A stretch of 64,000 bases of DNA from positions 1 to 64,000 of the forward strand of contig JAAILG010000043.1 of assembly GCA_012026655.1 (NCBI GenBank), in the 5' to 3' direction. The DNA comes from Hydrolagus affinis. Lineage: Eukaryota. A model generated the notes under the pieces. The model did no database searches. It was not told the origin of the DNA and was given only the letters and a program-made list of their open reading frames with translations. Position numbers and translations under genes: made by a program. Shown piece by piece: positions 1-64,000 of this stretch. Positions within the stretch are counted from its first letter, which is position 1. Each line of letters begins with the position of its first letter.

Positions 1-1120
1 TTTTTTTTACAAGATTTCTTTAATACATCTATCTCTAAATGTAACAGCCCTTTGGTCACAAGAACTTGTCTAGTTCCTTTATCAACAGTATATCAGTGTT
101 CTGTACTGATGTATTCATAACTGTGATACACTGTTATGATGAGTCAACCAATACCCTGGATTTAATTCAACTGACAAGTTCTATTCTATTGACAAGTTGA
201 ATGTCTCCCTTGTCGAAAGATCTTGGTTTCCTCCTTTGATTCTGTAATCTTGTCGCCTCTAATTCTATTTTACCCCTCACTTGGTGTTATCTGTAAACTT
301 AAATCCCCGGCACCGAATCTTCAATTTCAGGCATGTTATGTAAACTAGGTTCAAGGGCTTAATTATCTAGCTTTTCTTCCCCAATATTAAGGTCTAGTAC
401 TAAATTCATTTGTGGAAGTACTTTACCCTGACCTAAGTTGAATAAATATTTTACATTTTAAAATGTTTCCATGCCAATTTGGTTGAATGTTACTGTTTGG
501 TTGGTAAATATGTATCAAGGCTGCAGGACAATATATGTCCTACATAAATAGTAACAATAGTAACTAAAATTGTAATAGTGCCACCAGCAGGACATTAATG
601 GTTATACAATTGTTGCAAAATAATGTAAAAAAAATCTATACTGTATAATAAACAATCCTTGTATTTGATATAAAGCATTATCACGTCTTTGAGACGTCTC
701 AAAGCGCTTCACAGAATATAATGTAAAGTGAATTGACTATATATTGTGTGGGCGAAACGCTGTATTACATATCACCGTATTAAACTCAACCTGCAATGTA
801 ATGATCAGCTGGTTTCATTTTAAGATATGTTCTCTCTAATGTGAGGTGGGGGTGAGAGAAGGAACTGGCAATTATCATGATATGGGTACTACAGGTATCT
901 TAGAAAATGCAGGGAATCCTCACTCCCTAAATACCAAATGCTGAACAGTTGGGACAAAATGAATCCACGAATAGTGATTCACTATTAGTAATATCACTAA
1001 TAGTGATATTAGTGATAATCCACTCTCTATTGATATCAGGAAGGGGTGGAGACATGTGTGATGGAACATCATCATTGGAATAAAATGATTTTTATTTGGT
1101 TTCATCCATTCCGAAATAAA

Positions 1121-1255
1121 AACGCAAAATACTGCAGATGCTGGAAATCTGAAACAAAAACAGAAATTGTTGGGATCACTGAGCAGGTCAGGCAGCATCT
1201 GTAGGGAAAGGAAAGTGAGTCAATGTTTCAGGTCCAGTTGAGTGTTCCCAGAGTT
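1121..1255 (-). mobile_element. Penelope-like element terminal repeat (pLTR) fragment, truncated within the hammerhead
   Basis: Same repeat as 31240-31375, 45549-45650 and 46067-46190 (CTGCAGATGCTGGAAATCTGAAACAAAAACAGAA...CAGCAGGTCAGGCAGCATCT). Confidence 0.75.
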
Positions 1256-1410
1256 TTTGGATAATTCCTAATGTTGGTTCAGTGAAAACAGCATAGAGTG
1301 ACACTGGCATTCCTGTCTTATTATAACTCTAGATAGTTAAATTAAAATATCGGCCTTTCTTTACCACATTCTGAGCTGTTAACCATTGAATAAAGATTAC
1401 CCAAAGTCCG

Positions 1411-1416
1411 TTTATT
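1411..1416 (-). terminator. Candidate LINS1 polyadenylation signal (AATAAA); second candidate near 1478-1484
   Basis: tttatt on the plus strand about 220 nt past the LINS1 stop. Confidence 0.4.
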
Positions 1417-1633
1417 TTGGCACAGATCTCAGCAAGGTTCACTTAATTCAATCAAATCAGTATGTTCTCATTTTACTTTTATTTAGAAGTAGGTATAGCA
1501 AATCAAAAGAATACAGAATTAAACAGAAGTAAAAACTCACATTAACAGAGGGGAAGAAAATAAACACTGGATTTTTTTAAGTGACTCATGATTATGGAGC
1601 TAGCAGTTCTACTGTTGACACAATTATTTGGAT

Positions 1634-2522
1634 TTATTCATGTTCTGTAGTGCCACTGAGTGCTTCAATTTGAAACAGCAGCTTTAGCAATGCTGTTGCA
1701 TTATAGGGGAAAATATTTCTTCCCTGTAACCTGGCAATAGTTTTTCTCAATTCAATCAAACATGTAACTGATTTGTTAAACACTGCCCCAGAGGATGCAC
1801 CCATATTTGTATTCTTTTCACCACAATAATGCAAACTTAAATTTCCAGGATCTGTTGTATCAAGATAACACTTCATTTTTTCTGAAACCTCCATTGGGTC
1901 AACACCAACTAGTTTAGTTTTCTTACTATTATTAACTAGCTTAGCTTCCTGGCTGTGAATATTAAAATCTGGCACTTCTACCGATTCAGAGTCAGAATCT
2001 TCAGAGTTTGCATAATCTACTAGACCTTGAGACTGCCCACCCAGGCAGAACATACTACTATTTATCAAAATTCCACGTTTGCTATTGTCTGAGGTATCTT
2101 TGTCCTTTCTTTGTTCTTCTTCAGGTGTTAAAATGTGACATGCTGAGAGGTTGAGAACTGACTGTGGCATATGTTCCCATGGATATTCCTTACTGCTTTC
2201 AGTGCCAGCGATAGTTCTCTCTTGTTTTTCTCCATCACTATGTTTACTGTCTTCATTAGCTACAGGTGGATGAATTAGTTCAGCTTCATCAAACCGATGG
2301 CAAATGCAAAGGAAATGTTGCCATTCCTCTCGAAGAAGCTTCAGATATCGGACAAAGTACTCCAAAAAACAGGTTTCAGTGGAAATCAGGAAGTCAAGAA
2401 GCACACAATGATCAAATGTCAAATTGTTTAAAAGCAACAGGAAAATACAATGTGGATTGAAACAGCTCTCATGTGCATTAAGAGAGTTGACTCCCCTTTC
2501 GTCATGATAGACATCAAAAAAT
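1634..2522 (-). CDS. LINS1: LINS1 (Lines homolog 1), last coding exon
   Basis: Acceptor ttccttccag|A at 2522. Translates FFDVYHDERG...NPHCIFLLLLNNLTFDHCVLLDFLISTETCFLEYFVRYLKLL and C-terminal LQGRNIFPYNATALLKLL, matching recalled Lines motifs. Stop TAA ends at 1634. Confidence 0.95.
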
Positions 2523-2559
2523 CTGGAAGGAAAAATAAAACAAGTTATAAATTCTGTGA

Positions 2560-2820
2560 TAATTTACTTGCTGGGGAACTCTGCTATAACACAGCGTCCA
2601 CAAAGGGTGGGTAACAGAACTGTTCGCACTGGATTCGCAACAGCTACTCCTGCTGGAAAGCATTACTATGCACATGTCTGGTGAGAACCTGGGACAAGCC
2701 TTGACTAATTCTTTCCACAGCCAAATAACCTGTCATGATCTATGTTCTCTGATGAAATATAGTCTGTCAGGCAAAGTATCAGAGACTATTGAATTATAGT
2801 CTTCAGGGAAAGAGAAAATT
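2560..2820 (+). mobile_element. Highly degenerate ancient SINE, AmnSINE2-like
   Basis: CTCCTGCTGGAAAG...GGTGAG...CCAAATAACCTG...CTTCAGGGAAAGAGAAA resembles a recalled AmnSINE2-type consensus. Confidence 0.35.
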
Positions 2821-3100
2821 TGGAGAAAAACATTCATGTTTCATGGAGTTGCCTCCATTTTTAAAATACTATTTCAGTGTCAATCAATTTGTGCAAGAAT
2901 GATTGAGAGAAATACTTATACTACACTGAAACTGCCTGGAAGCCTACAATAGGTTAATTAAAACTCAAAATGAACTGGGCCTAAAATAAGTTAACTTTAG
3001 ATTATTTTTGACAGGGATCCCTGTGACTAGACACATAAAATTCCTGGAGCTTTAATCATATGTAAAGCCACAGTCATAAGATCAAACAAGAGCTACCAAC

Positions 3101-3293
3101 CTGACAGAATGTATATAGATGTTCAATAATGCCCTGGCTGCCTCCACCATATCATCATCCTGCTCCAGGAAAACCAGAGAGACCCAGGCACAAGAATGAG
3201 TGAGACGTTTGGAATGTGCAGGAGACTTGAGGTGTATCCTTATGAACATCATCAGCTGATGTATACACGTCTGCAGCTGAACATTCAGACTCT
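3101..3293 (-). CDS. LINS1: LINS1 coding exon 5 (193 nt; missing from ORF track)
   Basis: ttttctcag|AG...GTCAG|gttggt. Encodes CAWVSLVFLEQDDDMVEAARALLNIY (Lines EQDD motif). Phases 1 and 2 fit the neighbouring exons. Confidence 0.93.
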
Positions 3294-3814
3294 CTGAGAA
3301 AAAAACAGAGAGAGAATTTCATTGTGGTTGGCTCAACGTTCTAAATACATTGAGGTTCAATTTATGTTATTTGCAAACTACATATGTTGTGTTAAGTGCA
3401 ACTTCCAGTTTACTATCAGTATGAATCAGTATGACAGGCATCTGTAATATGACACAGATGACATTGGCTGCTGGAATGTGTGACATCGGGATTAAATGGC
3501 TTTATGTACTGCTTGTTTTCACTCACTGTCCACTATTTGGGAATGTCTGAAATAAACTCAGATGTATAGAGGAAGCCATGAGAAACGACTGCCGTTGAGA
3601 ATGAAGGTAGTTAAGGGGAATTATTCCTGTTTAAGTGCTCTGAGATGCTGTCCGGCGTGGAGGGCACTATATAAATCGAAGTTGTTGTTGTTGTTGTTAT
3701 TCAAGTATATGTTTGTATCATTTCTGATTGACATTGTTAAATGTATGTATACATTTCAAATTAAAAAGTTGCCTTAGTAATCCTATGTAAAACAATGTGA
3801 AATGCTCAATATTA

Positions 3815-4147
3815 GCAATCATTGCATATGATATAGCGCTTTTCATGTCTCCTAGACATCTCAAATCACTTCACGGAATATACTGAAAAGTGAATTTACT
3901 GTATTTGTGGACAAAACACAGCAGCAAGTTGCACACAGCAATGTCCCACAAACAGCTGGGGATTCAGTGACTAAATTTTTTTGGGGAAGGATTTTTATCC
4001 CTGGAAAAGCGATACACCAATTGACTAATAACTAGGTTCCTGCTTCCCTCTAAGTAAACAGAGGCATGAGGACTAAAGAAACTTGCCCAACATTTTGCCC
4101 TGCAGGCAAGTACTCTAACCGCTGAATTTAAGTGTTCAAAGGATACC
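3815..4147 (-). mobile_element. tRNA-derived SINE, long variant with extra internal segment
   Basis: Head and tail shared with the dominant SINE, plus an extra CCCTGGAAAAGC...AAACAGAGGC segment also seen at 50035-50590. Confidence 0.75.
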
Positions 4148-4246
4148 ATCAATATTCATTTCACCTTATCCTGCATTACAAAAACAGTTCATATATCTAA
4201 ATTGTATTTTCAATCATTGCTAAATCTTTAGATGGATTCAAGTTAC

Positions 4247-4864
4247 CTTTATTTTCACCTTCAAATGTCCAGTTCTTCACTTTGATTTCCAAAGCTTTCA
4301 CCACAATGAGACTCACAGTCCTCAGCATCACCAGGTCTGGCCCACGATTTGAATCCTCATCACCAATTATCTCATTGCCTCCAAACAGATAGGTCATGGG
4401 ACTGACGGGAACCTGTTCCAACCAACTAGATACCAAAATTTGCAAAATGGCATTGGATACGGCCAGCAGGTCACCTTGCAAGTTTATGTCTTGCTGGGGT
4501 AGCATGCATGAAGAACTCTCACCAAACTTTTCACCAAACTGGCAAAGAACACACTGTTTGATCACCAAAAGCAGCTTCTTTTTAACAAAGTAATGAGCAG
4601 AGGAATTGATGAAGTCCAATATGTATGCGGTCTGTATGTATAAAGTCCTCAGACAAGAACAGTTTAGTTTTAGCTGGATTCTGATGGCACTAAAAACTTC
4701 AAGTATATCTATGATGGCTAGCAGATTATTTGTAGAATCAAAGGCACGCTCAGAGCTTTCTGCAGCATTGTTTGTTCTGGAGTCAATAAAATTAGTAGAA
4801 AACATGAAGGTGTACAAATCATCAAATACTGCGTCCAGTGGGGTAAGAAGTTTCATTATGATCA
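4247..4864 (-). CDS. LINS1: LINS1 coding exon 4 (618 nt)
   Basis: ttttgcag|TG...AAAG|gtaact. Encodes FVKKKLLLVIKQCVLCQFGE, FGG and PDLVMLRTVSLIVVKALEIK, similar to recalled human LINS1. Confidence 0.94.
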
Positions 4865-5286
4865 CTGCAAAAGTAGAGAATTGTAGATTTAAAATATTAT
4901 ATTACATACGAGATTGGTAAGTATTTGCCAGTGGAATTCTGGAATATTCTGGAAAATTGAAGCCAAACTGTAGCATCCAACTATTGTCTAAAAAGAAATA
5001 ATCCAGTTTAACAGAAAGCAGTATATTTTACCAACTGAGTCTTTGGTGGCAAGTAGTACCAAGGTTTTTAAGTTATTGTCCAGAATTGAACCTTCATCCA
5101 CAAGCCATAATACACACATCACCAATAGCAAACTATGCGACATAAACGAGTGAAAATCTGTAACAATTTCAATCTGACACATACCGAGACTCCCATCATG
5201 ATCTGCAATCTATAAGACAAAATATTCTGAATGTCAATGATTCTGACATCTAAAAAGATACATTACGGCCTGAAAAAATCACTAAC

Positions 5287-5428
5287 CTGTCTTGTTTGGA
5301 ATTTTTCTCTCGAAAACATCTTTCAATACAGCTGCAACAATTTCTAGACATTTTGCTGACAAGGGGTTTTGAGGGTCCTCTGAAAAAGTCTGAAGGCACG
5401 TCTTGAAACAGCTATCACAGGATAAATC
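5287..5428 (-). CDS. LINS1: LINS1 coding exon 3 (142 nt)
   Basis: tatttag|GAT...ACAG|gttagt. Encodes DLSCDSCFKTCLQTFSEDPQNPLSAKCLEIVAAVLKDVFERKIPNKT and keeps frame with both neighbours. Confidence 0.88.
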
Positions 5429-6607
5429 CTAAATACAGTAGAATAATATTTATTTATACAATAATACATTTGAATATTAAAGCTTGATAATACTTCATGT
5501 TTACTAAAGGGAACTGAACTCCCCAGAGTTCTTGTCATGGAATTAGATTCTAAAGGTACGAAAGCATAATTCTACTTTCAAAAGTAGGAATGTGGATTTT
5601 GATGTGGAATTATCACCACATAATCATAAACCAAGCCATTATTTATTTTAAACGTATTGATTCTAAATATATTGAACCTCTCCTCATTTGCTAATTCACT
5701 TGTAACTGGATCTCGAATACAATCAATTCTGTATTTGACAGTGCAATAAAGTTTAGAAACTTCTCAATTGGATGAATATTTGCGATAGATTTCTGCAATG
5801 CATTGAATAATGAAAGCCATTACCTTTTTACAATAACATTTATATATACTGTAAATGGCCGACAGTTTTCTAATAGAGTTATAAAACATTCTAGTGTATT
5901 TAATCTTGGTAGAGAGGCTAATTAAAGGATAAAAGGAAGTCAAGTGCTTAAATGGTTCAAGGACTCCCCATTACAACATCATTTAAAATTCTCTTAAGAG
6001 CATAAGAAATGCTAGATGTAAAAAGACCAAGGTCTATCTTGTTTGTCTTCCACTTTCCTGGCAGTGACATGCATGCATATGTCCCAAACTACCTATGTAC
6101 TATATCCCACTCTCAGCGCTTTGGGACATCCTCCCGACGTGAAAGGCGCTATATAAGTGGAATTTTGTTGTTGTTGTTGTTATAGGTAATAAGAGGTCAG
6201 GGTCCCCACAGGTTCAACTGGCTCCCAGTTTATGGTCTTAATTTATGGACTTCCTCCCAACATGAATGATGCTCTACAAGTGTAATTTTGTTGTTGTTAA
6301 TGACCAACATGACCTCTTGTGAACATTTAGCAACAACAAAACATGTTTAGTCTTATATTAAAAACAAGGAAGTATTGCATTATATAATAGATAAAACTGT
6401 ATTGAAAATATTTGGGGAAAAATTGTTTGTCATAGAGTTCACTTATACATAGCTAGCCACTTATACACTCATATCAATAAATTACTTCCAACAGCTAAAA
6501 CTCCAAATAACAAATAATATGGGCAGCATGTAGTTCAGTATACACGTTTTACACTATCAGGAGCAGGTATAAATAATAAAACTAAACAATTATTTTATTA
6601 ATATTAC

Positions 6608-6985
6608 AATAATCCTTACATTTGGTAAAATGTCTTTCATGTCAGAAGGCATGTCACATGCCTTTCATGTCACAGGATATACTGTAAAGTGAAGTGACTG
6701 TGTTTGTGTGAGCAGCAGCCAATTTATGCTCAACAATGTCCCACAGGTGCCATGAAATGGATATACAAGAACTACCATTATAATCAACGTTCTTTCTTTT
6801 ACAAGCTATGGTTTCTCATATAGTAATAATAATCCTTGAATTTGATATAGCGCTTTTCACATCTTCTAGACGTCTCAAAGCGCTCACGGAATATACTGTT
6901 AAGTGAATTGACTGTATATTTGTAGGCGAAACATGGCAGCCAATTGCGCACAGCAGTGTCCCACAAACAGTCATAATCAAATCCA
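6608..6985 (-). mobile_element. Two 5'-truncated SINE copies in a LINS1 intron
   Basis: ATAATCCTTG(A/C)ATTTGATATAGCGCTTTTCAC tail on the plus strand. Confidence 0.75.
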
Positions 6986-7063
6986 TGCAACATAGATGTA
7001 TAAAAACACGAGAATTTCCAAAACAAAACTGACTATTTGTTTGAAAAATGCTCTATTACTTAC

Positions 7064-7153
7064 TGTTGTTAAAATCTGGAAAAGAATTAGCGACGAAACA
7101 CATTTCATAGCAACATGAGACAACAGCTGATTGGAATGCTTGAACAGAAGAAT
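7064..7153 (-). CDS. LINS1: LINS1 coding exon 2 (90 nt)
   Basis: attcgtag|ATT...ACA|gtaagt. Encodes ILLFKHSNQLLSHVAMKCVSSLILFQILTT, resembling recalled human ICMFQNSDKLLSHMAAQCLALLLYFQ. Confidence 0.92.
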
Positions 7154-7763
7154 CTACGAATAGAACAAACTGTATATTAGTCTTACTTAGAAATGTAAAA
7201 CGTAGTATTTGAACAAAAAAAATCATGATCTACATATAGTATATTGTGTGGCCTAATTATGAATAAATTGTAGTAGGAAAACTGATTAAATGCAGGGGAA
7301 GATTGGTACGGAATTTTAAAGTGACAAAGTGACAACAATGTATTTATATAGTAATACATTTAAAAAATGCAAAGCAACAAGACAAAAGGTTATCACAATC
7401 ATGTTTAACAAAGCAGGAAAAGCATTCCCATAGCATATCTAGTCTCCAGTACACTGATCCAATGCAAACCTCTGGAATTTGAACTCATTTTTTATTGGGT
7501 ACCCTTCAGTCTACGGAAAATCAACTTGATCTGCTGATCAAATCAGCATTTCTAATCTATACAAGTAATGTATTTATGCCCAAAACATTAACTTGTCCTT
7601 TAGATGCTCATTGACCTGCTGAATGTTTTAAACTAATTACTGAATGAGAACAGATTAAATGCTTTATGTTTTTCAAACATAATCCTCTTTACCATTAAGA
7701 ATGCAAAGAAAATAATACATGTCACTTTTGAGATGGCTTATTTAAGAATGGGTTCACACTCAC

Positions 7764-8195
7764 CAGTTTAGATATAATTTCTGTATCTTCCAACAGAATT
7801 CTTATAGCTTTTGTGTAGGTTTCCCTGATATCTTCTTCCATTGCCCTGGAATGCACTTTAGAGTTTATCATCTGAATTAAAGTCATCTGAAGCATCAGAA
7901 TTTCATTTTTATTGCCATTTACAATCACTGCAGATTCACTAGGTTGCTTGCCATGACTATCTTCAGGCAATAGTGGCATGAATGGTAGTGTGGCATCAAT
8001 GGTAGTGGGCTGTGTAAAATGAACCCAGTTTCTCTGATCAGTAGATAAATTAAAGTCTGTTGATCTGTCTGATATATCTTTCATGTACATATCTGAATAA
8101 AGAAACTTTGCCAGATCCTGACTGCTGATGCTGGGTCTTTCTCCTGCGAACAGCTGCCCATGGAGCTGTTTAAATACTACCAAGAAATCTTCCAT
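7764..8195 (-). CDS. LINS1: LINS1 first coding exon (ATG at 8195; exon starts at acceptor 8258)
   Basis: Acceptor ttccccctctcttcgcag| at 8258. MEDFLVVFKQLH...EILMLQMTLIQMI...IISKL|gtgagt. The six exons total 2364 nt, giving 787 aa plus stop. Confidence 0.9.
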
Positions 8196-8449
8196 CACAG
8201 TATAATAGTTTGGCAGGTCAACTTCCGAAAGACCCAGTTCAAATAAATATCTTTAGATCTGCGAAGAGAGGGGGAAAAACAACATTACTTTCTCTCCCTC
8301 TGCAATTCAACATGATGAAACATGATGATCCCTCCATTTGGTATATCTTTCACCCAATTTGGATGCAAACCATCGACTGTCCAGTGCCTTTGGATGTCCT
8401 CTGACCTGAAAGGTGCTGTATAAATTCAATTTTGTTGCTGTTCGGAGTC

Positions 8450-8700
8450 ATATCAAGAGTGGGGGTGTATTCTGTGAGTGAACACTGTGGCCAATTTGCG
8501 TCAGCAATATCCCACAAGCAGTCAAAAGTGAATGACCAATTTTGCCTGGCAGATTGCTGGCCAGGATACTGGGAAAAAAACTTCTTTTTTTTGGAATAGT
8601 GCCATGGCATCATTAACGTCCACTTGAACAAGCAGGCAGGGTCTCGGTTTAACATCTTGTTTAAAGAATGGCACTTCCAACATTACAGCATGCTGGGTCA
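8450..8700 (-). mobile_element. Old Deu-domain SINE; further copies near 14130-14400(-), 36350-36630(+), 44040-44520(-), 45320-45548 with 46200-46255(-), 53330-53420(+), 54830-55080(-), 58530-58620(+)
   Basis: Reverse complement reads GATGTTAAACCGAGACCCTGCCTGCTTGTTCAAGTGGACGTTAATGATGCCATGGCACTATT, matching the recalled Deu core. Confidence 0.7.
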
Positions 8701-8811
8701 TGAAGGTATTTCCTTCCCTCCCAATTCACTTTACAGTACATTCTATGAAGCGTTTTGAGACATCGATAAGATGCGAAAAGCGCTATATTAAATGCACGAT
8801 TATTATTATTA

Positions 8812-9065
8812 TCTCTCTTTCCCTCGCTTCCTTCTCTCTCATCTTGCTCTTCTCTCTTCCTTCTCTCTCCTCGCTTCCTTCTCTCTTCCATCTCTCCTTC
8901 TCTCTCGTCTCTTCCCCCTCTCCTCTCTCTCTCTCTTCCTCCCATTTCTCTCTTCCCCTCTTCCCTCTCTTTCCCCCTACCCTTCCTTAGCTCTCTTCCC
9001 CACCTCCCTCTTTCTCTCCCATTCTTCCTTCATTCCCCTTCTTCCTTCCCTCTCTCCCACCCCCC
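8812..9065. repeat. CT-rich polypyrimidine low-complexity tract
   Basis: About 250 bp of almost only C and T. Confidence 0.9.
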
Positions 9066-9118
9066 AAAAAACTACATGTTACACAGTCTATATACAGTTA
9101 CAGTGATCCACGACCTAC

Positions 9119-9360
9119 CTGTCTGTCTGTAATTCTATAATGTAATTTTGTTGTTGTTGTGCCTGTGTGTGTGTGTCTATGTGTGTCTGTCTATTTGTGT
9201 GTGTTTGTCTACTTGTGTGTGTGTCTATTTGTGTGACTGTGTGACTGTCTGTATCTGTGTCTATTTGTTTGTGTGTGTGTGTGTCTATTTGTATGACTAT
9301 CTGTGTGTGACTGTCTGTATCTGTGTGTGTCTATGAGTATGTGTGTGTCAATCACTCAGG
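9119..9360 (-). other. LINS1: Possible LINS1 non-coding exon 1 (5' end uncertain)
   Basis: Donor CAG|gtaggt with the intron starting at 9118, next to the CpG island. An upstream exon is implied by the acceptor at 8258. Confidence 0.4.
9160..9350. repeat. Degenerate (TG)n microsatellite; another TG/CA tract at 10215-10295
   Basis: TGTGTGTCTATT-type units are directly visible. Confidence 0.9.
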
Positions 9361-9900
9361 CTCAGGCTGTTTGTGGCGTTGCCATAGTAACGGGCCGCCA
9401 CCTTCGCGCATGCTCAGTGCCGGGGGCGGGGAGGAGGGCGGCGGAGAGAGTGCGCAGGCGTGGCCCCGCTCCGGCCCGGACTGAAATGGCTCCGCAGCAA
9501 CAAGTTCCCCAGGAAATTACGTGCGGCCCACGCCTCGGAGTCGGGGTCTCGTCAGGCCCCGGTCACAGGGTTCCAGTCGGCAGGAGGCCTCGAACGATTG
9601 GAGCGGCTGCAGCTGCGAGGCCCTGCCGCCGAGAGCCGAGCACCGAGAGATATTAGTCACCGAACTACCAGCCTTGCACACACCCCACCCCCTCTCTCCT
9701 CCTCCTCCCCCCCCTCTCTCCTCCCTCCCTCCTACCTTCACCCTCCCCCGGCTCGGGCTCGGCCCGCCCTAGCGGCTCAGTGAGGATGCGTGGAGACGGA
9801 CCAATGAGGGCAAAAAGGGAGGCCAAGTGAGAAGGGGAAAAAAAAGAGAAGTGAGTGTAAGTGAGAAGAGATAGTAACTAACGCTCGCAGCTTCCACCTC
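9360..9900. promoter_or_regulatory. CpG-island bidirectional promoter of LINS1 and ASB7
   Basis: GC/CpG-rich block between divergent genes. RFX X-box GTTGCCATAGTAAC at 9378-9391, NRF1-like CGCGCATGCTCA near 9405 and TGCGCAGGCG near 9451, GC box GGGGCGGGG near 9423, outward-facing CCAAT boxes near 9597 (minus) and 9800 (plus). Confidence 0.85.
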
Positions 9901-10126
9901 CTTCCCTCCCTTCCTCCCGCCTTTCCTCCCTCCCCCCTTCCCTCCCCTCCCCTCCTACAACGAAAGGCTTTTTTTTTGGGGGGGGGTGGGGGAGGAAAAG
10001 AAACCCCACATCAATATTTTGTACTGGCCATGAAGCCAAATCGAGAAGATTCTTACGTTTGGGTGTTTTTCTTTGGGTGGGAGTTTGGGGGTTGGGAAAC
10101 ACACACAGGTTTTGTTCTTCCGCATC

Positions 10127-10157
10127 ATGGTCGGAAGCGTCAGGTCCAGCGTCAGAT
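10127..10157 (+). CDS. Putative ASB7 uORF part 1 (end of leader exon 1)
   Basis: ATC-ATG-G strong Kozak context; encodes MVGSVRSSVR; followed by donor AGAT|gtgagg. Confidence 0.45.
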
Positions 10158-11951
10158 GTGAGGGGTCGAGAGCCTGAGAGTGCACAGGTTGGCTGGCTCT
10201 ATGTGTCTGTACTGTATTTGTGTGTGTGTGTATACACATATATATATACACACACACACATTTGTATGTGTGTCTGCCTCTGTGTATGTGTGTTTACTGC
10301 AAGTATTTCATCTGTGTTTGGGGGGGAATCATTACTTTATTCAACGACTGTCTCCCAAACTCAAGACTAGTGTCAATAAACTTCGTTAGCTGCCCTCTTG
10401 ATCATGGTTTTTTTTTCCCCTTGACTGTGCCATTGCTGGCTGTGAAGTCTCCCAACAAAAGTTTTGTTTTTAATCAAACTCCTAAATTAGAGTTTCCTTT
10501 TGGGGAATTAAGTAGGGGAGGACATGGGGATGCTCTTAACTAAAATAGGTTTTTTTTTACTTTCTTTGCAGAACTGATACAGAGTAGGCCCTCCTGCACA
10601 ATAAGCTCATTTGAACATTAAACCAAGGACCACACATTAAGTAGAAAAACATTACCTATCTCGTGGCTAGCCAGATACTCAAACTCATGATGCTGTACAC
10701 AAATTAGCAGTTGTATTGGTTGCATATACAGTGCATACTCACCACACTTGACAGCAATTAACTGTAAAGTAATAATGCTTGTGTTTGATAGTGCCTTATG
10801 ATGTATTCGAGACGTCTCAAAGCACTTCACAGAATACACTGTAAAGTGAATTGACAATATTTTGTAGATGTAGGAGATCTTGAAGTGCAGTATCAAATAT
10901 AATGAGTATTATGTCAGTTTTGCACACTGTTGTTAAATGTCATTGCATTATAATTTGTATTATGAACATATTTTACATTTCTCTGGCCTAGATATGGTAT
11001 TGGTACTTTTTAATTCAGTATCTTTTATTTATTTTACAGCCATATGTCACACTAGTAAAGTTATATTTTTCTTCTTTAAATTTACTTATGCCAATCCTTG
11101 GTTTATGCTTGCATAAGAAGTTTGTTCCCAGGATTCTGGCAACACAATGTTTTAACTGGCCAGTGTGCATTTTGATACGGCCTTGCATCAAATCTATTTG
11201 TCAACACTGAAATTTGCCTTGGATGAAGTACAGATATGCCTTCAAATGCTAAACTGCACACTGTGTATATTTCTCTATCTAAATTAGTGAGAATATTCTG
11301 AATGTTGAGCTGAAGAATCAAGCATCCCATGAACCTATAATAATGTCCAGTGAAATAGAAATACTGTATATACAATATTTATCCAGTAACTTGGCAAAAA
11401 TTGAGTGCATTTGCAAGAGAGACATTAGTGTGTGTCTAAACAAAATAAGGTTAATAATGTAAGGTCCTTTTAATTCTACCGTGATTTATAACATCCCTCT
11501 TCTTGCCTAATATAATTTTTAAAAACAAGACCCTGATGGAATAGAACATCTTCCTCAGCTCGAATGAAATCTAGGTCGTGAGTATAACCAAATAGCTGTT
11601 TAGCTGCACATTGCATCATCCAATTGGATCTGTATGAGATATTGGTTAACTAGAATGATTTGCACTTTTTGGGTTACCCATTATTGTAATGATGTCATTG
11701 GGGTGCAACTTGGATTTGCTAAAGTGATACCACAGGTGAAAAGATAAAATAGCCACATCCTTCATTCCTCATATTGACTTATAGCTATGGACAGCAAGTC
11801 AGTATTAGGAATGAATGGTGTGATTGTTTTAGCTTCTCATCTGAATATTGGTGAGATAGAAATGCATTTTTCTTTCATGTATTTCTCCATTCATCAATGC
11901 AGCCTGTGTGTTAACTATGTTAATAAATACTGATTTATCTTTCACCTGTAG

Positions 11952-12003
11952 GCACTGAAACCTGGAAGAAACTACTTCCCTTCAAGGAAACTGCTACTAA
12001 AAC
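11952..12003 (+). CDS. Putative ASB7 leader exon (52 nt), uORF part 2
   Basis: Acceptor tctttcacctgtag| and donor AAAC|gtaggt (alternative TAG|gtgacc at 12007). Open in frame: (C)TETWKKLLPFKETATK. Confidence 0.45.
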
Positions 12004-13183
12004 GTAGGTGACCAGAATTGTACTCCAAACTGTTGGGAAATATATATTCAAGTATATGTAATAAAGTAGTAAATAGACTCTTTTAAATCTGTTGAATTTT
12101 GAAATAATTCAGCAATTAATTGACGCCATTTGTCTCAAGAGTATACAGTATAAAATTGTTACTAAACTGCACCATGTCGAAGATGATGTGTCATATAACT
12201 AGCATTTTCTGTGTGATCATTGGTAGTGCTAACTCGTGTACTGTATTCCCCAAATGCTCCAGTACTGTAGTAGATTAGTTTTTTTTCACAAGTGGTACTC
12301 TACAAGTGGATGGGGTTAAAAGGTATCAAGTTATTGCACTATAGCAGTATTTGTTTGCTACTAAATTCAGTCCAGCACATATTTTTCATGATCATTTGTA
12401 TTGGCTTAGTACTTCTTTAGGCATGTTGATTCCAAAATACATTTTAACAGTGATTTAAAGAGCTAAGAATATATGGAAATGGTAAAGGCACTTAAATTGG
12501 TGAGGGCAGTTTTATGCCTGGTTTATACTGTGAGTTATGTGCTGCTTCAATGCAAAAAGTGCATCAAATTATGCTTTTTATATTTTTAAAAAAGTATGAA
12601 GCAGGTTCGAGGCATGACCATTACCCCTGAAGTCTGCTTGCTGAGACCACCTTTAAGTGTTTTTGCTAAGACCTTAATTCATTCCATTGCAGAATAAATA
12701 TAGGCAGTAGAAGTTGTTGTGGCCATTCTTGGGTGGTTTATTATGCCAATCATCTCTTTTAAAAGTCAGTGCTTATTAGTGAATCCCTTATCAGTTCCTG
12801 GCAAGAACATTAATAATAATAATTCTTGCATTTGATATAGCGCTTTTCACGTCTTTTTAGAGCAGGTCAGTATAAATCAGGTTTACCGTTGCCAAACACA
12901 CTACTGGAAACTAACAAATCATTGTACCAGTGTAAACAGTGGATATCCAAAATAAGGACCCAAGTTCTGACATTTTTGAAAAATGTACACTACATTTATG
13001 TATAATTTAAAAATTGCTGAACCGTTAATTTGAGTTACTACCTCTCGTTTCACCTCACTGGAGTTTGATATATAATGTGTACATATATAGTATAATCTAA
13101 AAATCTAATGTGGAGTTCCTTAATATAGTTTGCCAGCAAAGAATTATCTATGTTTTCATTTAAATTTTGTAAGTTTGGTTACA

Positions 13184-13494
13184 TGAAGCTGTAGCTCAAT
13201 GGTTAGACAACTCGCCTTGCAAGCAAGAGACCTGGGTTTGATTCCCGACAGGCCAAAACCTGGCCAAGTATCATTGCTCCACACACCTGATAGTAACCAC
13301 TCGAGAGAAACAAATAATAAGAATTTGGTCGATCAATCCATGACTGTTTGTGGGGCACTGTTGTGCGCGATTGGCTGCTGCGTTTCGCCCACAAATATTC
13401 AGTCAATTCATTTTACAGTTTATTTTGTGAATTGCTTTGAGGTGTCTAGAAGATGTGAAAAGAGCTATATCAAATGGAAGGAATATTATTATTA
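13184..13494 (+). mobile_element. Full-length tRNA-derived SINE (dominant family, about 310 bp)
   Basis: A box TAGCTCAATGG, B box GGTTTGATTCC, Deu-like 3' body, L2-like tail ending (ATT)n. Confidence 0.88.
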
Positions 13495-13729
13495 CTTGTC
13501 TATAAAGTACATTTCCATTACTCCCCATGCCTGTGGTTCTTGACAAATTCATAATTTTGCAAAGAAAGAAATATTTATAATCGATCAGAATAGAATCTCC
13601 AGTAATTTCTACTTTTGATTTCTGAACTAAACTGATCCACATTTAATTTTTTTTGCTGCAATTTTGGACCATTGGTTGACGAGTGTTATTGCGCAACTGA
13701 TTTAGAATTTTTAAATGAAACTTTTGAAG

Positions 13730-13772
13730 GAAATTGACCTCATGCATCGGCTGTGACAACGTGACGCACTAG
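13730..13772 (+). CDS. Putative ASB7 uORF part 3 (5' part of first ASB7 coding exon)
   Basis: Acceptor cttttgaag|G. Encodes (T)KLTSCIGCDNVTH*; TAG at 13770-13772, ASB7 ATG at 13774. Confidence 0.45.
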
Positions 13773-13773
13773 C

Positions 13774-13984
13774 ATGTTCCATCATCACTGTAGAAGAAAT
13801 CCGGAACTGCAGCAGGAACTGCAGATCCAAAACGCTGTTGCAGCTGGTGATGTTCATACAGTGCGCAAGATGCTTGAGGAAGGCTATTCTCCGAATGGTC
13901 GGGATGCAAATGGATGGACACTACTTCATTTTTCCGCTGCTAGAGGCAAAGAAAGATGTGTTCGAGTATTCTTAGAGCATGGAG
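13774..13984 (+). CDS. ASB7: ASB7 (ankyrin repeat and SOCS box 7) coding exon 1 (211 nt)
   Basis: MFHHHCRRNPELQQELQIQNAVAAGDVHTVRKML...VFLEHG, nearly identical to recalled vertebrate ASB7. Donor GAG|gtaagt. Confidence 0.97.
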
Positions 13985-14749
13985 GTAAGTGCAGACTGCA
14001 TTGAGCCTCTGATACTATCAATTGCAGTTGCTTGTGTGCTTGCTTTGATTACCAAATAAGTGTATCATGGACTGTATGTTTTTGGGGTGGCAGTATTGAG
14101 ACAGCACCTTATCGCATCAATGTTTCGAAGGGTCCATTGTAATTACTGTAAAATATAGAGTGTCCGTAAGCAAATGCAGCAGATAGTTTGCATGCAGCCA
14201 TATCTCCCTGTCTGGTCGGTGCTAAGCAACCAGTTTCTGGAGGGACGGAACATGAAGAAACTCATGAAAATTGGGTCATGGATTCTTTAACCTGAGCAGG
14301 CAGACTAGACGTTGAACTAAAATCTTCTTTGAAGGATGGCACTTGATGATGCATGCCATCATTATTCCACTGGAATGTCAGCTGGGATCATGAGCCCAAG
14401 TTGCTGAAAGGATATGACCTTCCATTATGCTGTTCTAACTTTTGTTGCTACCTCTCTGAAAGAGAGGCTTATCTGCATGCTCCAAATCGAGCAAAGGTGA
14501 TTGATTGGTACATTTAAGAGAGTTAAATTTGATGGCTACGGCTTTGGTTCATCAACCAAATCGGAACATTTTTAGTAATTTTCTTATGTCTTAAACTTTC
14601 ATATTTTGATAATATCCTCCCACAAGAGAAAATCTCTCTATGATATGATGTATTTTTCTTGAACTTGGAGGAAGATTTTGATAAAACTTGGAAGAATTAC
14701 TAATTTCTAAGTGAAAGCCAAGACTACAGATAAACTGTGGGAGTGGATA

Positions 14750-15350
14750 AAGTTTTTGTTAAAAAAAAATAGTGCTTGTGAAAGCAGTATCAGAATGGGG
14801 AAGGTGCTAAGTGGAGTCCTGTAGTGATTTGTGTTTAGACCTAATTTCCAATCTACTGTACTTCAATGCCTTAGGTCTCAAAACTACATGTAAGATTACC
14901 ATATGTTCTGAAGCTAAAATAGGAAAGCAGAGGTTTAAGATGCAGTGAAAGTTCCCAAATGATTTAGATCTAATATATAATTAGGGAAATAAATATGAAA
15001 AACTGCATTAACAAATGTAAACTAGTGAAGATTGGTTGATTGTGTATCAAAATGTGAAAAGAATAAAGTTGAATTGAAAGAATGAGATTTACAAAGTCCA
15101 GTATTGCTTCCTATCAATGATGTGGTAAGTAGTGCAGCAATTAAAATACAAACCAAATACAGGTATTGACAATGAGCCAGAACAGTAAACGATATGTCTC
15201 TGGTGAACTACAAAACACTGATTATATCATAATCTGTTGTTCTGGCTACAAGACCAGAGTGGAAAGAGTGAGAAGGCTGTTCCGTAGTATACAGGGTTGG
15301 CTACTACGAGATTAGAGAAAATTAATCTAGACATTTGGCATACTCCTGGT
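14750..15350 (+). mobile_element. Degenerate CR1-type LINE RT fragment
   Basis: GAATGGGGAAGGTGCTAAGTGGAGTCCT...TTTAGACC and AAATGTAAACTAGTG resemble the decayed CR1 RT region. Confidence 0.45.
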
Positions 15351-17913
15351 CTGATGGAGTAAAGAAGATGGTTGAAAGAGACTTCATTGGAGGTCTTCTT
15401 GCAGCACTTCTTATTCTGTCAAATCTTTTTTGGTTTGAATGGCAAATTTTATATTGTGCTTTTTACTTTGACTCAGTGGTATAATTGCCTAAAATATACA
15501 ATAAAGGCTGTAAGATCTGGTTTAGGAAACAAAATGAAGAAGTGTCCTGTGCTGGAGCATGCAAGATACAAACAGCTTGTAGATGTTTCATTGAGAAATT
15601 AATTTGCACCTCTGCAATATAAATGCAAATTGATTTATTCTTTGCTTAAAATGGCCCCTTAAACTGCTTGAACCGTTTAAAGGATCATTTTAATGTTATT
15701 AAAAAAACAGGTCACTAAACTGCTATTTTACTAACATTTTGAAACAAGGTATTCACCAGCAATTAATGGAATGCTGCATTTTGCTTTTCTTCATCCACAA
15801 TAAACTTTGGAATGGAAAAAAATAAAGTGGGCTTTCCCCTCCTAATCACTTTACTGCTGTGAGCATTTTAATTAAAAAAGGAATTTTTTAATTCCTTTCA
15901 ATAGCATAATTTATTTAGAATAGTATGACCCACTGAACACTAGGTGGTAGTATAGCACAACTATTTAGTTCACACCTAAATTAGAATACAAAATTACACT
16001 TAAATATAATCGTTCATATCAGGATCCCAAAGCATTTAAGTTCAGCAAAACAGAATTTTATATTTGAGGCACTGTGCTTTTTACTTTTGATTATCCAACT
16101 GGAAGAGAGTATACTATACAATTGTTGGAATTGTTACCTGCATGCAGTAGGATAGAATGTTGCCTGATGAAAGCCTCTCCAGGTCTTTAAAGGCCTTGTA
16201 ACATGTTCTCTAACTGAGGAATTGTTCTCAGTGGGTTGTGCGGTGGGACGAAGACAGGAAGTCTTCAAGAAGAAGCTGAACAGATTTATAACAAATAAAG
16301 ATATAATGAACTGAAGTTGTTTGGAGATGGCAATAATCTTTTTAAATATCTTCAAATAGTTATACAGTACAGTATTCACAACTGCACAGTTTGCTACAGT
16401 ATCTCACAACATTAAAATGTTGAACTAAAAATTAATTTAGAATTTCAGATCATTGGAACTTTGAAATTTTATAATTTAAAATTGACTTATTTTGTGATGA
16501 AATAGTCAAACGCACTAGAAGATGAATGATCAATGGATCAACCGAGCTGTCAAATAAAATTCATTAATATCAGTTTTTTCATTTAAACTTTTTTATTTGT
16601 GATGTTAAGCCGTTTTTAACTTTCATTGTTCTTCTTATAAGCATAAGCCATTTCAAACTATTGGTGAAAGATTTCAATAGCAATATATCCAACAATATTT
16701 GACATTAGCACTTCATTAAAATATTTCAGAATCTTTAACAAGCATTGGAAATAAATTAGGAGAAATATTTATCTGATGTGGGCCTCATTAAGATCAAGCC
16801 TCTTTTCAACACTCCACATTAAGGCATTGTTTTGATGCCTCAATTTTTGTTTTAAGATAATAAATTTCCCCAAATTCCAAAAATTTCCAAACAAATTTTT
16901 GTTTAACCTGTCTTAAGGTTCTTCATTATGCATAGCACTTTTGAGGTTCATGATCTCATCTGAATTCCTCAGTTGTGTTATTGAGTCCCAAACTCCCTTT
17001 AAGTCTAGCTATTATTCTATAGGTTATATTGTCAGGCTTTGATGGTTTCAAAATCCAGTCTTACCGATCAAATGAACATTGCAAGATGAGTCAAAGTCTT
17101 GTGAAAACTCATCAAAGAAATGTGTTATCTTCCTGGAAACAAGGTGAGTATTTATTGAATATTGCAATGCGTTTTTGTAATTGAATACTAATTAGCATTG
17201 AATATGAAGAGTTGCTGACTACATGGCAATTATGCTAATGTGTGTAGTCCGTCCACTTAGCTGTCCAGGAACTGTGATGACACATAAGCAGGGGAAATAC
17301 AATTTTAAAGCATTTTCAAAGACCCTTTGTGTAACTCACATTTTAGAAGAATACTGGCCAATTTGAGGAAGAATTTGTGAATTCCAAACCGTAAAGAATT
17401 GATTTAGAATTACCATTTGAGTGTAGGTTTGTGCAGGAGTAGGGAGTGTGTTGTGTTCAGAACTGTAAGAACAAGGGAGAATTCTCGAGCCACCTGAGTA
17501 TTTCCTTCAGGTAAAATTATTTTTCAATGACGTCCTCATTGATTGTTTGCTGCATTGTACCTGATAGCATTGTTCTGTGTTTCTAGTAAATAATTATACT
17601 GTATAATAATGTGTTGTTCAATAAAGCCTTATAGTGTGGTATGGGACCAAGTGGAATTCCAGTAAGCAAGCAGTGTGGGGTAGCAAATGGACAACAGATT
17701 CCAAATTGAAGTGGTTAACGACTCTTATTTGGGTTAACTTTTGCTTGTCCATAATGAGTGGTAGTGGACTGAATCATTTTATAATTTTTGCCAAATTCTG
17801 TAACATTAGTTGTTGTAATTGCACTTGGATGGTGATCAAGCATGTGAGTGTGTGTTTTAAAAGCACGGTTTCCGGATTCCCAATCTCTGTAAAGTCTTTC
17901 TGTTCTTTTTCAG

Positions 17914-18519
17914 CTGATACCACTGTTAAAGACTTAATTGGCGGTTTCACTGCTTTGCATTATGCGGCTATGCATGGCCGAGCACGAATTGCAAGGTTGA
18001 TGTTAGAATCAGAACACAGACCTGACATTATCAATGCAAAAAGCAATGATGGCTGGACTCCTCTCCACGTGGCTGCTCATTATGGCAGAGATTCATTTGT
18101 TAAACTTCTACTGGAATTCAAGGCTGAGGTTGACCCTCTCAGCGATAAAGGCACCACACCACTTCAACTCGCCATTATCCGAGAACGCTCAAGCTGCGTC
18201 AAAATCCTTTTGGATCACGATGCCAACATTGATATTCAAAATGGTTTCCTACTACGATATGCAGTGATCAAAAGCAACCACTCGTACTGTCGAATGTTCC
18301 TTCAAAGAGGGGCAGACACAAACCTTGGCCGACTTGAGGATGGTCAGACTCCACTGCACTTGTCTGCACTAAGGGATGATGTGCTTTGTGCACGGATGTT
18401 GTACAATTATGGTGCAGACTGTAATACAAGGAACTATGAGGGACAGACGCCTCTGGCTGTATCTATTAGTCTATCTGGAGCCAGCAGACCCTGCCTGGAT
18501 TTCTTACAGGAAGTCACAA
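17914..18519 (+). CDS. ASB7: ASB7 coding exon 2 (606 nt, ankyrin repeats)
   Basis: ctttttcag|CT...ACAA|gtacgt. Several ankyrin repeats (GFTALHYAA, GWTPLHVAA, GTTPLQLAI, GQTPLHLSA). Confidence 0.97.
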
Positions 18520-19929
18520 GTACGTTGTTCTTTTTTAAAAGAAACTTGAAAGATTATGTTACATGAGATTTAGTTACTGCAGTTGTCTAAGTTAACCATG
18601 TGATGTGTGTAAATCTGCAACAATGCTCTGATTACAATTAACTTTTATGCTAATTTAGATGTTTCCACAAAAAAGGAACTGGAGTGCAATACTAGACAGG
18701 CATAACTGTGCACTGTAATCAACTATGGGACTGGAATCCAAGTGCAATAGAATAAAATGTATGGATGAAGTGGGTGGGTGCACTATGTATGTGTTATCAC
18801 TTACAATAGCTCAAGGGAATGTTGAACTATGTCAAACCTAGACAAGTATGATTTCCAGATATTAAGGATTTTGATACCATCAAAGTCTGACAATGGGATC
18901 AGCCGTTAATCTTGTTACAAAAGATGGTAGTTTGGACCTCAATTGTAGGTATAAAATAAAGGATAGATAGGAAATAAAAGGGAGATCCTTGATCTGAACA
19001 GTGCAAGTCCACTTATAGGTATGTGACACTGGAACAACATTGTACCTTTGAGCGCTTTGAGACATCGATAAGATGTGAAAAGTGCTGTATCAAATGCAAG
19101 GATTATTATTATTATTATTACCTGAATTACAGAGTGGCAAAGTGTACCCTTAATTTGATGTTTGTATGTGAGAGAGAGATAAACTTGATCTATTCAGAAT
19201 AGCACAAAACCTTAGTCTTGTGGGATCCCATGCTTCATATAGTGGAGCCTTTGTACAGATTGCTGCAACGTACAGGAAGACTTTTCAAGGTTCATTTCTC
19301 TCCTCTTTGTAGAAGGCAGCAGTTGTTCGAATCATGCATGGTATAAAAAAAACTACAGTAATAAAGTTTTAGCTGAACTACCTTGCAACCATCCAATCAT
19401 AGATTTGGCAAAAAAAAATCTTAGTTTGGGCAAAATATGGAATATATTCCAGATATAAACCTTGTTTTTTTTAATTAAAATTGAAAAGATTGGACTTTTG
19501 AAACTGAGGCAATTTAGAACTGTCATTCCTCATTTTCAACTGAATATTTGCCTTCTTCATTGCAATCTGGTCCTTTTAACTCTTCTGCTTAAAACAGCTA
19601 TTACAATTTCCCTATGTTGGCATATTTCATATTCCTCTTAGTCTGCCTAATCTCCCTGCTGCTTCGCTTATACACTTTTTGGTTTGTTTTTTCTATTTGT
19701 CTTCTTTTCTGATTTGTCTAAATTATTGTATTTTCTTTTAAAAAGCTCATAATGTTTAGAATACAAATAAGGTGCAGAGGTTAAATCATTAAATAATTGA
19801 TCTATAGGTCTACCGTTTATTTACATTTGACTTACATCACCTCTATTCTTAAATTGGGAGGTATTTAGAGAACAGTGAAAAATCATTTGAACACACAATC
19901 CTTTAAAGTCCCTATGTATGTTCAATATT

Positions 19930-20235
19930 GTGGAGTCCTGTCGCTCAGTGGTTACAATCCTTGCCTTACAAGTGAAAAACCTGGATTTGAGACCAGGCAA
20001 GGCGAAACCTTGGGCAAGTTTCCTTGCTCCACATGCTTGATAATAATCCCTCCCCAAAAAATTAATTGGTCCTTTCAATCCATGACTGTTTGTGGGACAC
20101 TGCTGTGCTCAATTGATTACCGTGTTTCGACCAAATATATACAGTCAATTTCACTTTACAGTATATTCCGTGAAGCACTTTGAGACGTCTAGAAGACGTG
20201 AAATGCATTATATCAAATGCAAGGATTATTATTAT
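19930..20235 (+). mobile_element. Full-length dominant SINE
   Basis: GTGGAGTCCTGTCGCTCAGTGGTT...GCAAGGATTATTATT. Confidence 0.9.
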
Positions 20236-21786
20236 AAAGCCTGAGTGGAATCAAATGCATTTTTATATATACTTTAACCAAACCTACAATACTGATTATG
20301 TTCGAAAAATGGTAGATTAGCTTTCTCTTTTTGAGGCTGAATTTATAAAGCTTTGCATGCTGGAATTAATATGAATATTTTGTGCCTCAGTGTAGAGAGG
20401 GAATGAGAAAATTCAACTATTTTGAGTTTAACTACGGAGTGGGGGGTGGGGGTTAAACCTGTCATTTTTATCTTTAAGCCCTGCTTATGGGATTTTCAAG
20501 ATGGCAGATGCTCTCTTCTGGAGAGAGATGAAAGTCGGCTTCATGTAAAGACGCATGAGGTATTGAAGCATTTATAATTCGAGCAACACTGAAATTCAAG
20601 TTAGGAAAAATAAAATAGCAATTGGACTAGTATTTAACCACATTTGTGCTAATAAGCAGGATACTTAGTAATATTCAGTTGAACATGGAACTTGTGGTCA
20701 ATAATTTGTCATTGAGAATTCCTTAGGCACTATGCCTGTGGCATTCATTATATTTCACTTACTGCACATGTAGGATCAATTCTAGGTTTAATGGGTTATC
20801 AAATATATTTGAATGTTATCTCAACAGTTTGGAAAACACTCACATGAATATGAGTATTCATGGTTGCATAGTTTGAAATATGGTATTAGTAGTAATCCTT
20901 TTATTTAATATAGCTTCTTTCACATCAGGAGGATGACCCAATGAGCTTCACAAGATATACTGTAAAGTGGTGTGACTCTCTTTGTGGGAGATAATTGTAT
21001 TATGCATTGTAAATTTGTTTGACTTTAGTTGACTCCAAAAAAGGCTCTGAGGCAGATTTATAATGTATTAAAGGATCGCATAGCTGTGGGGATTGCATAT
21101 GGCTTTTTAAATTAAAGGAACAAGTTCTACAGATTGTATAACTGTGTAAGTATTGATTTGAACTGAATTATATGTTCAAATTGCTGTTTTGGAGCTATTC
21201 TATTAAAAGATAAAATAATCTGTATGGTCTTTGGGCTATAATGAGGAGTTGAACTTAATGGCTGATGAAGGAGCTAGTACACTATCTGAATCAAGTGTGT
21301 GTGTGTCACACTTTCAAGTTTTAAAACGCTTTTGTAAGAACATCAATGATAGCTGATTGGTAAAGAATGTTACATTTTAAACAAAAGATGGGAATAAAAT
21401 ATAAAATGAAGAGTTAAAACTAATGATCTAGTGCTTGTTGAAATATAAAAAGGTTAAGGCAAGTTTTAAGAAATATCTGGTTGAGGCGAGATGAAGCAGG
21501 TGTAAGCAATGGCTATGACTGTCTATTTACCCAGCAAATCAGCCCATTGTTTCACTATAGAAAAGATGCTCAAGGTGGGAATATCTTTTTGAAGAATTGA
21601 TTCAATTTGTAAAATCTCCCATGTTGGCAACATCTAATCGATTGCTCTTTGTTCAATGACAGGTCTAGTTAATGGACATTGAAGTTTTATTGTATTGATT
21701 TTGTAGACTTGCGTGTTTCATGAGATTTTACGAAGGTCACAAAACCTAAATATAATACTCATTTCTTTTTTTATTCCTTTCTCTAG

Positions 21787-21926
21787 GACAGCCTAGAAAT
21801 TTACAGGATCTGTGCCGAATTAAAATCCGGCAGTGCCTAGGCCTACAGAATTTGAAAGGACTTGATGAACTCCCTCTTGCAAAGGTCATGAAAGACTATT
21901 TGAAGCACAAGTTTGATGATATCTGA
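21787..21926 (+). CDS. ASB7: ASB7 coding exon 3 (SOCS box; missing from ORF track)
   Basis: tttctctag|GA. Encodes QPRNLQDLCRIKIRQCLGLQNLKGLDELPLAKVMKDYLKHKFDDI*. Total CDS 957 nt = 318 aa. Confidence 0.97.
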
Positions 21927-24615
21927 ATGCTGAATACTCGAGACTTGGGGATTCGAATTAGATGCTGCCTTGCACCAAGTACATCCTATGCAATTCCCGA
22001 TTTGATAAGATTTTAAGTCAAAATACGGGTATCACACCTCTCTGAAACAACTTATTTGTCCCCACTCTAGGAGAACTGCTTTGTGCTCTCATCCAAAAAG
22101 GTATATTCCAAGCTGGCCTTTTGGTCAGTCTGTATGTATGACTTAAAATTTGAAACAAAATCATTCTGCCCCAAAATAAAGCAGATGGTCCATGAATAAC
22201 TTCTATTCAACAAAATCATTTTAAGTTATTGACTGCAGAAGTTTCAAACTGGAACCACATTCACTGACTGGAAGGATGGAATAGTCAAAATTTAATATCA
22301 GAGGTCACAAACAAAGAAAGTTACAAAAATATAATTTGGAAATCTGTTTTTTTGTTGTTGTACTATATTCTGGCCAGGCTGTTGTGTTTTTATCAATGCC
22401 AGAATTTGAAAGACCAGTGTGATTTATCAGTTTTTATTATAGTGTCTCCCTTTCCTCTGTTCTCTCCCTCCCAAATTGGAATGCTCTGCACAGCGGTTAT
22501 ACTGTTATATAATGGTTATTGCTTAAGCACCATTGTAACACAGTGTAACACAAATGGATAGATTGATCTGCTGAGTGTGGAAGTATTTTTAAAATAAGAT
22601 TGAGGGATAAAGAGTCTGATGTGACCAAGGCTTCGACATCTTAATAAATTTTTAATGTATCTCTCACTGTGCTTTTAAGCCTTATTCTGCCTCATGGTAC
22701 CTGGTCTATCCCAATGACTTTTCTGGGCTCTTCTGATAATACAAGCATTTTCTCATATATCCCATTCCAGAAGCTCCTTCTAGTCCCAAATATGAAATTT
22801 CCCCATCCATCTCATGATGCTGCAATGTATGCCATGCAATCAACTCGTCGTTCCTTTTTGTTTAACATTTCAATATCAATTGTCTTGCATTGCACAAAGG
22901 CACGTTTGGGTCTGACTGGAGAAGCTGTAACTGAGCATTGTATAGTTGATACAGCAGGATGTGAGAAGCAGAAGTACTTTTTTGTGTGTGTCTGTATATA
23001 TGTGAGTATTAATATATACCATAATATTAGTATGTATTCCTGTGAAAGGTATTTCAGGACACATCATTTTGTACACTTAATTTTAAAAAAAATGTAAAAT
23101 TAAGTGTACCATATCTTTCATTACTTCATCGAATTCTTGGCAAAACAACTAGGAGAAATGTTTCTCACACTTGAATGGAATGTATCCTGTGCACGGTTTG
23201 TATGTTCTCAGTAGAACTCAAATCGCACTGCTGTTCAAAATAAATTTACTATCGGTAAAATTCAAAATTTTAATTTATTTTGATTACTTAAGAATGAATG
23301 AAAGGCCTTTGAAACATTTTTTTAAATGCAGCAAAATCCAGAATCAGGATGGGACTTCATTTAGAAGTTTTCCTTGTTGCTGTTCTGCGTATAACAAAAC
23401 TGGGAAGAAGTTGCCCAACATTTGCCCTCCCCATGTAAAAGCCTACTTGCAGACGAGCTTGTTGCAAAAACATGTTTGCCCTCTGCTGGAATATTAAAAT
23501 GAAAGACATATTGCAGTGCTATTGTGGGGAAAATGGTCCTGTTTCGTTGTGGCCTTGAATGCACCTTTCCATTGTGCAAATGTCATTTTATCACAAAGAA
23601 CAACCTTGTTCTGCCTCAGCTTATTGGTACCACAATATTTCCTATCTCACATGGCGCACACGCGCACTCTTCACAAAAGCAGTGTGATTTGATATTTTTT
23701 TAATCAAATGCATAGGAAAGATTGCTATGGTACAGTATGTTTCAGAAATTATGGCTAAAAGGAAGTCAAATGTTTTATCGACTAACTCTTCAGGAACAAT
23801 TTATTTACGTGTGTGTGTGTGTGTTGGGGATGGTTCTAAAGCCTACTTGTAGGTGTGCAGTTTACTACCAACTGTGAGGTCGTCACTTTCTTGTTCATGT
23901 AAAAATGCAACAGCAGGTAGTGGTGTCGTGTGTTTGCAAAAAATGTAAATTTTTTATTTACCTAATAAATTTACTTTTTATTTATATTCTATTACAGTCC
24001 CTGACACTATTTTGCACCAGTAAAAATAAGCCCATGCAGCACTGATAGTGAAAAGGTGCAGTGCAATTACCTTTTTGTTCGGAAGCTGCAAATTTTAGTT
24101 TTCCCCCACCCCATTCTTTCCCACTTCCACCAGAAGATAACATGCTGTACAATCTTACATTGTTCTGTGCCAGTGCTGTGCTGAGTTCATCCAAAAGGAA
24201 AGGGATGAACCAATTTGCCCCAAACCCAAACTGTGAGCTAGTGAATGTCAGTGCACACATGGCGAATGAGCTCCAAAGTGAGCCATTGTAGGGACTTGAA
24301 ATTGTGATGGTAATTGTGCGAACGAGTTGTAATCAGTGCATTAGTCTAAATTTTCTCCTGAAAAGAACATTTTTCCCAAGGTTTTTTCATTTGAAATACC
24401 AAAGAAAGACTAAGAGCTGCAAGAATTAATTGATTTTTTTTATTTGTACAGTTTTATAACCAATGACAATGTACAAACTGAAATCTTTTAACATTTGAAG
24501 AAATGGACCACTGATTTTTTTGTAAATGTTTGTGTTATAAATGTACAACAGATTAATACATTTCTATGTTTATTTAAATGCCACAGTTCAATAAAATATT
24601 TACTAAGTGTAGGCA
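21927..24615 (+). other. ASB7: ASB7 3' UTR (about 2.7 kb), AATAAA at 24590-24595
   Basis: Largely free of interspersed repeats, TGTA-rich near its end, AATAAA followed by GT-rich sequence. Upstream AATAAA copies near 22623-22650 and 23964. Confidence 0.6.
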
Positions 24616-27503
24616 ATGTTACTGTCTGTGTGTGTACGGATAAGTAAGGGCATACTTGTAACACAGATTTTTTGTGTGCAAGGTACACAATACCAAACAG
24701 CAGAATAGATTGTGAAACTCACACTGACTTGATTTCTTCTTGTAAATAATCCATTCCAGTTACTCGCTCTGAAAATAATCTTATTTAAACTTTCCTGGCC
24801 ACAGTTTGTTCAATGTAGAGATTCGGAAAAAACTTTATTGAGCAAGACTAAATCCACAGTAATGTTATCATTTCCTCTAATCCAATATTGTACCACTGCC
24901 TGAGATTGTGGGAATTTACCCGAAGTGAATCGCAGTGAATTGGACTATATATTGATTGTGGTTTTTGGTCATACTCTTTTTTTTCCTATCTCTTAGAACC
25001 AAAATATACATATGACTTCCCTTTGTTTAATATGCATTATTCACTCTCTCCTCGGAGGGATACATGCTTGCTTGACTAAGATCAGAGAATTGAGGTGCAG
25101 ATTGGTATGACCCAAGGCTTGAGGACCCCAGAGTGTATTTGGGTATGGATAACCTGGATGTTGGCAGCACTGATATACGATTGTAGCAACATATCCATGC
25201 AACTGCACCTACAAGCATAAAGTCCACCTTGTAGTATACCTTGTACTGAGGTTTACTGTTTAGGGTTTACTATCTTCATTGCAAAATGGCCAAAGTAAAG
25301 ATGTATAATTTTTTTTTAAATTCAAAATAATGCATAAGTAGGCCAAAACTCAATATGGTTTGCATACAATTGTACCAACAAACCACCAGACTCTGGCTTT
25401 TGGCTAGCTCTAGTCATTTTACATTTAGAAGAAAGACAACATTCTCAAAGATGTGATGAGGCACTATATTAAATACAAGGATTATTATGATTATCATTCT
25501 AGTACCCTAAAGGTTTGATTACTTGGGGTTGGGAGATGCATAATGTTCCAGAGTTTCAGGAGGAATTGAAAGTATGAAGCTTACCACCAGATGGTGCAAG
25601 TAAATCTGCACCAATGCATACGGTAATTGTCAGTGTTGCTTGTCTTTTTCTCCCAAAATTGGAGTGAAATAACTTCCCATGGACAGTGACAAGCAATGAG
25701 TATGAACTTTGTCTTGGCAAGAAAATGTTTTCAGAGACAAGAAGGCAAATAGTTGGTTGGGGGAGGGAAGTCAACCCAGCATCTCGCATGAATTGCTGAG
25801 GGGGTGCACATAGAGTGTCCTCCGATGGAGTTCAGCAGATAATGGATTAGTCCGTAAGGAATCTACAGTCATTCTACTTTACAGTAAATACTGTGAAGTG
25901 CTTTGAGACGTCCTCTTGACGTGAAAGCACTATCAAATGCAAGGATCATGATATGCTGTCTCATATGAATACCTAGAACAGCTTTGATAGCCACCACAAT
26001 CACAATTCAATACATTAAATGTCACGCATTCATACCATTATCCAGGGATTCAATCTTTAGTGCAGAATGCCGCCAAACACCCCTCCCCCCAAAAAAAAAT
26101 CTCAATTTAAAAATGAGGATGGAAATATTTGCTCTTTGGTCTATCCCTAAATCACCCCATAATGTTAAGAATTGCAATTCCTACTGAGGCACAGGATCAC
26201 AATTGTTAAACATTTTCAAATTTGTATTGCAGATATGTGACACTTGCTATCGGATGGATCCTTCCATTAATTATAACTCAACAGCTATCTTTAAAAACTA
26301 AAGAAATTTGTGTTCGGGGCTGTATAGTTTTATGTATTAAGTTTGCTAACTAGACAATATTTTAAAAATTTACTTTACTCATCCAAAAACAAGCAGGAAG
26401 TTATTTTAGCCACTTTCAGCACAAACAAATAAAAGCCTTAAATCTGCATTAGACTGTGGATATTTTTGTAAAGGTTTTGTCAATGGCTGTGTCACCTGCT
26501 CGGGAAGTGAATAAATTGTAAATGCAGGGATGCAATTGTAGTAAATGGTCCATGCTCTAATGAAATGCTGTTCCTCAGAAAGTAATATTGTTCAGGTGCA
26601 TTGATTGTGAGATATGAGCTTAAGCAAAATATCCTTTTTCTACTTTATTGATTACATTCTTTGCCTTTTGACAGAGGTTAATTCAGATCAGAATGAGGAA
26701 TGCTATCGTAGTGGCCTAGGTTAAACTTTCTGATCCCAATGTTATTAAAGTAAATGCCTGTTTGACTGATTTGGATCTTTCAAATGAATTGACATTTCAC
26801 AGTGCTTAGATGTGCATTGAAGCGCTCTACAAAATTACTTTTTTTTTAAAGCACCAAGTTAGCATTTTTCAAATGATGAGTTCCATAAGAGTCACTAATT
26901 TCGCAGACCTGAGGCTAACACGAAAATATTGAGTTGTCAGGGTTTGAGTACATATGAACTGTGTAAAATGATGTTGATAAGTGATAGAATGTAAATGAAG
27001 TATCTTTCAATTACGACTTTCTTTCTCTCCCATTAGTTCAGACTAAATTAGAACAGATTGTATCTAAACATTTCATCTCCACCCACACTTTCAGGAATCA
27101 GTGAAAAATGTCAAGCTGTGCTGCCACACAAAAATACAACAAAAGTAAACCAAGATCAGGAAATTCAATTTGGGGGATTTTGAAGAGTTCCTGAAACTCA
27201 TTAATCTGGATGACTGGAAACTCTAGTAAAGAATCCTGCATTGATAGCCTGCTGGCATAATGCATAAATGACTACACCAAAGAGGGAAACTGATGGCTTA
27301 AGTATTCACACTTTTTTAATAACTATTATGTATTTTTAATATTAACAAGGAGTGTTCGCTCACTTCATCATTTGTGTGACATTACCATGTTAATTTAGTA
27401 ATGCGCCAGCCACCACACTCATTCCAACATGCAATTCTACCTGTGTATTCACTATAGGCAATATTGGTTAGCTGTGTTACACAGTGTGCGCAATTGTATC
27501 ACG

Positions 27504-28265
27504 TCAACGTCTCCATTCGCATGGCTCTCACCTCCACCTTCCCAGTCTGCCCCTAAAACTCTCCGAACCTGTGCACAACCTAGGCGTCAGATTCGACTCC
27601 TTCCTCCCTCACATCCGATCCCTCACCAGCATCGCCTTCTTCCACCTCAGACGGATTGCCCATCTCTGGCAATACCTCACCCCAAAAGCCGCTGAAACCC
27701 TGGTCCACTCCTTTGTCACATCTAGGGTGGACTATACCAATGCCCTCCTCGCCAGTCTCCCCTCCTCCATAATCGATAGAGTCCAGCTGAATCAGAACTC
27801 TGCCGCTCATGTTCTCACCAAACTTCGCTCCCCCATTACCCCAGTCCTTGCCAGATTTCACTGGCTCCCTATCCCAGAGAGGATGCTCACCCTTGTCTTC
27901 AAATCCCTCCACTCCTCTGCACCCCCCCCTACCTCTCTGACCTAATCTCTCCTCAAACCAGCACCCGTTGCCTTCGCTCCACTGGGTCTGCCCTCCTCCA
28001 TGTTCCCCGAATCCTCCACTCCACCCTCGGTGGCCATACCTTCAACCGCTATGCCCCGAGGATCTGGAATTCCCTTCCTCACTCCCTTCTCCTCGACCCC
28101 TCTTTTCTCAGCTTCAGGTCCCAACTGAAGACCTTTCTCTTCGACCGCGCCTTTGGTCACCTTTCTTCCCCTGCCCCTGGCTCAATCCCGGGATCCGCTA
28201 TTGTGAAGCGCTCTGAGATGCCGTCCGGCGTGGAGGACGCTATATGAACTGAAGTTGTTGTTGTT
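27504..28265 (+). mobile_element. L2-clade LINE 3' fragment
   Basis: NLGVRFD...AFFHLRRIA...LVHSFVTSRVDYTNALL...PITPVLARFHWLP; tail ends (GTT)n. Confidence 0.92.
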
Positions 28266-30380
28266 CAAGAGCTGGTGAAATGGGACCATAACTTTATTTT
28301 GTAACTTATCTATCAGACAGCTTTTGCTGGAACGAACATCAATTATTTAGCTCTTATTTGTCAGCATTGATTTTGAGACCGCCCTTGGGTCTGACATATT
28401 CATGTATTTTCACGGATTCTAGAGGGAGTGAGAGATCGCCACATTAGAGGACACTGGGTGAGCTCAATAATGACTTGATAAACTATAGCTTCCAGGAGTA
28501 ACCATTGAGTGAAATCAGGAGATGAAAACGATGATATATTTGGTGGCCATGTCACATGCAAAGTGTTGGTCTGTTTATGACTCTTTTGGATTCTACTCTA
28601 GCAACGGTTGATGCCAGGGAGGAGTGGCAGCAGCTACTTTCTGATAGACAGTCTCTGCTCGTCCTCAATGGAAGACAGCGTCATCAGAGGTTTCAGTCAC
28701 CAGCGTGTAACCAGGCACACTGGATCTTTTACAAATAAATTGATCACTGGGTGAATCGCCTTTGACTGATGAGGTGTGCCGTACACTGCCAAAGCTAAGA
28801 AATTGCCGTTTCCGTTGTTTTGTGTACCGATCCAGAAGAACAGATTCCATCTGCCTAGAACTCTGGTTGTTGTCGCTTTTCCTCTTCACTCAGCACCAGC
28901 GTATCATCCACATTAGCTGCAACTCACATGACTGCTTTAATTTCCTATCTAGCTTACACCCACAAAATCTAAAGGCAATTCACTTTACAGTATATTCTTT
29001 GTAGCTCTTTGAGTTGTCTTGAAGACGTGACCTATATCAAATGGAAGGATTATTATTGTTACATCCATCGAAGGAACAAACTAAACAGCATTGCACTGAA
29101 TACCGTTACTCTTGACATTATTTTTGTGCTTTGAAATGCAGTATCAAGCCTCTCCAGCCTTCAAAATACTGAAGTCTAGAAGCTCAATAATTCTGTCATT
29201 CAGCTTAGTTCCATGTTGCACATGAGAGGTGGAATATGGTGACATAATGTGCATTGGGCTAATATAGACTCTTTAGTATGCATGGCATTTTCTCTCACAA
29301 TTAGGAAACCAAATTGCTGAGAAAGCAACAACATGTAGCTGTCGGGGAGCATATGTGATACTGTTAACGGCCATTCTTAAATAAACCAATTGGATAAACC
29401 AAGCACCATCGCCAGAGCTTTGTGAAATGTTAATAACATAGTGGAGTTTCCCATATAAGCATACCTATAATTATAGTGATGGGCATTTTGCTGGGCATTT
29501 GTCACCTGCTATTCATCTAATTTCAGACAAAAGTGCCTCTTGCCTCCTGCTTAGTTCTCAGACATTTGGACATGATATAATAAGCAGAACTCTCTCTTAC
29601 CTGCAAGTTTCTAATGATATATAAAAGTGGGATTGTATCATATAGTTTCACAACATTTGTGTGTACGTGTGTGCGTGAGTATCCACAAGTATTCATAGGC
29701 GTGCTACACTTTCTTGGAAAAAATCCCACCCAGCTTTGTGGTTTAAAACGTCAAGCTCCAGTACTTCTTTGTTACCAGTAACATAAATGCTGCTGTTAAT
29801 ATTTTACAATATTTGGTTGAAGTTTAGATTTTGAATTTCGATGATAAACTATCGGAAGGAAGTTTATTTTTGGGTGAAACTTTTATTGTGAGAAACTATT
29901 TCTGATAGACTTAAATTGCCTGCAATTCCCAGTCTGTGTACCTCATTGTTTGTGTTGCTGGGGGAATTCCGCATGTTAAATAAGGAAACTGAGGATTTAT
30001 TCAAGCAAATGTCAATTATTTGCTTCCATTAATTTGTTCCTCTTTCAGTTTTACTAAGCCCTCTCTCATAGCAGAAGTACCAAGGAATGGACATAGTCAT
30101 AATAACAAGGAAGGCTTCTTGATTAACCAAATATAAAATATTGTACCGCAGTAAACAGCAATAACAACAAAATTACATTTCTATAGCGCCTTTCACGTCA
30201 GGAGGACCTCCCAAGGCGCTGGACATATTTGTTTGTGGAAAGAATGCCTGAAACCTATTGATGAAATGAGAGAAATTTAAATTGATCTGTTTCACTTTAA
30301 CTTTGTGTTATTTTTGCTCAGCGGTGATGTTAGTTTCACATTTATTTAGGGGAATGTAAGTGAAGAACTTTGTAAATATT

Positions 30381-30679
30381 GATCCTTGCATTTATACAGT
30401 GCTTTTCAAGTCTTCTAGACGTCTCAAAGCGCTTCACAGAATATACTGTAAAGTGAATTGACTGTATATAAGTGGGTGAAACACGGCAGCCAATTGCACA
30501 CAGCAATCTCACAAACAGTCGTGGATTGAAATGACCAATTTAGTATTGTTTTCTTTTGAGGGATTACTATTAGGCATATGGAGTTAGGAAACTTGCCCAA
30601 GGTTTCGCCCTGCCTGAAATCAAATCCAGGTTTCTCGCTTGTAAGGCGAGTGCTCTAACCACTGAGCTACAGGGTTCCA
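30381..30679 (-). mobile_element. Full-length dominant SINE (young copy)
   Basis: Head with intact CTCGC-CTTACAA-GCGAG anticodon arm. Confidence 0.9.
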
Positions 30680-31064
30680 TCCATGAATCCTTTCTGAATA
30701 AAAACAGCACCGCGGTAACTAAGGAGCATTTTAAAGGTTTAGTGCATAATTTCCAATCCAGAAAAGTGCGACCGATGCCTCACGAAAATAGGATATCAAC
30801 TACATTGACATTTGGAATGACCAGCACAGATCTGTCATTTCAGTTTTAGGTAGTCTTGCACCGAGTTAAGCAAAAATGTATAGAAGGCACATGGCAGCCA
30901 TTCAACCTTTATCCGAATACTGTACTACAATAATCCCTTACTAGAGCTCTCCAGTTCCACTTCCTTCCTCTTTTCTCATATCGGAAATTTTGATCTGAGT
31001 TGGAAAATATATGGTAATAGATTAGACGAAAATAACCCAATCAAACGGCACTAAAAGTTCATTT

Positions 31065-31227
31065 AAATCCGTGACTGTTTGTGGGACACTGTTGTGCGCA
31101 ATTGGCTGCCGCATTTCACCCACAAATATACAGTCAATTCATGTTACAGTATATTCTGTGAAGCGCTTTGAGACGTCTAGAAGATGTGAAAAGCGCTGTA
31201 TCAAATGCAAGGATTATTCTTATTATT
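31065..31227 (+). mobile_element. 5'-truncated dominant SINE
   Basis: GACTGTTTGTGGGACACTG...GCAAGGATTATT. Confidence 0.85.
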
Positions 31228-31239
31228 AATAAGGCAAAA

Positions 31240-31375
31240 TAATGCAATAATGCAGATTTTGGAAATCTGAAACCAAAACAGAAGTCACTGGGAACACTCA
31301 GCAGGTCAGGCAGCATCCATGGAAAAAGGAAAAGTGAGTTAACGTTTCGGGTCCACGACCCTTCGTCAGAACTGA
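31240..31375 (-). mobile_element. Penelope-like pLTR
   Basis: Same repeat is attached to a GIY-YIG C-terminal fragment at 45549-45979. Confidence 0.8.
31337..31373 (-). ncRNA. Minimal type-I hammerhead ribozyme motif
   Basis: Minus strand AGUU-CUGACGA-A-GGGUC-gug-GACCC-GAAAC-GU-U-AACU: both core boxes, 5-bp stem II, 4-bp stem I, loopless palindromic stem III. Confidence 0.75.
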
Positions 31376-32327
31376 GATTTGCTAAATCAATTGCAAGGAT
31401 TATCATTATTAGAGCACTTTTGAAATTTACTTTTTTCCACTCTTTCTTGACTCCACACAGCCTGCTTCAGCAGGACAGGGATTTCTTGTCGAAGGCTCAT
31501 CAGCTACTTTAATGGCAAGTATCATTGGCAAGAACCATCGGCTGAAATTAGATGTACGAACAAGAACTACTGCATGTGTGTTTTGTTTAAAAATAAGCAA
31601 AGTAATTGACTCTCTTTAGATGGCAGCACAATAGACAGCGCATCTGTATTTACTGCCACTCACAAGTCATTCTTGTTGGTGGACATATGCTTGTAAAAAG
31701 AAAACAATGGACAATGTCACTTGTTTGCTCTCTCTCTTCCCCCCAATGGAATGTTCAAGAATGTATCCCATAACACTCCACTGATCAGTGAGGCCCGATA
31801 CTGACAAAATGTGTTCAAGTGACAGGGGAGCCTTAGGATATAAACCGACGCCATTTAAGGGCTGAAATCTGCCTTGAGTACTCGGGACAGATGAGCATTA
31901 TCAAATCCATCACACTGTTATTAAAGTGCCAGTTTTTCAAATTAAAGCATCAATTTACGTTTGCAGAATCTATATTTTGTGTTGGACGAACATAGCAATG
32001 GAGCATGACTGAATGAACCCGACCAACTGGAATTCCCTCCTGCTGAGTCTTTTTTTTAAGAGAATAAAATCTTTGAATGAAAAGCTGCAGCCTCACCTAG
32101 TCACTGAGAATTTCAGCCCTCGACTTCCTGCTCTTAGTGCAACTTAGTCTGATGTGTTTAGAAATTCAGGTTACAAGTGGAGTAATTTGTCGGATCAAAA
32201 TGTTTCCTGGAGAAGAAAAGTAATCAATAAAAATTATAACAACTTCTTGTATATCAACAAAGGCTAGCTACTATGTTAATCGTCTAAAAATACAATTGTT
32301 ACTTGGAGTGCAAACAATAAGAAGGTG

Positions 32328-32940
32328 ATAATAATAATAAGCCTTGCATTTCATATAAAGCTTTATTGCTTTGTTGCGATGTCTCAAAACACTTCACAGA
32401 ATATACTGCAAAGTGGATCGACAATTATGTGACCGATTGCATCAAAGCAGAGTTCCTATAGCTCAGTGGTTAGAGCACTTGCCTTATAAGTGTGAGACCT
32501 GTGTTCGAATCCAGGCAGATCAGGGCGAAACCTTGGGCAAGTTTCCTTACTCCACACGCCTAATAATAATCCCTCCAAAAAAAACACACGATAATAAATT
32601 GGTCATTTCAATCCACGACTGTTTGTGAGACACTGCTGTGCGCAATTGGCTGCCACATTTTGCCTACAAATATACAGTCAATTCATTTTACAGTATATTC
32701 TGTGAAGCGCTTTGAGACATCGATAAGATGTGAAAAGCGCTATATCAAATGCAAAGATTATTATATATTTTAAAGCTCAACGTGGTTGCGTGATTAAAAA
32801 CGGCTTGATTCTGAGATGGGATGTCAGTAGGGTGAGTAATATAACAATAATAATCCTTGCATTTGATATGGCACCTTATCACATTTTCAAGCTATCTCAA
32901 AGTGCTTCACAGAATATGCTACAAAGTGAATTGACTATAC
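32328..32940. mobile_element. SINE cluster: minus tail 32328-32420, full plus copy 32449-32764, minus tail 32843-32940
   Basis: Three matches to the dominant SINE in alternating orientation. Confidence 0.85.
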
Positions 32941-35900
32941 ATGTACTGCATATTTTCTGGAGGGATGAGATCAAATGGAGGTGGGGGGGAGGGGGAAAGC
33001 CTGCTTAGTTTGAAACATATCTTGTGAACAGAATGTAAACATATGCCATCATTTACAGTAAAACTAATTTTATTTATATATGTTCATTTGCAAACATTGA
33101 AAAGGTAATTTAGAAGAGACAGTATGATGTTGAAGGTTGCTGTTTAGATGCTACCCCCTGATGCTTTGAGATATCCCAGCCACCCTCCTCTGTTTTCAAC
33201 TCACACATTCAGACTGAAACAGATGGTCTAGGCTAGGCAAAGCTGGAGCTTTTCATTCAAAAATCGTACTCTCTTAAAGCAAGTAGAAAGCTGCACTTGA
33301 AAAATGATCATGGTTATCATCACTGATGGGAGCATGGGACTAAATGATGAGAATAAATAGATAGCTCTTTCAGCGAGCTAGCACATGCACAATGGGCTGA
33401 ATGGCCTGCTTCTGTGCTGTATGTTTCTGCTGTTGTATGATGTGATCGGGTGATTCGCTGATACATATTTACATCTAAAGTCAGGAAGATAGCTGCCAAT
33501 CTATAACGCTTGTAAATTTGGGAAATTTGTTGGTGGCACCGTGGATTGAAATAAATTGCCAATGAGCGAGATGGAGTCTGCCACTGGGATCAATAGAGGA
33601 GCTATATAAATCGAAGTTGTTGTTGTTGACAGCCCACAATAATAACAATCATAATATAGGAATGCCACAGTGAGCATTTCATTTTGCACAAACATATTAA
33701 CACATTGAAAAGACCCCTTCTGTATTCAGCTGCTTTACACCAACTTCATCCATTGTGACCTTTCAAGTAACATCAACACGTTTTATTGAAACCTTTTCAT
33801 TGTTAGGCTTTAGGCTCCTTAGTGTCCACCTAACGTTTTAACGGTGTTTTTTTTAGAAAAAGTTCAAATACATCTTAAATTATTGCAGGACAAAGGTGCT
33901 GTTGCAGTATCGTATTATTTAGTTTTAGTTGTACTTTACCCCAGTTAAACTTGTGAAGTTATTCAGGTGATCATCCTGAAAGTAAAATTGTCTATGTTGT
34001 ATTTTGCAGCAAAGGACTTATGTTAATAAACGTCTAAGCTGTGTTTAATAATAGCTAAAGCCAAATTTTCCAGGTGATTTCCACAATCATTGTGCCCCAT
34101 TCAGAAAAGAACGGTGAGATTACTTGACGGAGTGAGGAGGCAGTCTCACAATGATTCAGCTCTCAGTTGTGGTCGAACTAACAGCTGGTTCAAAGGCAAC
34201 TTTCAAACTCAAATAAGTTATCTTTTGTGTTCTGGGCAGTTTATAATAATCCTTACATTTGATACAGTATCTTTCTTGTTGGGAGGATATCTCTAAGCAC
34301 TTCACATGATACTCTACAGTCAAATGACTATTTTAGGCAAGCTTAATTGGACCATACTTAAAAATGTTAATGTTACAGCAACTGATCATTTATATAGAAT
34401 TCTAATCACCAGAGAATATTGTTTATCTTACCCCAACAATCGGATTGCTAAATTGGTTTGCAAATATTCGATGCCATGTACCACCCCTTACCCTTGAATT
34501 GAAATAAACCCACCTTTGTCATTATTAAAGTTGTCAACATTGAAATTCCTGTCAGTAAAACAGGCCAAAATCCAGAATTATTTGTAACAAATACAGGTAG
34601 CTTTTCCCTGGTATATTAGACATGCCATTGACTTTAAAGATGGTAAAATAGCAGCAATGTACCAGAGCATATCAAATATTCTCCTGGCGAAGTAGGCATC
34701 ATTAATCACAAGCACATCAGAGCTACGACTGACAAATAATACTTCTGTTATAAGTAACTCAGTGAAAGACTAAACGGATTAATGGACAATGACTCTCTGT
34801 GCTTCTGTCAATTTTAGCACCAGGACTCCACTATCGCATTACTATTCTTCTTTACTCTTTATTTGATATCATGCCCAAAGAAGTGAATCATGGTGAAGGC
34901 TGCCAAAATACCTGCTTTTAGGTTCACAGCATTTCCCATTTATATTTACTTCCCACCGATTGTTCCTCCTTACATTCAGTTCAACCTGATCCTTCAGCTA
35001 AATGAGAACGCTCTGCACTATGTCCTTCTCCCTGCCTGGTATCAATGCCACTCCCAAGATCAGACAGCTGCAGGGCCAATTATAGGGAATGAAGCAAGGT
35101 GGGTTCTTCTCAGTTTTCATTTCCCAGAGAAGCCTGGTCACCATGCTCGATCTTATGGCCTGGTTGAGAATTGATGCACCGCATCCAACCTAAGGAACAC
35201 AAACCTTCTTCAATCCCAGCAATAAGTCCAATCATAAGCATTCAATATGGGTTTTGTAATGAGTTAAAACAAATGGAGATCTACAGACAATTCAGATTGA
35301 ACTTGCTTATGTGCTGATTCATTTATAAAAACGTTACCTCTTGAAGATGAAGGGAAGACATTAGTGCAATGGGAATGTCTTGTGCACATGACAGCTAAGC
35401 ATCCACCTGAAGCCTAAGTTAGGTACAGGTTTGGTAAGTCTAAAGGCCGGGGAGGTTTGGAGATCCTCTCTAAAAAGTCAATTGGATTACTCTCTTCGCT
35501 TTGATGATACAATGAAATTCTTTTATATGCAATAGATGTAAAAATAGACAAATTGATGCTAATTACAGCTGCATCAAGTAAGACTGAGTCATTTATGTAA
35601 GAAGCAATATGGTAACTTGGCAACTACCTGCAGATTTTAAGGAAGTAAGATCTTTCAATGTTATGGTATTTTGTTGAAGGAATTCACAAGTAATTTTATG
35701 GCCTATAGTGGCTGTTTATCACTAACGAATTTAACCTTAACCAATGCCTTCCCAGTCTGTCACTAACTTCTTAAATTATGACTTACACTCCACACTGTAA
35801 ATCTGAAGTCTGTCTTTATAGACTATAGGATATGCCACATTATAGCCCCGTGTGCATGTGAATGACTGAATGACAGTTTATTTCATTTGGCTCTAAATAA

Positions 35901-37756
35901 TCTCCCACAGAGATTCTTGTAGGAAATGCAACACAAAAAGTAGAGAAAGAGACTATAACAGGGGAGCATTAAAACACAGTAATATTTTGCACAAAGCTTA
36001 TTTTTTGTGGAAATAAAAATCCCTAATATTATTTTATTTTTATTTAACTTGACACGAGAATGGTTTCGTAATTTCTCTTGCTTTCGTAAAATCTCTGCAA
36101 TATCTGCTGAAAATGTTGTGACTTAAGAAATATATTGCAATATCTTTAAGTACCGTATAAGTATAGCATAGAAAAGCTTTGGTGACCTCACTGATTAAAA
36201 GAAGTCTAATATTAAAATGTTTTTGTCGAAAGTACATAGAATTGCTAAAAATGCTTTCTCAGTTTATTTAAAGCACAAATTATAAGGACAATCAATATCA
36301 TGCCGTCCGGCGTGGAGGGCACCATATAAATCGAAGTAGTTGTTGTACTAAATGTCGAGGTATGCTGCAATGGTCTCAAAAGTTAACTACTGTATTTGGA
36401 TGAAATGTAAAACTGAGGTCCCATCTGCTTGTTCAGGTGGACAGTAAAGATCCCATGAAAAGAGATGGGATGATCAAAAAAAAGATGATTTTCATCTGAT
36501 GTCACAGCGAACAATTTTCAGGCTATTCACTCCACAGTAGTTTATTGATCATAGACTGGCTCCTGCTTTTGCCTACAACATAACTACTCTAGTTACCTAA
36601 CTACATGTAAGCTTTGAGATACGTTGGACATTGCAGGCATTTTAATAATATTTCTTGCATTTGATATAATGTCTAATGCTGGCAGCTCAGATGCTTCAGG
36701 GATATTACTGAATTTATTAGCTCTACTGTGTTCCACAAAGTCACTATTCAATTCATAATAGTAGTCTATGTGCTTCTTTTGGTGGTAATGAATAGTTAAC
36801 TTTTGAGCTTGGCACGAGGGTAATGCAGGATATCATTCTTTTGGAGGAAATTCAATCCTTTCTGTGTCATATGTTTTCCACAAAACATATTTCAAGTGTA
36901 GTATTTAAATAAAATGATTTACACAGAACAATGGATAATATCAACATTCCTATTTTCCTATCAACATTTAATTTTCCTATCAATTAATTGAATTCAACAG
37001 GTTGTTGCAGCAGTAATGTGAATCTAGTTAACTAGGCTGAAGACTGATAAAATTGGGTGTGTAAAAATTGGGTTAATTGGCTTGGCAGTGCCTTCCGAAG
37101 CCTCAAGCAAGGTTCTTTAGATGTGTCAGTAAGCATGCCACAATGTGACTCTATAAAGCTGTTATATGAGAGATACTGTCATAATATTTCGTGACCTGGG
37201 AAAAGAATGTACAATATGAAAGATCAGAAACCCTCTGGCAAATTCAGAGGATTAAATGAAATCCCTCCAAAATAAGCAGATTTAATGTATTACTGTGGGA
37301 TATGAGTATTATATCAACTCAGAAGACTTAAGTAAACAATGAATTGCAATTGGGTTTTTGGGGGAAGATTCTTGACAAAAGATATTAATCTGATTAAGTC
37401 TCAGCACTTTCTTTGGAATTAGAAATGAATACGAGACTCCTTACTTTCTTAAAACACAGTACAGAATGTAGAGCTTTGTTTGCTTTGAACCTCCATTGCA
37501 GTCTGGCAAAGGGCTTTTTGGCATCTTTGGAGAAAAGTTTGTGCACTTTTAGTGACTGTTGCGGAATTTGTCACACTTGCTGTTCATCGGGTGTCTGGAA
37601 ATCTCAGCTTGGATTGGCTATTCTTAAGTATGGTGATGGTCAGACACGGCTAACGAAAAATAAAATTCTCCACCATTGCAATTAATGCTGATATAGTGCA
37701 GTGCACACATAATGAACAAAGGGTCTCTCAATGAGGTTAAGAAACTCATTATAGAT

Positions 37757-38075
37757 GAATAATAAATAATAATAATCCTTGCATTTGATATAGCGCTTTT
37801 CTTGTCTTCTAGGCGTCTCAAAGCGCTTTACAGAACATACTGTAAATTGAATTGATTGTATATTTGTGGGCGAAACTCGGCAGCCAATTGCGCACAACAG
37901 TGAGCCACAAACAGCCATGAATTTAAATGACCAATTTTTCTTTTTTTGAGGGATTATTAGTAGGTGTGTGAAGTAAGGAAGCTTGCCCAAGGTTTCGCCC
38001 TGACCTGCCTGGATTCAAACACAGGTCTCACGCTTATAAGGTGAATGCACTAACCACTGAGCTACAGGACTCCAC
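37757..38075 (-). mobile_element. Full-length dominant SINE
   Basis: Ends GAGCTACAGGACTCCAC on the plus strand; (AAT)n tail at the left end. Confidence 0.9.
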
Positions 38076-41022
38076 GTAGTGGATGTTGGCGGCAATATGG
38101 ATGTGGAGTGGAGAATGTCGAGTTCCACGGTGGACAAAGCACACAGTTGGAAAGGCAGATTTTTTCAGTGGCATAGCAAGTCTTCATAGGTAACGCAATG
38201 GGAACTAAAGGTTTCAATTGCATTACCTGTTTGGTGATGGAGGGAAGGTTGTGTTTACAGCTTTCGCATTCAAGCAAGAAAACAATGTTTGTACAACCTT
38301 TACAAATCTAAACTTAAACGTCAGCCAAACTTCATTCCACTGAGGTTATATCAATGAGAAATGTTTCTCAGTTTAATTTTAACTGCAGTTTCTTACTAAA
38401 CTGCAGAGTTTAAAGAAAAATTGACTGTTCAGTTACATTCAGCCTTCAGATGTAGACACTGGAGGAAAAGAACAATAGGCTCTTGAGAAAGGGTAATGTT
38501 TCTCAGAACCAAATGTATGAGTCTGTAAATGATAGTGATTGAAGTTGTATGTTCTTTAGTCATACCCATTGTGTCTAAAAGAGTATTCGAGCATAAACAA
38601 TTCTATTGGTACAGCTGCATAGTCTGTCTGTCAAACCCCAGTTTCAATAACCTAAGGTGGTATACTAGCCAGAAAGGAATCCACATATCACAGCAAAGGA
38701 AAATAGATTTCTGGATCATTTTGATAGGAATTCTCCTATAATGAACAGTTCATTCTGCTAAAATATTGAAAAGGTAATGATTTTATACATTCCTGAGATA
38801 CAATGTGCCCCAGTTTCCTCTTGTCCTTTAATAAAAAGGAGAAAAGCCTACTGAACAATCATTTTTAATGAAACACTATTGAAATTGCAGGCATGCCTAA
38901 CATTTTAAAATGCTGTTAAGCAAGAAAAGTGATTTGATTGCCATTTAACGAACAAGTCAATATATGTAAGGAGAAACTTGATACACTCGGGAGAAAGGAA
39001 TAGAGGGATATAGGAGGGGTTGAGGCTTATTTGAGGTATAAGCACTGACACAGAGAGTGGGTTGAATCATCTATTTCCACGTTGTTTTGTTCTATGAAAC
39101 TCTCAGTAAGAGCCAATGTTGCAGCACCTGCAAAAATACATATTTTACACTTCATAGTAAGTTGACGTGGGGGACATTCAACATGAAGAGATTCAACTGA
39201 AAATTGACTGAAGGCAATTTTTCAAGGAAGCTGGGTGGGACAGCAGCGCCATGATATTTTTCTTGGACGAGCTCAGTCCTCAAAAATGAGACAAATCTGG
39301 TTTTAATAATAATAATAATCCTTGTACATGACCAACTACATCAAAGCTATCCTCACCAATTGCTCAACCACTTTTTCCACCTTAAATTGTGTACAAAATT
39401 GACTTTGCCTTACATCAACTGCCTGCATGCATCACTGCATTTCCATGCCCTTTTTCCCCCTTCCCAGCTCTGCATGTACAAAGTCTGTAACGAGCCCCAC
39501 ACATACGCCTGAAGAAGTGGCATTGTCCCTTGCCAAATAGTTGCCAACGGTGCGCAGTAAAATGCAGTCTCCACAGCTCAATTAGTCCCTTTGTTAGCTT
39601 TAAACACCAATTTGTCTCATTAGGAAGCCACTTAAGATTGGTACACCATGTGCTCCACGATTGGCTGCACATATTTCGATAAGCCTTAAAGGAAATCCAT
39701 AACCTGGTGCTCACTCTCAGCTCTTCAAACTCACTGTGCTGTGGTCCGTTACTTTTTAAAAACACTCATTTTCGTTCATTACTCTGTTTTACCGACAGCT
39801 GCGGAAGTTGGATCTGATGTTCCTGTGTACTGTTCAGGTCAAGGCAGACTGAAGGCAAATACTCACTCATCAATGTGCCTTCTCAACTGTGCATTGCTTC
39901 AGGCCCTGTTCCTTAATGGTCTAACAAGCCTTAACAAGTTAAATTGGCCACCCATTTTGGTGAAGGTGTTAACTCAGATCTCTGAGAAGTAGAAATTGTG
40001 AGATTAGAGTTGAACTGGATCATTAATTTTTTGGTAGGGAGGATTCTTCTGTCACTGTTTTACAGACTCTGTTTTATACTTGTGCTGTATTTGCTAGATT
40101 TAATGATTACAAAAATATCAACCAATGCACTTTCCTCTGGAAATGATTCAAATAGTATCTCGAAGTTCTAGTAACAAACATTTTACAGTCTTCATAAAAG
40201 GGGCATTATGTTTTAATGGTGCAGTCACAGAGTCGTTACATGATTATATTCAGTACCAATGTTAAGGTTACAAAATGGTGCACAGTTAAACTTGTTTGTC
40301 TAACATATGTGTACTTAGAGAGCAAAATGGCCTACAAGTCTCCCCAATAAATAAAAGTATATCCTGTGAAGTGTTTTGAGATATTCTGTTGATTGTTTTT
40401 TTTAAAAATTGATTATTTATTAAAATATATTTGTGAAGCACTTTGAAACATCTCAAAAATGTGATAAAGACCTATTTCAAATTTGAGCGTTATTATTTAT
40501 GTATCTATATCAAATACAAGGGATTTTATTATTTTTGAAGTGGCTGTAAATCAGTTGTTGAAAATGACCAAAGGTAAAGCTGATAGCACAGGGGTCTAAT
40601 TTGCGATATTCACAAACCAGATTTGATGTGCTATTTGGTTGCAAGTATCAAAAGTCGTATTATGTACTCATCTTACCAGACTTGTATCACTTTTTTAAGT
40701 TGGTATTTCAAACCTGTCAATATTTTAAGAATCTTAAAAGTTGTATCAGAGAGCACATTTCAGACTGTTCGGAGTGATTTAGGCCATTGTTTTATATTTA
40801 TATCTGTTGTGCCTTCTTAAGTCTGGCGCAAAATTGCATTGATATGTCCCACTTTTGCACTTGGTTTGATTTTTGTTATAACTAAAATATGTTATTCAAT
40901 GTAATTGTTAAAAGTATTATTTTAGAAGAAGATTACACGGAAGCAACTCTAGCTATCTCTGACACCTACTTCACCTTGTATCCTGTGTGATTTTTGAACT
41001 TGGGGAATTTTACATATATATT

Positions 41023-41691
41023 GTGGAGTCCTGTAGCTCAGTTAGAGCATTCGCCTTGCAAATGAGAGAGACCTTGGTTCAGTTCCCAGGAGGGTGAAAC
41101 CTTTGGCAAGTTTCCTTACTCCACACAGTAATAATAATCCCTCAAAAAAAGCAATAATAAATTGATCGTTTCAATCCATGACTGTTTGTGGGACACTGCT
41201 GTGTGCAATTGGCTGCCACATTTCGCCCACAATTACACAGTCAATTAACTTTACAGTATATTCCGTGAAGCTAGTGTCCGGCGATATGGAATTTTTCCGA
41301 TACCGATATATCACATTGATATATACCGATATATCGTTATCACCAGGTTTTTTTATCCTGTGTATGCGCGTGCATTCCGATATGCGTGCTCTACGCCCAG
41401 GAGGTTTGCAATGCCGGCGACAAGGTATGTTGAAAAAGTTTGTATTATACCAATATAACCGATATATCGCCGGACACTATATACCAATGTTTTGTGATAT
41501 ACCGTTTTTTACACCGAATTTTTCGATATACCGATATATTCAAATTTCCAATATCGGCATATCAATATGAAAAATTATATTGATATAACTGATATATCGA
41601 TATATCGCCGGACACTAAGTGTAGCATTTTGAGATGCCTAGAAGACGTGAAAAGCGCTATATCAAATGCAAGGATTATTATTATTATTATT
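41023..41691 (+). mobile_element. Dominant SINE interrupted by a MITE
   Basis: SINE consensus breaks after CCGTGAAGC (41271) and resumes with ATTTTGAGATGCC after 41625. Confidence 0.88.
41272..41617. mobile_element. Non-autonomous hAT-type DNA transposon (MITE, 346 bp)
   Basis: Perfect 16-bp TIRs TAGTGTCCGGCGATAT / ATATCGCCGGACACTA; 8-bp TSD CGTGAAGC / AGTGTAGC (6 of 8); subterminal ACCGATAT repeats. Confidence 0.88.
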
Positions 41692-42514
41692 TGCTCTGCT
41701 CTTGTTCCAGGAAGGTGCCAACTTCTTAAGAAATCAAGAATTAGCAATTCGATAATCAAAACTTTACATTGCAAACTGGTGCATCAAATCCAGGTTGCGG
41801 AAACAGCATCTCATGGTCCCAAATGTTGCTTTGTCATAAAAATAAATGAGCACAATCTTTTATCAGCTTGAAGGATACTTTTCAGACTGTTATATAATTC
41901 TCAGTACATATTGTTATTTCATATCTGATCAACTTCATTGACAGTCCTCAGCCTGGAATTGAACACAATGGTTACTATCAGTTCTTTAAGGTTAGTAATC
42001 TTACTTATTAGTGGTGTTTGTGCAGGTTTTTCCTTTATTGCTTTCCCTAAAGTCTATTGAATACTTTTTGGAGATGTCTAATGATCTCTCAACTAATGAT
42101 TTTCTTTGCCAAGCAAATTATTGTGACACTAGATTGATACTGTGACTCATGGTACAATACTGGTGATAAATTCTCTTGAACAAGCATGTTAACATTTACA
42201 GAAAAATCCCCTTGGCTTATTTCCAAAGTAGAGTAATCACATTTGTTTATTTTCTTGTCTTAAACCTTCATTATTCCAGTAACAACTTAAGAGGTTTGCT
42301 TGCACCCTATGTGTTTCTGACCCAGTCAGACTATAAATTAACTCACTGTTAATACATATTAAAGACACTGTCTATGGATCCCAAAATAATCAATGGGAAC
42401 AAGGTATTTTAACGTGTGTCCTTTTCATTTCCTCGTCTTTATGTTTACTCCTTTCATCCTTAACTGTCCACTTACCAAACCCAGATCCAGAACAGCACAA
42501 GTTGTCACTTCATG

Positions 42515-42868
42515 TCACCAGTTTACGAATAAAATTCCCAGCAGTCGTAGGCGAGCTAGTGAATGAAAGACAATGCAGGTGCGAAAGGGATATGGAGAGA
42601 TCACGTTTTTACATCGGAAGATATTGCAGCTTTCCTTCTCACTCGCAGTAGATGCACATGGAACTGTACACAGAAAGTACACTTGCGTTCTCAGGCCTTC
42701 CTTCCTCTTGCCTCTGAATAATGCTGCGAGTAGATAATGCTGATGACCAGGTCTTCTAAAACCCAGAGATGTTTCCGGTATTGCAGGCAGATCATCACCA
42801 TGGAATCCATAGCAATGATCAAGCCCAGATAAAAAGACAAATAATATTGCTTTTTGTATCTGGGCCAT
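42515..42868 (-). CDS. Hypothetical 117-aa ORF in a candidate exon (42476-42887)
   Basis: True ATG in unique sequence, flanked by a strong acceptor and a G|GTAAGT donor; hydrophobic N-terminus; RR and GKR sites. No homology recognised. Confidence 0.22.
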   Translation of the reverse strand: MAQIQKAILFVFLSGLDHCYGFHGDDLPAIPETSLGFRRPGHQHYLLAALFRGKRKEGLRTQVYFLCTVPCASTASEKESCNIFRCKNVISPYPFRTCIVFHSLARLRLLGILFVNW

Positions 42869-43109
42869 CTAGTTGGGTGATCTATAACTAAGAGTGAAGA
42901 TAAAGAGAGCAGTAAATGGGATGCTAGGTTTAAAGCTATTAATTGCCTATGGCCAGGGCACTCTTAAGCCAAATAAAAGTTCCAATGTAAATTTGGATAG
43001 GCTGGAGATTAGACCTACGGGGCAAAGAGAGGGCACAAGCCTATACCTTACATGACTCCAGGATCATGGTCTTATTCATCATCCTCTCAAGAGAGAAGTA
43101 GATGAGTAT

Positions 43110-43220
43110 TTGCTGAAGACAAGATTGCAGGGCTATGGAGAAAAAATGGGCCAGTGGGACTGAGTTGGACAGCACTTTTCGGAGCCAGCACAGGGCTGAA
43201 TGGCTTCCTTCTGCACTGAA
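43110..43220 (+). mobile_element. CR1 3' tail fragment; similar tails near 33325-33430, 38960-39100 and 62740-62860
   Basis: GGGCTGAATGGCTTCCTTCTGCACTG-type CR1 3' end. Confidence 0.65.
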
Positions 43221-43643
43221 TGGTCCTTTGATTCTTGGTAATGCACTAGAGTTGTTAATTACCCACTGGGTAAAGCTTGGAACTCATCTAAGAATGCTTA
43301 GGATTGGGAAATCTTCACTAGATATATGCCTATTGTGTTTCTTGCATCATTTGAACCACTCCCAAATTATTCCCTCCCTACAGAACAATAGATGATACGT
43401 GCTAGATGTTCGCACTTACGATTTGTTTCATGTAACCTCATCCGGAAGCACCCACATTTTCCATATTATAATATGGAAATATGTTGCTATGTTATAGGAA
43501 TACAATTCCACCAAATATATAATATATATATTTATACACACACAAAGATGCCAAAATAATAACACTAAGCTGTGTACTTGATATAGGCTTATAGTGTCAA
43601 ATGCCTCAGGGGGTTCAGAAAGTTTCTGTGAAGTGTACTGACT

Positions 43644-43969
43644 AGAGCTCCTGTGGCTCAGTGGTTAGAGCACTCAGTTTACAGGTGTGAGATGTGTGGT
43701 CGAATCCGGGCAGATCCGGGTGAAACCGGGGCAAGTTTCCTTACTCCACACGCCTAATGATAATCCGTCCAAAAAAAACACAACAATAAAAATTGGTCAT
43801 TTTCAATCCACGACTGTTTGTGGGACACTGCTGTGTGCAATTAGCTGCCCTGTTTTGCTCACAAATATACAGTCACTTCTCTTTATGGTATATTCTGTGA
43901 AGTGCTTTGAGACGTCTAGAAGATGTGAAAAGCCCTATATCAAATTGCAAGGATTATTATTATTATTAT
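43644..43969 (+). mobile_element. Full-length dominant SINE
   Basis: Head with A/B boxes through to the (ATT)n tail. Confidence 0.88.
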
Positions 43970-45548
43970 TTGGAGGTAAGCAGAGCAACTAACTTGCATA
44001 GTTGTTTCCCATTAACAGTCATGATGTCAATACACAAATAATAATCCTTTTTATTAATGTGTCGTATATTGTGTCAACATCTCAAAGCGATTCACACATA
44101 ATGTAACGGGAAGTGTTTTGTGGGTGAATGCAAGAGCATATTTGTACGCAGGAATGTTCCACAAAGAGTCATGGAATGAGTTGTGATCAATTTTCTCTAG
44201 AGTATTTTTGACTGAGACCTTGCCGAGACTCCCCTCCCTTTTTGAATGCCATAAGATCATTTCTCCCACATATATTTATATAGTCGATTCACTTTACAGT
44301 ATATTCCGTGAAGCACTTTGAGCTATCTAGAAGATATGAATAGCACTATATCAAATGCAGGAATTATTATGATTATTATTATTATTAACATCCACCTAAA
44401 CTGGTAGACAGGACCTTGGCTTAATGTCTCACATGAAGGTCAACCCCTCTGACAATGCAGTACTGCCCTAGCAATGTGATTGGAGTGCCATCTTAAACCA
44501 TGAGCTTAATGCCCTGATGTGGTCTTATGTTTAATACGCTGAGCCACATGTGAATAGAAATGAAAGTGGCCAAATTACTGCAAAGAAAGTCACAGGGGGA
44601 GCTGGTGGAATTGAAAGCAAAGACTCAAAAGGAATATTGTGAGTCTGTAAACTGCGAGTTGACAACCTTCTGGTTGTCAATCTGCAGTGCTCTGTGAAAG
44701 GAGGCACAATGCGACTGAGTGAAGTCCCAGTTTATTTCTCGAATGATCTCGTAACTCGCAAATACTTTCTAAAGGTATTCCTCACCAGCAGAACAAACTT
44801 CTCCCCCCCCCCTCATTGTGTGTTGCGGCAGGTGCTGAATGATTTTCTTTAAAATATCGGATTTATGGGTTTTTTTCTTTCACGATGAAGGGTGCTCTAA
44901 TATTTCCTATTATGTCACCTGAACTGTCTCTCTCTCTCTAAAAACAAAACGAGCTTTATGTGGTAACTGAGATGGAAAAAATTCTAAACAGGTCTGTGTA
45001 TTGACGTGAAATGACTCAACACTTTATTTGCACCTCTTTGAAGCCTTTTGTTTCGAGACTATGAATCATTGGATGATTAATAGGCCAATCTCCAGAACAA
45101 AAGAGAACTAGTTACCTTGAACAACTGGGATCGACTGTTTTAAGCATGGAGAATTTACTCATAATCATATCAGAAATGAGGAGAAAATACGTACACGAGG
45201 ATTTCATCATGCTCTGAGCACTTTAACCCGAATAGTTCTTGTGGGAGTAACATGTAATTCTAAAACTATTCAAGAGCTCAGATTAAATCTTTTATACAGT
45301 AATGTACAAATGGTAAAATAAATAACCCTCCCCTTCATATGTGGAGGGGAATGCCTCAAAGTGCTTCACGGGATTCATGGTAAAGTGCAGCAACTGTGTA
45401 TTTTGGAGGCAAACACGACAACCAAATTGTGCATTGCAATGTCACACAAAACTGTGACTTGCCACACAAGTCACCAACTGTTAATATTCAGTACGCTGGG
45501 AGAAACACCCATCTCTTTTCAAATTGTATCAATAGGATATTTAATGGC

Positions 45549-46190
45549 AACAAAAACAGAAGTCTGGAAACACTCAGCAGGTCAGGCAGCATCTATGGAG
45601 AAATGAAAAGTGAATCAACGTTTCGGATCCTTGACCCTTAGTCAGAACTGTTTGGAAGGAGAGGCTTTTAAGGATTAACAGAGAGGGGAGAGGCACAGCA
45701 AGGAAGACAATGGAGAAAATGGGGTAGAGGGCAGGAAATGATTGTTAAAGAGGTGTTAATGTTGTGAAACAAAAGGGGGGAATTGCAACAAAACTGGAGA
45801 GAAGAGGTGTTAATAATGATAAAACAAAGAGGGGTGACATTTCCAAAGATCAGATGGCTGCAGAAGAGGGGGAAGATGAGCTGTTATGAGTTGAAATTGT
45901 TGGAATCAATATTAAAGCCAGAGGGCAGTAAAGTCCCTAGCAGATGGATAAGGTGCTATTCCTCGAGCTTGCGCTGAGGACCATTGGTTTCGTGCCATTT
46001 CAACTCTCCTTCACACTTGCAGTCTGACCTCTCCATCCACAGTCCCCAATGCAGTTCCAATGAACCGTCATGGACCCAAAACGTTGACTCACTTTCCTTT
46101 CTCCATAGATGCTGCCTCACCTGCTGAGTGTTCCCAGTGCTTTCTGTTTGTGTTTCAGATCTCCAGCATCTGCAGTATTTTGCATTTTTT
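45549..46190 (-). mobile_element. Truncated, rearranged Penelope-like retroelement (GIY-YIG C-terminus, inverted pLTRs)
   Basis: Minus 45884-45979 encodes PQRKLEE*HLIHLLGTLLPSGFNIDSNNFNS*; plus 45981-46066 encodes PLVSCHFNSPSHLQSDLSIH; pLTRs at both ends in opposite orientation. Confidence 0.85.
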
Positions 46191-46419
46191 TAAAATAGAT
46201 AATGATCACCTGAACAGGCAAACCGAACCTTTGTTTAACGTCTCATTTGAATCACGGATTAAATAGATACTTTTATTCTGCAGCTTCCCTTTAAAGCAGC
46301 AGTATTCTTTATATCTACCTTTGCCCCCCAGCTAAACACAAATCACAGTATAAGCAGAGAATGAATGAATTGGAATTTAGTGGGTGCCACCCATCTATCA
46401 TGGAAAGTTTAATACGTAA

Positions 46420-46720
46420 TTGCTTATTTTGGCAAAGCATTCCATACTCTTAACAACTCTATGTGAAAATGTTTCTTCTCATCTACGCCATTACCACTTC
46501 CCTCAGTGTTCACTCTTCCTGAGTTAATTCTCTCCCATTACCGATTTGCCGGGCAGCAAAAATAATATTTTATCTATTCATCCCCTCAAAACCATTCACA
46601 ATATTAAGGATCTCCATTAGATCTTCTCCTAACGTTTTCTATTCCAATGAAAATAGTCAGTAGTTGAGTCTACCTTTGTAACAATAAATCCTCTCATCTC
46701 TGGAATCACCATAGAAAACT
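46420..46720 (-). mobile_element. Degenerate CR1 fragment; others near 49150-49540(+) and 59450-59930(-)
   Basis: CATTCCATACTCTTAACAACTCTATGTGAAAATG and similar CR1 ORF2 3' motifs. Confidence 0.55.
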
Positions 46721-46789
46721 ATGCTGTAATCTTTCCATAGCTCTGAGATTTATGGTTTGTCTTTACACAGAGCATGCTGAAGACAATAT

Positions 46790-47127
46790 CATAATAATAA
46801 TAATCCTTGCATTTGATAAAGCGCTTTTCGCATCTTATCGACATCCCAAAGCGCTTCACAGAATATACTGTAAAGTGATTTGACTGTATATTTCTGGGCA
46901 AATCACGGCAGCCAATTGTGCACAGCAGTGTCCCACAAACAGTCGTGGATTGAAATGACCAATTTTATTATTGTGTTTTTTTTGGACGTATTATTATTAG
47001 GCGTGTGGAGTAGAGAAACTTGCCCAAAGTTTCGCCCTGACCTGCCTGGATTCGAACACAGGTCTCCCCAGCTTGGTCTCCCCAGCTTGCAAGACAAGTG
47101 CTAACCACTAAGCCACAGGAGCTCCAC
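46790..47127 (-). mobile_element. Full-length dominant SINE with a 14-bp tandem duplication (47061-47088) in the tRNA head
   Basis: GGTCTCCCCAGCTT twice in tandem. Confidence 0.9.
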
Positions 47128-47454
47128 GACAAGTGGTGAGCATTGATGGAAATTCTAGCGAGATACAATTAGGTGGAGGATTTTAGTGATGATAGGTGAT
47201 TTTGCATTTTAAGAGTAGTTTGACAAAATATACCTTTACAACATTCCATATGTTAAGAAGTGTTCTACTCTAGAACTGGGAAGATATGCGCTTGTGACCT
47301 GTATTCCACTACTTCTATGTAATAATCTTGGTATTAAAATGCTTGGGTGTTCATATCCAATAAAATAGTCACACTTCCAACTGTCTGCTCTGAAGAGAAA
47401 ATTCTGTAAGTCATGCCTGGGTATTACTTGATATAAATACCATTTTGAAAGCTA

Positions 47455-48686
47455 TTTCAACCTGTCCCTCATCCGGGACTGTTCCCATTGCCTTCAAAAC
47501 CGCCACCATCACCTCCATCCTAAAAAAAAACCTTTCCTAGATGCATCGCAGCTATCTAGCTACCAGCCCATCTCCAACCTCCCCTTCCTTTCCAAGATAC
47601 TTGAAAGAGTGGTTGCCTCCCAGCTCCGCACTTTCCTCACACAACACTCACTCCTCGAACCCCTCCAATCGGGTTTCCGTGCCTCCCACAGCATGGAAAC
47701 TGCACTGGTCAAGGTCACAAACGATATCCTGACTATCTGTGACCAGGGCTCCTCATCCTCTTCGACCTATCAACTGCCTTTGATACCATGGACTATGGTA
47801 TCCTCCTCCACCCTCCTCAACCTGCAAGGATCTGTCCTCGAATGGTTCCGATCCTATCTTTCCCACCACTTCACTTCGTCTCTTCCAACGGATTCTCCTC
47901 CAGCCCCTGCACAGTCACATGCGGTGTTCTCCGGGGCTCTGTCCTTGGCCCCCTGCTCTTCACCCTCTCACTCTCCCCCTGGGCGACATCATCCGTAGAC
48001 ATGGAGTAAATTTCCACATGTACGTGGATGACACCCAAATCTACCTATCCGCATCAACCTTCGATTCCAGGACCACTGGTGTTCTGACTGGATGTCTGTC
48101 GGACATTGAGAACTGGATGAGGGCAAATTTCCTACAACTCAACGTCATCAAGATGGAAGCCCTCCTGATTGGCTCACGTCAGCGTCTCCGCACCTCAGGC
48201 GCTGACAACATCAGCGTTTAAGGCTGCTCTCTCCACCTCTCGAAGCCAATCAGGAATCTGGCCATGTTGTTCGACCCCGAACTATCCTTCCTCCCCCAGA
48301 TCCGCTTCATGACTGGCACAGCCTTCCATCACCTCCGCAATATTGCCGGACTCCACCACTACCTCACCCCCCATGCCGCCGAAACCCTCATCCATGCCTT
48401 TATCACTTCCAGGCTCAACTATAGGAACTCTCTGCTCGTCGGCCTCCCCAGCTCCTCCCTTCACAGGCTGCAGATCATTCAGAACTCTGCAACTCGTGTA
48501 CTCTCCCATACCAGGCTTCGCGACCACATTACTCCCACCCTCGCCCGTCTCCACTGGCTCCCCCCACCCACCCACCCACCCACCCACACCCCCTTCCCCC
48601 CGCTCGGGTCCCAACCAGACTGTTCAGCTCTTTGGGATGTCCTCCTAACGTGAAAAACGCTATATAAGTGCAATTTTGTTGTTGTT
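47455..48686 (+). mobile_element. L2-clade LINE, frameshifted RT fragment
   Basis: QSGFRASHSMETALVKVTND, GSVLGPLLF, FHMYVDDTQIY; (GTT)n tail. Confidence 0.93.
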
Positions 48687-49542
48687 TCAGAGTGGATGTC
48701 TCAGGACCATTTGAAAGTTTCAAGAATTGAAAGATAGTTGACATATTGTAGTTGCAAACATTTCAAAAAGACTTGGTATTCATATTTATCCCAGAAATTC
48801 TGGATAACATATGGAATGTTGTAAGGATACATTTTGTTCAAAGTACTGTACTCTTTTAAAATGCAACAGGAGTTCACATTTTACCCAATATTTCTAATAT
48901 ATACAGTAACAGATAATTTTTATATATAGAAAAGATAAGTAGTGCTTGATAGTTAGCAGATTTATGATTCACCCAAAATTTAAGATAAGAGTTAATCCTT
49001 TAACTCCTAACCTTTAACTGCAAGAAAATAAAAGAGTAATATTCTCAAATGGGGAACATAGCAAAGATTTCTGAAAATTTTGGTACCACCACAGACATGG
49101 AAACTAAACCTCAGAGATCAACATCTATTTTGAAATTGTAGTTTACAGGCAGGAAGCCGAACAGTGTATTACCGGTAATCTACATTTTGTAATAGTGGAG
49201 AGAGATTTATGGAGATTGTGGAAAGTTGGCTGAAATCATCAGCACAGTATGTGCTGGCAGTGATAAAAAGCAAATAAGATTTTGCTGTGTAGCTAGAATG
49301 CTAGAACATAGTCATAAGAGGTGATACTGAACTGGGATAGAGCCCTAGTTTGGCTGCACCTGAAGTACTGTATACAGTTTTGTTGCTACATTACAGTGGG
49401 GTGGGTGCAGGGAAGGGCAGCTGGATTTGTAGGGTGGAGCTGGGATTGAGCTAGGTAACAAAGAGAGGTTATGAAAGTAGGGAAATTGCATACAAATGAA
49501 GAAAGGGCTCAGAGGGGAACATTGCAGTTTAAGATGTTAAAT

Positions 49543-49836
49543 GTCTTGTAGCTCAGTGGTTAGAGCGCTCGCCTTACAAGTGAGAGATCTGAGTTTGATT
49601 CCCGGCAGGGTGAAACCTTGGACAAGTTTCCTTACTCCACATGCCTAATGATGATTCCTCAAAAAAAATTGGTCATTTCAATCCACGACTGTTTGTGGGT
49701 CACTACTGTGCTTAATTGGCTGTGGCGTTTCGCTCACATATATAGTCAAGACACTTTACAACATACTCTGAAATTCTTTGAGATGTCTAGAAGATATGAA
49801 AAGCATTATATCAAATGCAAGGATTATTATTATTAT
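49543..49836 (+). mobile_element. Full-length dominant SINE
   Basis: TAGCTCAGTGGTTAGAGCGCTCGCCTTACAAGTGAG head and (ATT)n tail. Confidence 0.9.
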
Positions 49837-49861
49837 GAAAGATGTAGACAAGCTGAGCCTA

Positions 49862-50695
49862 AACAATAATAATAATCCTTTGATATTTGATATAACGCCT
49901 CTTTACATCTTCTTGACGAATATGCTGTAAACCAAATTAACTGTTTTGTGGGGAAAACATAGCAGCAAATTGCACACAGCACTGTCCCACAAATAGTCGT
50001 GGATTAAGGACTGAATTTTTAAAAAGTAATTATTACCCCTGGAAAAGCAATCCGCCAATCGATTAAGAACCATGTTCCTATGTACAACAACAAAACTACA
50101 TTTATAGAACGCCTTTTGCATCTGAAGGAAGTCCAAGGCACTGAACAGTCAGGTCGGGACCCATAGAGGGGGAGGGTAGGGGGGAGGGGCAGGCGTGAGT
50201 TAGGAGGGGAGGGAGAGGGTTGGAAGGGCAGCAGAAGGCATGATCGAAGAGGAGGGTCTTGACACCGGCCTTGAATGAGGCAAGGGAGGAAGTGAGACAA
50301 AGGGACTGTGGGATGGAGTTCCAGAGTGACGGGGCAGGGAGGCTGAAAGCCCGTCTGCTGATGGTAGGGCTGGTCGGGCGGGGTACATGTAGCAGACTGG
50401 AGCCTGCTGAATGGAGGGGGTGGGCAGGTTCATAGGGGTACAACACGTTGGAGAGATAGGAGGAGGCAAAGCCATGCATGGGCTTGAAAGTGAGGATGAA
50501 ATCGATCCTCTGGGGGATGGGGAGCCAATGGAGCCAGGCAAAGGTGGGAGTGATGCGATCATGGAACTTACTGCAACGTAAACAGAAGCGTGTGGAGTAA
50601 GGAAACCTGCCCATCATTTCACTCTGTCAGGAATCAAATCTTCTCCTCTCACTTGAGAGGTGATTTCTCTAACCACTAACCTACAGGACTCCACA
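49862..50695 (-). mobile_element. Long-variant SINE split by an L2 insertion (L2 at about 50085-50563, minus strand)
   Basis: SINE 3' half at 49862-50080 and 5' half at 50570-50695; the interval encodes DRITPTFAWLHWLP with a (GTT)n-type tail. Confidence 0.85.
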
Positions 50696-51246
50696 AGAGC
50701 ATGTTGTTTGACTGCAGGGCACGTTAATGCATTTAATGGAACAAAGGAACACACAATCTCAAAATAATTATCATATCCCTTACCTAATTTCTCTTCTCCC
50801 CACCTCCCACATCCCACCCACCCCCCCCAAGTTGTCCGAGGTCCAGGATTGTTTAGTATATTGGGACTAGGCAGATGGAGCACAACAGTTCTTGTATGTT
50901 CCTCTGTTGGTGTGATACTCAAATTAGTCTGACAATCTGACACCCACCAATGGCATCATGCGTGAACAAAGGTTGCCAGTTTTCTGGCAAGGGTTAAAAT
51001 GTTGGCACTGGGCTTTTATAACTGTTAGGGAAACAATTGAATTCATCAATTGTTGGGTGGATCAAATTGTGCATCTCTGTTTTACATCAGGCTTGGTGCT
51101 ATCAACAATGGGATGGATAGTTTGTCAAACCCATCGAGAGGATAGAGATTTCATCTTACCTTGAATGTCATCAGGAGGAATGCATGATAGTGAGGTTTGG
51201 GGTTTGCAAAAGAATGACTTTCACATCCAAAGAAAAACATTGGCAG

Positions 51247-51669
51247 CGGGGCTGGTGCTACCTTTAGGCGAACTAGGCGGTCACCTAGGGCGCCAACATT
51301 TTGGAGTTTACATTTGCCCTGGTTACAGAGCACTTATGGTTTGCGGCGTGCGGTGAAAATTACTGCTGTCGTCTGCTGGTGTATAGTGGCGGAAACGTGG
51401 GAGTTAGCAGTAAGTTGACCAAAGACTTAAATAAGTCTTAATATTTATTAATATTAATAAATATTAATACTTAATATTAATATTAATATTAATACTTAAA
51501 TAAAACAGAAGCATGTTTCATAAATAAATAAATGTATAACTATTACCATTACTTTCATTGGTAATTAATTACATGAATTTTTAGTATTAACATTAGCTTA
51601 TCAAAAGTTACTAGGGGGCGCACATCTGAAGGCTCGCCCAGGGCGCCAAATACCCTTGCGCCGTTCCTG
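51247..51669. mobile_element. hAT-type MITE (423 bp)
   Basis: Perfect 8-bp TSD ATTGGCAG (51239-51246 and 51670-51677); degenerate TIRs CGGGGCTGGTGCTA / CAGGAACGGCGCAA; repeated AGGGCGCC; AT-rich core. Confidence 0.8.
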
Positions 51670-52866
51670 ATTGGCAGTGCAGAATGGCACATGTAAGTCT
51701 AACAGAGAACAGTGGCTAGAGAGAGTTTCAAACTTTTAGGGAAATACATAGACATTTGTCAAATGGATAATTGATGACTCGAGTACACTGTGACTTGAAG
51801 GGCTTTTTATGCTAACCCTAACACTTACAATTGCTGTTACGCAACTACGCTCTGATTTCACAGGAAGCTTGTAAACCTAGCCAACAATAAATTCTTATGC
51901 TCTTGAGATTTCTGTGTTCTTTACATACAGTACTACCAAACCATTTATAAAGAGGCTATCATGGCATAGACTGGAGGAAACGTATTGTAAATTAAATGGT
52001 ATGTTTATTTAGTCATGTAAAACAATTGGTAAGTGTAGACAATAAGAACTGCAAAAAAATTGCAAAAAGTTATCGGTCAGCATAGGACCCAATGCTTCTG
52101 AATGATTCTTTCTTGATCTTTAATAGTTATTTCTCCTTTTCTGCATCTGATGTGATAATCTCTAAAAATCCCAATACTTTATCAAGAAGTAATGAGAAGA
52201 TTGTTAGTTTTAGCAATTAGCACATGATAGCTGCCCTTATGATGACTATTTTCTGGTTTTGTTGAGGTCAGTGGAGCACCATAGGGGACGTTCAAACTGC
52301 AGCAGGACTGAATAAAGTGCATTCCAGCCTTTCAAAGCAATTTCTGATACTATGTGAGAGACATAAACTGCAAACATAAGTACAGTGTAATATCCTCTGT
52401 CTACGGTATGCATACACAATGTGAAGATTGATGCCTTTAGGCTAATGCACATTTTCCAACAAGACAGCTCAATCCTATTTGATAGAAAATATCTTTTATA
52501 GGGTATAAACCAAGTTCTCTCCCATCAAGCCTATCATCACCATAAACTGGTTGGTATTTGCTACAGTGTTTTGCTTTAACCTCTCAACTCCCACAAAAGT
52601 GTTACATATTTTATCAAATGTTCTAGTTCCAGCATTAATTAAAATATTACACCCATTGGTTTCTAAGCTTATCTATTCCTCCAGTGGTTGGGATCAAATA
52701 GCTGCAGAAGCATATTTTGCATTGATGTTTTTTCCTTGTGATCCATCTTTCATTAACTGCACAAAATGGCTATATGTGTACCCATACAGGTAGTCTTTCA
52801 TGGCCAGTGGTTTTCAATAGAAACAATAATGGCATTGGCAACTAATGTTGGATAGCACTGTTTTGA

Positions 52867-53245
52867 ACAACAACAACTTTGACTTATATAGCTCCCTCCA
52901 CGCCAGACAGCGACTCAGAGTGCTTCACATTAATGGATCTCAGGTGCGAGCCAGGGGCAGGAGGAGAAAGGTGACTGAAGACGCGGTTGAAGAGAAAGGT
53001 CTTTAGCTGAGACCTGAAACTGGGAAGAGAGGGTGAGAGGCAAAGGAAGTGAGGAAGGCAGTTCCAGAGCCTCGGGGTATAGTTGCTGAAGGCACGGCTG
53101 CCGATGGTGGTGCGGAGGATTCGGGGGACAAGGAGACGGCCAGACCCGGTGAAGAGAAGGCAACGGGTGCTGGTTTGAGGAGGTAGGAGAGGTAGGGGTT
53201 GCAGAGGAGTGGAGGGATTTGAAAACAAGGGTGAGGATCTGAACT
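52867..53245 (-). mobile_element. L2 3' fragment; isolated L2 tails also near 3625-3700, 6105-6182, 30160-30222, 33570-33627, 36300-36345, 56445-56492 and 58755-58803
   Basis: GSRAFSNYTPRLWNCLP...FRSQLKTFLF; tail GGCGTGGAGGGAGCTATATAAGTC...(GTT)n. Confidence 0.88.
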
Positions 53246-55104
53246 CTTGAAGATGAAAAACTCATGGATATGGCAAAAGGATAAATACTGTATTCTCAAG
53301 AAACCTCTATTATCATGTGAGGAGCACAGCATTGTTGGAGGTGCCATCTTTCAGATGAAAAGTTAAAAACCAAGATCATCTGCTGTTCTAGCAGATATTT
53401 AAGAACTCGCTTCAAATGTATTTTCCGTGTATTTCAGATGGTGTTGAAGAGTCAAAGGCTACCTGATTTCAAAACACAAAGAAATGTTTTTGTTCAAATT
53501 GTACAATTTCATATTGCAATACAAATATTTGTTTCTATAATTGGCTTCAGAATAATAAATATGGTTGCATTGGATTAAGTAAAATAACTGGGAAGAGACC
53601 TAACTACCATTTAGTGGATATTAGTTGTCTTGTCGAATGCAATAGCCAGTCCATCTTGTTATCAAAGTGTGATTAAAATATATCAAATAATATTTACTCT
53701 AGTCAGAGATTATGGTAAATAAGAGTGCCATTTTATTTCTTAGAAATCTGGATGCATTCCAAATAAAGTTGACAAACTTTTATTCAGACAAAATGTCCAT
53801 AGATTTGAGTGATAGCTTGGGACTAATATGCTAGTTTTGTGTCTTAAACCCGTTTTTCCAGATGTTGGCACAAGAAACAATTGTTTTATTGTCACTGCAA
53901 GTAAATAGAAATAAAAGATCTAACTAACTTTCTGGTATTGAGCCAAACTTCCACCAACAATAAGCTGACTATTCACTCCAGAAACCAGAGCTTCCATTAC
54001 GCTTGGTTTTATTACAATGGAAACATGTTGATCTAGTTACAGCTATGTTGCACGCCCTACAAATCTTTTTAAAAAGTGAGCAATCTTCCTCCACACAAGG
54101 TGAAAAGTCAAACTTGTCAAAAGAGCAAAGAGAATTGTATAAAATCGCAAACAAACAATGCATGATTTGCATTTCAAATGTATTGATTGCAAAATGCAAC
54201 TGGCTTCTGGAGTTATGACTGCTGCTTCAGTTTCCTATACTGTGGCATGTCTTTTCTCTTTTCTCCCTATGCCATTTCTTCTGCTTTGACCATTGTTTAT
54301 ATGCACAGCATTATCACAGGATGTCCATTTATTAGTAATGTAACTGTTTGGACTACAGTTTCCTGGTTAATATTCGGTTTACTATTATTAAAGTCTGAAA
54401 GTATGTTACCAAAGTTATTTCAAGACTAAAGTCAAAGTATAAGATAGTATTATAACAAGGCTACATTATATATTAATTGCCTAATTTCCCTGGAATTTCT
54501 CAAAAGCTATCATTAATTCACAAAGGGGATGAATTGTTCTTTGTGGGAACAGTAAATACATTCAAATACTATATAATTAACCATCCACATTTCTACCTTA
54601 TCTACTGCAGCATGGCAGTACCTCAGACCATCTTAATGTAAATTAGATAAATTTAAGCTCATTCATCACCTTAACAGCCAGGAATTCACGATTTGATCTT
54701 GGCTAGCGAGTTTAATTCTCATTATCATGCTTCACACAGTGATGAATTATTGAGTTTGGTGATGTTTCAGCACTGAAAATTTGTAGTATAAATTGTGATT
54801 GAGCCAGCACAGACTGTACAGTGGTAATAATAGCAATAATATTTGCATATGATGCAGTGCCTTTCACATCAGTAAGACATCTCAAAGTACTTCACAGGAT
54901 TTACTGAAAAGTATAGCCACTGTATATTTTGTCAGCAAACACAGCAGCCAATTTACACATAGCAATGTCCCTCAAGCAGCCATAGAGAGAATTATCTGAG
55001 AGATTGTTGGCCGACACACGAGGAGAACTTGCTTTCTCTTGTTAAGCAGACCCACTCCTGACACTATTTGGAAAGATGGTTTCTTGTGAATTGTGCTAAA
55101 AACA

Positions 55105-55350
55105 AGGGTGGAACCGTGGGCAAATTTCATTATTCCACACGCCTGATAATAATCCCTCAAAAAAAGCAATAATAAATTGGTCATTTCAATCCATGACTAT
55201 TTGCGGGACACTCTTGTGTGCAATTGGCTGCCGCATTTCACCCACATATATATACAGTCAATTCACTTTACTGTGTATTCTGTGAAATGCTTTGAACTAT
55301 CTAGAATATGTGAAAAGCATTATATCAAATGCAAGGATTATTATTATTTA
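55105..55350 (+). mobile_element. Dominant SINE lacking its tRNA head; further tails near 645-765, 8720-8812, 10768-10857, 12810-12860, 19040-19119, 20888-20990, 25440-25495, 25862-25950, 28950-29058, 40355-40530, 44270-44387, 56320-56430 and 58030-58165
   Basis: Recurring TTCACTTTACAGTATATTCTGTGAAGCGCTTTGAGACGTC...CAAATGCAAGGATTATT. Confidence 0.8.
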
Positions 55351-58300
55351 TCATTATAAAACAGTATAAATACTGAACCAACATAAAATGCACCTGGCTC
55401 ACTCCCATAAGAATGTTCAAAAGTTCTTGCATGTTCAAATAAATCAGCAGGATATTCTTAAGTTTATTTTCAGGGGTTATCGAGAAACCAGTTTTGAGCC
55501 GAGTCCTTCGAGAACACTAAAATTATATAAAGAAATAGACACTGTTGGTTGTAAGGAAGAGAAATATCTTGACTTAAAAATTGGATTGCATGGGGTTAAA
55601 AAAAAAACAACATGAGGAAGATGTCATGAGGAAATAATGTTGAAGTCTTAGCTTCAGCAAACCATTGACCCCTGTAGATAATTTACAGCCTACGCTAGTT
55701 TATCACCAAACATCTTCTTCCTTGCAGTCCAGCAATGTAATGAGTCAGAGACACATATGGAGTCATCCGATGATCTTAACAGCTTAGATTCCAGTATCAC
55801 TATAATTAATACTCTACTTCTCAGAAGCTAACTCTTTGAAAGTCCCTGCTACAGATGTGATATGTTACTATAGTTTTACCGCACATACTGATCCATTTTG
55901 ATCAGGTGGTGAACAAACCATTGTGGCCTATTTGATTGGAGTGATATTTGGCAGTTATTTTCTATATTTTCTATTTTGGCCTTTTAAATCCATTCATTCT
56001 CAACATTTCTGCTTATGGGGAATTTTTTCCCCTGTATCTAGATGGCTAGTTACAATTTGCAAGAAAAAAAAAGCCTGTGTGAAAACCACACCAGATGGTA
56101 TCATGTTGTTGGCATTGCAATTTGGAAAGAGCATTGACTCCTTAAATATTTTCAAGCCATCCTAGGCAAGATAATGAGACTACAGCTGTAATAGGATCAG
56201 CAAAGTCGTGAGCAAGCAGCAGAAACAGAGTGGGAGGTATTAACTCCTACTTCGAATGTGACTAAAATAAGAAGTGTAGAAACATTTTGCATGTTCGAAT
56301 GACTATATATGAATACTTGCTAACTGGCTTTTTGGCCAACACGCAGTGTTTCATTGTCAAAAGTACAGTGAAGTGCTTTGAGCGTCTTCCCACTGTGAAA
56401 GGCACTTTACAAATGGGAATCATATTTTGTATATTCATTACTCCTGCATGCTGCCCTGCGTGGAGGGCACTATATAAATGCAAGTTGTTGTTGTATTTAC
56501 CACTGATTAGACGATGAAGAGTAGAATAATGATCAGAAGAACCATAAAACCAACATAGAATTGACATTGTGTGCTCCTCCAATGAAGCTATCTATCCTAA
56601 TCTCAATTTCCTGTTCTCCCTCCCTCCCCACCCACCCCACCCCCCCAGCCCCCTCCATCTTTCTGATACCATTCGTTTCACTTCCCCGTGAAGTAGTAAA
56701 TCTATGCTGATATTCAGCTGAAGTATTCCCAAAGTCTTAAAAAATATTGGGAACCGCTCAGTTACTTTTCTTTCAGAACCAGTTGTGTCATTTTGTGCCG
56801 CAATTATGTCACCTGGAAGCAATGCACTGAATTTCAAATAGATTTATGTTTTCACCCCGTATTTGGAAGCAGAGTCATGAAAACACTGCTTCTTTAATAC
56901 TGTGGTGAATTTGATACATCTTCACTGTCAGCTGCCAGATTGCCACAGAAACTATGAAAGCAGTACAATACTTCAAAACTGTTGCACCCAAAATATATTT
57001 TACACCAGCTGCTGTCAACCATGTAATGTAATACTGTACAAGGCTCTTGATTGGGTTGTGGCTTTCCGATTGCTTTCATGTATACATTAGTGTTTATATT
57101 GAAGAGAATGGCTTTCTCTACCTCGTGTTATACCCAACAGAAAGTCAACAACTGCATCCACCATAAGGAGAAGTTTACTATGAACGATGAAGTTTACTAT
57201 ATACAAAAAGAAACTTGTTGTCAGATTCTTTGCTTCAAATGGTTTCCAGGTCACGGCTGTAGATAATAACATTTACACACTCAGTAACATAAGCAGAAGG
57301 TCCAGTACATTATATAAATAGATAACAAATAGAAGGCAATGATTTAATATGACATGATTGTCTGGGAGTGATTTCAAAGGGAGTAATTCTATCTTGGTAT
57401 TCAAATGACATTTATAAACTGTTCAAACTTTGCTTCCATAGTTTATAATGTAACATGAGGCTATTGGTTAGCTTGTGGCTTTCTAATCACTTGTGTGTAT
57501 CCATTATTCTTTATCCTACAGGTAATATCTTTACACCGCATTATTTGAGGACTGCATTGTTTTGGGGACTGAGATGAATTTTAAAGATAGGCAGCATTTT
57601 AAAATGCAGAAGCAGGTACCCCTTACTGATGACAATGCAATAAACAATTAATGGAGCAAAGAGCATTGTTTCGGAGCTATAGATCCTCCACTCTACGAGG
57701 ATATTCTGAAATATGTTCTACATCGTTTGGAGAATCTTATTTCTGGTGTCATTAACAGAGTTGGGTTACAATAGATGAGCATTGTCACAAACTCAGTCAC
57801 GTGTAGATGTGAAAAAGAAGCAAAATCCATGCTAATTTTAATGGGTTGAATAAACTTGCTTTTTTTATTCCTCTATTTGATCTACAATGTTTTCAGTGAG
57901 CAAAAATTAGCCATTGTTCCAGTTCAGAGTAATTGTTCTGGTTTATTGGGCCTTTTTACACTGTGAGGCCTAATTTTCTTAATATAGCATACACTTAGAA
58001 GACACCTTCCCCAGTGTTAACTAATTTAATGGCTGTTTGTCGGAAATTGTTGCGTGAATATCAGATGTCTTGTTTGCCCACATCACTTTACAGTAAATCC
58101 TGTGAAGCGTTTTGAGACATCCTCCTGATATGAAAGGGGATATATCAAAAAAAAGGATTATTATTTACCTAAAGGTCCACATTATGAATGAGCAAATTAA
58201 TCAATAATATGCAGTAACAAGGATATACTTTGCAATCTAGAAAATTATATATACAGAGTTTCAATGCTATAGTGCTTTATGGCTATGTTCAATCAGGCTG

Positions 58301-60399
58301 CCGGTTTGTCTGCTTGTTCGTGTTGGTTGATCTGTTTCCAGTTATAACCACTAGGGGGTTGACATTTTATTCATCATTAGGTTTAACACAATAGCAATGA
58401 TTTATTAAAAGCTGCAGAATATAGATTTTTGGGGGCACAAATATAATCTTATTTCCTTTACAAACCACAGTAATTATTAGATATGAGGAGCAGAATGTAC
58501 TTCACTCTACTAATGGGGGAGGGCTACATTTTTCAACATGCAGGGTTCTGGATGAGGTGTTATCTGAACTTAGGTCCTATATGCTTGTTCAGGTAGATGT
58601 TAAGTCAAAATGAGTAACATTATGCTCAGGTCATAAAGCAAACAGCAGGGCAAGGAAAATAGATTTCTGTTTAACTCTAAGACACAATCCTCCCTAGTGG
58701 AGCTTTTTCCAGTTTATTATAAAATTAGGTTTACATCACTATTGTTCATAGCGCTCCGAAACGCTACCCAGCAAGAAGGGCACTATATAAATGCAAGTTG
58801 TTGCCTTTGTAAAGTATTTTGCTGATAATTCCATCAGCCATAACCTTCTCACATGTGCTACCTTAGCAAATGTGTCCTGAATATCTAGCAAAATTTCATG
58901 CATTCTACAGTCCTCATTCATAGTACTGTAGTTACTTCCTAAATAAATTCCAGCAGTTTAGTCGGGTTTGGTGAACTATTGTTTCAATGTCTATGGTGAC
59001 TACTTTCCATGGCATCTGAGTTCTGTAGATGAGTGTTTATATGGCGCTCACTCCATGTATTTTTCCAAGCATTTTCCCCACGGTCTGTAATTTCCAGGTT
59101 CGTGTCTCACTTCTATTTTGAATATTTGGATTGCATTTGTTCTCCTCCAATCCTCAGGTACAGCCTCAGTGTTTATGGAGCTCCTGCAAAATGTTACAAG
59201 GAGAATGTTCCAGAACTAATCGCAACGAAAAGCTTCCCTGTGGTTGAAGCACTAATGGAAATCAGCACTGAACCAGACTCCTCTGCTGACATTATTATAG
59301 AGCAGATTCTGCAATGATGCACACTACAGTATCACTGAAAGGAGCGAAGTGGTCACAAGAGTGGGTGGGTGTGGGGCTGGTGGGGGTGAGATGTATTTAA
59401 TGGATTTTTCAATGAGTAACAGTTTTAAGATTATACTTTTGAGAGGTCTCACAGGAGAAGTTCGAATGAAGAAGGCCCTTTGATCTCATCCTTCCTGAAT
59501 ACTTACCCTAACGTCCTCTCATCACATTACCAAGCTGTTTCTGAAATGAGTCAAGCATTCCAGCCTCAACCATCCTTCCTGCTGATCTATTCCATTGATT
59601 AATTACCCTTCGGGGAAATAAATACTTCTGGTGGCCTTCCTGAAATTGTGCTTTGCAACCTTAACCTGTGTATTCTTGTTCTGTTGCCTGGGTGAATCTG
59701 AAACTATCATTCTGGGTTTCCTTTCTTGATCCCATTTAAAATCTGAGATGTCTATTTTCAAGAGTGTTGGTCCCTAGGTTTGTCCAATCATTGCTCATAG
59801 CTTATTCCTCTAACGCTAGGGATCTTCCTCATTACTCTCCTCTGCCTTGTCTCGAGCTCCCTTATATCACAGGCAACTAGAATTATGCATGCTATTCCAG
59901 GTGCACCATACCTCTTGTGCATGATAAGTAAATAAACCATTACAATTAAAATTAAATGTTTTTTTTTAAAAATACCTTTTGGTCTTTGCACGAGTAGAAC
60001 AGATTAGGATGTTAGATAAATTAAATATGATGAACAGTTTGGATAGACTCTAGTTTGTTCGTTCTGTAATGAGGAGTTACCCTGACCCATTTAGATAAAC
60101 AGATCAGCACTTACACAGATCAGATTATTAAACTGTATGGAATACAAAGCCATTATTGTCTCCACAAAACAGGTTCTCGTAGAAATGAATCAAGATGAAT
60201 ATAAGGCGTTTTAAAACTATGTGTGTAAATAAGACATATTGTACACACAGGACATTATGGTGTGGATTTCTAAGTTGGGGTGGGGGTGGGGGGAACATGC
60301 ACTGTAGTGTACGCCAGGCTTTATGATAATGCCAGAGACATTGACATGTTTGAGTCATGGCTGACTGCCATGATAGGAAATTACATAGTGCCATATGCT

Positions 60400-60750
60400 A
60401 ACAGTGTGACAGCAATGAGGTGTGGGTCTGAGCTGAACAAATGTAAAGATGCCAGGTTCGATCCCTGTTAACTGACCTCAGCAGCGGCAGCCATTGGGTA
60501 GAACAATTGGGTGTTCCGCTGGCTCTGTTCAGGAAGGGGTTCAACAACAACATTATCTGCTCATGATCCCTGACCAATGCTAGAAACTGTGCAGGCAAAA
60601 TGAACATCTGTACATTCAGGACAGGAAAAGGTTAGGCTATGATATCCCCTATGCCAGCTTGCCAGCACTCGCAGTTATTCATTTGTAAATAACTATTCAA
60701 ACAAAGCATATATAATTACTGTTGCCGAAGGAAAGGGCAAATCCCAGAAA
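60400..60750 (+). mobile_element. Ancient tRNA-derived SINE, AmnSINE2-like
   Basis: B box CCAGGTTCGATCCC, then TTAACTGACCTCAGC...ACAATTGG...AGGACAGG...CTTGCCAGCACTC resembling the recalled consensus. Confidence 0.55.
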
Positions 60751-63700
60751 TAAAAATTATTTTAAGCAACCCCATCTCTCTCGGATTCTTCACGGGCAAA
60801 ATGATTGGGTTATCTTGGGATACTTAGTTACAGTATATTACTTCTTCTTCTTAATTACTTCTATATGCACTACACCATCGCTTCACTGACAGTAAGAACA
60901 AGCAAAACACCATATTTGAAAAAGCTTAGAGTCATGTTAGGTCAACTTGTCTTTTAAAATAATAAAAGATCATTGCTGTCATGTTTCTCTATACATCTAA
61001 AAACACTTGAATCACTGGTCATTAGCCTGGGCCAGTGTAAGGGAATTTAAAGTTGATTTCATTCATTTAACAACCCCTGAGTTCATTCAAACCATTCTAT
61101 TGTCTTCCATGCCCATCATCATTTAACTATTCGATCAAAAGCTCCATTTGTTTATTTGCTCCTTAGTTTGCAGTTTGCAGGGTTTTTTCAATCTCTGTTG
61201 AAAACAATCTGAATGAATGACTTTTCATTTCAGAAATGGTAGCTACATTGAAGAGCAACCCATTGATCAGCTTCAATAAACAATCCTAGCATTCATCACC
61301 TTTGCAGATGTAAGACAAGATGAGAAGATAGGAGTAACTTGGTTCAATTCTTAAGGTTCAGTTTACTAGACTTTCTAAAGTTTTCGAGCTAATCCCATAG
61401 AATTTAGATTTTCTGAAAAACCATGGAGTACTACATAGGCATCTTCAGAAGATGGAATGGTTAATTATGACCTTCTCATTTTAGTCTCAAAGATCTCCTG
61501 TGAGGTCAGACTGGAGTCTAATGACCCTGTATTTGCCTTCAGGGAACTATCAGTTTCAGCCATCAGGTGTTCAACAAACCTTTTCTCTTGTAAGTGAGAG
61601 AAAGATTGATTCCTTCTTACCACCTACTTTATAATCTGTCAAAGTGAAAGGTGGAATGAATGAAAGACTGAAGTATAATTTGAAATGGTACATAAGAAAG
61701 TCCAGTGTACGGATCTCATGAAAGTCCAAGTGGAGAGAATAATATCATTGATTTTAGACTGTTCTAATTTCTAATATAAATTTACTTTGTCTATGTGGGT
61801 TCAGTTATATATTTATATATAGAGTTAACGTAAACAGACATAACACAACTTTTATGCAAAGTATGAATATATGCCCCCCTTTTACTATATGAATGTCACC
61901 CTTTCTCCTTTTTAAAGTGGATTTACTGATGAAAAAGGAACAAAACTAACTTGATGTTAGTAAACTTTTCTAATATTGGATAAGTACCAGAAAATAATCA
62001 ATCCATTAACAAGCCTCCATTAACTAAGTAATTTCTTCACTGTCCGCATGCATGGTTCATCGACTAAAGTAAAATCGTTTTTTTTCAAAACATCACTGAA
62101 GTCCTTTTAACCTTTGACGAAAAGGTAGAATAAACAAACCCAGAATCCATGTTCTTTTTCAGTTTCTAAGAATCTCATTGAGCATGGGTGAATTGTCTAA
62201 AGTAGGCACTTGTGCTCATTGAGAAGAGATAATTCTTTTTGGTGCATGACTGGGCTGTTTAACTGCCCTGACATTCCATGTGACCACCCTGACCATCAAG
62301 TTGTGATGCACCTCTGCCACAAAAGAATGCTGCAAAGGGATGCATGGTAAATATCTATAATCCATGGCATTGTATTTGTGCATAGAATACGAGGGATACT
62401 GTTAAGCCCAAGATTGCCCCTTGAGGGGCTGTCTTTCTTCACCCACAATCTGTTACCGAAAGGGTAATACAATGCTATTTAAAATTTACGTAGGTCTTGC
62501 AACCCAGTCTGCTGTAACCACAATGCTAGGAAAAGCTAAAATCACATGTTCAGAGCCATGAAATTGGAATCAGACTAAAGAATATGATGAAATAATGACA
62601 CAACTTGTAAACAAAAATCATAAGTCCTATCCAATGGCCTCTAGATCTGCTGACATTGCGTTCGTCATGACTGAGACAGAATCCATATTAGCTTTTATAA
62701 GAAGGAAATAGATAAATATCTGAAAAGTAGAAATATAAAAGGGTGTGTGGGGGAAGAGAGCAGGATGTGGTTAAATGGATAACTCTTTCAGAGAGCGAGC
62801 ACAGGCATGGTGAGCCAAAGGTCCTCCTTCCCCATGTTGTCAATTTCTATGGTTCTGAATTTCTCATTAAAAGGGCACTATTTTTACTACTGATCTTTCA
62901 ATGTTCATCCAAGTACAGAAATATATTCCAGGGAAAGAGTTTTTTTTTAACTTTTAAAAATAATTAGACTAACCCAGTAAACTGTTCTCTTACCAGACAT
63001 ACAGGAATACTTGCTGTAAACAAACTGCCCTGCTTTATCCTGACTTGCTGAAAGCAGACAAATTCTACTCCCTTATCTACATATACACACACATACATGT
63101 GCTCAAAATTGTCATTTTGTTTACTAGAACACAATGTGCTGACATTGTAAAAGATTTATTTAGTTGCACATGAAAAGTTTCACTTGAAAGAAATCCTGGT
63201 TTTACTGTGACTGGCATCCTTGGCCATAAAGTAAATGCAAGACAATTTCTGTTGTTCAATGTACTGCATAAAGCCATTGATTCAACAAGGATCCCTGCAG
63301 CCACGAACAACATAGTCATGTTCCGTTTTCTTTAGATGAGATGCTGATAAACTTCCACAACGACACATAATCTTTCAGGTTTGCTTTCAACATTACAATT
63401 AGCCAGTGTATGAGCAGGGAGTCTGGGCCCACCCTGGAAGGAGAGTCCAAAGACAGAGAAGAAAGCTGAATCTATAAGCTCTTTATCTTTGCCCAACTCT
63501 CATGTTTATTAAATCAAATCATATTAAAAGACGTATTTGCTCTGATGTATTCAGTACAAAGATGGCTATATGTCATTTTTTTCTGCCTTTCACTCACATC
63601 AAAGACTGTTGCAGGTGAGTACACACACTGAAGTTCTGCCCCCTCCCTTTCCAGTTACTTTAATATAATTAGATCCACTCGTTCTGATGTCTTCAGGCAT

Positions 63701-64000
63701 GTTATTTTATTTTCAAACTTTCCTCTTATGAATAGCTCTTGACATTTTGACAATGTCCTTCATACAGTGTACTGACATTTCAGGTTATTTTCAGAAATTC
63801 AGAATCAATCAACCAATAATCTGCTGGTGATGTAGTAAATTAAAAAGACTCATGAAGAATTAAACAGTGCCATTATTTGTTACCAAAGAAAATTGAAAAT
63901 TAGGGAATGAAATATCTGCAGTAGAGTTTTAGTGCAGGATTTGAAATACAATACAAAGGATTTATTCATTATTTTTAAAAAGCCATCTATGAGAGAATCT

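Follow-up and report, generated by a model that had tools for sequence, protein, structure and literature searches.

Does the ATG at position 10127, upstream of ASB7 in the chimaera Hydrolagus affinis, open a second cistron, or does it belong to a leader that restrains translation of the main protein? We addressed this question in a window of 64,000 nt (contig JAAILG010000043.1, positions 1 to 64,000 of the forward strand). The gene is ASB7, whose 318-amino-acid product matches Mobula ASB7 at 99%, and its head-to-head neighbour is LINS1, recognized by the Pfam domains LINES_N and LINES_C. Published abstracts describe ASB7 as a substrate receptor for Cullin5 that is linked to heterochromatin and to control of the spindle, so its dosage matters. 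A preliminary description of this DNA had proposed a conserved microprotein on a bicistronic mRNA, a splice-dependent switch on ASB7 translation, or both. We think it probable that the ATG at 10127 opens one of about six upstream open reading frames (uORFs) within a multi-exon leader that would jointly lower ASB7 synthesis in cis, and that the peptide of the 41-codon form is incidental.

The structural elements of the proposed uORF are present as first described. The sequence around its ATG gives a strong Kozak context (A in position -3, G in position +4). Joining 10127-10157, 11952-12003 and 13730-13772 (31, 52 and 43 nt, all at GT-AG sites) gives 41 codons and a TAG that a single C separates from the ASB7 ATG at 13774, and in this splice model the frame is offset by 1 from that of ASB7. 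Use of the donor at 12007 would instead give a 28-codon uORF whose stop is the last codon of the exon. The 41-codon peptide has one CxxC motif, with Cys at 33 and 36, and is without a membrane segment; within exon 11952 its frame is open for 26 codons, stop to stop. Whereas the ATGs, their contexts and their frames under each splice model are read directly from the DNA, we infer the splicing and the transcription start site. Features are collected in Table 1.

Table 1. Features of the ASB7 leader and coding exons (positions in the window).
Feature	Position	Strand	Remarks
Two upstream ATGs with a common stop	9786..9830	+	9786, 14 codons; 9804, 8 codons
Start of second spliced uORF	10030..10157	+	44 codons in the splice model of the preliminary description
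First 31 nt of the proposed uORF	10127..10157	+	candidate donor GAT/GTGAGG at 10157
Strongest leader acceptor	10550..10572	+	score 8.2; in the mouse leader a 98-nt exon follows a short first intron
Probable leader exon	11952..12007	+	acceptor rank 5/198; tandem donors 12003, 12007
Leader part of the ATG exon	13730..13773	+	carries CxxC codons and TAG of the proposed uORF
4-codon uORF	13742..13756	+	weak Kozak context; stops 17 nt before the ASB7 ATG
TAG-C-ATG at the ASB7 start	13770..13776	+	AG provides the ASB7 start with its -3 A
ASB7 first coding exon, part	13774..13984	+	211 nt, with a strong donor site at 13984
ASB7 second coding exon, ankyrin repeats	17914..18519	+	
ASB7 last coding exon, SOCS box region	21787..21926	+	completes the 318-aa frame

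We ranked the splice sites of the leader by a rough score, with 198 AGs as acceptors and 250 donors. The donor at 10157 ranked 6 of 250; an alternative at 10187 ranked 15, and its use would stop the ORF at 16 codons within the exon. The best acceptor (rank 1 of 198) equals both coding acceptors in score, has a branch-like motif at -33 and lies 414 nt past donor 10157, and joining the two brings in a TAA after 10 codons. The preliminary description had noted this further acceptor; the position it gave, 10571, is the last intron base, and the exon would start at 10572. The ATG at 10127 might open no long uORF in vivo: the 10572 exon, donor 10187 or a downstream transcription start site would leave 10-16 codons or none, and the 41-codon frame would be an artefact of the chosen joins and without effect. 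The standing and branch-like motif of acceptor 10572 speak for such an account, as does the mouse Asb7 leader, in which exons of 98 and 75 nt lie between a 375-nt first exon and a 104-nt last leader exon. So does the yield of the splice models, only 1 of 90 of which produced the 41-codon AUG-initiated ORF lying wholly upstream of the ASB7 ORF (the others gave mostly 7-31 codons). We nevertheless regard it as unlikely, given the rank of donor 10157 and the lack of any convincing donor within 300 nt after 10572 (best score 0.4); moreover, 17 of the window's 7872 AGs reach an acceptor score of at least 8.0, and one such site in a 1.8-kb intron is therefore not rare.

Acceptor 13730 is weak (rank 81 of 198), and homology to other vertebrates, set out below, indirectly supports it and exon 11952 as used exon parts. 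A 43-nt zone free of AG and a branch-like motif make a weak acceptor at 13773 conceivable, but we do not favour it as the main acceptor (rank 128 of 198, with the preceding 40 nt homologous to amniote exon sequence). The donors at 12003 and 12007, 4 nt apart and with near-equal scores (1.4 and 1.9), lead to different outcomes of 41 and 28 codons, and the TAG of the longer form lies 212 nt before the next junction. Together with shark and teleost annotations that include ASB7 isoforms with a missing or extended N-terminus, these properties would suit a regulated switch in which the 41-codon form would block ASB7 and invite nonsense-mediated decay, whereas after the 28-codon form 44 nt would remain for ribosomes to reinitiate. 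Such a switch seems improbable to us, because the 4-codon uORF at 13742 inside the 44-nt gap and the 44-codon ORF upstream would blur clean toggling, and the human exon end, compared by eye, agrees with 12007 no less well than with 12003.

Chance expectation was assessed with 5000 dinucleotide shuffles each of the 484-nt leader and of a 254-nt version. A uORF of at least 41 codons appeared in 2073 of 5000 shuffles of the former and in 902 of 5000 of the latter. Fewer shuffles held one that also ended within 10 nt of the ATG (95/5000 and 109/5000, respectively) or, with the last four bases fixed, one of at least 41 codons ending at the TAG (231/5000 and 312/5000). The length of the uORF is thus unremarkable, and length and abutment together are uncommon (2-6%), a figure that takes no account of the free choice among 90 splice models. 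That so long a uORF should also adjoin the ATG is uncommon in the shuffles, and this counts against our preferred explanation. The abutting stop itself likely results from one T preceding a conserved AG, which already forms the -3/-2 bases of the ASB7 Kozak context. As for the motif, of 674 stop-free stretches of 41 codons in the window, 50 contained a CxxC.

Under the splice model of the preliminary description the leader contains six upstream ATGs; the other five, including that of the 4-codon uORF at 13742, had been overlooked. Those at 9786 and 9804 would be part of the leader only if transcription starts upstream, as we infer from the 375-nt mouse first exon. The 44-codon uORF begins upstream of the ATG at 10127, overlaps it in another frame and stops 89 nt before the ASB7 ATG; a homologue search with the 43-codon frame from 10030 returned no candidate. 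In such a leader, scanning ribosomes would start at 9786, 10030 or 10127 and would mostly be lost, and reinitiation would be rare for those whose stop lies 1 nt from the ATG, as in the 41-codon form, or 17 nt from it, as in the 4-codon uORF. ASB7 would then be made by ribosomes that scan past the upstream ATGs or reinitiate after an earlier stop. A brake on ASB7 by uORFs is plausible, and it fits the human leader, a 730-nt sequence with nine uORF calls, five of them with ATG. Both species have several ATG uORFs in a long multi-exon leader. Our search of the literature found no study of ASB7 uORFs.

The ATF4 leader has short early uORFs, then uORFs near the main start. The ASB7 leader resembles those of ATF4 and GCN4 (GCN4 distances from section 13 of PMC10275272) in this order, with the 14- and 8-codon uORFs first and inhibitory ones later. 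Short early uORFs might then permit reinitiation and the long one inhibit, with eIF2-alpha phosphorylation causing bypass and raising ASB7 under stress. Human ASB7 has been reported to be ER-stress responsive (PMC5890977), but the passages of that paper on the response concern promoter elements and leave the UTR unmentioned. The inhibitory arrangement is also absent from the human list, in which no uORF adjoins or overlaps the main ATG and the last ends 18 nt before it, and loss of DENR left mouse Asb7 translation unchanged (log2 change -0.04, adjusted p 0.99). We therefore consider stress control of this kind quite improbable.

TURBS offer another precedent for closely spaced cistrons, and their core motif, UGGGA, is complementary to 18S. 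According to the relevant part of PMC10275272, TURBS of caliciviruses and influenza B have stop and start at most 20 nt apart and out of frame, and the 1-nt gap of the proposed model lies within this distance of about 20 nt. UGGGA was not found in the 95 nt before the stop, nor was there a strong fold near it (-34.4 versus -32.5 +/- 4.1 kcal/mol); the missing motif and ordinary fold stability argue against TURBS-type reinitiation.

We then compared the leader indirectly with those of bony vertebrates, through run-ons (back-translated proteins) and published tables. The last 40 nt (13734-13773) were homologous to the amniote leader, with 0 of 250 null sites scoring as well, and were not significantly similar to frog and percomorph run-ons (28/250 and 60/250). 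Exon 11952 was weakly similar to the upstream exon of percomorphs: four of five queries gave 9-14 of 250 null sites, the fifth none. When 25 N-terminal run-ons were searched against the leader by tblastn, only short matches emerged (best E 0.013), many on the wrong strand. Homology of the ATG at 10127 to the mammalian exon-1 ATG of P0064 and P0224 was rejected, as 163 and 159 of 600 null ATGs, respectively, scored as high. Alignment of the last 40 nt to amniote leaders requires single-base gaps within the CxxC tail (three in P0161 and P0156, two in P0035). In 96 of 98 run-ons from bony vertebrates the residue before Met is Arg, and the AG of the TAG matches the Arg codon (AG-G); a stop at -4..-2 is impossible in 32 of the 98 and still possible in 66, because the third codon base is unknown. 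From these comparisons, neither the stop position nor the CxxC frame appears to be kept in bony vertebrates, and the peptide and its frame are predicted not to be conserved between distant vertebrates.

The human counterpart is a 22-codon uORF that, like the chimaera ORF, crosses the leader's last junction in phase 2 and in the same frame. In both species the junction-crossing uORF runs up against an internal ATG, 32-33 nt ahead of the ASB7 start, that begins a 4-codon ORF. The human uORF stops at this ATG, whereas the chimaera codon is TCA and the frame would run to 1 nt from the ASB7 ATG. The common junction phase hints at common ancestry, with a 1 in 3 expectation by chance; over the common exon, 2 of 17 residues are identical by eye. 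In a bolder version, a spliced phase-2 uORF leading into a 4-codon uORF some 32 nt ahead of the start would form a module for translational control dating back to the origin of jawed vertebrates. Loss of the intervening stop in the chimaera lineage would then have extended the spliced uORF to a 41-codon CxxC microprotein with its end at the start of ASB7. A donor shift of 4 nt would toggle between this and the 28-codon form, and splicing would thereby determine how much of the Cullin5 adaptor is made. We place little credence in it.

Least probable is the conserved, functional CxxC microprotein of the preliminary description, which these comparisons do not support. In ASNSD1/ASDURF and MIEF1-MP, too, an upstream ORF starting with AUG shares its mRNA with an unrelated main protein, and the ASNSD1 uORF is spliced, like the 41-codon frame. 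The strong Kozak start, canonical joins across three exons, apparent conservation of the last two exons as DNA and a junction phase shared with a translated human uORF all agree with such a microprotein. However, ASDURF (96 aa) and MIEF1-MP (70 aa) have strongly positive PhyloCSF and human-to-fish homologues, shown by no ASB7 uORF: the human c15riboseqorf100 and c15riboseqorf101 are recorded as young, de novo and PhyloCSF-negative, with 0 MS studies, in the entries of PMC10032668. In the conserved-sORF files searched, an ASB7 uORF was absent and the ASNSD1 uORF was present in all three species files. The supplements of PMC10073203 list MIEF1 and neither ASB7 nor ASNSD1; those of PMC7889888 lack ASB7 but also the ASNSD1 control, and so are uninformative. 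The short, diverged human counterpart, the frameshifted tail alignment, the single CxxC of a kind common by chance and the tested exon-1 ATGs all stand against the microprotein, as do the contiguous pieces of the uORF, for which a Pfam search gave no match. Probably, the 41-codon form represents only one splice variant, and its peptide is incidental.

A presumably repressive, uORF-rich leader accords better with what persists. By indirect comparison of the chimaera with human and bony vertebrates, uORFs are retained at the locus and their peptide is not, the pattern looked for in sequence-independent repressive uORFs. Judged by alignment, the conserved entity is DNA, namely the 40 nt before the ATG together with the 4-codon uORF, and selection appears to act on the leader DNA and on having uORFs, not on the peptide. 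Two broader scans bore on other matters: a metagenome scan confirmed 8 of 174 candidate stretches by identity and coverage, none with a vertebrate ASB7 locus, and a bacterial promoter scan, irrelevant to the ASB7 leader, was empty. If the preferred reading is true, the ASB7 leader merely joins the many rich in uORFs and has little general interest. One lead does merit keeping, the 4-codon uORF, whose ATG lies at -32 in the chimaera and -33 in human and whose stop falls 17 and 18 nt before the main ATG, respectively; it has the same length and place in human and a cartilaginous fish and is directly testable in human cells.

The preliminary description had proposed a conserved bicistronic microprotein and/or a splice-dependent switch on ASB7 translation, specified by a spliced upstream ORF (uORF) of 41 codons. 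The arithmetic is correct: joining 10127–10157, 11952–12003 and 13730–13772 (31, 52 and 43 nt) through GT–AG sites gives 41 codons and a TAG, followed by one C and the ASB7 ATG, and use of donor 12007 instead of 12003 gives 28 codons, as described. Splice sites were ranked by a rough position-weight score, in which known coding acceptors scored 8.2 and 8.0 and known coding donors 7.8 and 2.7. Donors 10157, 12007 and 12003 ranked 6th, 8th and 11th of 250, and acceptors 11952 and 13730 ranked 5th and 81st of 198. The top-ranked acceptor, 10572, leads to a TAA at codon 11 when joined to donor 10157. Because no good donor was found for it and 17 of 7872 AGs across the window score 8.0 or more, this acceptor may be a chance site; counting against chance, the exon sizes of a mouse Asb7 transcript (375, 98, 75, 104 and 262 nt; supplement row of PMC4568590), together with its short first intron, place a leader exon at the equivalent position. 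Among 90 splice models, the 41-codon ORF arose in 1, overlap with the main ORF in 3 and ORFs of 7–31 codons in the other 86. By judgement rather than computation, the 41-codon form is improbable as the main isoform; its presence as a minor isoform is a better prospect, if still an unlikely one.

Conservation was assessed using ASB7 proteins whose gene calls extend upstream of the normal Met (run-ons), together with published tables. When back-translated and compared with 13734–13773, the run-ons of two amniote-like proteins beat 250 of 250 null ATG sites, three more were matched by 2, 2 and 7 of the 250, and four were not significant (17–60 of 250). These comparisons support 13734–13773, for which the nearest upstream AG is acceptor 13730, as a conserved exon leader. 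The same alignments contain two or three single-base gaps within the C-terminal CxxC tail of the ORF (Cys 33 and 36), and the peptide frame is therefore not kept. Arg precedes Met in 96 of 98 run-ons, consistent with AG-G-ATG, indicating that the AG of the TAG doubles as the −3/−2 Kozak bases of ASB7 and that one base decides the stop. A stop at −4 to −2 is impossible in 32 of the 98 (percomorph spliced isoforms and frogs) and undecidable in 66.

Percomorph ASB7 proteins (P0129, P0010, P0040 and relatives) carry an annotated 13-residue N-terminal extension, apparently from an upstream exon with marginal similarity to exon 11952, and neobatrachian frog ASB7 carries one of 9 residues; on these annotations, the coding frame seems to have taken in leader ATGs on more than one occasion. 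The annotated start of shark isoforms P0072 and P0131 is the second Met (residue 32), which points to alternative splicing near the first coding exon or to a choice between start codons there.

Two Ribo-seq uORFs are catalogued for human ASB7, one of 114 codons and one of 22, and each is listed as young, de novo, PhyloCSF negative and without a mass spectrometry study (supplement rows of PMC10032668). Together with the broken frame of the CxxC tail, these entries speak against a conserved microprotein, which we consider very improbable. Conserved-sORF files of human (among the matches listed), mouse and zebrafish include the control ASNSD1 uORF and no ASB7 uORF. The PMC10073203 supplement material covered includes MIEF1 and not ASB7, and that of PMC7889888 was uninformative on ASB7 uORFs. 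A study of 1517 animal conserved-peptide uORFs does not name ASB7 in its main text, and its list may bear on the microprotein claim. Literature searches returned no study of ASB7 uORFs: in the portions covered, 10.1101/2025.09.23.678073 includes ASB7 and uORF terms unrelated to ASB7 uORFs, and PMC9941348 names ASB7 solely as an ATF4 interactor.

The 730-nt human leader has at least nine uORF calls (PMC10908861, supplement file 11), none ending less than 18 nt from the ATG among the matches listed. An ATG uORF at −33 (15 nt, ending 18 nt before the start) is non-zero in one of four program columns there, and matches a 4-codon window uORF in length and position (table below). Of 48 distinct run-on ends, 20 have an in-frame Met between −27 and −33, which is internal in 9, a count to be read knowing that gene callers favour Met starts; homology to the 13742 ATG was demonstrated for the amniote-like group alone. 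In one amniote-like cluster, the ATG equivalent to 13742 has no stop and lengthens ASB7 by 11 residues. In human, the 22-codon uORF spans the last leader junction in phase 2, and the A of its TGA stop is the A of the internal ATG at −33 (entries in PMC10032668 and PMC10908861). The 41-codon ORF shares this phase and frame but has TCA in place of TGA; frame agreement is expected 1 time in 3 by chance. By eye, with donor 12003 as anchor, the human residues that the last leader exon encodes can be reached from the window codons with at most one base change at 12 of 17 positions (chance 0.007), with 2 identical residues, and a shifted register ending near 12007 fits at each of the 9 final positions (chance 0.0001, uncorrected for the number of registers tried). 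Each register suggests orthology for exon 11952; the registers disagree on donor and frame, and on these alignments the peptide is conserved under neither.

Under the preliminary splice model and given a start near 9770, the leader contains six upstream ATGs (uATGs), among them that of the 4-codon uORF at 13742 and ATG 10030, where a 44-codon spliced uORF opens upstream of ATG 10127. No homologue of this uORF (10030–10157 at its start) was found; its middle is aromatic-rich. In shuffles, a uORF of at least 41 codons arose in 2073 of 5000 484-nt leaders and 902 of 5000 254-nt leaders; when the stop also had to lie no more than 10 nt from the ATG, these counts fell to 95 and 109, leaving the abutting stop as the sole uncommon trait of the 41-codon ORF. 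Of 674 stop-free 41-codon stretches, 50 contain a CxxC. With a pI of 9.4 the peptide is basic; it has no membrane segment, and its contiguous pieces gave no Pfam match above cut-off.

The best fit, which we hold to be moderately probable, is that the leader, rich in uORFs, is repressive and the peptide incidental. Start codons, frames and distances are the directly observed part of this mechanism. Ribosomes starting at well-placed uATGs would be diverted and, with 41 codons translated and 1 nt remaining, ordinary reinitiation would be unlikely (general background and PMC10275272), so that the 41-codon isoform would behave as an overlapping uORF does, leaving leaky scanning as the source of ASB7. 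Shorter isoforms would leave 44–236 nt before the ASB7 ATG, yet the 4-codon uORF would be encountered. The TAG of the 41-codon ORF lies 212 nt ahead of the next junction, making decay possible. Neither a TURBS core nor unusual structure was detected ahead of the stop. Mouse Asb7 translation is the same after DENR loss (supplement row of PMC6547434), a result that lends no support to reinitiation dependence. Passages of PMC5890977 describe an ER-stress response via promoter elements and do not mention the UTR.

Features of the LINS1–ASB7 region in window coordinates
Feature	Position	Strand	Remark
LINS1 exons	1634-8252	minus	GC-rich promoter region common to LINS1 and ASB7
4-codon uORF, 15 nt	13742-13756 (-32)	plus	Ends 17 nt before ASB7 ATG, within homologous block
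ASB7 coding exons	13774-13984, 17914-18519, 21787-21926	plus	318 aa

LINS1 (Pfam LINES_N and LINES_C) and ASB7 lie head to head on opposite strands, with a GC-rich stretch near 9000–10000 between them. Window ASB7 agrees with ray and catshark ASB7 at 307–308 of its 318 residues. The same seven sites set it apart from each of the three elasmobranch sequences compared; at two of these, 224 and 234, it has the bird and rat state. These comparisons point to a chimaera. A repeated element lies at 13170–13490 and in many other places, and reverse-transcriptase fragments recur at 27472–28247, 47432–48653 and 50102–50626; these are putatively SINE-like and decayed LINE-like, respectively.
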